DNA of 64,000 nucleotides from an uncultured Acidobacteriota bacterium (lineage in GTDB: Bacteria; Acidobacteriota; Vicinamibacteria; Vicinamibacterales; 2-12-FULL-66-21): positions 657,234-721,233 of the forward strand of contig CAWDPQ010000009.1 in the NCBI GenBank assembly GCA_963804245.1, written 5' to 3'. The translations under genes and the position numbers were made by a program. A model generated the notes under the pieces. That model searched no databases, was not told the DNA's origin, and saw only the letters and a list, made by a program, of their open reading frames with translations. Positions within the stretch are counted from its first letter, which is position 1. The number at the start of each line of letters is the position of its first letter. Below are positions 1 to 64,000 of this stretch, one piece after another.

Positions 1-1
1 T

Positions 2-400
2 CAAGTGATGTTTGCCGGAACGTTCACGTTCGTGAAGAACAACCTGTTCCTGTTCCCGGCGATCACCGTTGCTTCGCTACTGCAAGTGCTGGTCGCCACC
101 TTCACCATGCTCGCGCTGTCTTCGCTGTCGAAGAGCAGCCGCTACGTCGGCATTCTCTATGCGGGGATCATCTTCTTCACCCTGGCGATTTATGGCGTCA
201 TGGTGGCGATCACGGGGTCGACGAACCTGTCCTACCTCTCGGTGACGGCGAGTCTCGCGCAGGTGATGGACGTCGTCTTTCGCATCAAACCCCGGTATGC
301 CACGCCCTGGCCCGTGTCCTTGACCGTCATCATCGGCCTGGTCGTGCTGTCGATTTCGGTCCTCGAGCGCCGCGTTCGTGGCGTTGAGGTCGTCACCTGA
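2..400 (+). CDS. ABC-2-type transporter permease, C-terminal part (gene begins upstream of window)
   Basis: ORF open to the window edge. The translation is almost all hydrophobic helices. Its stop overlaps the next ATG (TGATG at 398-402), suggesting translational coupling to the ATPase gene. Confidence 0.6.
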   Translation, partial: QVMFAGTFTFVKNNLFLFPAITVASLLQVLVATFTMLALSSLSKSSRYVGILYAGIIFFTLAIYGVMVAITGSTNLSYLSVTASLAQVMDVVFRIKPRYATPWPVSLTVIIGLVVLSISVLERRVRGVEVVT

Positions 401-1356
401 TGACTGCGACCGCTCCCGCGCCACAGGTTGCCGGCAGAGAACCGATCATTTCCGCCGACCACGTGTCCAAGTGGTACGGCCAGGTGATCGGATTGAACGA
501 CGTTTCGGTCAACGTCCCGCCTGGTGTCACCGGCCTGCTGGGACCGAACGGCGCCGGCAAATCCACGTTCATGAAGCTCATCACGGGTCAGCTGCAACCG
601 AGCAAAGGCACCGTGAAGGTCATGGGTGAACCGATCTGGCGGAATCCGAAGCTCTACTTCCACATCGGTTTCTGCCCCGAGCAGGACGCGTTCTACGACC
701 GCATGACCGGCCTGGAGTGGGTCACGGCGCTCGTCAGGCTGAATGGCCTGAGCGAGCGCGAGGCCGACGAAGCGGCCCGCCGGGCCTTGACGGCCGTCGA
801 TCTGATGGAAGCTGCGGGCAAGAAGATCGGGGCATACAGCAAGGGCATGCGGCAGCGGGTGAAGCTGGCGCAGGCCATCGTGCACGATCCCGACCTGCTG
901 ATTCTCGATGAACCGCTGGCGGGCATGGACCCGCTGGCCCGACGCCGGACCATCCGTCTCATTCGCGAGTGGGCGCGCGCCGGTAAGAGCATTCTCGTGT
1001 CGAGTCACATCCTGCACGAGATCGAGTCGATGACGGCCAACATCCTCCTGATCAACAACGGCAGGATTCTGGCTGAAGGCGACGTCCATCACATCCGCGA
1101 TCTCATCGACGAGCATCCGCACACCGTCTATGTTCGCGCGCAGGATCCTCGCGGACTGGCCCGCCAGTTTCTGGCGCGCGACGACGTGCGCAGCTTGAAG
1201 TTCGAGGAGAACGCGGTCGTCGTCGAGACGGGGAAGCCCGATCTGTTCTACGCGCGCCTGACCGAGATGGCGGCCAGTGGGGAGTTCGGAGCCATCGAAG
1301 AGGTCACGTCGCCGGACGACAATCTTCAGGCGGTCTTCCAATACCTGGTGAAGTAG
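400..1356 (+). CDS. ABC transporter ATP-binding protein
   Basis: Walker A GPNGAGKST, signature-like SKGMRQR, Walker B LLILDEP and H-loop SSH. 318 aa. Confidence 0.93.
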   Translation: MTATAPAPQVAGREPIISADHVSKWYGQVIGLNDVSVNVPPGVTGLLGPNGAGKSTFMKLITGQLQPSKGTVKVMGEPIWRNPKLYFHIGFCPEQDAFYDRMTGLEWVTALVRLNGLSEREADEAARRALTAVDLMEAAGKKIGAYSKGMRQRVKLAQAIVHDPDLLILDEPLAGMDPLARRRTIRLIREWARAGKSILVSSHILHEIESMTANILLINNGRILAEGDVHHIRDLIDEHPHTVYVRAQDPRGLARQFLARDDVRSLKFEENAVVVETGKPDLFYARLTEMAASGEFGAIEEVTSPDDNLQAVFQYLVK

Positions 1357-1360
1357 CCAC

Positions 1361-2326
1361 ATGCCTAATTCTGTTCGCCCGCTGACCGCGCCCGGATTCC
1401 TGACGTCCGCGCTGCGCGTCTTCGACCTGTCGGTCGGAGAAATGCTCTGGTCGCGCCGCACCATCTTCATGGGTCTGGTGGTCGGGGCGCCCGTGGTGAT
1501 CGCGCTCATCCTGCGCCTCGTCGTGTTCCTCGGTGCACCGATCATGGAAGAGAGCCTCACCGGCAGCTCTTCAAGGCCGGTGCTGATGACCGGACCGGCG
1601 ATCTTCGGCCTGATGATCTGGGTCTTCTATCTGCGGTTCATCGTCCCGGTGCTGGGGATTTTCTACGGCACCTCGCTCATCGCGGACGAGGTGGAAGACA
1701 AGACGATTACGTATTTGTTCACGCGCCCGATCCGCCGCGGGTCGGTGCTGCTCGGAAAGTATCTCGCGTATCTGGCCTGCACGATCTTCGTGGTCCTGCC
1801 GTCCGTCATGCTCGTGTATCTGCTGGTGGTGCCGATGCGAGGGTCGCTCGGCGCCTCCTTCCTGGACCTGGTGAAGGATTTGGCCCTGCTGGCGCTGGGG
1901 CTGGCGGTCTACGGCGCCCTGTTCGCGTTTGTCGGGGCCAAATTCAAGCGGCCTCTGCTCATCGGCCTGATTTTCATTTTTGGCTGGGAGCAAGCCGCGC
2001 TCGCGTTCCCTGGCTACCTCAAGAAGTTCACGATTGCCTATTACGTTCAGGGCCTGGTGCCGCATGCCATGCCGAATGACGGGGTCGTCGGCCTCCTCCA
2101 GGGCATCTTCCGGGAGAGCCCGAGTCTGGCCGTCAGCCTGTTCTGGCTGGCCGCCATCTGGCTCGTCTGTCTCACCCTGGCCGCCTGGGTGGTCGAACGC
2201 CGGGAATACGTGCTTGGAGCAGTAAAAACCCTGCCGGGCGCTCGGGGCTCGGCCTCGGGGGCTCGGGGTAGGCTATCCGTAGGCCCGTCCTTCAGGCCGG
2301 GCGAGCCCCGAATGGCTCGTTGCTGA
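1361..2326 (+). CDS. ABC-2-type transporter permease
   Basis: Starts 4 nt after the ATPase and has multiple hydrophobic helices. The last ~35 codons (from ~2225) read through a GGGGCTC-type array and a REP hairpin (..GARGSASGARGRLSVGPSFRPG..), so the native C-terminus is uncertain. Confidence 0.8.
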   Translation: MPNSVRPLTAPGFLTSALRVFDLSVGEMLWSRRTIFMGLVVGAPVVIALILRLVVFLGAPIMEESLTGSSSRPVLMTGPAIFGLMIWVFYLRFIVPVLGIFYGTSLIADEVEDKTITYLFTRPIRRGSVLLGKYLAYLACTIFVVLPSVMLVYLLVVPMRGSLGASFLDLVKDLALLALGLAVYGALFAFVGAKFKRPLLIGLIFIFGWEQAALAFPGYLKKFTIAYYVQGLVPHAMPNDGVVGLLQGIFRESPSLAVSLFWLAAIWLVCLTLAAWVVERREYVLGAVKTLPGARGSASGARGRLSVGPSFRPGEPRMARC

Positions 2327-2362
2327 TTCGCACACGCCCGGCCTAAAGGCCGGGCCTACGGC
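2241..2362. repeat. 7-8 bp tandem array plus inverted pair of REP-like hairpin elements
   Basis: GCTCGGG-type units at 2241-2272. CCGTAGGCCCGTCCTTCAGGCCGGGCG (2277-2303) and its near-reverse-complement CGCCCGGCCTAAAGGCCGGGCCTACGG (2336-2362). Confidence 0.8.
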
Positions 2363-2470
2363 TGGGAACGCTGGCAGGCTGTCAGCTGGTTATAAACCGT
2401 TCGGTTCCGGCCACTTCGGGAACTTTCCACGGGCTGGATCTGTATAATCCCCTTAGAGGATCAAACGCGC

Positions 2471-3448
2471 ATGACCAAGCAGACCCGTTACTTCATGGCC
2501 GGTTCGGCGGCGATTCTAGCGGCCGGGCTGTGCACCGGGCTCGTGGCGTATTACGGTGGCGGGTTCCAGGCCCTGTCGGCCTCGACCGGACCAACCGAGC
2601 TTGCCTACGTTCCCGCTGACGCTTCCGTCGTGGCCTACGCCGACGTCAGGTCCATCATGGACTCGGAGCTGCGGCAACGGCTCAAGTCGGTTCTCGGGGG
2701 AGAAGAGGGTCAGCGCGAGTTCCTTCGCGAAACCGGTATCAACATCGAGACCGACGTCGATTACGTCGTCACCTCGCTTTCTCCGAGTGCCGAGGGAGAC
2801 CTCCACGGCGGCCCGCTGGTCGTCGTCCGTGGGCGATTCAATCCCGACCATCTGCAGAGCCTCGCACGTGATCACGGTGGGCTCGTCGAGGAATATCGCG
2901 GCAAGCAGCTGGTCATGTCGCCGAACAATCAAGCGCATGCCGTGGCGTTCCTCGAACCCGGACTGGTCGCTGTCGGCGCGGCATCGTCGGTCAAGAAGTC
3001 GATCGACGCCATGATGACGGCGCAGAGCATCACCAGCAACGACGAGATGATGAACCTCGTCGGCGACATCGTCCGCAACAACAATGCGTGGGCGGTCGGT
3101 CGTTTCGACCTCATTGCCAGCCAGGCCAAACTCCCAGAACACATCGCACGACAGATTCCACCGGTGAAGTGGTTTGCAGCGGCCGGACACATCAACGGCG
3201 GCATCTCGGCGCTGGTGCGTGCGGAAGCCAAAGACGAGCAGGCGGCCGACAATCTGCGCGACGTCGTCCGCGGATTCCTGGCCCTTGGACGCCTGCAGTC
3301 GCAGGGCGATCCGCGCATCGCCGCCGTAGCCAGTTCGATGCAGCTCGAAGGCACAGGGACGACGGTTCAGTTGACGTTCTCGGTGCCGGCAGAAGTGATC
3401 GAGCTGGTGTTGCCGAAGAAACCCGAAATTGCCGCAGAGCCTCACTAA
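2471..3448 (+). CDS. hypothetical membrane-anchored/secreted protein
   Basis: ATG preceded by AGAGGA, with TATAAT at 2443-2448. N-terminal hydrophobic helix (FMAGSAAILAAGLCTGLVAYY). 325 aa; family not recognised. Confidence 0.7.
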   Translation: MTKQTRYFMAGSAAILAAGLCTGLVAYYGGGFQALSASTGPTELAYVPADASVVAYADVRSIMDSELRQRLKSVLGGEEGQREFLRETGINIETDVDYVVTSLSPSAEGDLHGGPLVVVRGRFNPDHLQSLARDHGGLVEEYRGKQLVMSPNNQAHAVAFLEPGLVAVGAASSVKKSIDAMMTAQSITSNDEMMNLVGDIVRNNNAWAVGRFDLIASQAKLPEHIARQIPPVKWFAAAGHINGGISALVRAEAKDEQAADNLRDVVRGFLALGRLQSQGDPRIAAVASSMQLEGTGTTVQLTFSVPAEVIELVLPKKPEIAAEPH

Positions 3449-3471
3449 CTGCACGCGTTCGTGAGCAGGCC

Positions 3472-3505
3472 AAGGCCGGCGTTGACACGCCGGCCTTTTT
3501 GTTTT
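3472..3505 (+). terminator. Rho-independent terminator
   Basis: AAGGCCGGCG-ttgaca-CGCCGGCCTT followed by TTTGTTTT, 24 nt after the stop of 2471..3448. Confidence 0.75.
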
Positions 3506-3601
3506 CTCCCCTCGACGTTGTACCCTTTTCCCGTTTCTTGCTTGTCTGCTTCGTTGGTGCCCTGACAAACGCCGCGTTGCCCCCGGAGGAGCTGTGGAGC
3601 T

Positions 3602-4003
3602 GTGACCGAGCTCGTCTTCTTCTATGGAACGCTGATGGCGGGTTTCGATCGAAGGCAGCGTGCGGGGATCGACGACCAGCTGAGTTTGATCGGAAGAGGA
3701 TCCATCGACGCCGCGCTCTTCGATCTCGGCCTCTATCCCGCCGCCATTCCATCGCCAGAGAGTCGCGTCTGGGGAGAGCTGTACCGGATGACGGACGTGC
3801 CCGCCGTGCTGGCAGCGCTCGACGACATCGAAGGCTATCGTGCCGACGATCCGGATCGCAGTCTCTATATCCGCAGCGAAACTGGCGTCCTGCTGCCGGA
3901 CGGTTCCAGCACGCGTGCGTGGGTGTATTTCTATAACGCGCCGCTGGGGCAGGCGCCGCGCATTCCCTCGGGCGACTATCTGCAGCACGTCAAAGCGCGG
4001 TAG
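3602..4003 (+). CDS. gamma-glutamylcyclotransferase (AIG2/GGCT-like) family protein
   Basis: N-terminal FFYGTLMAG motif typical of the GGCT fold. GTG start preceded by GGAGGAG. 133 aa. Confidence 0.8.
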   Translation: MTELVFFYGTLMAGFDRRQRAGIDDQLSLIGRGSIDAALFDLGLYPAAIPSPESRVWGELYRMTDVPAVLAALDDIEGYRADDPDRSLYIRSETGVLLPDGSSTRAWVYFYNAPLGQAPRIPSGDYLQHVKAR

Positions 4004-4059
4004 GATTTCGGGCGGCGTCCCTACACGGGGCAGCGGGATCGGCCGATACGAGCATCGAG

Positions 4060-4443
4060 ATGATCGAGGAAAACCGGGACCGGGAGCGTGTCCCGTTGGG
4101 CGGCCAGGTGACGGGCGAGGTCATGGTTTATCAGCCGGTAACCATCCTCGACATCAGCCACGGCGGCGCGCAAATCGAGACGCAATTTCCGATGCAGCTC
4201 GATTCGCTGCACGACTTCCGGCTGGCGCTCGGTCCACGCTCGGTCGTCGTGAAGGCACGCATCGCCCATTGCCACGTCGACCAGCTCACCGAGAGCTCGG
4301 CGATTTTTCGCAGCGGCGTCGAGTTCATCGAACCGTCCGACCACGTTCGTGAGGCGCTGGCTGCGTTCGTCGCCGCTCTGAAGGCGGCCAACGCGGCCGC
4401 TTCGATGGTCGACTCCAGATACGTGGATGAAGCCGGCACCTGA
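4060..4443 (+). CDS. PilZ domain protein
   Basis: Contains the RxxxR (RDRER) and DxSxxG (DISHGG) c-di-GMP-binding PilZ motifs. 127 aa. Confidence 0.75.
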   Translation: MIEENRDRERVPLGGQVTGEVMVYQPVTILDISHGGAQIETQFPMQLDSLHDFRLALGPRSVVVKARIAHCHVDQLTESSAIFRSGVEFIEPSDHVREALAAFVAALKAANAAASMVDSRYVDEAGT

Positions 4444-4452
4444 CGGCCGTTT

Positions 4453-4458
4453 TATAAT
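4453..4458 (+). promoter_or_regulatory. -10 box (TATAAT) 6 nt upstream of ATG 4465; candidate leaderless start
   Basis: TATAAT-cggcgg-ATG with no Shine-Dalgarno sequence in between. Confidence 0.5.
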
Positions 4459-4464
4459 CGGCGG

Positions 4465-5973
<1,509 letters not shown>

Positions 5974-6049
5974 AGCGCCGTAAAGCCGACGCGGGCGCTA
6001 TGTTAGACTGACCGCGTTCCCTTAAAGTCAGGCCCGCGTCCCCCCAGCC

Positions 6050-8141
6050 GTGCGGCTTGCGTGTTCTCACGTGAGCAATCTCACCATTGGTTTAGGCTAC
6101 CTGATCGTCTACCTGGCGATCGGGCAGGCGCTTGCGGCTCACCCCGTCGCACGCTCGATCTATGGTGCTGTCGGCCTGCTGCTGCCGGCGACCGCGATTG
6201 CCGTCATCATCGTCAGACGCCGACGCGAGTGGGCAGGCTGCCAGCGGCTGTTCTGGGACACCATCGCCATCGGCATGATCCTGTGGTCCATCGGTCATGC
6301 GGGATGGGCCTTCGGTGAGATCGTCCTCAGGCGCCCGACCTGGCTGCAGTGGCACACCCTCTTCAGTCTCTGTGGCGGCGCGGCCCCGCTGATCGCGCTC
6401 GTCGCCCGGCCTCATCGCGGCGTGCGCATGCACCTCGTCTCACGCACCGCGCTGGACATCGCCGGATGTGGCTTGCTGGCGGCGTTCTTCTACACCTACT
6501 TCGTGATGATTCCGAGCGTCCTGCCTGCCTCCGAGGGCAACGCGCCGGTCACGCTCCTGCTGATTGCCCAGGCATTGCGGTTCGTGATGCTCCTGGCCAT
6601 GGTTCTCACGGCCATGCGCGCACGCGGCACGGCATGGCATCGACCGCTGCTGATGCTCGCCCTCGGCGTCGCGATCGGATTCTTCCTTCGCATCGACACC
6701 AGCCTGGCGATCCTGAGCGGGGCGTATCGCAGCGGGACCTGGCGCGATCTCGCGTGGATCATTCCCTTCCTCTGCTACGCCTGGGCGGCGCTCGAGGCGC
6801 CAGCCTCTCCCGTTGAACAGGAGACGACGACACCGCAGCGAGCGCTGCCCATCGTCGCATCCGCCGTACCGGTGCTGCTCATTCCGGTCATCGGATACGG
6901 CTGGCTGCAATTCACGTCGATCGGCGACGCGGGTGATTCGATTCGGTCGCTGTTGACCAGCCTTCTGACGGTGGGCGGGCTCGGCATGCTGACGCTGCGC
7001 CTCGTCGCGCAAGGAGATGCGCTGCAGCGCTCGGACGCGAAGGCCAAGCTCCTCGCCGCCGCAACCGAGCAGACCGGCGATCTCATCCTGATCACGCGCG
7101 CCGACGCCTCGTACGAGCACGCAAACGAGGCGTTCCTTCGCGTCATGGGCTACTCGCGCGCCGAGCTTGCCGGCCAGCGTTTCACCGATCTGATCGATCG
7201 CGGCATGGAGCGCCTCTGGGATCACATCACGGCCGTCGTCAACGAACGAGGGATCTGGCGGGGCAATTTGGTGCGACGGCGGCGGGACGGCTCGACATTT
7301 CCCGCGTCGTGCACGGTTGTCGCGCTGAAGGATACGTCGAACACGGTGACCCACTTCGTCGCCGTCGAACGAGACATCACCGAGGAGCTCCAGCTGCGCG
7401 ACCAGCTCGTGCACACCGAGCGATTGTCGGCGGTCGGCGAGCTCGTCGCCGGCGTGGCGCACGAAATCAACAACCCTCTGCAGACAATCGTCGGGTGTGT
7501 CGAGCTGATGCTGGACGGTCAGAAGGATCCGCAGCTGCGACGCGATCTGGATGTCGTCAGAACGGAAGCCGCGCGAGCCGGACAGATCGTGAGAAACCTG
7601 CTCGCCTTCGTCCGCCGCAGCGCGCCGGATCGGGTCTCAGTCGATCTCAATCAGATCGTCCGCGCCACCGTGGATATGCGCGAGTATCACCTGCAGCAGC
7701 GGAACATCGTGCTGACGGCGACAGTACGATCCCGGGCCGCTGCCGGTGCTGGTCAATCGCGAGGAGATCCTGCAGATCATCCTGAATCTGGTGCTGAATG
7801 CCGAACAGGCCATCGCGTCGTCCACTGGCCACGGCACCATCACGATCCGGACGTTCGTGGCCGGAAAGTATCAGTGCGTCGAGGTCAGCGATGACGGTCC
7901 TGGGATCAGCCCCGAGCTGCGAGGCCGGATCTTCGAGCCGTTCTTCAGCACCAAGGAAGTCGGCGAGGGAACCGGCCTCGGCCTGTCAATCTCGCACGGC
8001 ATCGCCAGCGCGCACGGCGGTTCGCTCGAGGTCTGCGGCGGCGGAACGGGAGCCTGCTTCAAGTTATCGCTTCCCGCACATGCTGAAGTTCAGGCCCCGT
8101 CAGAGCAAGCGGCGCACCCGCCAAACCAGCTGGTAGGGTGA
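6050..8141 (+). CDS. membrane sensor histidine kinase (multi-TM + PAS + HisKA + HATPase_c), reading frame interrupted near 7722
   Basis: ORF 6050..7894 carries the TM region, PAS and H-box (AHEINNPL) up to ..NIVLTAT. The frame of ORF 7746..8141 continues with YDPGPLPVLVNREEILQIILNLVLNAEQA, DDGPGI and GTGLGLS (N, G1, G2 boxes). The two frames join at ACA-G-TAC (7721-7727). Confidence 0.85.
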
Positions 8142-8192
8142 AAACAGTCCCCGGTTCCGAGTTTCCAGCTCCCCAGTTTTCTTGATGATCGC

Positions 8193-9119
8193 CTACATAC
8201 CTGTCTCCGGGATCTTCACGCGCGCGCCAGTACCGAACTGCCTGAAGTTGGAGTATTTCGCTCGCGTGGTGGACGAACCGTAGAATGGAGGTCTTGCTCC
8301 CAGCTTGATGGCGCCTTCGTACATCTCGAGCATCTCCGAAGGCAGCCACAGCCCGGTTTTGCTCTCCCTCTCGTAAGTGACCTCGATATCCGCCGTGCTC
8401 TTGATCTCGTCGACGCCCATAAAGCGCCGTGGCGAGGGATTCGACCCCGCGACGACATCCGAGAACCCGCGAAGCTCGAGCCGTGTCCGGACGACCGTTC
8501 CATCATCAGGAACGATCCACAGTTTTCCTGCGACCGGCACGTCGCGTCCGTCGCGCGTCCCCACCAGCGTGGGGGATTTCATCTCTTTGAAAGCGATTTC
8601 GACGGTCTCTGTCCCACCGATGCTCCTCCTCCCGGACGGGGCAAACGTGAATCGGTGCAGATTGCTCGGTTGAAAGAAGAACAGGGCGGTCGTGGGCAGG
8701 TTGAGGTTGGTAGCCACCGGCCCGATGTTGTAGCGGGCGCTTTCATTGGCGATTCGCAGGAATTCAGCGTGGCTTGGAGATGAAGATGTGAACAAGGCCA
8801 GAAGCCGATCCCGACGGCCAGTCACTTTCTTGCCGTCGACTTCGACAACATCTCTGTAGCCTGTCCAGCCACCGGTCGTTTTGACGATGGCGAATTCTGC
8901 GACTAATTGTCGCCTGGGGCCTATAGCCGATGTTGAGGTCTGCTGCGTGTACCTCTCTTCTGCGACGATGACGGACGTCCGCTCACCATAGGATGCGACG
9001 TAGTTGCCAAGTTTCTGTAACGTAGCCGCAAGGCTGCTGTCCGCATCTTGTCTATTCGCAGACAACGCAACTGTGGTCACGCAGACAGCAGTTAGGGTCC
9101 AAAGGCGATACGCGAACAC
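8193..9119 (-). CDS. hypothetical secreted protein
   Basis: N-terminal signal-like helix (LWTLTAVCVTTVALSA). 308 aa; family not recognised. Confidence 0.65.
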   Translation of the reverse strand: MFAYRLWTLTAVCVTTVALSANRQDADSSLAATLQKLGNYVASYGERTSVIVAEERYTQQTSTSAIGPRRQLVAEFAIVKTTGGWTGYRDVVEVDGKKVTGRRDRLLALFTSSSPSHAEFLRIANESARYNIGPVATNLNLPTTALFFFQPSNLHRFTFAPSGRRSIGGTETVEIAFKEMKSPTLVGTRDGRDVPVAGKLWIVPDDGTVVRTRLELRGFSDVVAGSNPSPRRFMGVDEIKSTADIEVTYERESKTGLWLPSEMLEMYEGAIKLGARPPFYGSSTTRAKYSNFRQFGTGARVKIPETGM

Positions 9120-9184
9120 GTCACCACTCTTTGTTTGTGGCAGGTTCAGACTGGTACCGCACGCTGGCAGATCCGTTCGTCCGA

Positions 9185-9934
9185 CTACTGCGTGCCCTTC
9201 TTCAGTCTGTCCTTGATGTCCTGTTTCAGCTGCGGGTGTACCTTGGCACCAGCTCGTTCAGCAGCTGTGATGGCACGGTCAGCCTCCGCGTACCGTTCGG
9301 TCTCGAGATACACCACCGCAAGATTGACTTGAGCTTCACCGGTTCTAGCGTCGGCGGCAATGGCTGCCTTGTACTCGCGTTCGGCATCGGCGAGCTTCCC
9401 AGAACGGAAGTAGGCACTGCCGAGGGCGAGCGAAACGAACGCCGGCACGTGATTCGAGATGCTTATGCTCGCGCCGCGCTGGAGATAGTCCTGCAACTGG
9501 CGGCGCTGTTCCTGCACCTGTCGCAGTCGGTCCTGCGTCCGCGCCGTCTGCGGTCCGGTCTGCATCTGACGAATCACCTCATCGAGTTCCATCAGGCGAT
9601 CCTGTCTGTACCGCTGCGCTTCCTGCTGGTTCGAAAACTGCTCGCCCGTCTGAGCCTGATAGAGATCGCGACACTCAGTGTAGGCCGCAATCGCATCGCC
9701 GTATTTTTTTTGATTCATGAGCGCGCGTCCGAGGCTGTAGTAGGCGTCCTCGAAGCGGCGATCGATTTCAATCGCTTTCCGGAACGCAGCCGCGGCTTCT
9801 TCCCACGCCTCGACCCGCATGTATTCCCAGCCGGTCCTGTACTGCGGCCGCGCACGTTCGCGATCCGGTGCCAACTGCGTCGAACCGGTGACCAATGTCA
9901 CGAGAGCCGCTGCTGCGACCGAACGCCCGAGCAT
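9185..9934 (-). CDS. TPR repeat protein, secreted
   Basis: Signal-like N-terminus, then several 34-aa TPR-like units (..AYYSLGRALMNQKKYGDAIAAY.., ..LALGSAYFRSGKLADAEREY..). Confidence 0.8.
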   Translation of the reverse strand: MLGRSVAAAALVTLVTGSTQLAPDRERARPQYRTGWEYMRVEAWEEAAAAFRKAIEIDRRFEDAYYSLGRALMNQKKYGDAIAAYTECRDLYQAQTGEQFSNQQEAQRYRQDRLMELDEVIRQMQTGPQTARTQDRLRQVQEQRRQLQDYLQRGASISISNHVPAFVSLALGSAYFRSGKLADAEREYKAAIAADARTGEAQVNLAVVYLETERYAEADRAITAAERAGAKVHPQLKQDIKDRLKKGTQ

Positions 9935-9946
9935 AAGTTTCCTTCT

Positions 9947-9985
9947 AAAAACAAAAGAGCCCCACGGGCGTGAAGCCCGTGGGGC
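9947..9985 (-). terminator. Rho-independent terminator of the TonB-dependent receptor gene
   Basis: On the minus strand: GCCCCACGGGC-ttcac-GCCCGTGGGGC followed by TCTTTTGTTTTT. It sits ~28 nt after the stop at 10013. Confidence 0.7.
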
Positions 9986-10012
9986 GCGACGTTACTGCAA
10001 ACTTCGCCCGAC

Positions 10013-13000
10013 TTAGAACAGGAACTTCACGCCAAACCGCGCCTGGATTGGCGCCTGGAACGAACTGTCCTGTAGAAAGCGCGGATCCCGCTCGACAGCC
10101 TGGCTGTTAATCAGATCGGCCAGGTTCAGCTGGCCGCGATAAAACGCCTCTTCCGTCCCGTCCGGTCCGGTCGGCGTCACGCCGTTCACTCGGTGGTAGG
10201 TAGAGAAGCGCCCTGTTGCCGTGTCCTGATTGAAGAGGTTCAGAACATTCAAGCTGAGTTGCAGGCGTCGATTCCCGCCAACCCCGAACTCGTGCTGCAC
10301 CAGCAGGTCGGTCTGCGAGAACGTCGGCGTCCGACCGTCGCTCATGCGCCCGAGATACTGAACTGGCAGATTGTTGCCGGGATAGATGCCGATCTCACGC
10401 GATACCGGCAGACCGCTCGCTAAGTACTGGTTCAGTCCGAATGCAGTCCCTATCGGGAACTGATAGATGGCCTGCGCTTTGAACTGATGCGGCCGATCTG
10501 TAGGCAGGAGTCCGTACACCGGATCGCCGCCGTCCTTGAACATCATCATGGGGTAGTCATAGAGGCGACCAACGTTGGGGCTCGTGCGGCCGTTCTCATC
10601 CGACTGTGACAGGCCAGAATAGTTGCCCCACAGCCGGCTCCACAGATAGCTCGTTCTCAGGGACCAATTGTTAGCAAACCGCCTATCGAATGCCAATTCG
10701 ACGCTGTCGTAGTCGCGCACAGGCTTCGGAACGTTTGCAAGCACCGACCCATCTGCCGCCCTGAAAGCGGGTTCAGCGAGACCCTCGCCCGGGTTGGCGA
10801 TGATGTAGATCTCAGTGCCGCTCGCGTCGAGGGTAGCGGTCTGCGTGTCTTCGATGGCACGGTCGATCTGCTTGTGCACGTAGCGAACGCTGACCGCCAT
10901 GCGGTCGTTGAGCTGGTGCTCGACGCCAGCGGACGCTTCCTGTTGCTTCATCGGCCTCAAGTCCGGCTCGATCGCGCTCGAGCCCACAGAGATGTGCCGG
11001 AAGTCCGTGGTACGCATCAACTGCCCGGGGCAGGCGGGCGGGCAGGAGGAGGAGCTGAGGAGATTCGGCCAGTCGAACGTGTTGAGCGTGTAGTAGTACT
11101 CGAGCCATCGGTCGCCGCCGAACGAGCCACGAGGCAGTTCCAGTTTGAAGATGTCGTAGAAGATTCCCCAATTGCCGAACACCTTCGTCTTCCCGTTGCC
11201 CTTGACGTCGTAGGCGAACCCAAGCCGCGGCGCGATCTTGTCGGCGAAACGGAACTCGATGCCGTCGTTCGGCAAGACGATGCCATCGACGTCCTCACCT
11301 GGCGCGTAGTACGGCACATTCTCACGCTCGGTGCGGATGCCCACGTTGAGCGTCAGCTTGTCGTTGACGGCCCACGCGTCCTGGACGAACAACCCGACGA
11401 CGTTCATGTTGACGTCGCCGAACGTGATGAATCCGCGCTGCGGATCGACCAACTGGCTGCGGACCGAGTAGTAACCATAGGTGCCGCGGCAGGTGCTGGT
11501 CGGCGTGACGATACCGTTACAAGCGGCCGGGTTCGTCGAGAGACGCGAGTTCCAGCGGATCGTGACGCGCGGCCGCGCTTCCCCGGAGTCGACGGCGTTG
11601 CCGAGGCGATCAGCCTGAACTCCGAACTTGATCTGGTGATTGCCCGCGAAGCTACCATACAACGTGCCGTCCGCCTGGAAGTAGAGGCGCGTCTGTTTGT
11701 CCTCCTCGACCTTGAGGTTCGAGAGCACGTTCGAAAAGTTCGTCCCTCGCTGCAGACTCGCTGGGACATCGAGGTAATTGATGTTGTTCGTCGTTGGCCA
11801 GTTGTAGCGCGGTACCTCGGTTACATCCGTGTCGTACTGATTGGCGAGGTAATAGCCGCCACGGAGTCCGACGAACAGTTTCGGCGAGACTACCCAGTCG
11901 ACGTTTCCGGACACCGACCAGTTCGGGAACGTGGACGTCTTGGCGTAGTCGGATCCTGCGGGGTCGGTCGCCTGAAGCGACGGCAACAGGCCCTCGTTGC
12001 GCCGCCAGCTGTTATTAAAGGCAACACGCGTGCGGACGCTGTCGCTCATCTGCGACGTCACGTTGGCCGTTGCGTAATGCGTCTGCGCCGTCCGCTGGTT
12101 GCTGTTGACCTCGCCGATGGGGTTCTGAGCCGTCGAGGCATTGACCGTACGCTCGTACGTCGTAATCTGGGGGAGGTAGGCGCCGTAAAACCAAGCGCGG
12201 TTCGCGGCGATCGGTCCGCCGAGGGAGAAGCCGGGCTCGATGCGGTTGACCTTGTCGTCGGGGTAGCTGATGTACTCGGCGAGGGTGGCATTCGCGGGGT
12301 TCAGGCGCAGCGACCGCACGCCGGTCGCGATCGTCACATCCGTCGTACCCTCAGCCGGGACGGAACCACCCGAGAGCTGGTCTCCTTCCCAGTTGAACAG
12401 TAGGCTGCCACGAAAGGTGTTACTGCCGCTCTTGGTGATTGCATTGATCACGCCGCCGGTAGCACCGCCGAACTCCGCTGTGTAGCCGCTCGACTTGACC
12501 TGCACTTCCTCGATGAAGTCGGCGATCATCCTTTTGCCGGACGTCCCGGTCTGGATGTCCGTCGTCTCGATGCCGTCGATGATGTAGCGGTTCTCACCGG
12601 CGCTCGCCCCGTCGATCGACAGACCGCCCAGCTTCGCTTCCTGATTAGCACCGGGCGCCTGGGTCACGAGGGTCGTAAAGTCACGCCCTTTCGGCAGGAG
12701 CTCGACCTGCTCGGCACGGATGTTTGTCTGCCGCGCGTTCTGCCGCACGTCGACCAGCGGAGATTCAGCGGTCACCTGCACCGACTCGATCACGCCCTGA
12801 AGAGCAAGCGCGAAGTCCACTTTCTTGACCTGTCCGAGGCCGATCCGCACGTCGTTCACCGTGCCGGGCGCGAAGCTCGCCAGGTTGGCGGTGACGACGT
12901 AAGTTCCCGGCGCAACGGCGGGGAACCGATAGTTGCCGGCCGCGTCAGACGTTGTCGACAAGACCGCTCCGTTCTCGGCCTTCGCCTCAACCGTCGCGCC

Positions 13001-13123
13001 CGGGAGCACCGCTCCCGACGCGTCCCTGACGACGCCTTCGATCGATCCACGAAGTTCCTGGGCCGCCAGCGGCGACGCCAGGAGCAGCGCGACCATCATT
13101 GCGGCGAATGTGCGTACTCGCAT
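10013..13123 (-). CDS. TonB-dependent receptor with N-terminal carboxypeptidase-regulatory-like domain
   Basis: Start moved to ATG 13123 (MRVRTFAAMMVALLLASPLAAQ signal peptide, GGAGGA 10 nt upstream). The 180 codons further upstream in the ORF track look like non-coding leader. Contains a CarboxypepD_reg-like segment (GSIEGVVRDASGAVLPGATVE), a plug/barrel region and the terminal motif ..RFGVKFLF. Confidence 0.9.
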   Translation of the reverse strand: MRVRTFAAMMVALLLASPLAAQELRGSIEGVVRDASGAVLPGATVEAKAENGAVLSTTSDAAGNYRFPAVAPGTYVVTANLASFAPGTVNDVRIGLGQVKKVDFALALQGVIESVQVTAESPLVDVRQNARQTNIRAEQVELLPKGRDFTTLVTQAPGANQEAKLGGLSIDGASAGENRYIIDGIETTDIQTGTSGKRMIADFIEEVQVKSSGYTAEFGGATGGVINAITKSGSNTFRGSLLFNWEGDQLSGGSVPAEGTTDVTIATGVRSLRLNPANATLAEYISYPDDKVNRIEPGFSLGGPIAANRAWFYGAYLPQITTYERTVNASTAQNPIGEVNSNQRTAQTHYATANVTSQMSDSVRTRVAFNNSWRRNEGLLPSLQATDPAGSDYAKTSTFPNWSVSGNVDWVVSPKLFVGLRGGYYLANQYDTDVTEVPRYNWPTTNNINYLDVPASLQRGTNFSNVLSNLKVEEDKQTRLYFQADGTLYGSFAGNHQIKFGVQADRLGNAVDSGEARPRVTIRWNSRLSTNPAACNGIVTPTSTCRGTYGYYSVRSQLVDPQRGFITFGDVNMNVVGLFVQDAWAVNDKLTLNVGIRTERENVPYYAPGEDVDGIVLPNDGIEFRFADKIAPRLGFAYDVKGNGKTKVFGNWGIFYDIFKLELPRGSFGGDRWLEYYYTLNTFDWPNLLSSSSCPPACPGQLMRTTDFRHISVGSSAIEPDLRPMKQQEASAGVEHQLNDRMAVSVRYVHKQIDRAIEDTQTATLDASGTEIYIIANPGEGLAEPAFRAADGSVLANVPKPVRDYDSVELAFDRRFANNWSLRTSYLWSRLWGNYSGLSQSDENGRTSPNVGRLYDYPMMMFKDGGDPVYGLLPTDRPHQFKAQAIYQFPIGTAFGLNQYLASGLPVSREIGIYPGNNLPVQYLGRMSDGRTPTFSQTDLLVQHEFGVGGNRRLQLSLNVLNLFNQDTATGRFSTYHRVNGVTPTGPDGTEEAFYRGQLNLADLINSQAVERDPRFLQDSSFQAPIQARFGVKFLF

Positions 13124-13486
13124 CGCTGATTCATCCTCCATCAAACAAAAAAACCACGATGTCAGCGGGAGTGCCGTCGTCGACCGAAGTGGGGACCGGA
13201 CTCGCCGTGACAGGGAATGAGCCGGGAGAGCATGGGTCCGGCGGTGTGACGATTTGCACTCTTTGTACCCACCATTCGTCCCACCTTTCCTCAGCATTTT
13301 CATGCATTTAGCCACGCCCATTGGCTCACTCGTCACGGATATCCGAATAGTTGAATCCAAAGATCTGAAGAAATGGTCGTTTTCCCACCACTGCTGTTTG
13401 CGCATTCGTCCCTGGCGGCTGGGAATCTGCCCTGGGATGCGCGCCAAACGGCGCTGCGAGCGAGCGTGAAATATCATTGAAAGGTT

Positions 13487-14701
13487 ATGGACCCGGACCC
13501 CGGCGGTGTCGTGATCGTCGGTGCCGCGCGAACACCGATCGGCCGTTTCGGTGGCGTGTTTCGCACCGTGCACCCGGCGGATCTCGCCGCCGCCGCCACT
13601 CGGGCGGCGCTCGAACGCGCGGCAGTCCCACTCGAGACCGTCGAGGAGGTGCTGATGGGCCATGCCCGCCAGGCGGGATCCGGCCCGAATACCGCGCGGC
13701 AGGTCGTCAAACGGGCCGGTCTTCCCGAGGCGGTGCCCGCGTACACGATCAATAAGGCGTGCGCATCGAGCCTGCAGGCGGTCGCGTCGGGCGCCCAGTC
13801 GATTCTCACTGGCGAATCAGAGATCGTGGTCGCTGGTGGCATGGAGTCGATGAGCCGCGTGCCGTACTTCGTGAACGCCGAGGACGCGCGTTGGGGTCAC
13901 AAGATGGGGCAGTTCGCGCTCATTGATGCGATGTATCGCGACGGATTCACCTGCTCGCTGTGCGGTCTCATCATGGGGGAGACGGCGGAAATACTGGCGC
14001 ACCAGTACGGCATCACGCGTGAGGAGTCCGACGTCTACGCCCTCGAAACGCAACGCCGCACTGCAGCCGCACACGCCGCCGGACGTTTCAATGAAGAAAT
14101 CGTTCCGGTCACGGTCACTGATGCGAAGGGCACGTCGACCGTCGTCTCCGTTGACGAGCATCCGCGGCCGGAGACCACGATTGACAGCCTGCGAAAGCTG
14201 CCGCTGGTGTTCGGCGAGGTTGAGGGACAGACCGGCATCATTACTGCCGGGACGTCGTCGGGGATCACCGACGGCGCCGCGGCCGTGGTCTTGATGTCGG
14301 GACGCAGGGCACGTTCATCCGATGTCCCGGCACGTGCGCGAATCCTCGGCTGGGCAACCGCAGCCGTGAACCCACGCATCATGGGCATTGGACCGGTGCC
14401 GGCGGTCAGGAAACTCTTGTCCCGTCTCAAGCTGACCTTGGACGACTTCGATCTGGTGGAGTTGAACGAGGCCTTCGCGCCCCAGGTGCTGGCCGTTCTC
14501 CGCGACCTGCCCATTCCGCTCGAGAAGTTGAACGTGAACGGCGGCGCAATCGCGCTCGGACATCCGATTGGTGCGACCGGCGCACGCATGCTCGTCACGC
14601 TCCTGCACGAGATGGAAAAACGGAATGTTCGACGCGGCCTGGCGACGCTGTGCGTCAGCGGCGGGCTCGGAATGGCAATGGCGATAGAGCGGAGTCGTTA
14701 G
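13487..14701 (+). CDS. acetyl-CoA C-acetyltransferase (thiolase)
   Basis: Thiolase motifs: NKACASSL (active Cys), NEAFA, NVNGGAIALGHPIGATG and CVSGGLG. 404 aa. Confidence 0.95.
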   Translation: MDPDPGGVVIVGAARTPIGRFGGVFRTVHPADLAAAATRAALERAAVPLETVEEVLMGHARQAGSGPNTARQVVKRAGLPEAVPAYTINKACASSLQAVASGAQSILTGESEIVVAGGMESMSRVPYFVNAEDARWGHKMGQFALIDAMYRDGFTCSLCGLIMGETAEILAHQYGITREESDVYALETQRRTAAAHAAGRFNEEIVPVTVTDAKGTSTVVSVDEHPRPETTIDSLRKLPLVFGEVEGQTGIITAGTSSGITDGAAAVVLMSGRRARSSDVPARARILGWATAAVNPRIMGIGPVPAVRKLLSRLKLTLDDFDLVELNEAFAPQVLAVLRDLPIPLEKLNVNGGAIALGHPIGATGARMLVTLLHEMEKRNVRRGLATLCVSGGLGMAMAIERSR

Positions 14702-14735
14702 TCGACAGTCGTTAGTCGTCGCCAGTCGCAGTCGG
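14693..14735. repeat. degenerate heptamer tandem array (AGTCGNN)
   Basis: AGTCGTT AGTCGAC AGTCGTT AGTCGTC GCC AGTCGC AGTCGG. The thiolase stop TAG (14699-14701) lies inside the array. Confidence 0.85.
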
Positions 14736-14841
14736 GCGCAAGCGGAGAAACAGCCGGGTGGCTCACAGCCTAGCGGAGATGAAAGCGGACAGTCGCAGAT
14801 AGACAGCGGCCCGAGCGACCAAGCGAGGGCTGGCAGGCGAT

Positions 14842-14966
14842 GGGGGTGCCCGCCTCCGCTGGTCGCGGAGAGTGCGGGCGACCAGCTACGGCGAGGTCTC
14901 GCCGTAGCGCGCGTGAACGTTGGCGCGCGGAGGCGGAGGGCCCCAAGCGCACTAATAAATGCAGAC
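14842..14966 (+). repeat. GC-rich structured repeat, family R2, copy a
   Basis: ~120 nt, near-identical to 51747..51865. Nested palindromes: CGCCTCCGC/GCGGAGGCG outer, CTGGTCGC/GCGACCAG, GCTACGGCGA/TCGCCGTAGC. Ends with GGGCCCCAAGCGCACTAATAAATGCAGAC, 25 nt before the next gene. Confidence 0.85.
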
Positions 14967-14990
14967 CAAACGTTTCGAGATATCCGTATT

Positions 14991-16043
14991 TTGAAAATTG
15001 CAATCATCCCCGGCGATGGAATCGGCAAAGAAGTAACCGCCGAGGCCGTGAAGGTTCTCGGCGCGGTGGGGGAGTGCTTCGGTCGTCGCTTCGATCTCGA
15101 GCACCTGCCCTGGAGCGCCGACTACTATCTCGAGACCGGCACCACGATTCCGTCGGGCGGCTACGACACGCTGCGGCAGTTCGACGCGATCTTCATCGGC
15201 GCGCTCGGCGATCCGCGTGTGCCCGACAATCGGCACGCCCGGGACATCCTGCTCGGCACCCGCTTCGAGCTGGATCTCTACGTCAACCAGCGGCCGGTCA
15301 AGCTGCTCGACGAGCGGCTGTGTCCCTTGAAGGGGCGCCTTCCCGTCGATATCGAGTTCACGGTCTTCCGCGAGAACACGGAAGGCCTTTACGTCGGCAT
15401 CGGAGGCCGCTTCAAGGCCGGCAGCGAAGACGAGATTGCCATTCAGGAGGAGGTCAACACCTGGAAGGGTGTCAACCGAATCATCCGTCACGCCTTCGAC
15501 TTCGCTCAGAAGCGAGGTCTCGGTCGGGTGACGATGGCGGATAAGAGCAATGCGATGTCGCACGGGCACGCGCTGTGGCAGCGTGTGTTCGCCGAGGTTT
15601 CGAAGGAGTATCCCTCGATCGCCGCCACGCACTACTACATCGACGCGCTCGCGATGTACCTGGTTCTCGATCCGGCGCAGTTCCGGGTGATCGTCACCAA
15701 CAACCTCTTCGGCGACATCATCACCGACCTGGCAGCGACGTTCCAGGGAGGGCTCGGCATGGCGGCCTCCGGAAATATTCATCCCGGCCGCACGTCGATG
15801 TTCGAGCCGGTGCATGGCTCCGCGCCGAAGTTCGCCGGAAAAAACATCGCCAACCCGATCGGTGCGATTGCCTCTGCCGGGTTGATGCTCGAAACGCTCG
15901 GCCTCGAGGCGGAAGCGTCGGCGGTCGAGGCGGCAGTGCTTGAGGCGGTGCGGGAAAATCAGGTGACGCAGGATATCGGCGGCAAACTCGGAACGCGGGA
16001 AGCGGGGGATTTCATTGCCGGGCAGGTTCGCCAGACGTTCTGA
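14991..16043 (+). CDS. isocitrate/isopropylmalate dehydrogenase family enzyme (tartrate/D-malate/3-isopropylmalate dehydrogenase-like)
   Basis: TTG start giving (M)KIAIIPGDGIGKEV. Also FDAIFIGALGDP, VFRENTEG, NLFGDIITDL and FEPVHGSAP. The upstream part of the ORF-track entry is translated repeat sequence. Confidence 0.85.
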   Translation: MKIAIIPGDGIGKEVTAEAVKVLGAVGECFGRRFDLEHLPWSADYYLETGTTIPSGGYDTLRQFDAIFIGALGDPRVPDNRHARDILLGTRFELDLYVNQRPVKLLDERLCPLKGRLPVDIEFTVFRENTEGLYVGIGGRFKAGSEDEIAIQEEVNTWKGVNRIIRHAFDFAQKRGLGRVTMADKSNAMSHGHALWQRVFAEVSKEYPSIAATHYYIDALAMYLVLDPAQFRVIVTNNLFGDIITDLAATFQGGLGMAASGNIHPGRTSMFEPVHGSAPKFAGKNIANPIGAIASAGLMLETLGLEAEASAVEAAVLEAVRENQVTQDIGGKLGTREAGDFIAGQVRQTF

Positions 16044-16060
16044 AGACCATGTCTATGTCA

Positions 16061-16209
16061 AATCCCAACCTCCAATTCCCAACTCCCAAAACGGGATGGC
16101 CGAAGCATTGGTGCTTAGATCGCGAATGCACCCCCCGATCGAACGAATTTCACCCAGATCGTACGTTCGGCTCGGTTGGGAGTTGGGAGTTGGAAATTGG
16201 GAGTTGAGG
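16061..16209. repeat. heptamer-array hairpin element
   Basis: Left arm TCCCAAC CTCCAAT TCCCAAC TCCCAAA (16061-16092) and right arm TTGGGAG TTGGGAG TTGGAAA TTGGGAG TTGAGG (16174-16209) are imperfect reverse complements around an ~80 nt core. It starts 18 nt after the stop of 14991..16043. Confidence 0.8.
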
Positions 16210-16220
16210 CCCAGAGACCC

Positions 16221-17402
16221 ATGATCAAAGACATCTACATCCTGGGCGGCGCGCGCACGCCCATGGCGGACTACACGGGCAAGCTCAAGGACTTTTCGGC
16301 GATCGATCTCGGTGCGATTGCTGCGCGCGCGGCGATGGAGCGTACCAGCGTGCCACCCGAGGCGATAGAGCACGTCGTCTTTGGCAACGTCATGCAGACG
16401 AGCTCGGACGCTGTATACGGTGCGCGTCATGTGGGCCTGAAGGCAGGCCTGCCGATCGAAGTGCCCGCGTTGACGGTCAACCGGCTGTGTGGATCCGGCA
16501 TTCAAGCGGCCGTCAGCGGAGCGCAGATGATCCTGCTCGACGAGGCGGACGTCGTGCTCACGGGCGGCATGGAGAGCATGAGCCAGGCACCGCACGTGAT
16601 CCGCGGACTTCGGACCGGACTCCGTTTTGGCCAGGGCCAGCTCGAAGACACGCTCTGGACCGCCTTGCTCGACACCCACTGCGGCTGCACGATGGCGGCG
16701 ACTGCAGAAAACTGTGCCGCACAGTATGGTGTGTCGCGTGAGGAGCAGGACTGCTACGCGCTTCGCAGTCAGCAGCTCGCCGATCGGGCGTGGAAGAACG
16801 GGCGGCTGAAGGAAGAGGTCGTGCCGATCGAGATCAAGACCCGCAAAGGCGTGGAGACATTCGCCCAGGACGATCACCTGCGGCCGGATTCGACGCCCGA
16901 GGGGCTGGCCCGGCTGCCACCCGCCTTCAATAAGAATGGCTGCGTCACCGCCGGCAATGCCTCCGGCATCGTCGACGGCGGTGCGGCGCTGATCCTCGCA
17001 TCGGAGAAAGGTCTTCGTGCAAACGGCCTGACACCGATTGCCCGGCTCACTCACTGGGCCTCCGTTGGAGTGGATCCGGCGCTGATGGGCATGGGCCCGG
17101 CTCCCGCGACACGTAAAGTGCTCGACCGGGCGAGACTGACGCTGAAGGACATCGATCTCATCGAAGTCAACGAGGCGTTCGCCGCCCAATATCTTTCCGT
17201 CGAGAAGGAGCTCGGCCTCGATCGCGATCGCGTGAACGTCAACGGCGGCGCCATCGCCCTCGGGCACCCGCTCGGAATGACCGGCACCCGGCTGCTTCTT
17301 ACCCTCACCCTGGAGCTGCGACGGCGGCAGTTGAAACGTGGCCTGGCCACGGCCTGTATCGGCGGCGGTCAGGGGATCGCCGCGATCGTGGAAACGGTCT
17401 GA
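16221..17402 (+). CDS. acetyl-CoA C-acetyltransferase (thiolase), second paralogue
   Basis: Start at ATG 16221 (MIKDIYILGGARTPM). Motifs NRLCGSG, NEAFAAQ, NVNGGAIALGHPLGMTG and CIGGGQG. Confidence 0.95.
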   Translation: MIKDIYILGGARTPMADYTGKLKDFSAIDLGAIAARAAMERTSVPPEAIEHVVFGNVMQTSSDAVYGARHVGLKAGLPIEVPALTVNRLCGSGIQAAVSGAQMILLDEADVVLTGGMESMSQAPHVIRGLRTGLRFGQGQLEDTLWTALLDTHCGCTMAATAENCAAQYGVSREEQDCYALRSQQLADRAWKNGRLKEEVVPIEIKTRKGVETFAQDDHLRPDSTPEGLARLPPAFNKNGCVTAGNASGIVDGGAALILASEKGLRANGLTPIARLTHWASVGVDPALMGMGPAPATRKVLDRARLTLKDIDLIEVNEAFAAQYLSVEKELGLDRDRVNVNGGAIALGHPLGMTGTRLLLTLTLELRRRQLKRGLATACIGGGQGIAAIVETV

Positions 17403-17410
17403 GGAGGCTC

Positions 17411-18259
17411 ATGGAAATCAAGACGGTCGGCGTGCTCGGTTGCGGCTTGATGGGATCGGGCATCGCCCAGGTGTGCGCCGCATCGGGATACAAGACGATC
17501 GTGCGCGAGGTGGATCAGGGCGTGCTCGACAAGGGGCTGAGCCGCCTGCGCAAGTTTCTCAACGACGGAGTCGAAAAAGGCAAGGTCACGCCCGAGACGC
17601 GCGATCAGACGCTCGCCAACCTGTCGGGCACCATCAGCTTCGCCGACCTCGGAAAATGTGACCTCGTTATCGAAGCCATCATCGAGGACGTCGAGGCGAA
17701 GAGCGGGAGCTACTCGGCGCTCGATGCGGTCGTGTCCGACCATACGATCTTCTGCTCGAATACGTCTTCGCTGTGCATCACCGAGCTCGCGGCAAAGACG
17801 AAGCGGCCGGACCGCTTCGCCGGCCTGCACTTCTTCAATCCTGTACCCATCATGAAGCTCGTCGAAGTCATCCGATCGCTCACGACGAGCGATGAGACGT
17901 ATCGAACCGTCTTCGCCTTCGCGCAATCGCTGGGCAAAGACCCAATCACTGCGCCCGACAAGCCCGGGTTCATCGTGAACCGCCTGCTCGTCCCGTATCT
18001 CCTCGATGCCATCCGATCGTTCGAGCATGGCCTCGGTACCGTCGAAGACATCGACAAGGGCATGAAGCTCGGCACGGGCTATCCGATGGGCCCGTTCACT
18101 TTGCTGGACTTCGTCGGTCTCGACACCACGTACTACATCGCCAACATCATGTTCGAGGAGTATCGCGAGCCGGCCTATGCGCCACCGCCTTTGCTCAAGC
18201 GCATGGTGCTCGCTGGACGTCTCGGGAAAAAATCGGGGCAGGGATTTTACAAATACTGA
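17411..18259 (+). CDS. hbd: 3-hydroxybutyryl-CoA dehydrogenase
   Basis: GAGGAGG 5 nt upstream. Rossmann motif GVLGCGLMGSGIA, plus HFFNPVP and GFIVNRLL. 282 aa. Confidence 0.93.
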   Translation: MEIKTVGVLGCGLMGSGIAQVCAASGYKTIVREVDQGVLDKGLSRLRKFLNDGVEKGKVTPETRDQTLANLSGTISFADLGKCDLVIEAIIEDVEAKSGSYSALDAVVSDHTIFCSNTSSLCITELAAKTKRPDRFAGLHFFNPVPIMKLVEVIRSLTTSDETYRTVFAFAQSLGKDPITAPDKPGFIVNRLLVPYLLDAIRSFEHGLGTVEDIDKGMKLGTGYPMGPFTLLDFVGLDTTYYIANIMFEEYREPAYAPPPLLKRMVLAGRLGKKSGQGFYKY

Positions 18260-18365
18260 CTCGGGGCTCGGGGGCTCGGGGGGCTCGGGGCAGCGCCTGC
18301 GGCCCGAGCGAGGCGCGAAGCCGCCGAGCGAGAGCGAGCGGGGGGGCCCCGCGAGCGCTGAGAGA
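18260..18365 (+). repeat. GGGGCTC tandem array + MITE-like core, family R1, copy a
   Basis: The array CTCGGGGCTCGGGGGCTCGGGGGGCTCGGGG starts right after the hbd stop. The core follows: CAGCGCCTGCGGCCCGAGCGAGGCGCGAAGCCGCCGAGCGAGAGCGAGCGGGGGGGCCCCGCGAGCGCTGAGAG. Confidence 0.85.
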
Positions 18366-18381
18366 TGCTCGGACTCCCGCC

Positions 18382-18930
18382 TCAGAGCGGTTTGCGAATC
18401 AAGGTCAGGAACTCACTGCGCGTGCGGGCATCCGTTCTGAATGATCCGAGCATGGCGCTGGTGATGGCAGCCGAGTTCTGCTTCTCCACACCGCGCATCG
18501 ACATGCACAGGTGGGTAGCTTCCATCACGACGCCGACGCCGAGCGGGTCGATTTTCTCGCGGATGGTCTCGGCGATCTGATTGGTCAGCCGTTCCTGCAC
18601 CTGCAGACGTCGCGAGTACATCTCGACCAGCCGCGGAATCTTGCTCAACCCGACCACTTTGTCGCGCGGTATGTAGGCGACGTGGCAGCGGCCGAAGAAC
18701 GGCAGCAGATGGTGCTCGCACAGACTGTAGAAGTCGATGTCTTTGACGATCACCATCTCGGTATAATCGACGGTGAACAGCGCGTTGTTCAGCACCGCAT
18801 CCGGGTCGGCGCCATAACCGCTCGTCAGAAAGCTCAGCGCTTTTTCGACGCGTCTCGGCGTGTTCCGCAGGCCCTCGCGCGATGGATCCTCGCCTAGCGC
18901 CACGAGCAATTGACGAATGATGTCCTGCAT
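18382..18930 (-). CDS. folE: GTP cyclohydrolase I
   Basis: [28 protein letters not shown].., CEHHLLPF, and [15 protein letters not shown]. 182 aa. Confidence 0.95.
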
Positions 18931-19636
18931 CCTGGCATTGTATCTTGCGCTCTCAAGCGTGATTGGACCGGCCGGGCAGACTGCTGATCCGGATGCGCTC
19001 TACGCGCAGCGCGAGGCGCTGTCGAATGCTCGCAAGGCCGGGGAAATCTGGGCGGCGCGAGTCGCCAAGGATCCGCGCGATTTCGCAGCAGCCTGGAAGC
19101 TCGCCCGGACGAAGTACTGGCTCGGTGGGCACGGGCCGCTCGACGAACGCAAGCAGATCCTCGAGGATGGGATTGCCGCTGCGCGAGTTGCCATTGCCGC
19201 CGAACCAAAGCGCCCCGAAGGACATTTCTGGCTGGCGGCGAACATGGGCGAATTGGCCGAGTCGTTCGGGCTCCGGCAGGGACTCAAGTACCGCGGGGAC
19301 ATCAAGGACGCGCTGCTCACCGTGCTGAAGCTGGATCCAGCATTCCAGCAGGGTTCAGCCGACCGCGCCCTCGGTCGCTGGTACTGCAAAGTGCCCGGGC
19401 TCTTCGGCGGTAGCAAAAAGAAGTCGGAGGAGCATCTCCGGCGGTCACTCGAGTTCGACCGGAACAGCACAGCGTCCCTCTATTTTCTCGCGGAGACGCT
19501 GATCGACATGAATCGTCAGGCGGAGGCGAAGACTGAACTGCAGAGGGTGCTGGATGCGCCGCTGAACCCGGACTGGGAGCCCGAGGATCGCGAGTTCAAG
19601 GACAAAGCACAAACCCTGATCGCGAAGTTGAAGTAG
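18917..19636 (+). CDS. TPR-like secreted protein (TatT-like family, tentative)
   Basis: Signal-like N-terminus [17 protein letters not shown]. Helical repeats and ..[28 protein letters not shown].. recall TRAP-associated TatT-type proteins. That family assignment is from memory only. Confidence 0.6.
18937..18942 (-). promoter_or_regulatory. -10 box (TACAAT) 6 nt upstream of folE ATG; candidate leaderless start
   Basis: Minus strand reads TACAAT-gccagg-ATG. The box lies inside the 5' end of the divergent gene 18917..19636. Confidence 0.45.
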
Positions 19637-19649
19637 CCCCCGAGGCCAT

Positions 19650-19736
19650 CTTTCAGCGCTCGCGGGGCCCCACCCCCGCTCGCTCTCGCTCGGCGGCTTC
19701 GCGCCTCGCTCGGGCCGCAGGCGCTGCCCCCGAGCC
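19650..19736 (-). repeat. MITE-like core, family R1, copy b (inverted relative to copy a)
   Basis: The reverse complement is almost identical to 18291-18365 (GGGGGTGGGG versus GGGGGGG). It follows the stop (19736-19738) of the minus-strand gene 19736..20518 in sense orientation via one GCTCGGGG unit. Confidence 0.85.
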
Positions 19737-20518
19737 TATTCAACCGCGGCGGCAATGCAGGTGTGCAGCTGACGTACTCCCTCGGTCAGCGATGCCGGGC
19801 CCGGCTGCAGAATGTACGTGGACTTGATCTCGTGGATCCGTTCAGCCTTGACCGCACTGACGGTTTCCCAACCTTGCCGCTCGACGATCGATTTCTTTTT
19901 CACGCCCTTGCCGCACCACGACGCCACGATCAGTTCCGGATCGCGGGCGACGACGTCGGCCGGGTCAACGATCCGGTGCTTGGCGAGTGACGCGGACCGC
20001 AACTCGGGGAAGATCGGCTGACCGCCGGCAATCTCGATCAATTCATCCACCCAGCAGATGCCCGAGATGATCGGCGCATCCCACTCCTCGAAGAAGACGC
20101 GCGGCCGCCGCGGCAGCTTGGCGGCTGCCGCCCGAATCTCGTTCAGGCCGCTCGACAGTTCCGCGACCAGCGCCTCGGCGCGGTCGATGCGACCAACGAG
20201 TGACCCGACAATGACGATCATCTGGAGGATTTCTGCGACGCTGCGCTGGTTGAACGTCACCACGGTGTAACCTCGCCGAATCAGTTCGGCGGCGATGTCC
20301 GCCTGCAGATCCGAGAACGCGAGGATCAAATCCGGCCGGAGGGCTTCGATCTTGTCGAATCGGGCATTGATGAACGCCGATACACGCGGTTTCCGTCGCG
20401 CCTCGGGCGGGCGAACGGTGTAACCAGAGACACCGACGATGCGATCGCCTTCACCAATCAGGTAGAGCGTTTCGGTGGTTTCCTCCGTGAGGCAGACGAT
20501 TCGCTCCGGAAACCTCAT
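19736..20518 (-). CDS. BtuF/TroA-like (helical-backbone) substrate-binding protein, no obvious signal peptide
   Basis: Start chosen at ATG 20518 (MRFPERIVCLTEETTETLYLIGEGDRIVGVSGY). LRPDLILAFS and PELIVASWCG are typical of cobalamin/siderophore-binding-protein folds. Confidence 0.8.
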   Translation of the reverse strand: MRFPERIVCLTEETTETLYLIGEGDRIVGVSGYTVRPPEARRKPRVSAFINARFDKIEALRPDLILAFSDLQADIAAELIRRGYTVVTFNQRSVAEILQMIVIVGSLVGRIDRAEALVAELSSGLNEIRAAAAKLPRRPRVFFEEWDAPIISGICWVDELIEIAGGQPIFPELRSASLAKHRIVDPADVVARDPELIVASWCGKGVKKKSIVERQGWETVSAVKAERIHEIKSTYILQPGPASLTEGVRQLHTCIAAAVE

Positions 20519-20741
20519 GTGTGGTGAATAGTCTCGCATACGCAACGGACCGGGTGGGAAGCCGTGTGCACTATGTCGCACAGCGAATTGCCGGCACGAA
20601 CATTGATCAAATCAATCACATCGTGGAGAATGCCAGCTATCCCGCAGAACTTCTCTGGTCGCAGCGCCTTTGCCGCTGTACAGCACGCCTTGCGCGGATG
20701 AGCCGCACTGAACGGTGGAGCGCAGCTAAGGGAGATTGCCG

Positions 20742-22364
20742 GTGAACAGGCCGCTTCGGGCCGTGGTCGTGGCGTTCGGCTGCACAGCCATGGTCACTGG
20801 CTCTGTCAACGAGGCAATCGCGCAAACTCTTCGGTTGCCCGGCACCATCGAAGCCGAAGATTTCGATCAAGGCGCTGTTGACGTCGCTTACTCAGATACC
20901 ACTGCTGGAAACACCGGCGGTGCGTACCGCTCGACTAACGTCGACATCGAAACAACCACCGATACCGGCGGCGGCTACAACCTCGGCTGGGTCGCCGCAG
21001 GTGAGTGGTTGAAGTACACCGTCAACGTGACGGCGGCAGGTGCCTACGACTTGGAGATTCGGGTTGCGGCAAGAGGCGCGGGCGGAATCTTCCACATCGA
21101 GATCGACGGCGTCGATCGTACCGGGCCGATCACCATCCCGGAGACTGGCGGCTGGCAGCAGTGGGCCAGCGTCACGAAGCCGGGGTTGAATCTGATCGCT
21201 GGCACACAGGTCTGGCGTGTGGTCATGGACCGGGCTGGCGAGTTTGCTGTTGGCAACATCAACTTCTTCCGCGTGGTCAGCGCCACCCCCGCGCCCGGTC
21301 CCGGCCCCGCTCCGAATCCCGCTCCAGCCCGCAGCCCCGTTCCGAGCCCTGCACCATCGGAACCTCCGGCTGGGGGCGATCCGACCGCGACGGACATCGT
21401 GCTCTATGCGTCCGATGTGACGACCTCGGCCGGCAACTGGGTGCGCGGCAACTATGCAACCGGCGCTGGCGGCCAGGCGATGCAGAGCAACGATGCCGGC
21501 TGGTCGAACGCGAACGAGGCGCTCCCGGCGCCGGCCGACTTCTTCGAGGCCCGGTTCACGCCAGTGGCGAACAAGCCCTACCGCGTCTGGATGCGGCTTC
21601 GCGCCAACGCCGACTCGAAATTCAACGACTCGATCTGGCTGCAGTTCTCCGGCGCGGTCGATGCCGACGGCGCGCCGCTGTGGCGGATTGGAACGCTGAT
21701 CGGCATGCTGGTGAACCTGGAGTCGTGCGCCAATTGCGGCGTCTCTGGCTGGGGTTGGCAAACCGGCGCCTGGTGGGTGCCCCAGGATTCGATCGTGCGT
21801 TTCCCCGCCGCCAGCCTACAGACGCTCCGCGTGCAAACTCGCGAAGACGGCGTCCGAATCGATCAGATTATTCTGAGCCCGACGACCTATCTCGATTCGC
21901 CGCCGGGAACGCCAATCAACGACACGAACATCGTGGCAAAGAGTGGGGGCAAGCCGACCCCGCCGATCCCGCCGAGTCCGCCGACTGCTCCGAGCGGACC
22001 CATCGGACCGAGCGGGCCTGCCGGGACGGGTGCGAATGCGAGACCAACGACGGCGATTACGAGCAACCCGGCCGGCGCACCGCGACGGCCGGCAACCACG
22101 CTCGCTTTCACGGCACCTCCGGATCACGATTCCAGGGTGACGTCATACTCGGTCGCCATCTTCAAAGTCGAGGATTCCACCAAGGCACCCCCGGTCGATA
22201 CCGCCAGTCTCGGAAAGCCGTCGGCAGCACCGAACGGCGAGATTGCGGTGGACATCTCCGGGATTGTCAAGTCGCTCCCGCCGGGATGGTATTACCTCGT
22301 CGTCAGCGCGCACTATACGACGGAGATTGTCCCTAGCTCACCGTCTACGCCCTTTCCGAGGTGA
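20742..22364 (+). CDS. secreted CBM6-type carbohydrate-binding protein
   Basis: GTG start 7 nt after AAGGGAG, then a signal peptide. CBM6-like module LPGTIEAEDFDQG..YNLGWVAAGEWLKYTVNV..GGIFHIEIDG..GGWQQW. Then a Pro-rich linker, a second beta-sandwich-like module and a ~85-aa C-terminal module shared with the next gene. Confidence 0.85.
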   Translation: MNRPLRAVVVAFGCTAMVTGSVNEAIAQTLRLPGTIEAEDFDQGAVDVAYSDTTAGNTGGAYRSTNVDIETTTDTGGGYNLGWVAAGEWLKYTVNVTAAGAYDLEIRVAARGAGGIFHIEIDGVDRTGPITIPETGGWQQWASVTKPGLNLIAGTQVWRVVMDRAGEFAVGNINFFRVVSATPAPGPGPAPNPAPARSPVPSPAPSEPPAGGDPTATDIVLYASDVTTSAGNWVRGNYATGAGGQAMQSNDAGWSNANEALPAPADFFEARFTPVANKPYRVWMRLRANADSKFNDSIWLQFSGAVDADGAPLWRIGTLIGMLVNLESCANCGVSGWGWQTGAWWVPQDSIVRFPAASLQTLRVQTREDGVRIDQIILSPTTYLDSPPGTPINDTNIVAKSGGKPTPPIPPSPPTAPSGPIGPSGPAGTGANARPTTAITSNPAGAPRRPATTLAFTAPPDHDSRVTSYSVAIFKVEDSTKAPPVDTASLGKPSAAPNGEIAVDISGIVKSLPPGWYYLVVSAHYTTEIVPSSPSTPFPR

Positions 22365-22671
22365 TCGCTCGACACCTCCGAATCGAATGGGATCGATCGA
22401 CGATGCGTGATCTGCGGCCACAGCTCACGCCGTACGTCAAACTTTCATAGCAAAAACCCGCGAAGCGCAAAAAATACTGCGTCGTGTGTGCGCGCGCGGC
22501 AACCAAGCGCCCACCTCATCCACAAAACATATCGATAAAATCTGTCTCCTTTCCAGTCGAGCTTGATCTGGCGGTCAATTTGCCCCCGGCTGCCACGGCA
22601 GACCCTGCATTCATCTGGTTTGCGTAAGCGGACCACGCATCTCGTGACCGCGAGAGTCGAGGAGTGTCTAC

Positions 22672-25643
22672 GTGAGGGCATGTGTGTCTCAGAGCCTGGC
22701 AAAAACGTTTCTGTGTGTCGGAGTTCTAGCGTGCGCGGCATCAGCCAGCGCCCAGTCCATATCCCTCCCGGGAACCATACAAGTCGAAGATTTCGATCAA
22801 GGGGCAAGCGGAGTCGCATACTACGACTCGACCGACGGAAATCGCGGTGATCGAGTATCGTGCGACGGATGTTGATATCGAGGCGTGCGACGAGGGCGGT
22901 TTCGACGTCGGTTGGGTTACCGCAGGCGAGTGGTTGAAGTACACGGTCAACGTCTCGCAGACGGGTGTCTACACGTTGGAGTTTCGCGTGTCGTCCAAGG
23001 ACAGGGGAGGGACGTTCCACCTTGAGGTGAACGGCGTGGATCGAACCGGCCCAATCCAGGTTCCCGACACCAATGGGTGGCAAAACTGGACGACGCTTAC
23101 AAAATCCGGGGTCAGCCTCAGTGCCGGCTCGCAGGTCTGGCGACTCGTCTTCGATATAGATACGGCGGAGGCGACCGTCGGGAATTTCAATTATATCCGC
23201 GCTACCGGGCCGGCATCGAGCGGCACGTCGGGCGGTCGTCGGGGCCTTATGGGGGTACGCCGGTTGTGCTTCCCGGTACGGTGCAGGCCGAGGATTTCGA
23301 TAATGGCGGGGAAGGAGTGGCATACCATGACCTTTCCGGCGCGAATCAGGGCGAAGCGTACCGTTCCACCGCCGTAGACGTCCAGCCGAGTGCGGATTCA
23401 GGAGGCGGTTACAACGTCGGCTGGGCGTTCGCGCAGGAGTGGCTCGCCTACACCGTCAACGTGGCAACGGCGGGAACCTACGATATCGAAGTGCGAGTCG
23501 CCTCGAATGGATCGGGAGGTGCCTTTCACATTGAAGTCAACGGCGTCGATCGAACCGGACCGTTCAGCGTGCCAAATACCGGTGGCTGGCAGTCATGGGT
23601 GACGATTCGAAGACGGGGATCGCGCTCTCTGCGGGACAGCAGGTCTTGAAGCTGGTGATGGACTCGGAAGCTCGTCCGGTTGGCGTCGGGAACTTCAACT
23701 ACATACGCGTCGCGGGTGGAACCGGGATCGGCGTGGAGGTGGATCGACGCCGTATACAGGCACCGCCGTGGCCTGCCGGACGGTGCAGTTCGAGGCTTTC
23801 GACAACGGCGGTGAGGGCGTGGCGTTCCACGATCTGTCCACCGAGAACTCGGGCGGTGCTTCCGCACGACGGCGTTGACATCGAACCCACCAGCGATCCG
23901 GCGGCGGCTACAACATCGGCTACGCCTTCGCCAGCGAGTGGCTCGCTACACGGTGAACGTGGGCGCAGCGGGCACCTACGACATCGAAGCTCGCGTGGCG
24001 TCGAATGGAACGGGCGGTACTTCCACATCGAGATCAACGGCGTCGACCGGACGGTCCGCTCTCGTGCCGAACACCGGCGGGTGGCAGACGTGGACACATT
24101 CGGAAGACCGGTTTGAGCTTGAGCGCAGGGCAGCAGGTGTGGCGTCTCGTGATGGACACGAACGGTGCGGGCACTGTAGTCGCCAACTTCAACTTCATTC
24201 GAGTAGCGAGCGCTCGGGAACGTCGAATCAGCCGCCGAACGTCAGTATTACGAGTCCGGCGAATAATGCGTCGTACACGGCTCCGGCGAGCATGACCATC
24301 AACGCCTCAGCGTCCGACGCCGATGGCACGGTCGCGCAAGTGGACTTCTACGCCGCCGCGCAATTCATGAGCAGCGACACCAGTTCGCCCTACAGCGCAA
24401 CCTGGAGCGGCGCGGGAGCGGGCATTTACGCACTGACAGCTGTCGCCCGCGACAATCAGGGCGCCACGCGGACGTCGAGCACCGTCAATGTCACGGTGAC
24501 CGGATCGACCGATGGCGGCGGGGGCGGGACGTGGACGAGCGCCGACGTCGGCAACCCGGACAGCCCTGGCTCGTCGACCACGTCGAGCGGGACGTTCACG
24601 GTGAGCGGAACCGGCGAGGACATCTGGGACACCGCCGACCAGTTCAGGTTCGTATATCAACAGCTGCAGGGTGACGTCGAAGTGATCGCCCGGGTCAACT
24701 CGCTCCAGGGCCCTGACATTTGGTCCAAGGGCGGCGTCATGATTCGTGGAAGCTTGTCCGGCAGCGCGCCGAACATGCTCGTGGCGGCGACGATCGGCAG
24801 CGGCTGGACGTTCCAGCGGCGGCGCGCGGACGGCGACATCAGTTACGGTCCCGGGGCGACCAAGCCGGGACGGCTCCTGGCTGGGTTCGCATCACCAGGC
24901 AGGGTAATCAGCTGAGCGGCTACACATCGACGGACGGCAGCACGTGGACGCTGTTCAACAGCGACACGATTGCCATGCCTTCGACGGTGTATGTCGGTCT
25001 CGCCGTGACGGCCCACAGTCCGACAGGGCAGGCCACCGCGGTCTTCTCGAACGTGACCGCCCGCCCGCTGTCGCCAACGAGCACCCCGCCGCCCACGGTG
25101 TCCCTCACCGGTCCGGCGAACGGAGCCACATACACCGCACCGGCCAACATGTCGATTACCGCGACGGCGTCCGACAGCAACGGTACCGTGTCGCGTGTCG
25201 ACTTCTATGCCGGCGGCACGTTCCTGGGCAGCGACGCCAGCAGCCCGTATAGCTTCAACTGGACCGCCGTGGCCGCCGGGAGCTATTCGCTGACCGCGGT
25301 TGCGGTCGACAATGGCGGCGCCTCCACGACGTCCGGCGCCGTGAACGTCGCGGTGTCGGGAACCGTCTCACATCCGACGACGGTTGTGTTCACGCCGTCT
25401 CCCGATCACACCACGCTCGTGAGCTCCTATTCGGTTGCACTTTACCGTGCCAGCGATCCGGTAACAGCTTCGCCAGTCGCCACGAAGAACCTCGGTAAGC
25501 CGTCACCGGTCAACGGCGAGATCTCCGCGTCCATCACCGACATCGTGACCCCGTTACCTTCCGGCTCGTTCTACGCAGTGGTGACGGCAATCGGTTCGGG
25601 CGGATCGGCCCAGAGCACGCCGTCGCCGCCCTTCACCAACTGA
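22672..25643 (+). pseudogene. multi-domain secreted protein (3x CBM6-like, Ig-like repeats, ConA/LamG-like module, shared C-terminal module) broken by at least 7 frameshifts
   Basis: Homologous sequence continues through ORFs 22672..22875, 22847..23377, 23077..23649, 23595..24116, 24005..24295, 23875..24915 and 24720..25643. GTG start with GAGGAG 7 nt upstream and a signal peptide. Shifts are near 22856, 23235, 23607, several in 23760-24240, and 24856. Confidence 0.8.
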
Positions 25644-25649
25644 GTTGTT

Positions 25650-25675
25650 GGATGGCAGTTGCTATACTGCCATCC
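25650..25675 (+). promoter_or_regulatory. perfect 10-bp hairpin after the stop of the CBM6 gene, carrying a TATACT -10-like box
   Basis: GGATGGCAGT-tgctat-ACTGCCATCC. TATACT (25663-25668) lies 7 nt before ATG 25676. There is no U-tract. Confidence 0.45.
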
Positions 25676-26351
25676 ATGCGGGACTTCTTCACTGGTCGAT
25701 CGCGGGCGCTTCCACTCATCGTGGGAGCGCTCGTGATCGTGTCGGACGGCGCGGCAGCGATGCAGCGCGGTCGTACTACGTCGGCCAAGCCAGCGCCGGC
25801 GACGGCTGCTAAAAAGGAGCCGGCGCAGGTGAAGTGTGCCGAGCTCCTCGGCACCGGTACCAAGACCTCTTCAACCTACTGCTTCGTCCTCGCCGGTCGG
25901 GATCCGGCGGAAGGGGTGATCGTCACGGTCCCGCCACACGCCGGCGAAGCCACGCTCACCTTCGACCTGCACAACCGCCATCTCTATTCGGAAGAAGAGA
26001 TGCGGGCCGGGCGCAGAGTACGCGAAATACACGGCCGTTATCGGCGTGCTGACGATGAAAGGGGAGTTGCTGGAGCGGGGCGCGGTCCAGACCGAGTTCC
26101 GGACAGCGGCTGACTTATACGAACGCATCTCCGGTGGCGCCGGACCTGGTGGGGTGAAGGCCGTCGCGCCGATCGGGCGCGAACAGGTCGTGATTCGCCT
26201 CCCGCAGGGCGTCGCTCAGGTAAGTTTGCTCGGGGAAGTCCTCGAAGCCGTGACCGCCGCCGGCCGCGAGACCGCCGCTCCGGGCCGACCCGTGGCGCTC
26301 GTCAGCAATGTGACGGTCGAATATCGACCCCTGAAGAAAGGAAGAAAGTAG
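25676..26351 (+). CDS. hypothetical secreted protein, frame interrupted near 26010-26040
   Basis: MRDFFTGRSRALPLIVGALVIVS.. (the frame of ORF 25652..26113) continues in the frame of ORF 26046..26351 (..EYAKYTAVIGVLTMKGELL..). The stop TAG lies in a GGAAGAAAG-type array. Confidence 0.5.
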
Positions 26352-26357
26352 AAGGAA

Positions 26358-26453
26358 GAGCGCCTGCGGCCCGAGCGAGGCGCAATGCCGCCGAGCGAGA
26401 GCGCTTGCGGGTGCCCGTCTGCCCGGGCCCCAAGCGCATTGATAAATGCAGAC
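26358..26453 (+). repeat. MITE-like core, family R1, copy c
   Basis: AGCGCCTGCGGCCCGAGCGAGGCGCAATGCCGCCGAGCGAGAGCGCTTGCGGG..GGGCCCCAAGCGCATTGATAAATGCAGAC, preceded by GAAAGGAAGAAAGTAGAAGGAAG. Confidence 0.8.
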
Positions 26454-26470
26454 TGAAAGGTGAAAGAAGC

Positions 26471-27115
26471 CTAGTGTATTCCCTGCCATTTGTGCTGCGA
26501 GACGATCACCTTCATCTCGAGTAGCTCGATCAGTGAGCGGCACCGCGCCAGCAGGCCATCCCGTTCGAGCAGGGCTTGCTTTTCGACGGGTTCGAGCTCG
26601 AGATACTGGGCCAGGGCGTTGACCAGATCCTCGTCGGCCATCGACGGCGGTACCTTGGCGTCGGTGCCCCTGCCTTCCGGCTGCGGCACGAGCAGCGCCT
26701 CGAGCCGGCGACGTTCGACGCGGATGCTGGCCCGTTCGTCGTCGTTCAGATCTTCTGTCATCGTCTCGATCCGCGCCACGCGGTAGCCGCGGCTGTCGTC
26801 ATCGTCCAGCACCCGAAACTTTTCGAGCCCGCGCAGCACGATGTTGTAGCGGCCGTCGGAGAGCGGCTCGGCATGGGTGATGAGTCCCGCACAGCCGACC
26901 GGGTAGACGGCTGGCCGGCCTTCATAGTTCGCTTCCCATCCGGGTCTGAGCAGCACCATGCCGATGATGCGATCGCCCTGCAGCGCCTCCGACACCATCT
27001 GCCGGTATCGCGGTTCGAAGATGTGGAGGGGCAGGAACACGTTGGGGAAGAGCACCACATTCGGGAGTGGAAAGATCGGAATGGCGGAGGGAAGCATGGT
27101 CATCGTGGTGGCCAC
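26471..27115 (-). CDS. LON N-terminal (substrate-binding, PUA-like) domain protein
   Basis: IPIFPLPNVVLFPNVFLPLHIFEPRYRQMV is the classic Lon N-domain opening. There is no ATPase or protease part. 214 aa. Confidence 0.85.
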   Translation of the reverse strand: MATTMTMLPSAIPIFPLPNVVLFPNVFLPLHIFEPRYRQMVSEALQGDRIIGMVLLRPGWEANYEGRPAVYPVGCAGLITHAEPLSDGRYNIVLRGLEKFRVLDDDDSRGYRVARIETMTEDLNDDERASIRVERRRLEALLVPQPEGRGTDAKVPPSMADEDLVNALAQYLELEPVEKQALLERDGLLARCRSLIELLEMKVIVSQHKWQGIH

Positions 27116-27142
27116 CGCGTACGTCTACTGCACGAACACTAC

Positions 27143-28423
27143 TCAGTGTATCGTTCTGGTCTTCTTCTCCATATAGTCCATGAGCACGTACTGACCGAGC
27201 GTGCGCGGCGTCGTGAAATACGCTTTGCCGTGGCAGATTTGCGCAACCTTGCGAACGAAGCTCACGAGGTCGTAGTCCCGCGCCAGCATAAAGGTATTGA
27301 TGAGAATACCCGCCTTGCGGCACGCTGCCACTTCCGCGAACGTTTCCGAGACGATGAATGGATCCAGTCCGAAGGCGTTGCGATAGATGCGGCCGTCGGG
27401 CCGAGTGAGGGCCGACGGCTTGCCATCGGTGATCATGACGATCTGCCGCATGTCTTTCTGCTGGCGCTCCAGGATTCGTCGCGCCAATCGCAGTCCCTCG
27501 CGCGTATTCGTGTAGTACGGCCCGACGCGCACGCGGGCCAGCCGGCTCAACGGAATTTCTTCCGCGGAGTCGTGAAACAGCACGAGCTTGAGCGCGTCTC
27601 CCGGGTATTGCAGGCGGATGAGATTTGCGAGCGCGAGCGCGACTCGTTTGGCCGGCGTGAACCGATCCTCGCCGTACAGAATCATGCTGTGGCTGCAGTC
27701 GAGCATCAGGACCGTGGCGCAGGAGCTCTGGTACTCGCCCTGGACAACCATCAGGTCCTCGTAGTCGACGGCAATACCTCCCTTTCCCGCCATGCCGCCG
27801 CCGCGCAGCACCGCGTTGAGGATGGTGCTGCTCGCGTCGAGGTTCATCGTGTCGCCGAACTCGTACGGCTTCGGCGCACCGCTGGCTTCGATGCCCGTCG
27901 CCATCTCCCGGGTGTCGTGCCGGCCGATGCTGCTCCTCCCGATTGAGCCGAGCAGATCGCGCAGCGCGCGGTAGCCGAGAAAATCGAGGCTCTTGTCCGT
28001 GATTTCGAACCGGTAGGTCGCTTCCGCCCCTCCGGTTCCAGGACCGGGCCGCTCGCGCGCCTGACGTTCGTTCTCGAGATCGGGCGCCCCCGACAGATAG
28101 CCCTGCTGCTGGAGCTTCTCGATGATGCGTTCGATCAACTCATCGATCCGCTCCTCCGCATCGTCGGCATGTTGCCAGTCCTTGCCGAGCAGCTTTTCGA
28201 GCGTCTCCTCAGAGAGCATCCCGCCATTCAAGAGGGCTTCCAGGATTGCATCGTGCAGCGATTGACGCGAGTGACCGCCATGCTCGTCGTCGATCTCGTA
28301 AGGCAGACCGTACGGACTCTCGAAGCCGCTCGACAACAGGAGGTCGGAGATCTTCGAGAGCAGTTCCTCGAGATCCAGACCGTCGAGGTCTTCCGGGCGG
28401 AACTTCGAATAGCGATACCTCAT
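27143..28423 (-). CDS. von Willebrand factor type A (VWA) domain protein
   Basis: MIDAS DxSxS (LDCSHSM) and a later ITDGKPS motif. 426 aa. Same strand as the ATPase upstream. Confidence 0.85.
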
Positions 28424-28440
28424 TCAGCTCCCACGTCTGC

Positions 28441-28611
28441 TTTTATTACTGCGCTTGGGGCCCCACCCCAAGCGCTCTCGCTCGGCGGCTTCGCGCCTCG
28501 TCCTTCGACAAGCTCAGGACGACCCTGAGCTGCGTCGAAGGGTCGCTCGGGCCGCAGGCGCTTCCCCAGTTCCCCAGTTCCCCAGTTCCCCAGTTCCCCA
28601 GTTCCTCAGTT
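28441..28611 (-). repeat. MITE-like core family R1 copy d with nested 45-bp palindromic insertion, plus CCCCAGTT x6 octamer array
   Basis: Core 28441-28562 (GCGCTTGGGGCCCCACCCCAAGCGCTCTCGCTCGGCGGCTTCGCGCCTCG[..insert..]CTCGGGCCGCAGGCGCT). Array 28564-28611. The ATPase stop (28606-28608) lies in the last unit. The element sits between two genes of an apparent operon. Confidence 0.85.
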
Positions 28612-30108
28612 GTAATACTTCTTCTTTTCCCCTCGCATGGGAATCTCACGCTCGGTCAGTGCGTCCGCCGCGGTGCTGCGAGGCCCGCGGCGTGCCGGTT
28701 CCGCGCCCTGATAATGGAACTCGTCCGACCGGCTGATTTTTTTCTGTGCGTAGAGCCCTTCGAGCACGAAATCGACCGCAGCCGCCAGCATCGGCGCGGC
28801 AGCGCGGTCTGCGAGTCCGGCCTGTGCGGCGAGCTCACGCAGGCCCTGCACGTCGCCGGTGCGCTTCAGCAGCTCCGCCGCGGGCAGCGTGTCGTCCACC
28901 TGCAGATTGCCGCCGAGATCGAACCACTCCGTGACCTGGCGAATGTCGGCGTTTGGAAAGTAGCCGGTGAAGACATTGGCGACCGCCGCGCGAATGACGT
29001 CGCGCGCGACGTTGTCGGCGCCGCGCAATTCGCCTTCGTACTCGAGCTCGAACTTTCCGGTGATGGCCGGGAGCGCAGCATAGATATCGGTGATGCGCGG
29101 CACGATGATCGATTCGCCGGCGAGGAGCGCCCGCCGTTCGGCGTTGGAGACGACGTTCTCCAAGAGTGAAATCGGCAGCCGCTGGCTCACGCCGGAGCGT
29201 TTGTCGATCTTCGATTCCTGGCGGGCCTGGAACGCCACCTCCTCGACCGCCTCGCGCACGAACGGCGGCACCTCCACGGTGCCGCGGTCGACCCAGGCTT
29301 CCTGCTCGGTGATCGCCATCGCGTCCTTCCGCGTGGCCGGGTAGTGGGTCCGGATCTCAGAACCGATTCGATCCTTGAGCGGCGTGATGATCTTGCCGCG
29401 AGCCGTGTAGTCCTCGGGGTTGGCGCTGAAGACCATCAGCAGGTCGAGCGGCAGGCGCACCGGGTAGCCCTTAATCTGAACATCCCCTTCCTGCAGGATG
29501 TTGAAGAGACCGACCTGAATCTTGCCGGCAAGGTCGGGCAGCTCGTTGATCGCGAAGATACCGCGATGCGCCCGCGGCAGCAGCCCGTAGTGCATCGTTG
29601 TTTCGTCGGACAGATCGAGCCCGGCCCTGGCTGCCTTGATGGGATCCAAATCGCCGATCATGTCGGCGATGGTCACATCCGGCGTCGCCAGCTTCTCTAC
29701 GTAGCGACCGTCGCGCGAAAGCCACGACACCGCCATCCGATCGCCTTCGGATCGCGCACGCGCGCGACAAACCGCACAGATCGGCGAGACCGGGTCGTCG
29801 TGAATCTCACAACCCGGGACAACGGGCAGCTGTTCGTCGAGCAGCCCGGTCAGCGCTCTGAGCAGCCGGCTTTTTGCCTGGCCGCGCAGGCCGAGCAGGA
29901 TGAAATTGTGACGGGACAGGATGGCGTTGACGACCTGAGGGACAACCGTTTCATCGTAACCGACGATGCCCGGGAAGAGTGGTGTCCCGGACTGCTGGTC
30001 GCGCATCCGCGCTACGAGGTTCTCGCGGATCTCATCTTTCACCGAACGCCGCTTGATCCGTCCCGCTGCGATGGCCTGACGGAGCTCGGCAACGGTGGTA
30101 GGAAGCAT
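28606..30108 (-). CDS. ChlI/BchI-like (Mg-chelatase-type) AAA+ ATPase
   Basis: [16 protein letters not shown], a P-loop variant GLRGQAKS, Walker B-like [10 protein letters not shown], and [33 protein letters not shown] (ChlI-like sensor region). 500 aa. Confidence 0.82.
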
Positions 30109-30146
30109 CTCTGCATCTTACCAGCACAACGGCTAAGATACGCACC

Positions 30147-30938
30147 TTGCCGACTTTGCAGAGGCCTCTGGTTTACGCGCACCGCGGCGGGGCGGCGCTC
30201 CGTCCCGAGAACACGATTGCCGCCTTTGATCACGGCTTGTCCTTCGGCGCGGACGGTCTCGAGTTCGATGTGCACCTGTCGCGCGACGGCGCCGTCGTCG
30301 TGCATCACGACGATACGCTCGAACGTACGACCGGCGTATCCGGCCTGGTGGCGGATCATACGGCGGACGAACTGGCGCGGCTCGACGCCGGCTTCACATT
30401 CCAGTCCCGGGAGCCCGGTGGATCAAACGGCTTTCCGTATCGTGGCCTGGGCCTCGGCATCCCGCGCCTTCGCGACGTCCTCTCGCGGTATCCGTCGGCA
30501 CGCTGCATCATCGAGCTGAAGACGAGCGAGCCCGAGCTCGTCCGCCGGACAATCGACGACATTCGGGCCGCATCCGCCGTGGACCGCGTCGCCCTGGGCT
30601 CGTTCTACTGGCGAGCGCTGAACACGGCGAGAGCCTACGAGCCGCGCATTCCCACGGGTGCGTCCAAGGAAGAGACCCGCTGGGCGCTGTATCGATCCTG
30701 GGTGCGCCTGCCGCTGGGGCGGACTGGTTATCGTGAGTTCCAGGTTCCCGAGCACATGGGAGTGAACACGATCGTCACTCCCCGGTTCATCGCCCATGCC
30801 CACCGTTCCGGTCTGCCGGTGAAGATCTGGACGGTCAACGACGAGCGAGACATGCGACGGTTACTCGACTGGGGCGCTGACGCGCTGATCAGCGATCGAC
30901 CGGACCTGGCGGTTGAAGTCGAAGTCGCTAGTCGCTAG
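30147..30938 (+). CDS. glycerophosphodiester phosphodiesterase
   Basis: VYAHRGGAALRPENTIAAF and ..LEFDVHLSRDG.. are GDPD motifs. TTG start. The stop TAG lies inside a GTCGCTA array. Confidence 0.88.
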   Translation: MPTLQRPLVYAHRGGAALRPENTIAAFDHGLSFGADGLEFDVHLSRDGAVVVHHDDTLERTTGVSGLVADHTADELARLDAGFTFQSREPGGSNGFPYRGLGLGIPRLRDVLSRYPSARCIIELKTSEPELVRRTIDDIRAASAVDRVALGSFYWRALNTARAYEPRIPTGASKEETRWALYRSWVRLPLGRTGYREFQVPEHMGVNTIVTPRFIAHAHRSGLPVKIWTVNDERDMRRLLDWGADALISDRPDLAVEVEVASR

Positions 30939-30957
30939 TCGCTAGTCGCGAGTCTCG
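30915..30957. repeat. degenerate heptamer tandem array (GTCGCTA)
   Basis: GAAGTC GAAGTCGCTA GTCGCTA GTCGCTA GTCGCGA GTCTCG, overlapping the last codons and the stop of the GDPD gene. Confidence 0.85.
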
Positions 30958-30978
30958 TCCTCACACTAGAATGCGACG

Positions 30979-31336
30979 GTGTTCGGGTTCCTCGCGGTCC
31001 TGTTCTTTCTGTCGGGCGCCAGCGCGCTGGTCTACCAGCTGCTGTGGCTCAGTGCTCGGCCTCGTCTTTGGTGTAACGGTTCACGCTGCCAGCTGTGTCC
31101 CCGCGCGACGGCAGATGCTCGCCGAGCTGGGCGTCACGAATTTTGAAAAACTGCGCGCGCTTTATCGAGCGGGACCTGACGAATTGCGACGGTACGTCGG
31201 CACTGGCCCGGTCCTGACCGACGATCGCCCTCTCGTCGAATACTTCCTGTCGCTGCCGCGCGATCGACAGGTCGATCTCTCCAGTCTCACGGGGGACGTC
31301 GACCGCTACGTGGACGACGGTCCGTCGGCTCGCTAG
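30979..31336 (+). pseudogene. remnant of a spermidine-synthase-like paralogue (N-terminal ~40 codons fused to C-terminal ~75 codons, plus a frameshift)
   Basis: GTG 30979 gives VFGFLAVLFFLSGASALVYQLLWL (compare MLFILGVLFFFSGASALIYQVLWL of the next gene). After a frame change come VLGLVFGVTVHAAS, then ..YRAGPDELRRYVGTGPVLTDDRPLVEYFLSLPRDRQVDLS. That tail matches the last ~60 aa of 31340..33565. Confidence 0.7.
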
Positions 31337-31339
31337 GTC

Positions 31340-33565
31340 ATGCTGTTCATTCTTGGCGTGCTCTTTTTTTTCTCCGGCGCCAGTGCGCTGATTTACCAGG
31401 TTCTGTGGCTGCGGATGCTCGCGCTCGTCCTCGGAGTCACGGTCTACGCGGCGAGCACCGTGCTCGCCAGTTTCATGGCTGGCCTCGCGATCGGGAGCGC
31501 CGTGGCGGGCCGCATCGCCGACCGCGTGCGCCGTCCACTCGCCTGGTTTGGCGCGGCGGAGCTCCTGATTGCCGCGACCGCCGTGTCCTCACCCTTTGCA
31601 CTGGATCTGATCGGCTCGCTCTACGTCAGCCTGGCAGCCGGCCGGACGGCGCCCGCCCTCGCCGTGGCGCGAATCGTCTGCTCCGCGCTGGTGCTGCTGC
31701 CTCCCACGATACTGATGGGTGCCACGCTGCCGCTCGTGCTCCGATCGTCACTGGTTCGGACGCCGGCCATAGGTGAACGCATCAGCCTGCTGTACGGCAT
31801 CAACACCTGCGGCGCGATCGCCGGCGCCCTCCTCGCTGGTTTCGTGCTGATTGGCCACGTCGGGATGGCGCGGACGCTGCAGATCGCAGCAGCCGTCAGC
31901 GCGAGCGTGGGAGTTGCTGCGATCCTGCTCGCGCGTCGCCCGGCCACGGCTCCTCTGCCAGCGCCGTCGGTGGAGCCGCGGCCGGAAGCGCCGCGAAGTC
32001 GAAGCGCGCCGATCGTTCCGATCGCCTTCTTCTTCTCCGGCTTCACGTCGCTCGCTCTCGAGGTGGTCTGGTTCAGAGCGCTGGTCCTGTACTTCCCCGC
32101 GACGACGTATGCCTTTACCGCCATGCTGGGCACCGTGCTGGCCGGCATTGCCGGCGGCAGCCTGATGGCCGCACCCTGGCTTCGCCGGAAGGAACCGACA
32201 CTGGTACTGTTCGGCGCCCTGCATGTTGCCATCGCGGTTGCGACCGCCCTGGGATTCAGGGCGCTCGCATACTCGTACGGCGGCGCGGAGCGTTTTCGAG
32301 ATCTCATCGCCGGCGCCGCCCTGACGATACTTCCTGCATCAATCCTCATGGGGGCAGCGTTCCCCATAGGTTGCCGGTTGTGGCTTCAGACGACCGGCGA
32401 CTCAGGTCGTCGCGTCGGTGTTCTCTATTCGACGAATCTCGCGGGAGCCATACTCGGGTCTCTCGCAGCAGGGTTCGTCCTGCTTCCCGCGATCGGCAGT
32501 GCCCGAAGCATCGCCTGCCTCGGCGCCGTCAGCGCTGCGACCGGACTTGCCGTGTTGCTGACGTCCGCCCGGCGCGCCCGCTCGGCGGTCGTGCCGGCCG
32601 CCATCGTGCTCGCCCTGATCGCCGGCGTGGCGATCAGAAAACTGCCGGATCCGTTCACCACGGGTCTGATGAAAAGGTATCGGGAGGCGGGACGCATTTT
32701 CATGCGCGACGAGGGTGTCCAGACAACGGTCAGCGTTCACGTCCGCGAGCTGGGGAGCCGTCAGCTGTATCTCGATGGCCTTCATCAGGCCAGCGACGGA
32801 CGGGATGTCGTGCGCTTGCACCGTCAAATCGGCCACCTGCCGATGCTTTTACATCCGGATCCCAAGCGCGCCTTGGTGATCGGTCTCGGCGGAGGAGCGA
32901 CAGCGGGAGCCGTCAGCCTCCATCACACCGTTGATGTTGACGTCGTCGAGCTCGCACCGGGTGTCATTCGCGCCGCCAGTTGGTTCTCGCACATCAACGA
33001 TGACGTCCTGACTCGACCAAATGTCAGGATCACGATCGACGATGCGCGCAACTACCTGATGCTCGTGCGAGGCCGCTATGACGTGATCACCGCCGACATC
33101 ATTCAGCCGACCCACGCTGGCGCCGGCCTCCTCTACTCGCGCGAATATTTCATGCTCGCGCGACGAGCGCTGGCCGACGGCGGCTTGATGGTGCAGTGGG
33201 TGGGTCCGCGCTCGGACATGCACTATCGACTGATCGCGCGGACGTTTCAGGACGTGTTTCCTGAGACGACCGTCTGGGGCGGCGGCACTCTTCTCATTGG
33301 CGCGCTGCGGCCGCTGACGATCGATCGCGGGTCGTTGGCTGGAAGAATCGCGCGCTCGGGCTTCGTGGATACCCTCTCGTCGATTGGCTTCGGAGGATCG
33401 GATCAGATGGTCGCGCACTACGCGGCAGGTCCCAGCGAGCTTCGCCGGTTTCTCGGTCCAGGTCCGACCCTCACCGACGATCGACCGCTCCTCGAATACT
33501 ACCTGTCTCTGCCAGGCGGCGATCGCCCTGTCGACTTGAGCCGGCTACGCGAGCCGCCGGACTAG
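31340..33565 (+). CDS. membrane-fused spermidine synthase-like (polyamine aminopropyltransferase family) protein
   Basis: ~420 aa of TM helices, then a class-I methyltransferase/spermidine-synthase-like core (ALVIGLGGGATAG.., DVITADIIQP). 741 aa. Confidence 0.8.
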   Translation: MLFILGVLFFFSGASALIYQVLWLRMLALVLGVTVYAASTVLASFMAGLAIGSAVAGRIADRVRRPLAWFGAAELLIAATAVSSPFALDLIGSLYVSLAAGRTAPALAVARIVCSALVLLPPTILMGATLPLVLRSSLVRTPAIGERISLLYGINTCGAIAGALLAGFVLIGHVGMARTLQIAAAVSASVGVAAILLARRPATAPLPAPSVEPRPEAPRSRSAPIVPIAFFFSGFTSLALEVVWFRALVLYFPATTYAFTAMLGTVLAGIAGGSLMAAPWLRRKEPTLVLFGALHVAIAVATALGFRALAYSYGGAERFRDLIAGAALTILPASILMGAAFPIGCRLWLQTTGDSGRRVGVLYSTNLAGAILGSLAAGFVLLPAIGSARSIACLGAVSAATGLAVLLTSARRARSAVVPAAIVLALIAGVAIRKLPDPFTTGLMKRYREAGRIFMRDEGVQTTVSVHVRELGSRQLYLDGLHQASDGRDVVRLHRQIGHLPMLLHPDPKRALVIGLGGGATAGAVSLHHTVDVDVVELAPGVIRAASWFSHINDDVLTRPNVRITIDDARNYLMLVRGRYDVITADIIQPTHAGAGLLYSREYFMLARRALADGGLMVQWVGPRSDMHYRLIARTFQDVFPETTVWGGGTLLIGALRPLTIDRGSLAGRIARSGFVDTLSSIGFGGSDQMVAHYAAGPSELRRFLGPGPTLTDDRPLLEYYLSLPGGDRPVDLSRLREPPD

Positions 33566-35313
33566 CGTGCGCTTTCCAGACGCGTGACGAACTGCGGCTC
33601 GATGTCCACCGGCACCATGGTCAGCCGGTCGAGAAGCTTCTGGACCGGCGGACGCACGACGCCGAGCCGGTCGATCAAACCTTTCGCCTTCGCGTAATCG
33701 CCTGCTGCCTGGAGGGTCAGGATTTCCCGCGTCAGCGCCGTGACGGCCTCCGGCGTCTTGGCCGCATCTACCTGAAATGTGCCGTCGGGAAGAATCTTGA
33801 ACGCGCCGGCGTCCAGCAGGTAATTGAGCTGAATGGCAATGCCTCTGCCGTGCGCCTCGTTGACCCCGAAGCGGATCGAGCGGAATGCCGACGCCAGAAA
33901 CGTCGTGTACATCGTCCTGGCTATGGCGGGATCGATCTGCTTGGCATCGGCGAGCTGTTTCAGCGCCCACAGGCCCGAGATATCCGCCTTGGCTTCTTCG
34001 ATCGCGCTGTAGGTCTCCTTCAGCTCCTGGCGGACGGTGGTCGCACGTCCACCGACCGTGATGCTGTGCGGCCCAAGGCCGTGCATCAGCTCGTGCATCA
34101 GAATGTGCGTGAAGAAAGCGTTGAAGGAGACCAGCTCCCGATCGGCCGCCGGCAAGGCGACCGCCGAAATCGGGAGCAGCACCATCTTGAACTTTGCTTC
34201 CTGCACGTTCTTGAGCATCACGCGTTTGGTGCCCTTTTCCTTGACCACGCGTTCGTCGTTGGGCAGGTTGAAGGCGGCCGTTTGCACACCGCGATTGGCA
34301 TCCCCGGCGGTGAACACTACGTTGACGACGCGGATGGGCGCGAGGGCGCCAAGCTTCGGATTGCGGAGCTTGGGATCGATGGGCAGGGCGTTCTCGAGGT
34401 CCTGCAGATGCGAGGAGAACGACGCCAGTTTTTTCGTTTCCGCATCGTCGCGCAATGTGATGAACGCCTCGAATGCGGCTTTGAAGTTGAACCACTCGTC
34501 CTCGTACACCTCGTAGGGACCGATGGTCGGCTCGATCGAGGCGTCGAGCTCCATCCACGCCACGTCGCTCGCGTAGTAATCGTTCGAGAGGAACGCATCG
34601 GCGCGCGAGGTGAGATAGGCCTTCAACGTCGGTTGTGTCGTGAGCTGGGCGGCCTCGCGGAGCAGGGCCGCGGCCTGAGCGAGCTCACCCTGATACTCGA
34701 CCGAGTAGGGAACCGCAATGAATTCGCCAGCGCTGGCGGCACGGCGGATCGTGGTGAAGAACCCTGTCGCCTGTGCCTTCGCCTCGCCCTTCAGCGAATC
34801 GATCCACTTCTGCACTTCCTCCTTGGTTGCGCCCGCAGGATAGAAGTTGGCTGACGCCGGCTTCGCCGGCACGCCAGGAATAAACGGGCGGTCGTGATCC
34901 AGGCGCGACCACGGACCTTTGTTGATCAGGAAATAGTGCAGGCGCGCGACAGCATCCGGAGAATTGGTGAGCACAGCGCGTGCGAGCTCCTGGAGCAACG
35001 CGTCGTTGCCGGCCCAGGCCTGACGGAGGAACAGGGCGTCCATAAGTCGTGCCGCCTGCACCATTTTTTCCAGCGCGCTCCGCTCGGCCGCAGGGAGCGT
35101 CGACACGTCGGCCCCGATGTCCGCCGGTGCGAACCGTGCCGTCATCGTACGCAGTTCAGAGGTGGAAGGGGGGGGCGCTGCGCGATCCTGCACGGGTGTG
35201 TCTCCCTGAGTGCCTCCACCAGTGCCGCGGCTCGTCGCCGACGGCGACGGCGGACCGGCAAGAGAGGCGGCGGCGGTGACGAGAAAAACGACGGTGGCAA
35301 GCTTGTGTGACAT
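33562..35313 (-). CDS. secreted M49 (dipeptidyl-peptidase III)-like zinc metallopeptidase
   Basis: Signal peptide. Zinc motifs HELMHGLG and EEAKADISG are spaced like the two M49 motifs. 583 aa. Confidence 0.72.
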
Positions 35314-35422
35314 GGCATTGGCTCATCGTGCGGTCGGGTTCCAGCCGGACACCGCGTCGACGTTGTAAGATAGGAGATTGTAGCGCCACAGAACTGACGA
35401 TAAGGATACGAACGGATACGCT

Positions 35423-38099
<2,677 letters not shown>

Positions 38100-38103
38100 C
38101 GGC

Positions 38104-39525
38104 ATGTCGACAGAATTCAAGATTCCCGAGCTCGGCGAGAACATAACGTCCGGCGACGTGGTCCGGGTTCTGGTCAAGCCAGGGGACACCGTCGCCAAGG
38201 ATCAACCGATTCTCGAGCTCGAGACCGACAAGGCGACGATCGAAGTTCCCTCGACGGTCGCTGGCACGGTGAAAGAGGTCAAGGTCAAGGCGGGGCAAAA
38301 GGTCAACGTCGGGCAACTCGTGCTCACCGTCGATGGCGATGCCGCAGAACCCGTCAAGGGCGACGCGGAAAGACCGAAAGCGGCGCAGCCCGCAGAACCA
38401 CCGAAGGAAGCCGCAGCGCAGACGGACGACAAGCCCAAATCTCAACCCACCGGGGCTCCAGAAGACGGAGGCCTGAGCCAGAAGGTGGCTGCCCAGGAAA
38501 GCGGCGGCGACGAAGAAGAGGAGAGTCCGGCCAAACCGAAGCGAGGTGAGGTCGTCGATATCACGCGCGGCGCGCGCCAGCCTGCCGCCGTCGCCTCAGC
38601 GCCGGCGCCGCCGGCCGAGCCCGCTGAACCGCAAGGTCCGGCGGTGGCGGCCGCTCCTTCAATCCGTCGTCTCGCCCGCGAGCTCGGTGTGGACATCCGT
38701 CGAGTTCAAGGGACAGGCCCGTCCGGCCGTGTCAGCCCTGACGATGTGCAGGCATTCGTTCGTGGGGCGTTGTCTGCGCCGCAGGCCGGAGGTGCTCAAG
38801 GCGCCGCCCTTCCTGAGCTCTCGAAGTGGGGCGAGGTCGAGCGGAAGCCGATCAGCAACATCCGGCGCAAGACGGCCGAGCACCTGAGCCATGCCTGGAA
38901 CGTCATTCCGCACGTCACGCAGCACGATCGCGCGGACATCACGAACCTCGAAGCGCTCCGCAAACAATACGCGCCGCAGGCGGAAAAGGCTGGCGGCAAA
39001 CTGACGATGACGGCGATTGCGCTGAAGATCGTGGCGGTCGCCCTGCGGAAGTTCCCGGATTTCAATTCGTCGCTCGACCTGGCGCGTGGCGAGCTCGTCT
39101 ATCGCAAGTCGGTGCACGTAGGCGTCGCCGCCGACACGGAGCGCGGCCTGCTGGTTCCCGTAATTCGCGATGTGGACCGGAAGGGAATTTTCGAACTGTC
39201 GACCGAGCTGGCCAAGCTCTCGGAGAAGGCGCGCGCGGGCAAGCTGTCGTTGGACGAAATGCAGGGCGGCGGCTTCACGATCACGAATCTCGGGGGCATC
39301 GGTGGAGTGGCGTTCACGCCCATCGTCAACTGGCCGGAGGTTGCGATTCTCGGCATTTCGCGGGCCAGTCATGAGCCGGTCTACATCAATCAGCAGTTCG
39401 AGCCGCGACTGATGCTCCCGCTGTCGCTCTCCTATGACCACCGGGTCATCGACGGCGCCAATGCTGCCCGCTTCCTGCGCTGGGTCGCCGAGGCCTTCGA
39501 GCAGCCGTTGACGCTCGCGCTCTGA
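38104..39525 (+). CDS. aceF: dihydrolipoamide acetyltransferase (PDH E2)
   Basis: ATG 38104 ([12 protein letters not shown]). Lipoyl domain ..[14 protein letters not shown].., E3-binding [13 protein letters not shown], and catalytic DHRVIDGA. Confidence 0.92.
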
Positions 39526-39528
39526 CAC

Positions 39529-40962
39529 ATGGCTGATTCCTCAACGCAGCTTGCGGTCGTTGGTGCGGGTCCGGGCGGTTATGCGGCCGCGTTCTACGCC
39601 GCCGATCGCGGCATGCAGGTCACCCTCATCGATCCGGGTCCGAATCCTGGAGGCGTGTGTCTCTATCGCGGCTGCATTCCGTCCAAGGCGCTGCTGCACG
39701 TCGCCGAGGTCGTGAACGAGGCGAAGCACGCCGAGGCGTGGGGGGTCACGTTCGGCCCGCCATCCGTTGACCTCGCGAAGTTGCGCGCCTTCAAGGAGAA
39801 GGTGGTCACGCAGCTCACGGGCGGGCTCGGCCAACTCTCGAAGCAGCGCAAGGTCAACTACGTGCGCGGTACGGCTGCCTTTCGCGATTCGCGCACGCTC
39901 GAGATTTCGGGCGAAGGCCCGGCATCGGCAGCGAGCGTGCTGCGGTGCGAACACACCATCGTCGCCACGGGATCGCGCCCGTCAGTCATTCCCGGATTGA
40001 CCATCAACAGCCCGAAAGTGATGGATTCCACCTCAGCTCTGGATCTTCCCGACGTTCCCGGCACGCTGCTGGTGGTGGGTGGCGGTTACATCGGACTCGA
40101 GCTCGGCAGCGTATATGCGGCGCTGGGTTCTCGCGTGACGGTGGTCGAGATGACAGCCGGTCTGTTGCCGGGTGCCGACAGGGATCTCGTGAACATCCTG
40201 GCGAAGCGGATCGAGAAGATCTGCGAAGCGGTGATGCTCAACACGCGAGTCGTCGGGATGAAAGAGACGAAGACCGGCGTCGCCGTCACGTTCGACGGCG
40301 AGGGACTGGGTGACGGGCCTCGCGAGCGGACGTTCGACCGTGTGCTCGTGTCGATCGGACGCCGGCCCAATTCGGCTATACCTGGCCTGGACCGGACGGC
40401 TGTGAAGGTGAACGCCCGCGGCTTCATCGAGGTCGACGAACGCCGACGGACCGCCGAACCCTCGATCTACGCGATCGGTGACGTCGTGGGGGAGCCGATG
40501 CTCGCGCACAAGGCCTCGCACGAGGCGCGCGTGGCCGTCGATGCCATCGCTGGCGAGCGGGTCGCATTCGAGCCGCAGGCGATTCCTGCCGTCGTCTTCA
40601 CCGATCCCGAGCTCGCCTGGTGCGGGCTGACGGAGACCGAGGCGAAGAATCAGAAGCTCGAAGTGGCCGTCGCCCGTTACCCATGGGCTGCGTCGGGGCG
40701 GGCGCTGACGCTCGATCGTTCTGACGGCGTAACCAAGCTGGTGCTGCACCCGCAGAGCGGCCGCGTGCTCGGCGTCGGCATCGTCGGGCCCGGCGCCGGC
40801 GAACTCATCTCCGAGGCTGTGCTGGCGATCGAGATGGGGGCCACCGCCGAGGATCTCAAACTCACGATTCACCCGCATCCCACCCTGTCCGAGACGCTCA
40901 TGGAAGCGGCCGAGGTGTTCTTCGGCCAATCCACACACGTCTATCGCCCGAAGCGCGCGTGA
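39529..40962 (+). CDS. lpd: dihydrolipoyl dehydrogenase (E3)
   Basis: FAD motif VVGAGPGGYAAA, redox disulfide GGVCLYRGCIPSK, NAD motif VVGGGYIGLELG and C-terminal HPHPTLSE. Confidence 0.95.
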   Translation: MADSSTQLAVVGAGPGGYAAAFYAADRGMQVTLIDPGPNPGGVCLYRGCIPSKALLHVAEVVNEAKHAEAWGVTFGPPSVDLAKLRAFKEKVVTQLTGGLGQLSKQRKVNYVRGTAAFRDSRTLEISGEGPASAASVLRCEHTIVATGSRPSVIPGLTINSPKVMDSTSALDLPDVPGTLLVVGGGYIGLELGSVYAALGSRVTVVEMTAGLLPGADRDLVNILAKRIEKICEAVMLNTRVVGMKETKTGVAVTFDGEGLGDGPRERTFDRVLVSIGRRPNSAIPGLDRTAVKVNARGFIEVDERRRTAEPSIYAIGDVVGEPMLAHKASHEARVAVDAIAGERVAFEPQAIPAVVFTDPELAWCGLTETEAKNQKLEVAVARYPWAASGRALTLDRSDGVTKLVLHPQSGRVLGVGIVGPGAGELISEAVLAIEMGATAEDLKLTIHPHPTLSETLMEAAEVFFGQSTHVYRPKRA

Positions 40963-40965
40963 ACG

Positions 40966-41042
40966 GGGGTCAGATCTTGTTTCTTGCGCGCGTGTCCTCT
41001 TTCTGCGACAGGACACGAGTGCAAGAAACAAGATCTGACCCC
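40966..41042. terminator. 77-nt nested hairpin between convergent lpd and UDG genes
   Basis: GGGGTCAGATCTTGTTTCTTGC pairs perfectly with GCAAGAAACAAGATCTGACCCC. The inner stem is GTGTCCT/AGGACAC. There is no U-tract. Confidence 0.7.
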
Positions 41043-41044
41043 GG

Positions 41045-41731
41045 CTACGTCTCCGCGAGCTTACGCGCGCGGATGAACACAAATTCGAGCATCGACGCCG
41101 TGAGCACACCCGTGTTGGTGTTCTGACGGCTGGGGTGATAAGAGCCCACCACCGCGGGCGCGCCGGGCGGACGGTGAATCAGCCCATGGCCGAATTGCGG
41201 CTTCGGCTTTACGACAACTCCTCGATCAGCGAGCAGCCGCCAGGCGGCGTCGAATGCAATCCGACCCAGAGCGACGATGACCTTCAGGTGTGGGAGGGCG
41301 TTGGTCTCTGCCTCGAGATGCGTGTGACAGGCGTGTATTTCGCCGCGAGTCGGCTTGTTGGCCGGCGGCGCGCAGCGCACGGCCGCCGCAATGTACGCGT
41401 CTCGCAGTTGCAGGCCGTCCGCCGGATGGCGAGAGGTTGGGATGTTGGCGAATCCGGCCTTGTGCATCGCGGCCATCAGAAAGTCACCGGAACCGCCGGC
41501 CACGTCACCGGTGAAGACGCGTCCTGTCCGATTCGCGCCGTGCGCGGCCGGCGCCAGCGCCAGCACGAGCACGCGGGCTGTGGGGTCGCCGAATCCCGGG
41601 ACGGGCCGGCCCCAATACGTCTCGTTCCGATGGGCCGCTTTCTTCTCGCGTGCAACGTACGCGCAGTAGTCTCTCAGGCGCGTGCAGCGCGTGCAGGTCA
41701 CGATCTCTTGATGGATGTCGAGGAGGTTCAT
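41045..41731 (-). CDS. uracil-DNA glycosylase superfamily protein (family 5/UdgB-like motif)
   Basis: Fe-S Cys pattern (TCTRCTRL..C), motif A variant VLALAPAAHGANRTG rather than the GEAPG of family 4, and C-terminal HPSRQN. 228 aa. Confidence 0.82.
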   Translation of the reverse strand: MNLLDIHQEIVTCTRCTRLRDYCAYVAREKKAAHRNETYWGRPVPGFGDPTARVLVLALAPAAHGANRTGRVFTGDVAGGSGDFLMAAMHKAGFANIPTSRHPADGLQLRDAYIAAAVRCAPPANKPTRGEIHACHTHLEAETNALPHLKVIVALGRIAFDAAWRLLADRGVVVKPKPQFGHGLIHRPPGAPAVVGSYHPSRQNTNTGVLTASMLEFVFIRARKLAET

Positions 41732-41746
41732 CGAAGTTTCCGAATA

Positions 41747-41830
41747 CGCCCGCCCTTCAGGGCGGGCCTACGGCAGAATGTCCGCGTCCTGACACGCAAC
41801 TGTGGCCGCCCTTCAGGGCGGGCGTGTGCG
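41747..41830. repeat. two REP-like hairpin elements
   Basis: CGCCCGCCCTTCAGGGCGGGCCTACGG (41747-41773) and GGCCGCCCTTCAGGGCGGGCGTGTGCG (41804-41830). The stem is GCCCGCCC/GGGCGGGC with loop TTCA. Confidence 0.85.
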
Positions 41831-41845
41831 CAGCTCGTAGCGTCG

Positions 41846-42788
41846 TTACGTGGAAGCAGCCGCCGCCAATGAGTCCGCCTGCTCGTGCGCGTGATAAGAG
41901 CTGCGCACGAGCGGACCCGATTCCACGTGACCGAATCCCAGCTCGACGCCGATACGCTTCAGCTCCGCGAATTCCGCCGGCGCGTAGTACCGGTCCATGG
42001 GCAGGTTCGCCAGCGAGGGACGGAGATACTGGCCGATGGTGACGATTTGACAGCCTACGCGTCGCAGGTCGCGCAACGTGTCGACCACTTCCGCGGACGT
42101 TTCGCCGAGACCCACCATCAAGCCGGATTTCGTCGGAATGTGTCGGGGCAATGGTGCGCGCGCGATCGAGGAGCTGCAGCGCGCGATCGTAGCGGCCCCC
42201 CGGTCGCGCCGTTCGGTAGAGGCGCGGGACGGTTTCGATATTGTGGTTCAGCACGTCCGGTCCGGCGTCGAGCACAACTTTCAAAGCCGATTCGTCGCCC
42301 TGGAAGTCCGGTATCAACACTTCGATCCGGCAGCCCGGCATGCGCGCGCGAGTTTCACGAACCGTCGCCGCGAAGTGCCCGGCGCCGAAGTCCGGCAGAT
42401 CGTCACGATCGACCGACGTCACGACTACGTAGGACAACTCCAGGGCGTGAATGGCGCTCGCGACCTTCACCGGCTCGGCCATGTCCGGCGGCTTCGGTGC
42501 ACCATGGGTGACATTGCAGTATCCACACGATCGCGTGCAGGTATCGCCCAGGATCATGAACGTTGCCGTCCCATGGTGCCAGCACTCGCCGATATTCGGA
42601 CAGTTCGCTTCCTCGCAGACCGTGTGAAGCCCCAGCGTGCGCATCAGGCCTTTCAGGCGCAGGTAGTTTTCCGATCCGGGCGCGCGTACCTTGAGCCACG
42701 GGGGCTTCGGCGCGCGCGGCGACGCCTCGGCGTGCTTGCGGCGGCCACGGATGAAGTTGAGGGGCGCGGAGGTCACGGCTCTCTTCAT
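41846..42788 (-). CDS. lipA: lipoyl synthase, frame interrupted near 42145
   Basis: ORF 41757..42788 has [12 protein letters not shown] and the radical-SAM motif CTRSCGYC up to ..[13 protein letters not shown] 41846..42151 continues (H)[24 protein letters not shown].. Confidence 0.9.
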
Positions 42789-42794
42789 TATACT
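42789..42794 (+). promoter_or_regulatory. -10 box (TATACT) 8 nt upstream of ATG 42803; candidate leaderless start
   Basis: TATACT-gaccctct-ATG with no SD. Confidence 0.45.
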
Positions 42795-42802
42795 GACCCT
42801 CT

Positions 42803-43504
42803 ATGTCTCGCCTCTCCATCACGTGGCTCGGCCACGCGACGTTCATCATCACCACTCCCGGCGGCAAGCGCATAGTCATCGACCCCTGGCTCGAGTCGAA
42901 CCCGATGTGCCCGCCCGATCGCAAGCGCATCGACCGCGCCGATTTGATCCTGGTGACCCACGGCCACTTCGATCACACCGGCGACGTCGTCAACGTGTCC
43001 CGCTCCACCAACGCTCCCGTCGTCGCTGTCTTCGAATTGGCGCAATGGTTCGAGCGTAAAGGACTTCAAAACGTGCAGGGGATGGGGGTTGGCGGGACGA
43101 TCTCGATCGCCGGCCTCGAGGTCTCGATGACTCCCGCCGTTCACACGAGCAGCGTGGTCGAGAACGATACGACGGTCTATGTGGGTGTGGCCACCGGTTT
43201 TGTCGTACGTATGGAGAATCAACAAGCGTTCTACTTTGCGGGGGACACCGCCCTCTTCGGCGACATGCAGTTGATCCGCGAGATGTATCAGCCGGACATC
43301 GCGTTTCTGCCGATCGGGGACCACTACACCATGGGACCGGCCGCCGCCGCCCGTGCGTGCGCAATCTTGGGGGTCAGGCAGGTGGTGCCCATGCACTACG
43401 GCACGTTCCCGGTTCTGACGGGAACGCCAGACCGCTTGAAGTCACTCGTGCAACCGCACGGAGTCGACGTGCTGGTTCTCAAGCCGGGGGAAACGGCGGA
43501 ATGA
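42803..43504 (+). CDS. UPF0173-type metal-dependent hydrolase (metallo-beta-lactamase fold)
   Basis: ITWLGHATFIITTPGGKRIVIDPWL and LILVTHGHFDHTGD. 233 aa. Confidence 0.85.
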   Translation: MSRLSITWLGHATFIITTPGGKRIVIDPWLESNPMCPPDRKRIDRADLILVTHGHFDHTGDVVNVSRSTNAPVVAVFELAQWFERKGLQNVQGMGVGGTISIAGLEVSMTPAVHTSSVVENDTTVYVGVATGFVVRMENQQAFYFAGDTALFGDMQLIREMYQPDIAFLPIGDHYTMGPAAAARACAILGVRQVVPMHYGTFPVLTGTPDRLKSLVQPHGVDVLVLKPGETAE

Positions 43505-43573
43505 AGTCGTCAGTCGGTAGTCGCTAGTCGTCGCTAGTCCGTAACGGTAGGCCCGGCCTTCAGGTCGGGCGTG
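43505..43573. repeat. AGTCGNN heptamer array followed by REP-like hairpin
   Basis: AGTCGTC AGTCGGT AGTCGCT AGTCGTCGCT AGTCCGT starts directly after the stop at 43504. Then GGTAGGCCCGGCCTTCAGGTCGGGCGTG, which also encodes the last codons of the convergent gene. Confidence 0.85.
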
Positions 43574-44333
43574 CTGGTAATTCAAGCGCTTTCTGAATGT
43601 TGGCGACGAGGCGCTCCACTTTCACGCCCGAGGTATCGATGGTGTGGTCCGCTGAGGCGTAAAGCGTCTCCCGGGCGGCCAGCAGCGCGCGCAGATCGGC
43701 CATGGCCTGCGGGTGGTTGGCCATGGGTCGCCGGTCGCCCTGACGAACCACGCGGTTCCAGTGATCTTCCGGCGCCGCCTTCAGCCAGATCGTGACCGCG
43801 GACCGCCGCAGTGTCGCCAGCGTCTCGGGTGACATGACCAGCCCGCCGCCCGTTGCGAGCACCATGGGCTTGCCTTCCGCGATCACCGCGTCCAGCGTCT
43901 CGTGCTCGAGGCGACGGTAATAGTCCTCCCCGTGAAGGGAGAAGATCTCACTGAGACTCAACTCGGCGGCCTCCTCGATGCGGCCGTCGAGCTCGACGAA
44001 AGGGAGCCTCAAGCGCCTGGCCAGACGCCGTCCAACCGTGGTTTTCCCGGCGCCGCGCAGGCCGAGCAGCGCAATTACTCGCTTCGGCGCGCGCTCGGGT
44101 TCAGCGAGCAGCTCTGCGGCCGTCGTTCCCAGCGCTCGTGCAACATCCACCAGGCGACGCACGGAGATGTTTCCGCGGCCGGATTCGAGTTGCACCAGGA
44201 ACCGCGCGGACAACCCGGAGCGCTCCGCCGCCTCTCGCAGCGTCCACCCGCGCTCGACGCGCAACGCCCGGGCTCTGGCGCCCAGCTCGCTCAGAACTTC
44301 ATCCGGCATGATGGCGATATGTTCCTGAAGCAT
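43560..44333 (-). CDS. boxR: BzdR/BoxR-type transcriptional regulator (XRE-family HTH fused to shikimate-kinase-like domain)
   Basis: N-terminal HTH (RGWTLREAAERSGLSARFLVQLESGRGNISV) and a C-terminal SK-like domain with P-loop GLRGAGKTTVG. It is divergent from boxCB. The start is uncertain (ATG options between 44309 and 44408). Confidence 0.78.
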   Translation of the reverse strand: MLQEHIAIMPDEVLSELGARARALRVERGWTLREAAERSGLSARFLVQLESGRGNISVRRLVDVARALGTTAAELLAEPERAPKRVIALLGLRGAGKTTVGRRLARRLRLPFVELDGRIEEAAELSLSEIFSLHGEDYYRRLEHETLDAVIAEGKPMVLATGGGLVMSPETLATLRRSAVTIWLKAAPEDHWNRVVRQGDRRPMANHPQAMADLRALLAARETLYASADHTIDTSGVKVERLVANIQKALELPARPT

Positions 44334-44436
44334 GACGGCGAGAGAGAACCCGTATGGCGATGTCATGCGCGCGTTGCATGGACTGCATGCGTAACTTATG
44401 CGGGACACACACCAAACAGGACCGTATCATCGGCAC

Positions 44437-44646
44437 ATGACAAATACCGAGGCGTCGCCTACCCGTACTCTGACCATCGTTTTGCCCGAATCGGATTGGC
44501 GTGCCTTGCGTGCAGCGGAGCCGGACGCCGTGGCATGGCTCCAGGAACGGATTCGCGAGCGACTGGCAACGGAAGCCTCTTCCGGCAGTTACGTTCCTCC
44601 GACCGGACCGGCCGCCGACACCTGGTTCGCAGACGACGAGTACTGA
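44437..44646 (+). CDS. small hypothetical protein (69 aa)
   Basis: ATG 44437 lies 6 nt after TATCAT (44425-44430). Sequence MTNTEASPTRTLTIVLPESDWRALRAAEPDAVAWLQERIRERL..; no recognisable family, and coding status is unproven. Confidence 0.35.
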   Translation: MTNTEASPTRTLTIVLPESDWRALRAAEPDAVAWLQERIRERLATEASSGSYVPPTGPAADTWFADDEY

Positions 44647-44793
44647 GAGATTCGCAGTCTTAGGGCCGAGGAGCGTCCACGCTCCGCGGCCCCTCGTGTC
44701 CCCGCATCGTCCACCCCACAATCTCCTCACAACATCCAAGTCGGTTTCCTGTTCGCTGCGTTCGTCGTCTGCCACGCCTGTCGACTGAAGCAT

Positions 44794-44827
44794 TATAGTG
44801 CACACACATTCAATTAAGAGCACTATA
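44794..44827. promoter_or_regulatory. AT-rich inverted repeat upstream of boxC (candidate operator)
   Basis: TATAGTGC-(18 nt)-GCACTATA, immediately upstream of the -35 box. It is unusually AT-rich for this window. Confidence 0.4.
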
Positions 44828-44832
44828 CTTCC

Positions 44833-44862
44833 TTGACACTTCCGCGAATCCGCAAGTAGTCT
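44833..44862 (+). promoter_or_regulatory. sigma-70-type promoter of boxC (TTGACA-18 nt-TAGTCT), 7 nt before the ATG
   Basis: TTGACA at 44833-44838, TAGTCT at 44857-44862 and ATG at 44870. Confidence 0.55.
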
Positions 44863-44869
44863 GGAGCGA

Positions 44870-46525
44870 ATGGAAAGCGCCGGCTCGTCGATGCAGGTGT
44901 CCTTTGAAACGTCTCCGGACCGCTACCGCCATTGGAAGCAGAGGTTCGACGGACCGGTCGCCACGCTGTCGATGGATGTGCAGGAAGACGCAGGCCTTTC
45001 GAGCGAGTACCGGCTGAAGCTCAACTCGTACGATCTCGGCGTCGACATCGAACTGGCGGACGCCGTTCAGCGCATCCGCTTCGAGCACCCTGAAGTCCAC
45101 ACTGTCATCATCACCAGCCTCAAGGAGCGCATCTTCTGCGCCGGCGCCAACATCTTCATGTTGCGCGGATCCAGTCATGCGTGGAAGGTCAACTTCTGCA
45201 AGTACACGAACGAGACGCGGCTGGCCATCGAGGATGCGAGCGAGCACTCGGGCATCAAGTTTCTCGCGGCGGTCAATGGCATTTGCGCCGGCGGCGGCTA
45301 TGAACTGGCGCTGGCCTGTGACGAGATTCTCCTCGTCGACGATGGGAACTCGGCGGTCAGTCTTCCCGAAACGCCACTGCTCGGCGTCTTGCCCGGTACG
45401 GGCGGTCTCACTCGCGTCGTGGACAAGAGAAGAGTGCGTCGGGATCTTGCCGACGTGTTCGGGACGGTGGCCGAAGGCGTCAAAGGCCGGCGCGCCGTCG
45501 AATGGCGTCTCGTCGATGCCGTCTATCCAACGAGCCAGTTCAAGGATCGCGTTGCCCGGCGGGCCCAAGAGCTCGCTGCTCTCTCCGACCGACCCGCCGC
45601 CGGACCCGGAATCATGCTGAACGCGTTGAATCCGACAGTGACTGCAGATGCTGTGCAGTACTCGGCGGTCAGCCTGGAGATCGATCGGAACAAACGTCTC
45701 GCCACGCTGACTGTCAACGGTCCGGAACAGGAAGAACCGTCGACGCCCGCGGAGATTCTGCAGGCGGGCGAACGTTATTGGTTCGTCCGAGCATTTCGCG
45801 AGCTGGAGGATGCGCTGTTGCGGCTGCGGGTCAATGAGCCGTTGATCGGTACGGTGGTCGTGAAGACCCGCGGCGATGCCTCGCGAGTCCTGAACGCAGA
45901 TGCCGCGCTCATAGCCAACCAGGACTATTGGCTGGTGCGCGAAGTGATTCACTTCGTGAAGCGGACGCTGAAGCGGATGGATCTGACGTCGCGAAGCTTC
46001 TTCGCACTGATCGAACCCGACAGCTGCTTCGCCGGTACTCTTTTCGAGCTGGCGCTGGCCGCCGACCGCTCCTACATGCTCGACGATCCTCAACACCCAG
46101 TGACCATCGCCCTGTCGGCGATGAACGGCGGTCCGTTGAAGATGAGCAACGGCCTGACGCGTCTCGAGACGCGATTCCTCGGTCAGCCGGATCACGTGCG
46201 CGACTTGCTGGACGAAGGAGAGCCGTTCGATCCGCAAGAGGCGTTGGATGCCGGGCTGGTATCCTTTGCGCCGGACGAATTGGACTGGGACGACGAAGTC
46301 CGTCTCGCCGTCGAAGGACGTGCCGCGCTCTCGCCTGACGCTCTGACCGGGATGGAAGCCAACTTGCGTTTCGCCGGACCGGAAACGATGGAGACGAAAA
46401 TCTTCGGTCGGCTCACCGCGTGGCAGAACTGGATCTTCCAGCGGCCCAACGCTGTCGGTGCCACGGGTGCGTTGACGGCGTACGGGTCGCAGTCGCGACC
46501 GGAGTTCGACTTCAACAGAACGTAA
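44870..46525 (+). CDS. boxC: benzoyl-CoA-dihydrodiol lyase (2,3-epoxybenzoyl-CoA dihydrolase)
   Basis: ~550-aa double crotonase-fold protein (..ERIFCAGANIFML.., ..CAGGGYELALACDEI..) directly upstream of boxB. Size and context fit BoxC. Confidence 0.85.
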   Translation: MESAGSSMQVSFETSPDRYRHWKQRFDGPVATLSMDVQEDAGLSSEYRLKLNSYDLGVDIELADAVQRIRFEHPEVHTVIITSLKERIFCAGANIFMLRGSSHAWKVNFCKYTNETRLAIEDASEHSGIKFLAAVNGICAGGGYELALACDEILLVDDGNSAVSLPETPLLGVLPGTGGLTRVVDKRRVRRDLADVFGTVAEGVKGRRAVEWRLVDAVYPTSQFKDRVARRAQELAALSDRPAAGPGIMLNALNPTVTADAVQYSAVSLEIDRNKRLATLTVNGPEQEEPSTPAEILQAGERYWFVRAFRELEDALLRLRVNEPLIGTVVVKTRGDASRVLNADAALIANQDYWLVREVIHFVKRTLKRMDLTSRSFFALIEPDSCFAGTLFELALAADRSYMLDDPQHPVTIALSAMNGGPLKMSNGLTRLETRFLGQPDHVRDLLDEGEPFDPQEALDAGLVSFAPDELDWDDEVRLAVEGRAALSPDALTGMEANLRFAGPETMETKIFGRLTAWQNWIFQRPNAVGATGALTAYGSQSRPEFDFNRT

Positions 46526-46601
46526 CAGCCGTAGCGCGGGGGTTTACCCCCGCGTAACCGACGCGCCGCTAAAGCAGCGCGCTACGGGCGTGGGGTTGAC
46601 G

Positions 46602-48020
<1,419 letters not shown>

Positions 48021-48025
48021 CAGGA

Positions 48026-48051
48026 CCTGGCCTTCAGGGCGGGCGTGTGCG
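48026..48051. repeat. REP-like hairpin element (partial)
   Basis: CCTGGCCTTCAGGGCGGGCGTGTGCG, 6 nt after the boxB stop. Confidence 0.75.
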
Positions 48052-48064
48052 AATCACGGCATTC

Positions 48065-48862
48065 ATGAGCAAAATCAACGTCAGCGTCGCCGACGGGATC
48101 GCGACGATCGAATTGAACGACCCGCCGGCGAACACCTACTCCTACGAGATGATGCGCGAGCTCGACGCGGCCGTGCTGGACGCTCGCATGGACGGGGGAG
48201 TCCACGTCATCGTGCTGCGCGGGGCGGGGGAAAAGTTCTTCTGCGCCGGCGCGAACATCGGGATGCTCAAGGAGGCCGACGCCGAGTTCAAGTACTACTT
48301 CTGCCTGCACGCCAACGAAACGCTGCTGCGACTCGAGCAGACGCCGAAGCTGGTGATCGCGGCGCTGAACGGACACACGGTCGGCGGTGGACTCGAAGTG
48401 GCGCTGGCCGCCGATCTGCGCGTCGCCCACCAGGGAGCGGGGAAGATCGGATTGCCCGAGGTGGCGCTCGGGGTGCTGCCCGGAACCGGGGGCACCCAGC
48501 GACTGGCTCGACTCGTGGGCAAGTCGCGAGCGATAGAGCTCATGGCCACCGGGCGTCTGATGACCTTCGATGAAGCCCGCACCCTCGGCATCGTCCACGA
48601 GGTCTGGGGAGACGACGAGCTGAAGGGACTGACGTTTGCCGCCGCGGTGCAAGCCTACGCTCGGCAATTCACGCCGCCACACAAGGCCAGCGGCGCGGTT
48701 GGACGCATGAAGCGCGCGGTGCAATCAGGCGCGGAGGCCGGTATTCTCGAAGGATTGTCGCTCGAACGCGAGCTGCAGCAGCTGCTGTTCCAGAGCGAGG
48801 ACGCGAAGGAAGGGTTGGCAGCGAGTCAGGAGAAGAGGAAACCAGTTTTCAAGGGCCGATAA
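48065..48862 (+). CDS. enoyl-CoA hydratase/isomerase family protein
   Basis: ATG 48065 (MSKINVSVADGIATIELNDPP). FCAGANI, GHTVGGGLEVALAADLR and C-terminal ..EGLAASQEKRKPVFKG. Confidence 0.88.
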   Translation: MSKINVSVADGIATIELNDPPANTYSYEMMRELDAAVLDARMDGGVHVIVLRGAGEKFFCAGANIGMLKEADAEFKYYFCLHANETLLRLEQTPKLVIAALNGHTVGGGLEVALAADLRVAHQGAGKIGLPEVALGVLPGTGGTQRLARLVGKSRAIELMATGRLMTFDEARTLGIVHEVWGDDELKGLTFAAAVQAYARQFTPPHKASGAVGRMKRAVQSGAEAGILEGLSLERELQQLLFQSEDAKEGLAASQEKRKPVFKGR

Positions 48863-48884
48863 ACGTTAAACGTACGATGCCTTC

Positions 48885-48967
48885 GGCACGCACGACGACA
48901 CGACGGCACGAAGACACGAGAAATCCAAATAGCCGGGTCGTCGTGGCTTCGTGTCGTCGTGTTTACC
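48885..48967. repeat. 7-8 bp array hairpin (CACGACG-type arms)
   Basis: GGCACGCACGACGACACGACGGCACGAAGACACGAG / loop / GGGTCGTCGTGGCTTCGTGTCGTCGTG. It starts ~23 nt after the stop at 48862. Confidence 0.8.
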
Positions 48968-48983
48968 CGTCAGGACGTATACG

Positions 48984-50444
48984 ATGTCTGGTGTGGCCGT
49001 CGAGGAAAAGAAACTCCTCATCAACAACGAATGGCGGTCGTCCGCCTCGGGCGGGGCGATGGCGGTGATCAACCCCGCGACCGAGGAAGTAATCGCGCAG
49101 GTCGCGGCCGCGAATACGGCGGACGTCGACACGGCGGTCGAAGCGGCGCGCGCCGCCCTCGACGGTCCCTGGGGAAAAATGTCGGCGCGCGAGCGCGGTC
49201 GCCTGATCCGGGCGCTCGGCGATCGGCTGCTGGCACGGGCAGATGACGTCGCGCGTCTGGAGACGCTGCACAACGGCAAGCCAATCTCCGAATCGCGCAA
49301 CATCGAGATCCCGGCTGCCGCCGAGTGCTTCGAGTATTACGCCGGGTGGGCAGACAAGGTGATGGGCGAGACCATCCCCGTCAAGGGCAACTATCTGACC
49401 TACACGCTCCGCGAGCCGGTGGGCGTTGTCGCCGCGATCGTGCCCTGGAATTTTCCGTTGCTGCTCGCGGCGTGGAAGGTGGCGCCGGCGCTGGCCTGCG
49501 GCAACACCGTCATCCTGAAGCCGGCCAGCCAGACACCGCTGACGGCGCTGGCTCTCGGGGAAATTGCTGTCGAAGTCGGGCTACCGGCAGGTGTGTTGAA
49601 CGTCATCACCGGGCCGGGCTCGAGGGTCGGGCAGGCGCTCGTCGAGCATCCCGGCATCGACAAGATTGCGTTCACCGGCGATACGAGCACGGGCAAGGCC
49701 ATCATGCGATCGGCGGCCGACACGTTGAAGAAAATCACCCTCGAGTTGGGCGGTAAATCGCCGAACATCGTGCTCGCCGACGCCGATCTCGAAGCGGCGC
49801 TGCGCGGGGCGACGATTGGCATTTTCTACGGCAAGGGAGAAGTCTGCGCGGCAGGATCGCGCCTGCTCGTCGACCGCTCGATCAAGAGCGAGTTCATCGA
49901 CAAGCTGGCGGCACGCGCCAAGAAGATGACGGCGGGAGACCCCCTCGATCCGAAGACGCGCTTCGGTGCGATCTCATCGAAGAAGCAGATGGAGACGGTG
50001 CTCAAGTACATCGAATCGGGCAAAGCGGAAGGGGCGGCCCTGGTCGCCGGCGGTGCCCGCACCGACATCGGCACGGGCAAAGGGTATTTCGTGCAGCCGA
50101 CCGTGTTTGCCGACGTGACGTCCGAGATGACCATCGCGCGCGAAGAGATTTTCGGCCCGGTGCTCGCGGCCATCGAGTTTGCCGATTTGGACGAGGCAAT
50201 CGCGAAGGCCAACGACAGCCAGTACGGTCTCGCCGCCGGGGTGTGGACGAAGGACATCAAGAAGGCCCACTACGTGGCGCGCAAGCTCCAGGCGGGTACG
50301 GTGTGGGTGAATACCTACAACGTCTATGACACGGCGGCGCCGTTCGGCGGTTACAAGCAGAGCGGCTTCGGCCGCGAGATGAGCGCCCACGCCATCGAGC
50401 ACTACACGCAGGTCAAGAGCGTGTGGGTCGACTTGAACTTCTGA
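48984..50444 (+). CDS. NAD(P)-dependent aldehyde dehydrogenase (candidate for the semialdehyde step of the box pathway)
   Basis: ATG 48984 (MSGVAVEEKKLLINNEW). VPWNFP, FTGDTSTG, LELGGKSP, a catalytic Cys (GEVCAAGSR) and EEIFGPV. The pathway role is inferred from context only. Confidence 0.9.
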   Translation: MSGVAVEEKKLLINNEWRSSASGGAMAVINPATEEVIAQVAAANTADVDTAVEAARAALDGPWGKMSARERGRLIRALGDRLLARADDVARLETLHNGKPISESRNIEIPAAAECFEYYAGWADKVMGETIPVKGNYLTYTLREPVGVVAAIVPWNFPLLLAAWKVAPALACGNTVILKPASQTPLTALALGEIAVEVGLPAGVLNVITGPGSRVGQALVEHPGIDKIAFTGDTSTGKAIMRSAADTLKKITLELGGKSPNIVLADADLEAALRGATIGIFYGKGEVCAAGSRLLVDRSIKSEFIDKLAARAKKMTAGDPLDPKTRFGAISSKKQMETVLKYIESGKAEGAALVAGGARTDIGTGKGYFVQPTVFADVTSEMTIAREEIFGPVLAAIEFADLDEAIAKANDSQYGLAAGVWTKDIKKAHYVARKLQAGTVWVNTYNVYDTAAPFGGYKQSGFGREMSAHAIEHYTQVKSVWVDLNF

Positions 50445-50447
50445 AAA

Positions 50448-50550
50448 CGTCGATGTGCTACGTGCTACGTGCTACGTGCGACGTGCCACGTGCCCTCGCT
50501 GCACGTTGCACGTCCTGCACGAGTAACGTAGCACGTAGCACGTAACACGT
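50448..50550. repeat. heptamer-array hairpin (CGTGCTA arms)
   Basis: CGTGCTA x3, CGTGCGA, CGTGCCA, CGTGCCC / centre / ..GTAACGTAGCACGTAGCACGTAACACGTG. It fills the whole intergenic space between two genes. Confidence 0.85.
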
Positions 50551-50551
50551 G

Positions 50552-51703
50552 ATGTCCGATCCTCTCCTCAAATGGCGTGCCGAATTCCCCATCGTGGACA
50601 CCTGCACCTACCTGGTGAGCCATTCCCTGGGGGCCATGCCGAAGCGGACGGCCGCCTACCTTCAGCAGTTCGCCGATACGTGGAGCGCACGCGGTGTGCG
50701 GGCGTGGCACGAGGGTTGGTGGGAGCTCGGGCGGGAGACGGGCAACCTCCTGGCGCCGATCCTGGGCGTGCCCAAGGACAGCGTCTCGATGCACCAGAAC
50801 GTGACGGTTGCTCAGGCCATCGTCGCGTCGTGCTTCCGCTACGATGGCTCGCGCCGGAAGATCGTGATGACCGATCTCGAGTTCCCGACGAACATGTATT
50901 TGTTCGAGGGATTCCGCCGCTACGGCGCGGAGATTGTGTATGTTCCCTCGGATGACAGCGTTCGTACCAACCTCGACCGGCTGCTGGACGCCATCGACGA
51001 ACACACCCTTCTCGTGCCGCTGTCAGTGGTTCTCTTCCGCAGCGCCTACATCCAGGACGCAAGAGCGGTGATAGAAAAAGCACAGCGGGTCGGGGCGTGC
51101 GTGATTCTCGATGCATACCAGGCGGCAGGCACCGTGCCGCTCGACATCGCGGCGCTCGGGGCAGAGTTCGCGGTCGGCGGGTCGGTGAAATGGCTGTGCG
51201 GCGGTCCGGGCGCCGCCTATTTGTACGTGCGGCCTGACCTCGCGCCGACATTGCAGCCGACGCTGGCCGGGTGGGCCGCGCACATCGAGCCGTTTGCGTT
51301 CGAGACCGGAGCGCTTCGCTACGCCGATGCGCCGGAGCGGTTTCAGAGCGGCACTCCGAATATTCCCGCGCTCTACTCCGCGCGGGCGGGATACGAGATC
51401 GTCGCCGAGATTGGCGTCGCCGCCATTCGCGAGAAATCTCTGCGCCTGACCCGACGTCTCATGGACCGGGCTCGAACGTCGGGTTTCCGGCTCAACACGC
51501 CGGACGCCGACCGCGAACGCGGCGGAACGGTCATCGTCGACGTGCCGAACGCCGAAGCCGTGTCGCACGAGCTGCTGCGGCAGGAGATCGTCATCGACTA
51601 CCGACCCGGTGCCGGCATCCGGATGGCGCCGCACTTCTACAATACGGAAGAGGAAATCGATCGGGCGATGAGTGCGCTCGACACGATAGTGGCGAGCGGG
51701 TAG
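50552..51703 (+). CDS. kynureninase-like class-V-fold PLP-dependent enzyme
   Basis: Overall pattern resembles KynU: LVSHSLGAMP, WHEGWW, EFPTNMY and GGSVKWLCGGPGAAYLYV (PLP Lys). An alternative GTG start lies at 50549. Confidence 0.72.
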   Translation: MSDPLLKWRAEFPIVDTCTYLVSHSLGAMPKRTAAYLQQFADTWSARGVRAWHEGWWELGRETGNLLAPILGVPKDSVSMHQNVTVAQAIVASCFRYDGSRRKIVMTDLEFPTNMYLFEGFRRYGAEIVYVPSDDSVRTNLDRLLDAIDEHTLLVPLSVVLFRSAYIQDARAVIEKAQRVGACVILDAYQAAGTVPLDIAALGAEFAVGGSVKWLCGGPGAAYLYVRPDLAPTLQPTLAGWAAHIEPFAFETGALRYADAPERFQSGTPNIPALYSARAGYEIVAEIGVAAIREKSLRLTRRLMDRARTSGFRLNTPDADRERGGTVIVDVPNAEAVSHELLRQEIVIDYRPGAGIRMAPHFYNTEEEIDRAMSALDTIVASG

Positions 51704-51865
51704 AAACTGGGGAACTGCGGGGACTGGGGAACTGGGAGAACGCCTTGGGGGTGCTCGCCTCCGCTGGTCGCGGACAGGCAGGCGACCAGCTACGGCGAGG
51801 TCTCGCCGTAGCGCGCATGGATTATCGGCGCGCGGAGGCGGAGGGCCCCAAGCGCAGTGAGTAAA
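51703..51865 (+). repeat. AACTGGGG octamer array + structured repeat family R2, copy b
   Basis: The array AAACTGGGGAACTGCGGGGACTGGGGAACTGGGAGAA begins at the stop codon. The core at 51747-51865 matches 14842..14966. Confidence 0.85.
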
Positions 51866-51895
51866 GATAACTGGGCAAGCAGGAAGCGGAAAGCC

Positions 51896-52666
51896 ATGAC
51901 GAACATCCGCGTCGACATCACCGAGTCGATTGCCACACTGACCATCGACCGCCCCGCGGTGAAGAATGCGCTCGATCGGGAGACCGTCGGCGAATGCCAT
52001 CGGGCGCTGGACACGCTCGAGCAGAGTCCGGACGTCGGCGTCCTCGTCATCACCGGCGCCGGCGAATCCTCGTTCGTCTCGGGTGCGGACATCAACGATT
52101 TGCGTGGCCGCACCGGGGCCGATGGTCTGGCTGCGATCAGCTCGTCGCTGTTCGCCCGTGTCGAGCGGTTTCACCGGCCGACGATTGCCGCGATCAACGG
52201 CTACGCGCTCGGCGGTGGCTGCGAGCTGGCGCTCGCCTGCGACATCCGCGTGGCCGCCGATTCGGCGAAGTTCGGTCAGCCCGAGCTCGGTCTCGGCATC
52301 ATCCCCGCCGCCGGTGCCACCCAACGATTGCCGCGCGTCGTCGGCCAGGGCTGGGCCAGGCACCTCATTCTCACCGGTGAGATCATCGACGCGAAGCAGG
52401 CGTTGGAGATTGGCCTGGTGACCGCGATCATGCCGGCATCGCAGCTTCAGGTCCGCGCGCGCGAGCTGGCGAAGCGCATTCTGAAGCAGGGGCCGCTTGC
52501 GGCCAGATTGGCCAAGATCGCGCTGAACGCGTCCGCTCGCGTCGACCTCGATTCGGGCTTGCTCATCGAAACACTGGCCCAGGCCATCTGTTACGAGTCG
52601 GAGGACAAACAGGAAGGGACGTCCGCGTTCCTCGAAAAGAGGAAGCCGAAATTTTCCGGACGCTGA
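51896..52666 (+). CDS. enoyl-CoA hydratase
   Basis: ATG 51896 (MTNIRVDITESIATLTIDRPAVKNAL) after GGAAGCGGAAAG. FVSGADI, GYALGGGCELALACDIR and C-terminal FLEKRKPKFSG. Confidence 0.9.
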   Translation: MTNIRVDITESIATLTIDRPAVKNALDRETVGECHRALDTLEQSPDVGVLVITGAGESSFVSGADINDLRGRTGADGLAAISSSLFARVERFHRPTIAAINGYALGGGCELALACDIRVAADSAKFGQPELGLGIIPAAGATQRLPRVVGQGWARHLILTGEIIDAKQALEIGLVTAIMPASQLQVRARELAKRILKQGPLAARLAKIALNASARVDLDSGLLIETLAQAICYESEDKQEGTSAFLEKRKPKFSGR

Positions 52667-52672
52667 AAACAG

Positions 52673-52714
52673 CGACCAGCCGCCAGCGTTCCAGCCACCA
52701 GCTTCCAGCTTTCC
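52673..52714. repeat. degenerate CCAGC-type tandem array
   Basis: CGACCAGCCGCCAGCGTTCCAGCCACCAGCTTCCAGCTTTCC, between convergent genes. Confidence 0.7.
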
Positions 52715-52730
52715 TTACGCTTCGGTGCCG

Positions 52731-53108
52731 CTACCGAACGATGATCCGACCCTGCAGGTTCTGGTTGTCCGGACTGTCGTGATCGTGAAACCCGCACGTC
52801 CGCACGGCGACGAGATTCCCCGTTTCGCGGGTCTGGCCGGTCGTCAGGGCTCCCACCTGGTTGATTTCCGGACAATCACTGTGGTCCGGATGTGGATCGG
52901 AGGTGACGTCGTGCCGGCGGCCGTCGCTGTTGGTGAACAACACGCGCGCGCCTTGGCCCACCGTCAGCTCCTTGGGGCTGACGACACCTGTCGATGAAAT
53001 CGTGATGCGCGGCGCCGGCGGCGGAGGATCCGGACCCGGACCCGAGGGCGGCGCCGACCCACCGCACGAGCCGAGGGCGAAGCACAAGATCACGATACCC
53101 GGTCGCAT
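52731..53108 (-). CDS. cupredoxin-like lipoprotein with 5-His/2-Cys motif, paralogue 1
   Basis: Lipobox ALGSC followed by a Gly/Pro-rich linker. Core LFTNSDGRRHDVTSDPHPDHSDCPEIN..GQTR..CGFHDH..QGRIIV. 125 aa. Confidence 0.8.
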   Translation of the reverse strand: MRPGIVILCFALGSCGGSAPPSGPGPDPPPPAPRITISSTGVVSPKELTVGQGARVLFTNSDGRRHDVTSDPHPDHSDCPEINQVGALTTGQTRETGNLVAVRTCGFHDHDSPDNQNLQGRIIVR

Positions 53109-53158
53109 GCCGTTTCAAAGTGGCAGAAAATCGTGCCCCGCGCAACCGCCGGGTTGAC

Positions 53159-53590
53159 TTACTGAATGGTAATCCGTCCTTTGAGCGAGCCGTTCGTGTC
53201 GTCGTTGTGGTCGTGGTAGGTACACGTTCCGGCATTGCCGAATCCGTTGCTGTCGCGGGTCTGGCCGGCTGCGATGCTGCCGCGGTTGAGGGACGGGCAG
53301 GCGGTGTGCGCGGGATGCGGATCCGACGACATGTCGTGGGCTCGAGAATCGTTGTTCACGAAGAGGATGCTCTGGCCCACCGAAACGGTGACCTGCGACG
53401 GATTGACGCCGCTGCCCGTGATCGTGATGGTCGCCCCGATCGCTCCGACCGATCCGGTCGAACTGACCGTCGGTCCCGACGGTGCGTTTGGCCCACCGGA
53501 ACCGTCATCACCGCCGCCGCACGCCATGACGGTCGCGAGCGCTGCCGCGATTGCCATCTGCCCCATCCACATCTGCCATCGTTTGTTCAC
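53159..53590 (-). CDS. cupredoxin-like lipoprotein with 5-His/2-Cys motif, paralogue 2
   Basis: Start set at GTG 53590 (VNKRWQMWMGQMAIAAALATVMAC, lipobox VMAC; ATG alternatives at 53572 and 53566). Core LFVNNDSRAHDMSSDPHPAHTACPSLN..GQTR..CTYHDH..KGRITI. Confidence 0.78.
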   Translation of the reverse strand: MNKRWQMWMGQMAIAAALATVMACGGGDDGSGGPNAPSGPTVSSTGSVGAIGATITITGSGVNPSQVTVSVGQSILFVNNDSRAHDMSSDPHPAHTACPSLNRGSIAAGQTRDSNGFGNAGTCTYHDHNDDTNGSLKGRITIQ

Positions 53591-53606
53591 GACTACCCCC
53601 GAAGGA

Positions 53607-54467
53607 TTAGAAGAACTTGCGTGAAATGTTGAAACCAATGAACAGGTCGTCATTGGTGACGCCGCCCACGGCCAGTTGACTCATCGTGGTCCCGAACCCG
53701 TTTCCGAAATTGAGCTGGAAGCTGTGACCTCCGGCCCGTCGCTCGATGCCGAAGCTGTATTGGTCGACACCCGGCTCGTAGCCGAAGCGCGGAACGATCT
53801 CTCCCACCAGATAGAGGGACGGGCGGACTCGCAGTCGTCCGCCCAACCCGAGGAGAAACGTGTAGTCTTCATCGAGACTGCTGGCGACCGAATTGGTGTC
53901 GTGTATCCAGATAGGATGCGCGTAGAACGCCCCGTGCCGTCCCAGCGTGCGTGAGACGACCGCGCCGATTCCGGGCATGTAGCGGTCGCGAAAGTTGTTG
54001 GTGCCCTCTATGGTGGCGATGACGTCGACCCCTAGAGGAAAGTTCTGGCCTTGATGCAGAACCTGCTGCTGGCCGAACAGCTGGATCGTTCGATCGCTGG
54101 TGCGGTGAATCCCGATCTGCGTGCCGGCCATGATGCCGAAGCGATATTCGAGCCCGATTTGCGCGCCGGAGTCGAACCCGAAGAAATCGGAGACGAGATC
54201 CTTGAAGGAGCCTTCACCAAGCCTGCGCGTAAAGCGGTGCGTGACCCTGAACGAGCTGCCGAAGCGTGGAATCCTCAGCGTCGTCGGCAGCGTCACGATC
54301 GTGAAGTCCGGCTGCGCCGGGTTCACCGCGCGATCGCTCGGCACTTGAGGCGGCGGCGCCGGGTCCTGTCCCGCGGCCAGCGGGGCGGACGACAACCACG
54401 CGACTAATAGAAACGGACAGATCGCCCGCGGAGAAATCGTCGTTCGGCGCAACCCAAACTCCTTCAT
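53607..54467 (-). CDS. outer-membrane beta-barrel protein (family not firmly recognised)
   Basis: Signal peptide, alternating beta-strand pattern, GGHSFQLNFGNGFG motif and C-terminal ..FIGFNISRKFF (aromatic terminus typical of OMPs). 286 aa. Confidence 0.75.
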   Translation of the reverse strand: MKEFGLRRTTISPRAICPFLLVAWLSSAPLAAGQDPAPPPQVPSDRAVNPAQPDFTIVTLPTTLRIPRFGSSFRVTHRFTRRLGEGSFKDLVSDFFGFDSGAQIGLEYRFGIMAGTQIGIHRTSDRTIQLFGQQQVLHQGQNFPLGVDVIATIEGTNNFRDRYMPGIGAVVSRTLGRHGAFYAHPIWIHDTNSVASSLDEDYTFLLGLGGRLRVRPSLYLVGEIVPRFGYEPGVDQYSFGIERRAGGHSFQLNFGNGFGTTMSQLAVGGVTNDDLFIGFNISRKFF

Positions 54468-54472
54468 CCGGC

Positions 54473-54928
54473 CTAGGGCTTGATGTAAACAGGTCCCGGC
54501 GGCCCTTCGGCGCCAGCGACACGAATAGTTCCACCAAGGCCCGAGCTATCCGGATTCATGTGATCGTGAAAGCCACACGCTTTCGCGGTGTCGAACGTGC
54601 CGGTCATCCGGCTCTCGCCGGGCTGCAGGACCCCGACGTTGTTGATGGCCGGGCAGTCGGTGTGCAACAGGTGCGGGTTCGACTGTGGCTGATGCGCACG
54701 CGAATCCTGGTTCGTGAAGCGGACCTGACCCTGGACATCCACGCGCAGCTCTTTCGGATCGACAGAGCCATCCGCGCGGATAGTAATCACCGGGATGGTG
54801 GGTGTTCCACCGCCTCCTGGCGACGGTGTTGTCGGCGTACCACCACCGCCACCCCCTCCTCCGCCGCAACTCACTGTTGTGGCGACGCCAACGAGCAGGC
54901 ACCATCGATACACGACGTTGACTTGCAC
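54473..54928 (-). CDS. cupredoxin-like lipoprotein with 5-His/2-Cys motif, paralogue 3
   Basis: Start set at GTG 54928, 5 nt after AGGGAGG (alternative ATG 54943). The ORF-track TTG at 54973 is part of the sigma-54 -12 element. Lipobox TVSC and a poly-Gly linker. Core RFTNQDSRAHQPQSNPHLLHTDCPAIN..GESR..CGFHDH..GGTIRV. Confidence 0.78.
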   Translation of the reverse strand: MQVNVVYRWCLLVGVATTVSCGGGGGGGGGTPTTPSPGGGGTPTIPVITIRADGSVDPKELRVDVQGQVRFTNQDSRAHQPQSNPHLLHTDCPAINNVGVLQPGESRMTGTFDTAKACGFHDHMNPDSSGLGGTIRVAGAEGPPGPVYIKP

Positions 54929-54969
54929 CTTGCCCTCCCTCATGTCGAGCGTGTTCGCGAGGGAGTAAG

Positions 54970-54983
54970 GCAAAGCCGGTGCC
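54970..54983 (-). promoter_or_regulatory. sigma-54 (-24/-12) promoter
   Basis: Minus strand reads GGCAC-CGGCT-TTGC, i.e. GG-N10-GC with consensus-like flanks (consensus TGGCAC-N5-TTGCW). It lies ~40 nt upstream of the lipoprotein start and ~95 nt downstream of the NtrC-type regulator gene. Confidence 0.6.
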
Positions 54984-55075
54984 GAGCGCTTGGGCGCTAA
55001 AGTCTTGGAACAGCGAGGCTTAGTCGTCGCAGTCGTTACTCGGGACGAAATCGGTTACCGCGCACGTAAGCCGGT

Positions 55076-56437
55076 TCACTCCACCCGGTGCTTGGCCAGG
55101 TAGTAGCTCAGCGCGCGCTGGCTGATCCCCATGGCTTCGGCGGCGTCCTTTTTGACGCCGCCGGCAGCCTCCAGCGCGCGGCGGACCGTCTCACGCTCGG
55201 TCCAATCGAGATTCTGTCGAAGGTTCTGAGACGGCAACCCCGAGGCAACCGGTGCGTTGACGCCGAACATGGTGACGACATCGGGTCCGATCGTCGGGCT
55301 TACTGAGAGCACCACCGCCCGTTCGAGCGTGTTCTCCAATTCGCGGACGTTTCCGGGCCACTCAGCGCGCTGAAGAGATTCCATGACCCCTGGTGCGATG
55401 CCGTCGACGCGCTTGCCGGCCCGTCTGGCGTGCTTCGCAATGAAATGTTCAACGAGCAACGGGATGTCATCTCGGCGTTCGCGCAACGGCGGAATGTGAA
55501 TCGGTATGACGTTCAGTCGGTAATAGAGGTCTTCCTGGAAGCGGCCGTCCGACACCATCTGTCGCAGATCGCGATTGCTGGCGGCGATCACCCTGACATC
55601 GACTTTGCGCGTGCGCTCCGACCCGAGCGGCTCGAACTCACGCTCCTGCACCACGCGCAACAGCTTGGCCTGCAGCGCCGGGCTCATGGTCGCGATCTCG
55701 TCGAGGAAAATCGTGCCGCCGTCGGCAAGTGCGAACTTGCCTTTCTTGTTGGCGGTTGCGCCCGTGAACGCACCGCGCAGATGACCGAACAGCTCTGATT
55801 CGAGCAGCGTTTCGGGAATCGCCGCGCAGTTGACTTTGATCAGCGGCATCTCACGCTGCGCGCTGTGATAGTGAATGGCCCGGGCCACCATTTCTTTGCC
55901 GGTCCCGGTCTCGCCGGTGATGAGGACGGTGCTCTTCGTGCCGGCAACGATTTCCGCCGTGCGGACGACCTCCTGCATGCGCCGGCTCCGACCCACCAAC
56001 CCATACTGGTTGAAGTCGGCGTCCCGCTCGCTGATCAGGTATCCGTGTTCGGTGCGGAGCCGCTGATGATCCAGGGCCCGTTTGACGACGACGAGGAGCT
56101 CGTCGATTTCGAACGGTTTCTGCAGATAGTCGAAGGCGCCAAGCTTCATCGCCTCGATCGCGCTTTCGACCGTCGCGTGGGCGGTCATCATGACGACCTG
56201 CGGGCGATCGGTCGCCGGAGTGGCGGCGAGCTCGCGGATGAGATCGAGCCCGGTGAGGTCGGGCATCAGGTTGTCGACAACCAGCACGTCGAAGAAGCGC
56301 TGACCGAGCAAGCGTCGCGCCTCGTGAGGATCGGCGGTCGTGACCACCTCGTGGCCGTCGCCGCGCAGTGCGGATCCCAGCGCGTTGAGAATCTTGGTCT
56401 CGTCGTCGACGAGCAGGATTGCGCCGGCCGCCATCAT
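55076..56437 (-). CDS. sigma-54-dependent response regulator (NtrC family)
   Basis: REC domain (LLVDDE..D..MPDLTG), AAA+ domain with GETGTGKE, GAFTGA and ESELFGH, and a C-terminal Fis-type HTH. It overlaps the kinase gene by 4 nt. Confidence 0.95.
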   Translation of the reverse strand: MMAAGAILLVDDETKILNALGSALRGDGHEVVTTADPHEARRLLGQRFFDVLVVDNLMPDLTGLDLIRELAATPATDRPQVVMMTAHATVESAIEAMKLGAFDYLQKPFEIDELLVVVKRALDHQRLRTEHGYLISERDADFNQYGLVGRSRRMQEVVRTAEIVAGTKSTVLITGETGTGKEMVARAIHYHSAQREMPLIKVNCAAIPETLLESELFGHLRGAFTGATANKKGKFALADGGTIFLDEIATMSPALQAKLLRVVQEREFEPLGSERTRKVDVRVIAASNRDLRQMVSDGRFQEDLYYRLNVIPIHIPPLRERRDDIPLLVEHFIAKHARRAGKRVDGIAPGVMESLQRAEWPGNVRELENTLERAVVLSVSPTIGPDVVTMFGVNAPVASGLPSQNLRQNLDWTERETVRRALEAAGGVKKDAAEAMGISQRALSYYLAKHRVE

Positions 56438-58221
56438 CTGCGGACTGCGGCCGGGGTCTGAGGTTGCTCGAACACCTGAGCAATCGGTAACTCGATACGA
56501 ACCTCGGTGCCCGACGCGGGCCGGCTCTGGATTGAGATGGTGCCTCCCATACCCTCGATGATATTCCGGGATATCGCCAGACCGAGCCCCGTCCCGGTTC
56601 GCCGTGTCGTGAAGAAGGGATCGAACACGCGCCCGAGGTCTTCGGGGACGATTCCGGCGCCGCGATCGCGGACTTCGATCGCAATCCTCCCGTTCTTGGA
56701 TCGGGTCGTCCGCAACACGATGGCGTCGGGCAGCGCCGCCGCGCCCGATTGCGCCGTCACCGCCATCTTCGCGTTCGTCAGCACGTTGACCAGCGTCAGC
56801 CGCAAACGTTCCGCGTCCATGGTCGTGTGCGGCAGCGCCGGATCGAGGACGAGCTGGACCGTGGGTCCGCCAGGACCGGGGCGCACGGCCCGGACGGCAT
56901 CCTCACAGACCGCGTTGACGTCGGCTGGCGCCATGTCGAACTTGATCGGCCGCGCGAAGTCCAAGACCTCCGACACGATTCGGTTCAAGCGCGCGGTTTC
57001 CTCATCGATATCGGTGACGGCGGCGCGCAGATCTTCGGGCGGGATCGAACCACGGCGCAGCGTCCGCAATGCCGCCTTGATGATCATCAGCGGATTCCGG
57101 ATCTCGTGGGCGACGACGGTCGACAGGCGCCCGAGCGACGAGAGGCGCTCGCGCTGCGCCGCCTCTTTTTGAAAACGGCCGATCGAGTCGGTCATCGTAT
57201 TGAAGGTCGTCGCCAGCAGGCGGGCATCCTCATCTTCCCAGCGACCGCCGGCTCGCACCGGGATCTTTCGCGTGAGGTCGCCTGTCGAGGCCATCTCACG
57301 CATCGTCGCGGTGATCGTGCCCAGCGGACGGGTGATGGTGCGCGCGATGGCGTAACTCAACAGGGTCGCGGCCAGTACGGCGACACCCGCGGTCACGAAC
57401 AGGCTCGTGTGCAGCGCCCGCAGAAAGCGCAAGCGCTCGGTACGTGAGCGCAGAACGATGGCCATCGCTGCGCCGCTGCGATCACGTGAGAGCGTGCGAG
57501 TCATCGCCACGTACTCATCGCCGCCGATCTGCACGGTTTCTGCGGGACCCTGTCGAGCGAGAAGGGGTGTGAGCGTCGGCCATGAATCCGGCGGCAAGGT
57601 GGAGGCCTGAATCGCGTTGTTGACGGCGAAGGCGATGTCGCTGTTCGTCAGCGATCGAAACCGCGCCGCTACGCGATCGTCGAGACTGAAGCCAATGCTC
57701 AGCGTGCCGAGGATCTCGGGTTGCTGCGGGTTGATCCAGATTGGCACCGTGACCACCTGGAGGACGCCACCAGGGTGCGGCCAGAACCAGTTCGCCTCGC
57801 GTCCGGAGCGCGCCTCGAGCACACCAGGCAGCCCTTCGTAGGCGCCAGCCGCGGCGCCGGGGCTGGCCAGCCTGGCGAGAAAACGGCCGGCGCGGTCGGT
57901 CACGAGAAACAGGTCGGCCGCCACTGCGTTCTGATATTCCTTGGCGACGCCGAGCGCGGTTGGCGAATCGCCTTCGGAGACGCTCGCTTTGAGACGGGGG
58001 AGATCGGCGATGAGCCGCGCTTCACGGCTGAAATGCTCGACCTGCACCCGCCGGTTCTCTTCGATCAGCGTGCCCGCCTCCTCCAGGCCGCGGAGCAGTT
58101 CCTGCTCGGCCTGGGCGGTGACCGAGACGTTCACGTTGTAGATGGCCGCTCCGATGGTGAGCACGGCCAGCAGCGCGCTGCCGAGGAAAATCCGGTTCGT
58201 CAGCGAGGCGAAGATGCTCAT
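56434..58221 (-). CDS. sensor histidine kinase with large periplasmic domain
   Basis: Two TM segments flank a ~260-aa extracytoplasmic region. H-box VAHEIRNPL, N box LVNVLTNA, G boxes DRGAGI and GTGLGLAI. 4-nt overlaps with both neighbours. Confidence 0.92.
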   Translation of the reverse strand: MSIFASLTNRIFLGSALLAVLTIGAAIYNVNVSVTAQAEQELLRGLEEAGTLIEENRRVQVEHFSREARLIADLPRLKASVSEGDSPTALGVAKEYQNAVAADLFLVTDRAGRFLARLASPGAAAGAYEGLPGVLEARSGREANWFWPHPGGVLQVVTVPIWINPQQPEILGTLSIGFSLDDRVAARFRSLTNSDIAFAVNNAIQASTLPPDSWPTLTPLLARQGPAETVQIGGDEYVAMTRTLSRDRSGAAMAIVLRSRTERLRFLRALHTSLFVTAGVAVLAATLLSYAIARTITRPLGTITATMREMASTGDLTRKIPVRAGGRWEDEDARLLATTFNTMTDSIGRFQKEAAQRERLSSLGRLSTVVAHEIRNPLMIIKAALRTLRRGSIPPEDLRAAVTDIDEETARLNRIVSEVLDFARPIKFDMAPADVNAVCEDAVRAVRPGPGGPTVQLVLDPALPHTTMDAERLRLTLVNVLTNAKMAVTAQSGAAALPDAIVLRTTRSKNGRIAIEVRDRGAGIVPEDLGRVFDPFFTTRRTGTGLGLAISRNIIEGMGGTISIQSRPASGTEVRIELPIAQVFEQPQTPAAVRR

Positions 58222-58883
58222 CGGCGGCTGATCGAGAAGTTCAGCTCCACGTCGCCGCCCGACTCCGGGACCGTCACGCGGCGCGATTCGAGCGGCAGCG
58301 CTTCGTTCCAGACGAACACGCTGTAGGTTCCCGGCGGTACGTTGTCGAGACGGAAGCTGCCATCCGGTTCCGTCACGGCAAAATATCTGTGCGCGAAGAC
58401 CAGGATGAATGCGCTCATATGCGAATGGATCTCGCAGAACACACGGATGATCCCCGGCCGTTCGAATCGCACCGATTTCGATTTGCCGACCGCGTACCGA
58501 CCGAGGTCGAACGACTTCGCTCGCGACAGCGAAAACACGTTGTGATAGGTCAGATCGCTGTTCGGAAAATCCACGGTCGTGCCCGCAACGATGGCGAGTA
58601 CGTGCGGCATGAACGTTTCGTTGCGTTGATCGATGCGTGCTCGGGGCTCGTCACGTTCATCGAACGCGCCGCGTGGTGCCGGATCCAGGTAGACAACGCT
58701 GCGGCGATCGACGGGACCAATCGGCGTCGGCATGCCGAGGTCGGCAGGATTCGGCCGGCGATCGCGGTCGGCAGTTCCTTGACGCACATCGACGCGGCCG
58801 CGCAACGTTCCGGTGACCGGCGGCGTGGCGCCGAGGTAGAAGAGGACGAGAGCTGCGAGTAAGGAGGACGTCGCGGGCAGCAT
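58218..58883 (-). CDS. membrane-anchored cupredoxin (type-1-copper-like ligands) with C-terminal CarboxypepD_reg-like domain
   Basis: FPNSDLTYHNVFS ... PGIIRVFCEIHSHMSAFILV gives a His...Cys-x2-His-x2-Met pattern. The C-terminus FRLDNVPPGTYSVFVWN is typical of carboxypeptidase-regulatory-like beta-sandwiches. Confidence 0.82.
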   Translation of the reverse strand: MLPATSSLLAALVLFYLGATPPVTGTLRGRVDVRQGTADRDRRPNPADLGMPTPIGPVDRRSVVYLDPAPRGAFDERDEPRARIDQRNETFMPHVLAIVAGTTVDFPNSDLTYHNVFSLSRAKSFDLGRYAVGKSKSVRFERPGIIRVFCEIHSHMSAFILVFAHRYFAVTEPDGSFRLDNVPPGTYSVFVWNEALPLESRRVTVPESGGDVELNFSISRR

Positions 58884-60128
58884 CTAGAACCAGTAAGCCA
58901 GCTGACCGGACACGTATGTGCGCGAGCGAACCCGTCCGCCGTCCCGCCAGTTGCGCTGAACGACCGCACGCCCGACGAGATTGCGCAGCAGGTACCATCC
59001 CAAGCCGGTTTCCACTCGATCCACTGGTGCGTCCCAGGTTATGGGGACCCCGCCGAAGACCGTCCCGGCGATGCGCGAGAAGGTGAGCCGATCGCCGCGT
59101 GCCGCCACGAAGAACCGCGGGCTCAGTCGATATCGTCCCTCGATCCACATTCCGCAGGCATCGAGGCGGTGCGTTTCGCCGACCGCCATGAACGGCATCT
59201 GCCAGCCACTCCAGACCACCTCGCCGCGAACGAGCCAATGCGCGCGGGAATATTCGGCATCAACGCCCAACGCTCGCTGAGAATACGACCGCGATTGCGC
59301 CGTCGTCGGCAGCAGGGCAGTGACGTCGTCGGAGAGCCACTCTCCCCGAGCGGCCGAGGCACCGATGAGGAGGCCGATCATTGGCTTCGCCGCGACTCGC
59401 CCGGAGATCTGCCGGCCGCCGTTGTTGTCGGCGAACCGCGGATCCGACAGGGTACCGGCGGTTACCGCCGCCGTGGCTTCGACGTAGGCTCCGCTCCACC
59501 GTCCCTGCACGCCGGTATCCCAGCGGAATGCGCTGACGAGTGGAAGTCCCGTCGCCACTGACGTCGACCCGACGGGGAAGCTCGGCTGCCACCCGCGTCC
59601 GCGCATGCGCAGGAGGTCGTCAACCGTGTTGGGAATGGCGTCGGCACGAAGCGACGTCAGATACTGATAGGCGAGCGGGTACCCGATCAGCGGATTGTCG
59701 GCGTTGTAAGCGCGACGGCCGTAAGCGCCGAATGACGGCGGGATGCGTCCCGCCTGAATGTCGAACGCGTGGGATTGCCAGGGCCGGAACCGCACGTAGG
59801 CGGCGTGGGTATCGACCCGGCTCAAATCTTCCGACCGTATCTCCGCAATCAGGGCGACCCGGGCCATTGGGCGCCACTGACCGGCGATCGCCAGCCGCAT
59901 CAGGCGCAGGGCGTTGTGCTCGTAGTCGGTGTAATTGAAGAAGGCCGTGTCATCGGTCGGTCCGAGCGTGCCGACGATTTCCCCGCCGATGAGCAGTGTT
60001 CCGTCCGATGAGCGCAGGGGTGGCCACCCGATGCCCGGCGCATCCAGATTGGGGGCCACGGTCTGGGCCGTTGCCGCGCCCGCCGAAACAGTCAGCACGA
60101 GCGAAAGCGCCGCAGCAGCCATGCGCAT
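58884..60128 (-). CDS. porin-like outer-membrane protein
   Basis: Start moved to ATG 60128 (MRMAAAALSLVLTVSAGAATAQ signal peptide). It ends ..YVSGQLAYWF. The upstream 200 codons of the ORF-track entry run antisense through 60156..60503. Confidence 0.75.
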   Translation of the reverse strand: MRMAAAALSLVLTVSAGAATAQTVAPNLDAPGIGWPPLRSSDGTLLIGGEIVGTLGPTDDTAFFNYTDYEHNALRLMRLAIAGQWRPMARVALIAEIRSEDLSRVDTHAAYVRFRPWQSHAFDIQAGRIPPSFGAYGRRAYNADNPLIGYPLAYQYLTSLRADAIPNTVDDLLRMRGRGWQPSFPVGSTSVATGLPLVSAFRWDTGVQGRWSGAYVEATAAVTAGTLSDPRFADNNGGRQISGRVAAKPMIGLLIGASAARGEWLSDDVTALLPTTAQSRSYSQRALGVDAEYSRAHWLVRGEVVWSGWQMPFMAVGETHRLDACGMWIEGRYRLSPRFFVAARGDRLTFSRIAGTVFGGVPITWDAPVDRVETGLGWYLLRNLVGRAVVQRNWRDGGRVRSRTYVSGQLAYWF

Positions 60129-60142
60129 GGGGAAACGCCAAT

Positions 60143-60148
60143 TATAAT
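60143..60148 (+). promoter_or_regulatory. -10 box (TATAAT) 7 nt upstream of ATG 60156; candidate leaderless start
   Basis: TATAAT-cgtcggt-ATG in a 27-nt divergent intergenic spacer. Confidence 0.45.
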
Positions 60149-60155
60149 CGTCGGT

Positions 60156-60503
60156 ATGAGTGCCGAGGCCCGGCCGATTTTCTCGCTGCAGCAGGCGCGC
60201 GACCTTCTCCCCCATATCAAGCACATGACGGCGGATGCGGTCCGTCGAGCTGAGTCGCTTGCTGCGCAGCTGCATGGCCTGCAGGAGGAAGATCCGGATC
60301 ACGCAAACCTCTCGGCGGCGCTCCGCGATGTTGTGAACGGCTGGGCGGCAGAAGTCCAGGCCCTCGGCCTCGAGGCCAAGGGCCTTTGGCTCGTCGACTT
60401 CGATAACGGCGAAGGCTACTACTGCTGGTGCTACCCGGAAGAAACCGTCGCCCACTACCACGGCTACGAAGAGGGCTTCAAAGGCCGCCTCCGAATCCAG
60501 TAG
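60156..60503 (+). CDS. DUF2203-like small protein
   Basis: ..GLWLVDFDNGEGYYCWCYPEETVAHYH.. resembles the conserved core of DUF2203 proteins. This is from memory. 115 aa. Confidence 0.7.
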   Translation: MSAEARPIFSLQQARDLLPHIKHMTADAVRRAESLAAQLHGLQEEDPDHANLSAALRDVVNGWAAEVQALGLEAKGLWLVDFDNGEGYYCWCYPEETVAHYHGYEEGFKGRLRIQ

Positions 60504-60507
60504 CGCA

Positions 60508-60579
60508 TTTTTCAGCGCTCGTCCAGACCCACGCCCCGCTCGCTCTCGCTCGAGCCCCGAGCCCCCGAGCCCCCGAGCC
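60508..60579. repeat. truncated R1-type core joined to GAGCCCC array
   Basis: TTTTTCAGCGCTCG..CCCCGCTCGCTCTCGCTCGAGCCCCGAGCCCCCGAGCCCCCGAGCC. It lacks the GGCGGCTTCGCGCC..GGCCGCAGGCGCT half. Confidence 0.7.
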
Positions 60580-60613
60580 AGGATCTTGCCAAGCCCCGTG
60601 GGCCCGTATATAA

Positions 60614-61441
60614 GTGGCTCGTGAGACGTGGAATATGATTCCACATTCCGGAATACCTGAAAAGGTCGAACGCGACCCGCAGACCTCGCTCGAGAAGGCG
60701 CTCGACGTCTGCGAAGCACTGGCTGGTGCACAGCGGGGATTGAGCGTCACCGATCTTGCGCGGGGGCTCAGGCAGCCGGCACCGACGGTTCATCGCCTCC
60801 TCGCGGTGCTGAAGCGGCGCGGATTCGTTCGTCAGGACGAAGAGACTGCCCGCTACAGCCTGACGCTGAAAATGCTCGACCTCAGCTTCCGGCTGCTCGG
60901 CCGATCCGAGCTGCGGCTGCATGCCTATCCGGTTCTGCGCGAGTACGTCCTGAGGACCGGATTGCGGGCGTTCGTCGCGGTTCCGGCGGCCGGCGAGGTC
61001 ACCTATTTGTGGAGTGCCGGGCCGGACGCTGTGGGCATGCACACCGCGTACGGACGGCAGATGCCCGTGCACTGCGCGGTGTATCTGGATGCTGCCGCCG
61101 ACCGGCGCTTGAGTTGTCTGCGCCTCGAGCAGGCTCGCGATGCCGAGCAGCCAGAACGCATCGCCGTCCGCTTCGGCAAGGATTCACGCGATCCGGCGCG
61201 CCCGCCGCTGCAGCGTCTGTTGTGCACCTGTGCACCCGTCAACGACTACACAGGACGGGAAGTCGCGCGCGTGGGCGTGTTCCAGCATGCGGCCGCCGAG
61301 CGGCCGTTCGTTGGCGAGCAGACTGTTGCGGCAGCGGAGCTCGCGCGGCTGATTTCCGTGCGCCTGGGCTTCCTCCCAGCGGCGACGGGTGGAGAGGACT
61401 TCATTCAGCGAAGGAGCGTCAGTGGCGTACATCATTACTGA
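60614..61441 (+). CDS. IclR family transcriptional regulator
   Basis: SLEKALDVCEALAGAQRGLSVTDLARGLRQPAPTVHRLLAVLKRRGFV (wHTH) plus a C-terminal effector domain. The start may be ATG 60635. Confidence 0.85.
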   Translation: MARETWNMIPHSGIPEKVERDPQTSLEKALDVCEALAGAQRGLSVTDLARGLRQPAPTVHRLLAVLKRRGFVRQDEETARYSLTLKMLDLSFRLLGRSELRLHAYPVLREYVLRTGLRAFVAVPAAGEVTYLWSAGPDAVGMHTAYGRQMPVHCAVYLDAAADRRLSCLRLEQARDAEQPERIAVRFGKDSRDPARPPLQRLLCTCAPVNDYTGREVARVGVFQHAAAERPFVGEQTVAAAELARLISVRLGFLPAATGGEDFIQRRSVSGVHHY

Positions 61442-61682
61442 GCCGTGCATCGGGACCAAAGACAGTGCATGCGTCGACGTCTGTCCGGTCGACTGTATTC
61501 ACCCGCGCAAAGACGAACCGGAGTTTGCGACGGTCGAGATGCTGTACATCCATCCCGACGAGTGCATCGACTGCGGCGCTTGCGTTCCCGCGTGTCCGGT
61601 AGAGGCCATCTTCGCGCTCGACGAAACACCGGAGAAGTGGAAGAACTTCATTCCCATGAACGCGGAGTATTACCAGAAGTAA
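61422..61682 (+). CDS. fdxA: 7Fe-type ferredoxin
   Basis: GTG start 5 nt after AAGGAG. (M)AYIITEPCIGTKDSACVDVCPVDCIH and YIHPDECIDCGACVPACPVEAI. Confidence 0.88.
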   Translation: MAYIITEPCIGTKDSACVDVCPVDCIHPRKDEPEFATVEMLYIHPDECIDCGACVPACPVEAIFALDETPEKWKNFIPMNAEYYQK

Positions 61683-61785
61683 GCTGCCAGCCTCGCAGCA
61701 GCCAGCTTCCAGCTGCTGGCGACCAGCTAATCGCTTGCAGGTGAGGCTGTTTAGCTGGCTGCTGGAAGCTGGAGGCTGGAAGCTT
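61683..61785. repeat. heptamer-array hairpin (CCAGCTN arms)
   Basis: GCTGCCAGCCTCGCAGCAGCCAGCTTCCAGCTGCTGGCGACCAGCTAA / centre / TTAGCTGGCTGCTGGAAGCTGGAGGCTGGAAGC. It fills the gap between fdxA and the next gene. Confidence 0.85.
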
Positions 61786-61786
61786 C

Positions 61787-63280
61787 ATGCGAAGCGCGTT
61801 CGCACCCTTCGCGATATGGCTGGTTTCGGCCGGACTGTTGATTGCTCAGGAGCCGCCGTTCACCCAGGCCGACGTCCAGGCGCAGCTGGGCGATCTCCTG
61901 CTGGGCGAGGGACGGTACGCTGAGGCCGCCGACGCGTATCGGCGGGCGCTGCCGTCGGATACGCTCGGCAGCCGCGCAGGTGTCGGGATGGTCGTCGCGG
62001 CGCTGCGAATGGGGGAGTTCGATTCCGCCTACAACACCGCGACGGCGCTGCGAGCGCGATTTCCAGAAGCGGCGGATGTCGCCGCAATCCACGGAGACGC
62101 GCTTTGGGCGTACGGACTGTTCGATGCCGCCGAAGCCGCCTATGGCGTGGCAGCTGCGGCCGACGACGGGGAGGCGCGCGCTCGCCACGGCCGCGCGCGC
62201 GGGCTGGCTGCACGCAACCGTCTCGACGAGGCCATTCTGGAAGCGCAGGAGGCACTGCGGCTGAACCCGCGGCAGGCTGATTTCCACTACACGGTCGCTG
62301 CCATTTACGCGCAGATGCACCGCTTCCAGGAGGCGGCGCTGGCCCTCCGCAACTACGTCAACCTCCTTCCCAACCGCGACGTCAGTGAAAAGGCGGCATG
62401 GTCACGTTCCGAGATTCGTTTCCTGGAATCGTTCGACGGCCGTCAACCATTCGATCTCGGCTCGAGCGGTGCCTCGCACGTCTGGCGCGTCCCGATTCGT
62501 ATCGACCGCGACAAGGTCCTGGTACGCGCGAAGGTGAATGGCGGCGGCAACCAGGACTTCATCCTCGATACCGGCGCCGAACGCATGGTGGTCTCGCGGG
62601 AGGTTGCACGGCGTCGCGGCGTCCATCCGATCACCCATATTCAGACCGCCGGCGTCGGTGAAGTGGGACTGCGCGGTCTCGAGATCGGACGGATCAATAC
62701 GCTGCAGATCGGCGACCTCATGATCCGGAACGTGCCGTGCCTGATCAAGAATCCGCCGCTCGGCGGGTTGCCGGGGCGCGAGCCGGAAAGCTTTTCACCG
62801 CTGGCGCTCGGCCTGTCGATGCGGATTGACTACGTCCGACGCGAGCTGATCATGACGCGGCAGCTGCCGTCCGAACGTTACGGCGCGGAACTGCCCCTGC
62901 GCATGCATCGTCTCGCCATGGTCGTCGGGCGGGTCAACGGCACGCACACGGCCACGTTCGTCGTCGATACTGGCGGGGAAGTCATTTCGATCAGCCAGAG
63001 CACCGCCGGTCTCATTCACCCGGCGCCCTCCGCCCGTCGCATTCCGCTGAAAGTCTACGGCACGTCGGGATGGGACAAGGGGGCGTTTCTCATGCCGAAC
63101 GTCGATCTCGAGTTCAGCTCGATCCGATTCAGCCGGATTCCAGTCGTCGTGTTGAACCTGAAGGCGCCGAGCACCTTGCTCGGCTTTCAGCTCGGCGGGA
63201 TCGTCGGCCACCGATTCCTCAGCAAGTATCGGGTGTCGATCGACCTCAATCGAAGCGTCGTGGGGTTGGATGCGAATTGA
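61787..63280 (+). CDS. secreted TPR protein with two retropepsin-like aspartic protease lobes
   Basis: Signal peptide and TPR-like helices. FILDTGAERMVVS (Asp codon at 62567) and FVVDTGGEVISIS (Asp codon at 62966). Confidence 0.82.
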   Translation: MRSAFAPFAIWLVSAGLLIAQEPPFTQADVQAQLGDLLLGEGRYAEAADAYRRALPSDTLGSRAGVGMVVAALRMGEFDSAYNTATALRARFPEAADVAAIHGDALWAYGLFDAAEAAYGVAAAADDGEARARHGRARGLAARNRLDEAILEAQEALRLNPRQADFHYTVAAIYAQMHRFQEAALALRNYVNLLPNRDVSEKAAWSRSEIRFLESFDGRQPFDLGSSGASHVWRVPIRIDRDKVLVRAKVNGGGNQDFILDTGAERMVVSREVARRRGVHPITHIQTAGVGEVGLRGLEIGRINTLQIGDLMIRNVPCLIKNPPLGGLPGREPESFSPLALGLSMRIDYVRRELIMTRQLPSERYGAELPLRMHRLAMVVGRVNGTHTATFVVDTGGEVISISQSTAGLIHPAPSARRIPLKVYGTSGWDKGAFLMPNVDLEFSSIRFSRIPVVVLNLKAPSTLLGFQLGGIVGHRFLSKYRVSIDLNRSVVGLDAN

Positions 63281-63282
63281 CG

Positions 63283-63411
63283 CCTTATCTCAGTGCGCTT
63301 GGGGCCCCACCCCCAAGCGCTCTCGCTCGCGGGCTCGGCTCCGCCTCGCTCCCCTCCGGCCGCTCGCTCGGGCCGCAGGCGCTCTCCTAGCTCCTGGCTC
63401 CTAGCTCCTGA
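63283..63411 (-). repeat. MITE-like core family R1 copy f + CTCCTAG heptamer array
   Basis: ..GTGCGCTTGGGGCCCCACCCCCAAGCGCTCTCGCTCGCGGGCTCGG..CGCTCGGGCCGCAGGCGCT, then CTCCTAG CTCCTGG CTCCTAG CTCCTGA (63384-63411). The array encodes the last 8 codons and the stop of the thioesterase gene. Confidence 0.85.
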
Positions 63412-63854
63412 CCGAGCGCCCGACGGGCCTTCAGCCTCTCGGCGCGCCTGAGCTCCGCCTCGGCCGCTTTCCGTTTCTCTTCCTCGGTTTCGAGAAGCAG
63501 CGGCGGCACCTGCACGCGCTTGCCGGCCGTGTCGATCGTGACGAAGGTGAGGTAGGCACGGCTGGTCAGCTGCCGTAGTCCGGTGAGAATTTCTTCCGAG
63601 AACACCTCGACTTCTGCTTCGAGCGATGTGCTCCAGGCGGCGGTGACACGCGAGTGCAGGATGATGAGGTCGCCAACCTTGATCGGGTGCAGGAACTGCA
63701 GCCCGTCGACGGCAGCGGTCACCAGCAGACTTCGCGTATGCCGGTGGCAGGCAATGGCCCCGACGATGTCGATGAGGTGCATCACCGTGCCACCGAGGAT
63801 GAAGCCGAGCGGGTTGGCATCGTTCGGGAGAACGACCTGCACCATCTCCGTCAT
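63387..63854 (-). CDS. acyl-CoA thioesterase (hotdog fold, YciA/BFIT-like)
   Basis: Start at ATG 63854 (MTEMVQVVLPNDANPLGFILGGTVMHLIDIVGAIA). Confidence 0.85.
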   Translation of the reverse strand: MTEMVQVVLPNDANPLGFILGGTVMHLIDIVGAIACHRHTRSLLVTAAVDGLQFLHPIKVGDLIILHSRVTAAWSTSLEAEVEVFSEEILTGLRQLTSRAYLTFVTIDTAGKRVQVPPLLLETEEEKRKAAEAELRRAERLKARRALGQELGARS

Positions 63855-63895
63855 CGATTCCGATGGACGTTTTGCTGCGACGCTGGGAGATGCGC

Positions 63896-64000
63896 TCAAT
63901 TGCGACAACCGCGGTCGACGAACGCTTTCAGCGTCCACCGCAGCTCGGCCGGGAGATCTTCTTCCTTGATTGTGCGGAGAAGGGAAACCGTGGACGCGTA
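63896..64000 (-). CDS. 3' end of an unidentified gene continuing beyond the window
   Basis: Frame open from the window edge to TGA (63896-63898): ..TVSLLRTIKEEDLPAELRWTLKAFVDRGCRN. Too short to classify. Confidence 0.3.
   Translation of the reverse strand, partial: YASTVSLLRTIKEEDLPAELRWTLKAFVDRGCRN

Follow-up and report, generated by a model that had tools for sequence, protein, structure and literature searches.

Gene organization of the locus

The region under study (positions 52,731–54,928) is part of a window of 64,000 nt, the whole stretch of DNA that was analysed, from an uncultured Acidobacteriota bacterium (2-12-FULL-66-21; assembly GCA_963804245.1, contig CAWDPQ010000009.1, positions 657,234–721,233 of the forward strand). 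As proposed in a first-pass annotation of this DNA, it contains three genes for paralogous lipoproteins, designated here A, B and C, which are located on the minus strand, as are all other features described below. A fourth gene inside the interval, situated between C and B and absent from that annotation, codes for a DUF5777 protein. Paralog A (52,731–53,108; ATG start, 125 aa) comprises a lipobox with Cys15, a Pro-rich linker and an HDH-cupredoxin domain (residues 33–125; in the domain numbering used throughout, Pro33 of A is residue 1). Paralog B (53,159–53,590; GTG start, 143 aa) has its lipobox at Cys24, followed by a linker and the same domain, and paralog C (54,473–54,928; GTG start) has a lipobox at Cys21, a Gly/Pro linker, the domain and, at its C-terminal end, a conserved tail, AGAEGPPGPVYIKP, whose motif (G.EGP.GP.Y) occurs in 29 of 269 proteins of the family. 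The start of B is most likely the GTG at 53,590, which is separated by 16 nt from the stop codon of the preceding gene and agrees with the start of the orthologue P0005; a further orthologue of B is P0010. For C, the GTG at 54,928 is preceded by GGGAGG and coincides with the start of the orthologues, so that it is favoured, in agreement with the first-pass coordinate, over the less likely ATG at 54,943 chosen by the gene caller.

The DUF5777 gene (53,607–54,467) matches PF19089 with E = 2.1e-27 and 96.4 bits, well above the family cut-off of 23.1. Its AlphaFold2 (AF2) model (pLDDT 76) has 12 strands, the first two of which are connected by a short helix, and its best Foldseek matches (FapF, KdgM/NanC and COG4313 channels, TM about 0.5) are outer-membrane barrels, suggesting that the product is a 12-stranded outer-membrane beta-barrel. 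It is likened to general or protein-conducting 12-strand channels rather than to PcoB; PcoB was not among the 50 structural matches listed, and the reading of the barrel as a copper channel is thus unsupported.

A putative sigma-54 (-24/-12) promoter, CGGCACCGGCTTTGC, is situated 5′ of paralog C (54,970–54,984). It reads CGGCAC-N5-TTTGC from 54,984 to 54,970, with one mismatch to TGGCAC-N5-TTGC, and its 3′ end lies 41 nt before the GTG of C; no other site in the window, whichever the strand, matches GG[CT]A[CT]N5TTGC. Upstream of it there is a gene for an NtrC-type sigma-54-dependent response regulator (55,076–56,437), with the Pfam domains Response_reg, Sigma54_activat (E = 3.9e-73) and HTH_8; the best NCBIfam models for this protein are AtoC, NtrC and ZraR, all under their cut-offs. 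The next gene (56,434–58,221) codes for a sensor histidine kinase with a periplasmic domain and, by Pfam and NCBIfam, HAMP, HisKA and HATPase domains; no recognisable metal-sensing motif was found in the periplasmic domain. It is preceded by a gene for an exported canonical type-1 cupredoxin (58,218–58,883; H-N-V-F ... C-E-I-H-S-H-M) that continues into a CarboxypepD_reg domain, and whose ligand residues are invariant in 39 orthologues. The first gene of this regulator operon (58,884–60,128; ATG at 60,128) codes for a porin-like outer-membrane protein of 414 aa with a signal peptide and a C-terminal ...YWF, which had no match in Pfam or NCBIfam and is kept upstream of the kinase gene in most of the related loci.

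Comparison of related loci revealed a recurring gene order: porin-like protein, type-1 cupredoxin, histidine kinase, response regulator, DUF5777 and one or more HDH-cupredoxin genes. The regulator gene was present in 55 of 84 loci, and a DUF5777 gene lay beside the HDH-cupredoxin gene in 53 of the 84; most loci contain a single HDH copy, with two copies in 21 of the 84 and three in the locus described here. Of the 55 loci with the regulator gene, 49 have the sigma-54 motif immediately behind it, the density of the motif across loci being 0.04 per kb per strand with those 49 sites included. The three lipoprotein genes and the DUF5777 gene make up an operon behind this sigma-54 promoter, whose predicted activator is the adjacent regulator. 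The interval between the regulator and DUF5777 genes is occupied elsewhere by genes for cupredoxins with a CuA motif (13 loci) or for CxxCH lipoproteins (17 loci); the NCBIfam CopI model matched only a CuA-like neighbour from another locus. Outside the Vicinamibacterales-type loci, where many contigs are short, DUF5777 was found in 7 and the regulator in 6 of 80 cases. "Solo" copies, examined with GC3-filtered ORFs, have heterogeneous neighbours, such as a MacB/ADOP-like permease or TonB-type receptors, and the context of the distant members P0230, P0229 and P0121 comes from contigs of only 1–3 kb.

The HDH-cupredoxin family and its fold

The mature domains of the three paralogs are 44–50 % identical, with BLASTP values of 44 % identity and E = 2e-28 for A and B, and of 50 % and E = 7e-30 for A and C. 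All three contain the segments R-x-H, P-H-x2-H-x2-C-P and C-x2-H-D-H of the motif described in the first-pass annotation, and its five His and two Cys are invariant among them; in paralog A, the inserted loop with H41, H44 and C47 (P-H-P-D-H-S-D-C-P) is encoded by nt 52,869–52,895 and the C-G-F-H-D-H segment (C73, H76, D77 and H78) by nt 52,779–52,796. A chance motif was rejected on the basis of the pairwise E values (1e-28 to 1e-30) and of the conservation of the motif across the family. A haem protein and a CuA site were likewise rejected for A, B and C, which lack CxxCH and C-x3-C, respectively.

The signal peptides end in a lipobox pattern (LGSC in A, VMAC in B and TVSC in C), whose Cys is followed in all three by Gly (GG) and then by a linker rich in Gly, Pro, Ser and Thr. 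Judging from these sequence patterns, A, B and C are predicted to be signal peptidase II lipoproteins. The lipobox pattern was also found in 155 of 217 short family members, with a Gly at +2 in 128, and the median linker is 23 aa. Other members carry the domain C-terminal to TIG, fn3, PKD, Big_2 or CarboxypepD_reg repeats, as in display on a stalk.

Homologs distribute mainly among Vicinamibacterales and other Acidobacteriota, with 592 clusters at 50 % identity for E ≤ 1e-10 and 2,960 for E ≤ 1e-3. The three paralogs are below every Pfam and NCBIfam threshold: Cupredoxin_1 (PF13473) gave 11.9–17 bits versus a cut-off of 27, with no match for C, Copper-bind (PF00127) gave 13.4 bits versus 21.2 for paralog B only, and the plastocyanin model TIGR02656 gave 16.8 bits versus 87.85. 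The models for CopI (NF051440) and nitrosocyanin (TIGR03096) did not match A, B or C at E ≤ 1, a sequence search of the PDB returned no relative of the family (best E about 0.07), and a literature search found no mention of either the HDH-cupredoxin family or DUF5777.

The AF2 model of the domain (pLDDT 93.9, pTM 0.84) has its best Foldseek matches in the purple cupredoxin 5fc9 and in plastocyanins (TM about 0.76, range 0.72–0.77). There were 100 PDB matches at E ≤ 0.001, and the best 50 are nearly all cupredoxins (TM 0.68–0.77), with cupredoxin domains of NirK among those of lowest rmsd (ranks 40–41). Additionally, our own mean-field covariation analysis of 395 sequences (Neff 226) recovered the strand pairings 1–3, 3–6, 2b–8 and 7–8. 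The cupredoxin scaffold recognized in the first-pass annotation is thus supported by the model, and A, B and C represent an uncharacterised, mainly acidobacterial subfamily of single-domain lipoproteins predicted to belong to the cupredoxin fold superfamily.

Sequence conservation was evaluated over 270 domains, and the highest values correspond to C47 (99 %), C73 and H76 (98 %), D77 (97 %), H78 and H44 (96 %), H41 (90 %) and H34 (89 %). In the most diverged members N28, C47, P48, G59, C73, H76, H78 and G88 stay invariant. The His and Cys positions are kept in hundreds of diverged homologs, as expected from the proposal that they are under selection. The invariance of the five His, on the contrary, holds among A, B and C but not family-wide: H34 is replaced by Arg in about 9 % of the members, with all else retained, H41 is replaced in about 10 %, and a subfamily of 65 loci has lost H41 and often H44, keeping H34, C47, C73 and H76-D77-H78. 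The subfamily metagenome scan used a four-sequence subfamily alignment as query.

Position of the conserved His and Cys residues

In every alignment, both with HMMER and with hhalign, H34 of the R-x-H segment pairs with His37 of plastocyanin, the N-terminal copper ligand; a His at the N-terminal ligand position of type-1 proteins is therefore kept in 89 % of the domains. According to the first-pass annotation, C-x2-H-D-H replaces the type-1 loop C-x2-H-x(n)-M. The absence of the usual Met was borne out, because there is clearly no Met in this part of the sequence and L86 aligns with its position, but the placement of C73 at the position of the ligand Cys was not. In the AF2 model, strand 7 spans residues 72–76 and strand 8 residues 87–92, with strand 7 continuing three residues past C73. 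The HMMER alignment to plastocyanin, with a single one-residue indel, pairs D77 with Cys84, L86 with Met92 and G88 with Gly94. Finally, covariation was positive for a register of strands 4 and 7 of i+j = 111–114 and negative for i+j = 108, which would be needed if C73 were the ligand. The couplings obtained include H34–L86 (z = 5.7), D35–D79 (4.8), F75–G88 (4.7), H41–P81 and D39–G74 (4.1 each) and S38–G74 (3.7), several of the covariation signals involving near-invariant columns (D77, G88) and few sequences. Only hhalign pairs C73 and H76 with the ligand Cys and His, both of plastocyanin and of the neighbouring type-1 cupredoxin, with probabilities of 60–63 % and gaps of 4 and 5 residues.

From the strand boundaries of the model, the HMMER alignments and the covariation of residues, C73 appears to precede the canonical Cys position by three to four residues, and its earlier assignment as a ligand was probably wrong. 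Since hhalign disagrees, we hold with moderate confidence that C73 does not occupy the place of the type-1 Cys ligand. The H-D-H segment would then close strand 7, at the usual place of the ligand Cys. The best-conserved residues of the family fit no described cupredoxin site.

With respect to the neighbouring type-1 cupredoxin, the loop containing H41, H44 and C47 is inserted, as anticipated in the first-pass annotation, which had noted an added loop with a second Cys and two more His. The exported domain has exactly two conserved Cys, and the neighbours of C47, D46 and E49, covary with R71, with D46 covarying also with I90. In the sole clean case of paired Cys loss, P0197, both Cys are lost together (replaced by W and I) and all five His are kept. 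From these observations, a disulfide between C47 and C73, by which the inserted His loop would be stapled, is most likely.

A candidate metal site, its alternatives and comparison with known cupredoxins

The explanation that we favour, with chances that we judge to be about even, is that in these domains the type-1 site has been dismantled and a His-rich metal site has taken its place, as part of an inducible metal module of the cell envelope. The most likely role would be metal binding in the cell envelope, the metal being probably copper. H34 would keep the N-terminal copper ligand position and H76-D77-H78 would lie at the end of strand 7, with L86 in place of the axial Met, while the inserted loop (D39–C47), fixed to strand 7 by the C47–C73 disulfide, would put H41 and H44 beside the 78–83 loop. 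The metal, most likely Cu, might then be held by H76 and H78 plus one or more of H34, H41 and H44, in a site that would be nitrogen-ligated (type-2-like) instead of a blue thiolate centre. A connection with copper and redox chemistry is suggested by the type-1 cupredoxin of the regulator operon, by the CuA-motif and CxxCH proteins encoded at other loci and by the precedent of the CorSR system described below. Each domain would be tethered to its lipid anchor by a flexible linker of about 20–25 residues, and A, B and C, as variants of the binding component, would be co-expressed with the DUF5777 channel from the sigma-54 promoter, driven by the adjacent histidine kinase and NtrC-type regulator. 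The operon could thus work as an inducible envelope module that binds, buffers or hands on metal at the outer membrane.

Other explanations were weighed against this one. One of them, which builds on the first-pass annotation, views the site as a modified type-1 thiolate centre formed by C73, H76 and H34, with H78 substituting for the axial Met and the loop residues H41, H44 and C47 as additional ligands, possibly in a red or purple mononuclear or a CuA-like binuclear site, the proteins being electron carriers. We consider this unlikely. In its favour are the identical C-x2-H spacing, the hhalign pairing of C73/H76/H78 with C-x2-H-x-H(M) in the type-1 cupredoxin from the same cluster and of C73/H76 with C84/H87 of plastocyanin, the purple cupredoxin 5fc9 as the best structural match and, at other loci, the electron-transfer partners (a CuA-motif cupredoxin and a CxxCH protein) whose genes share the operon. 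However, these hhalign alignments, with their two large gaps, stop before strand 8 or misplace it, whereas the near-ungapped HMMER alignment has D77 at the Cys position; the modeled strand extends three residues beyond C73, so that C73 and H76, if the strand is regular, would point to opposite sides; and covariation backs the register 111–114 and sets L86 beside H34. The members with Arg instead of H34 and the rest of the motif, and the one that keeps all five His in the absence of both Cys, also speak against a thiolate centre. Rather improbable as well would be a function without metal, in which the fold is only a scaffold and the conserved His, Asp and Cys serve for sensing pH or a ligand, or else provide the DUF5777 channel with a plug or a surface for docking, the linker running through the barrel in the manner of RcsF in Omp proteins. 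This agrees with the tight linkage to a 12-strand barrel, to which the polypeptide transporter FapF and autotransporter/intimin barrels are among the nearest in fold, and with flexible linkers of about 23 residues, which could span a membrane; but a strand-end H-x-H plus two to three His and an Asp conserved at 90–98 % amid varying residues is a typical signature of a metal site, the neighbours are copper and haem proteins, and the domain also occurs without the barrel.

A site at an interface, as in NirK and two-domain multicopper oxidases, seems highly improbable to us. Here homo-oligomers, or hetero-oligomers of A, B and C, would bind a catalytic copper with H76/H78 and the His of another chain, in an outer-membrane oxidoreductase fed by cytochrome c and CuA-type proteins. 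By the mapping given above, H-D-H would occupy the topological place of the H-C-H and H-C segments of those enzymes, three paralogs are predicted to be co-transcribed here and 21 of 84 loci have two, 13–17 loci have genes for redox partners, and NirK domains are among the matches of lowest rmsd. Most loci are nevertheless single-copy and one subfamily is found on its own in contexts of other kinds, partner His are already supplied intramolecularly by the inserted loop, as the H41–P81 coupling suggests, and the same chain lacks a type-1 centre that could feed the catalytic site. We find it decidedly doubtful, finally, that the HDH domain is a new copper centre, formed by a His pair flanking the former Cys and by a disulfide-stapled His loop, that represents a free-standing counterpart of the type-2/type-3 interface sites of NirK and multicopper oxidases, and possibly a living model of the single-domain ancestor proposed for them, and that together with DUF5777, plus cytochrome c and a CuA-type cupredoxin in some genomes, makes up an unknown outer-membrane system for redox or copper trafficking in Acidobacteriota.

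Cupredoxins are a textbook case of how one fold tunes one metal site, and their red, green, purple and CuA variants have informed bioinorganic chemistry and protein design. The family described here is abundant in soil Acidobacteriota and has no curated model, solved structure or literature. If its members bind copper, they would show a type-1 site converted to a nitrogen-ligated site inside one domain, give DUF5777 barrels a function and establish an envelope regulon under sigma-54 control in a phylum whose metal homeostasis is almost unstudied; if they bind no metal, they would be an ordinary divergent family of cupredoxin-fold lipoproteins.

The HDH domain shares with plastocyanin and amicyanin the eight-stranded Greek-key fold, the N-x-D-x3-H segment that includes the His at the N-terminal ligand position and the C-terminal G-x-I-x-V strand. 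It differs from them in the lack of Met, replaced by Leu, in a single strand-7 Cys that is probably located 3–4 residues early, in the H-D-H that would end the strand, and in a 5-residue inserted loop with His and a second Cys. Its best structural match, the purple cupredoxin Nmar1307 (5fc9; E = 2.9e-6, TM 0.76, 20 % identity), likewise has a non-classical site, made of a Cys and two His with an axial water; the HDH family, however, would have no equivalent Cys, and the sequence similarity is not significant (E about 0.5–0.8). Multicopper oxidases and NirK have H-C-H and H-C, respectively, at the end of strand 7, and their cupredoxin domains bind type-2/3 copper on the outer face. The likeness of the HDH family to these enzymes would reside in the His that flank the position of the type-1 Cys at the end of strand 7 and in the additional His on or after strand 4, as deduced here from strand boundaries, alignments and covariation. 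In contrast to them, it would have Asp in place of Cys and thus lack a type-1 centre, consists of a single domain, would obtain its partner His from an intramolecular loop and not from a second domain or subunit, and has a His spacing after H34 of x6-H-x2-H instead of H-x2-H-x-H.

The architecture of lipobox, low-complexity linker and single cupredoxin is also that of Laz, the lipid-modified azurin of Neisseria, which is tethered to the outer membrane; its linker is rich in Pro and Ala, versus Gly and Pro in the HDH family. Unlike the HDH proteins, Laz is an electron carrier with a normal azurin type-1 site, and has neither the inserted His loop nor a linkage to a DUF5777 barrel. Regarding copper handling in the envelope, a precedent is CorSR of Myxococcus xanthus, a sigma-54 two-component system that responds to copper and controls the curA operon, which contains a His-rich Cupredoxin_1 protein, MXAN_3421, and a cytochrome c (PMC3707914), and CopI is a periplasmic cupredoxin-like copper-tolerance protein that keeps the Cys/His/His/Met type-1 site and has extra His and Met in disordered stretches (PMC13308877). 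A, B and C resemble these two proteins, whose role is the handling of copper in the envelope, in being exported and cupredoxin-like and in having extra His, although none of the three showed sequence similarity to CopI; and, as opposed to CopI, the His of the HDH family occupy fixed places in the structure, with the type-1 site apparently lost.

Organisation and regulation of the operon

The first-pass annotation had placed three paralogous lipoproteins in the interval 52731–54928; these are indeed present, but the interval contains four co-directional genes on the minus strand. They are paralog C (54473–54928; GTG start with GGGAGG six bases upstream, its orthologues starting at the same residue), a gene for a DUF5777 outer-membrane protein (53607–54467; Pfam PF19089, E = 2e-27), paralog B (53159–53590), whose GTG start is 16 nt past the stop codon of the barrel gene, and the third HDH-cupredoxin gene, paralog A (52731–53108). 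The intergenic gaps of 5, 16 and 50 nt, and the opposite orientation of the gene downstream of A, indicate that the four genes form one operon. In each paralog a signal peptide with a terminal lipobox Cys is joined by a Gly/Pro/Ser/Thr linker to a domain of ca. 93 residues, numbered here from Pro33 of paralog A; the domains are pairwise 44–50 % identical (BLASTP E = 2e-28 and 7e-30), and the cupredoxin-like motif described earlier matches all three translations exactly. C-type paralogs carry a conserved C-terminal extension, A-G-A-E-G-P-P-G-P-V-Y-I-K-P (54473–54520, minus strand, in paralog C), a G.EGP.GP.Y tail being present in 29 of 269 family proteins, and the chains of other HDH subfamilies end in ...G-Y or ...A-Y. 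A Tyr conserved at the terminus could reach the His site by folding back, or else serve as a sorting signal.

Upstream of paralog C, and also on the minus strand, are genes for an NtrC-type sigma-54 activator (55076–56437) and a sensor kinase (56434–58221), followed by a gene for an exported protein of 221 aa (58218–58883) that combines a canonical type-1 (T1, blue copper) cupredoxin domain (H-N-V-F ... C-E-I-H-S-H-M) with CarboxypepD_reg, and whose T1 ligand residues are invariant in 39 orthologues. In most related loci this gene is directly upstream of, and overlaps, the kinase gene. The contiguity and overlap of both genes suggest that the T1 protein could be a co-sensor. The regulator operon begins with a gene, conserved in this position, for a porin-like outer-membrane protein of 414 aa (58884–60128, minus strand), which has a signal peptide, ends in YWF and had no match in Pfam or NCBIfam; the gene probably starts at ATG 60128 (MRMAAAAL), the mechanical ORF (58884–60731, 615 codons) overshooting it by ca. 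200 codons. The stretch that separates the activator gene from paralog C contains a sigma-54 motif, CGGCAC-N5-TTTGC (54984–54970, minus strand). This is the single match to GG[CT]A[CT]N5TTGC on both strands of the window, and the motif follows the activator gene in 49 of 55 loci, with a density across loci, these 49 sites included, of 0.04 per kb per strand.

The model of the DUF5777 protein is a barrel of 12 strands in which a short helix separates strands 1 and 2, its nearest folds (TM ca. 0.5) being FapF, KdgM/NanC and COG4313 channels; PcoB was absent among the 50 structural matches listed. The pre-barrel segment (N-terminal 45 residues, about 44–80; SDRAVNPxQPDFT..LPTTLRIPRFGSSFRVTHRF) is almost invariant in 32 homologues and was modeled with low confidence (pLDDT 52–57). 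It may be a plug or a partner-binding segment.

Gene order across 84 related loci is porin-like gene, T1 cupredoxin, kinase, activator, DUF5777 and HDH gene(s), with the activator in 55 and DUF5777 in 53 of them. In 13 other loci the operon also includes a gene, absent from the window, for a soluble cupredoxin with the CuA-type motif H...C-S-E-Y-C-G-x-G-H-x2-M (C-x-E-x-C-G-x2-H-x2-M; L022 3961–4416, also L030, L039, L068 and others), whose top NCBIfam matches are the C-terminal domains of NosZ and CoxB; likewise, 17 loci contain, within the operon, a gene for a weakly PSCyt1-like lipoprotein with one CxxCH haem motif (L005 3989–4453, also L012 and others), again absent from the window. The HDH operon is surrounded by copper and haem protein genes. 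Ferredoxin (4Fe-4S), DUF2203 and 4HBT thioesterase genes flank the cluster in the window (about 60745–61690 and 63387–63938) and also a distant Vicinamibacterales locus with only a DUF5777 and HDH pair (L002, 5926–7131). On either side of the 9-kb cluster, just outside it, there is a GCTGG-rich repeat, AGCTGGAAGCTGG (52698–52710 and 61702–61714, minus strand; 61760–61779, plus strand), with five matches against 0.12 expected by chance, which could represent a terminator or an intergenic element of the REP-like type.

Fold and extent of the family

The sequences of A, B and C missed every curated family threshold in Pfam and NCBIfam: scores for Pfam Cupredoxin_1 reached 11.9–17 bits, short of the cut-off of 27, paralog C had no match to it, no NCBIfam family was matched, and the lowest E-value against PDB sequences was ca. 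0.07. The cupredoxin scaffold proposed from the motif is borne out by an AlphaFold2 model of the A domain (29 homologues as input; mean pLDDT 93.9), whose Foldseek matches in the PDB are nearly all cupredoxins (TM 0.68–0.77, 13–22 % identity), the purple cupredoxin 5fc9 first and then plastocyanins, amicyanins and one Bacillus Cupredoxin_1 protein. A word-indexed search recovered at least 3,226 proteins, nearly all without Pfam annotation and labelled "plastocyanin" or "hypothetical", and when 1.84 billion representatives were searched exhaustively with a profile, 592 clusters passed E ≤ 1e-10 and 2,960 passed the looser limit of E ≤ 1e-3. Scanning one genome per species identified 226 HDH-family loci, the best 80 of which are nearly all from Vicinamibacterales or other Acidobacteriota MAGs. 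In some members the HDH domain is C-terminal to TIG, fn3, PKD, Big_2 or CarboxypepD_reg repeats, and so displayed on a stalk. We found no literature, curated model or solved structure for the family. It is a variant of a well-known fold class rather than a new kind of system, and cupredoxin-fold proteins with divergent, lost or altered sites are already known; the family is, nevertheless, abundant and cleanly delimited, with a site unlike the described cupredoxin centres.

Conserved residues and ligand positions

The His and Cys positions are kept among homologues, the opposite of the outcome named earlier as refuting the first-pass proposal: over 270 domain instances, conservation was 99 % for C47, 98 % for C73 and H76, 97 % for D77, 96 % for H78 and H44, 90 % for H41 and 89 % for H34. 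The five His described as invariant are so in A, B and C, but not family-wide; H34 is replaced by Arg in ca. 20 sequences that keep all else, and H41 by many different residues. In 26 of the most diverged members N28, C47, P48, G59, C73, H76, H78 and G88 are invariant. A subfamily recovered from metagenomes has G-G instead of S38-D39, H41 changed to Asp, H44 frequently to Thr, Asn, Arg or Ser, and Phe at position 86, with H34, both Cys and H-D-H invariant. These patterns indicate that the universal core is C47, C73 and H76-D77-H78, and throughout the family at least one of H34 and H44 is retained. The genomic context of the G-G (G-G-P-D-P) subfamily is different from that with DUF5777 and sigma-54: in 12 loci its gene is 3′ of, and overlaps by 4 nt, a MacB/FtsX-type gene ("duplicated orphan permease"-like, MacB/ADOP; L102 3–1364 and 11 others of L088–L167), and DUF5777 was found in 7 and regulators in 6 of 80 loci, many on short contigs.

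All alignments equate H34 with His37 of plastocyanin, but they conflict over the C-terminal part. Using as targets the T1 cupredoxin of the same cluster and poplar plastocyanin, hhalign lets C73 take the place of the ligand Cys and H76 that of the ligand His (probability 60–63 %), at the cost of a gap of four residues before and another of five after. The HMMER alignment with two plastocyanins reaches the C-terminus with one single-residue indel, and pairs C73 with Tyr80, F75 with Phe or Tyr82, H76 with Tyr83, D77 with Cys84, L86 with Met92 and G88 with Gly94. Three independent lines favor the latter. In T1 proteins strand 7 ends on the ligand Cys and strand 8 begins with Met; in the model, strands 7 and 8 comprise residues 72–76 and 87–92 (local pLDDT 94–95), with three further strand residues after C73. 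Mean-field covariation (395 non-redundant domains, Neff 226) reproduces the expected cupredoxin strand pairings, and among its strongest pairs are H34-L86 (z = 5.7), D35-D79 (4.8), F75-G88 (4.7), H41-P81 (4.1), D39-G74 (4.1) and S38-G74 (3.7), some couplings resting on few sequences and almost invariant columns (D77, G88); the S38/D39-G74 signal comes from an exchange of residue size, the main family combining S-D with G and the subfamily G-G with R/Q/D. Lastly, anti-diagonal averages for the strand 4/7 register are positive at i+j = 111–114 and most negative at 108, the register demanded by C73 as ligand. H-D-H is therefore likely to occupy the end of strand 7, the usual position of the ligand Cys, with Leu86 in the axial Met position beside H34 and C73 in mid-strand, three to four residues earlier, a mapping that we infer to be moderately secure.

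The P-H-x2-H segment is a five-residue insertion following strand 4, as compared with the neighbouring T1 cupredoxin. Covariation links H41 to P81 and N83, within the loop after H78, and H44 to V36 and T72; D46 and E49, which flank C47, are both coupled to R71, D46 being coupled to I90 as well, the probable cross-strand partner of C73. In one natural variant, P0197, both Cys are gone (Trp and Ile in their place) while all five His are kept. A C47-C73 disulfide would best explain two invariant Cys in an exported domain, their probable proximity and their joint loss.

Putative site and role of the HDH domains

Such a disulfide would staple the inserted His loop to strand 7, and the histidines would gather at the "northern/eastern" end of the domain, with H34, D77, H78 and H41 on one side and H76 and H44 adjoining. 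The likeliest chemistry is a nitrogen/oxygen-ligated, type-2-like putative metal site. A thiolate copper site, the reading that follows from the first-pass comparison of C-x2-H-x-H with the T1 signature C-x2-H-x(2-4)-M, agrees with the hhalign pairing and conflicts with the model strands, HMMER and covariation, and is unlikely. A metal-free role, for instance docking to the DUF5777 barrel or threading it, is likewise unlikely, and a catalytic site at an oligomer interface, very unlikely. That A, B and C are instead a metal-binding component, most likely for copper, acting alongside the DUF5777 channel at the outer membrane has, in our view, about an even chance of being correct. The genes constitute a predicted inducible, sigma-54-dependent envelope operon whose products are a small channel in the outer membrane and between one and three tethered HDH-cupredoxin domains; the task of these domains would be metal binding, buffering or hand-over.

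In multicopper oxidases (H-C-H) and NirK (H-C), His residues beside the Cys position bind non-blue copper on the outer face of a cupredoxin domain. The HDH domain resembles them in that His flanks the former Cys position on either side, and differs in that the same chain would supply the partner His. Control by a sigma-54 two-component system beside a cupredoxin has a precedent in the copper-responsive CorSR of Myxococcus xanthus, in whose operon a cytochrome c is encoded along with a His-rich Cupredoxin_1 protein (PMC3707914), and CopI, a cupredoxin-like periplasmic copper buffer, is a precedent for copper buffering in the periplasm by a protein of this kind (PMC13308877).
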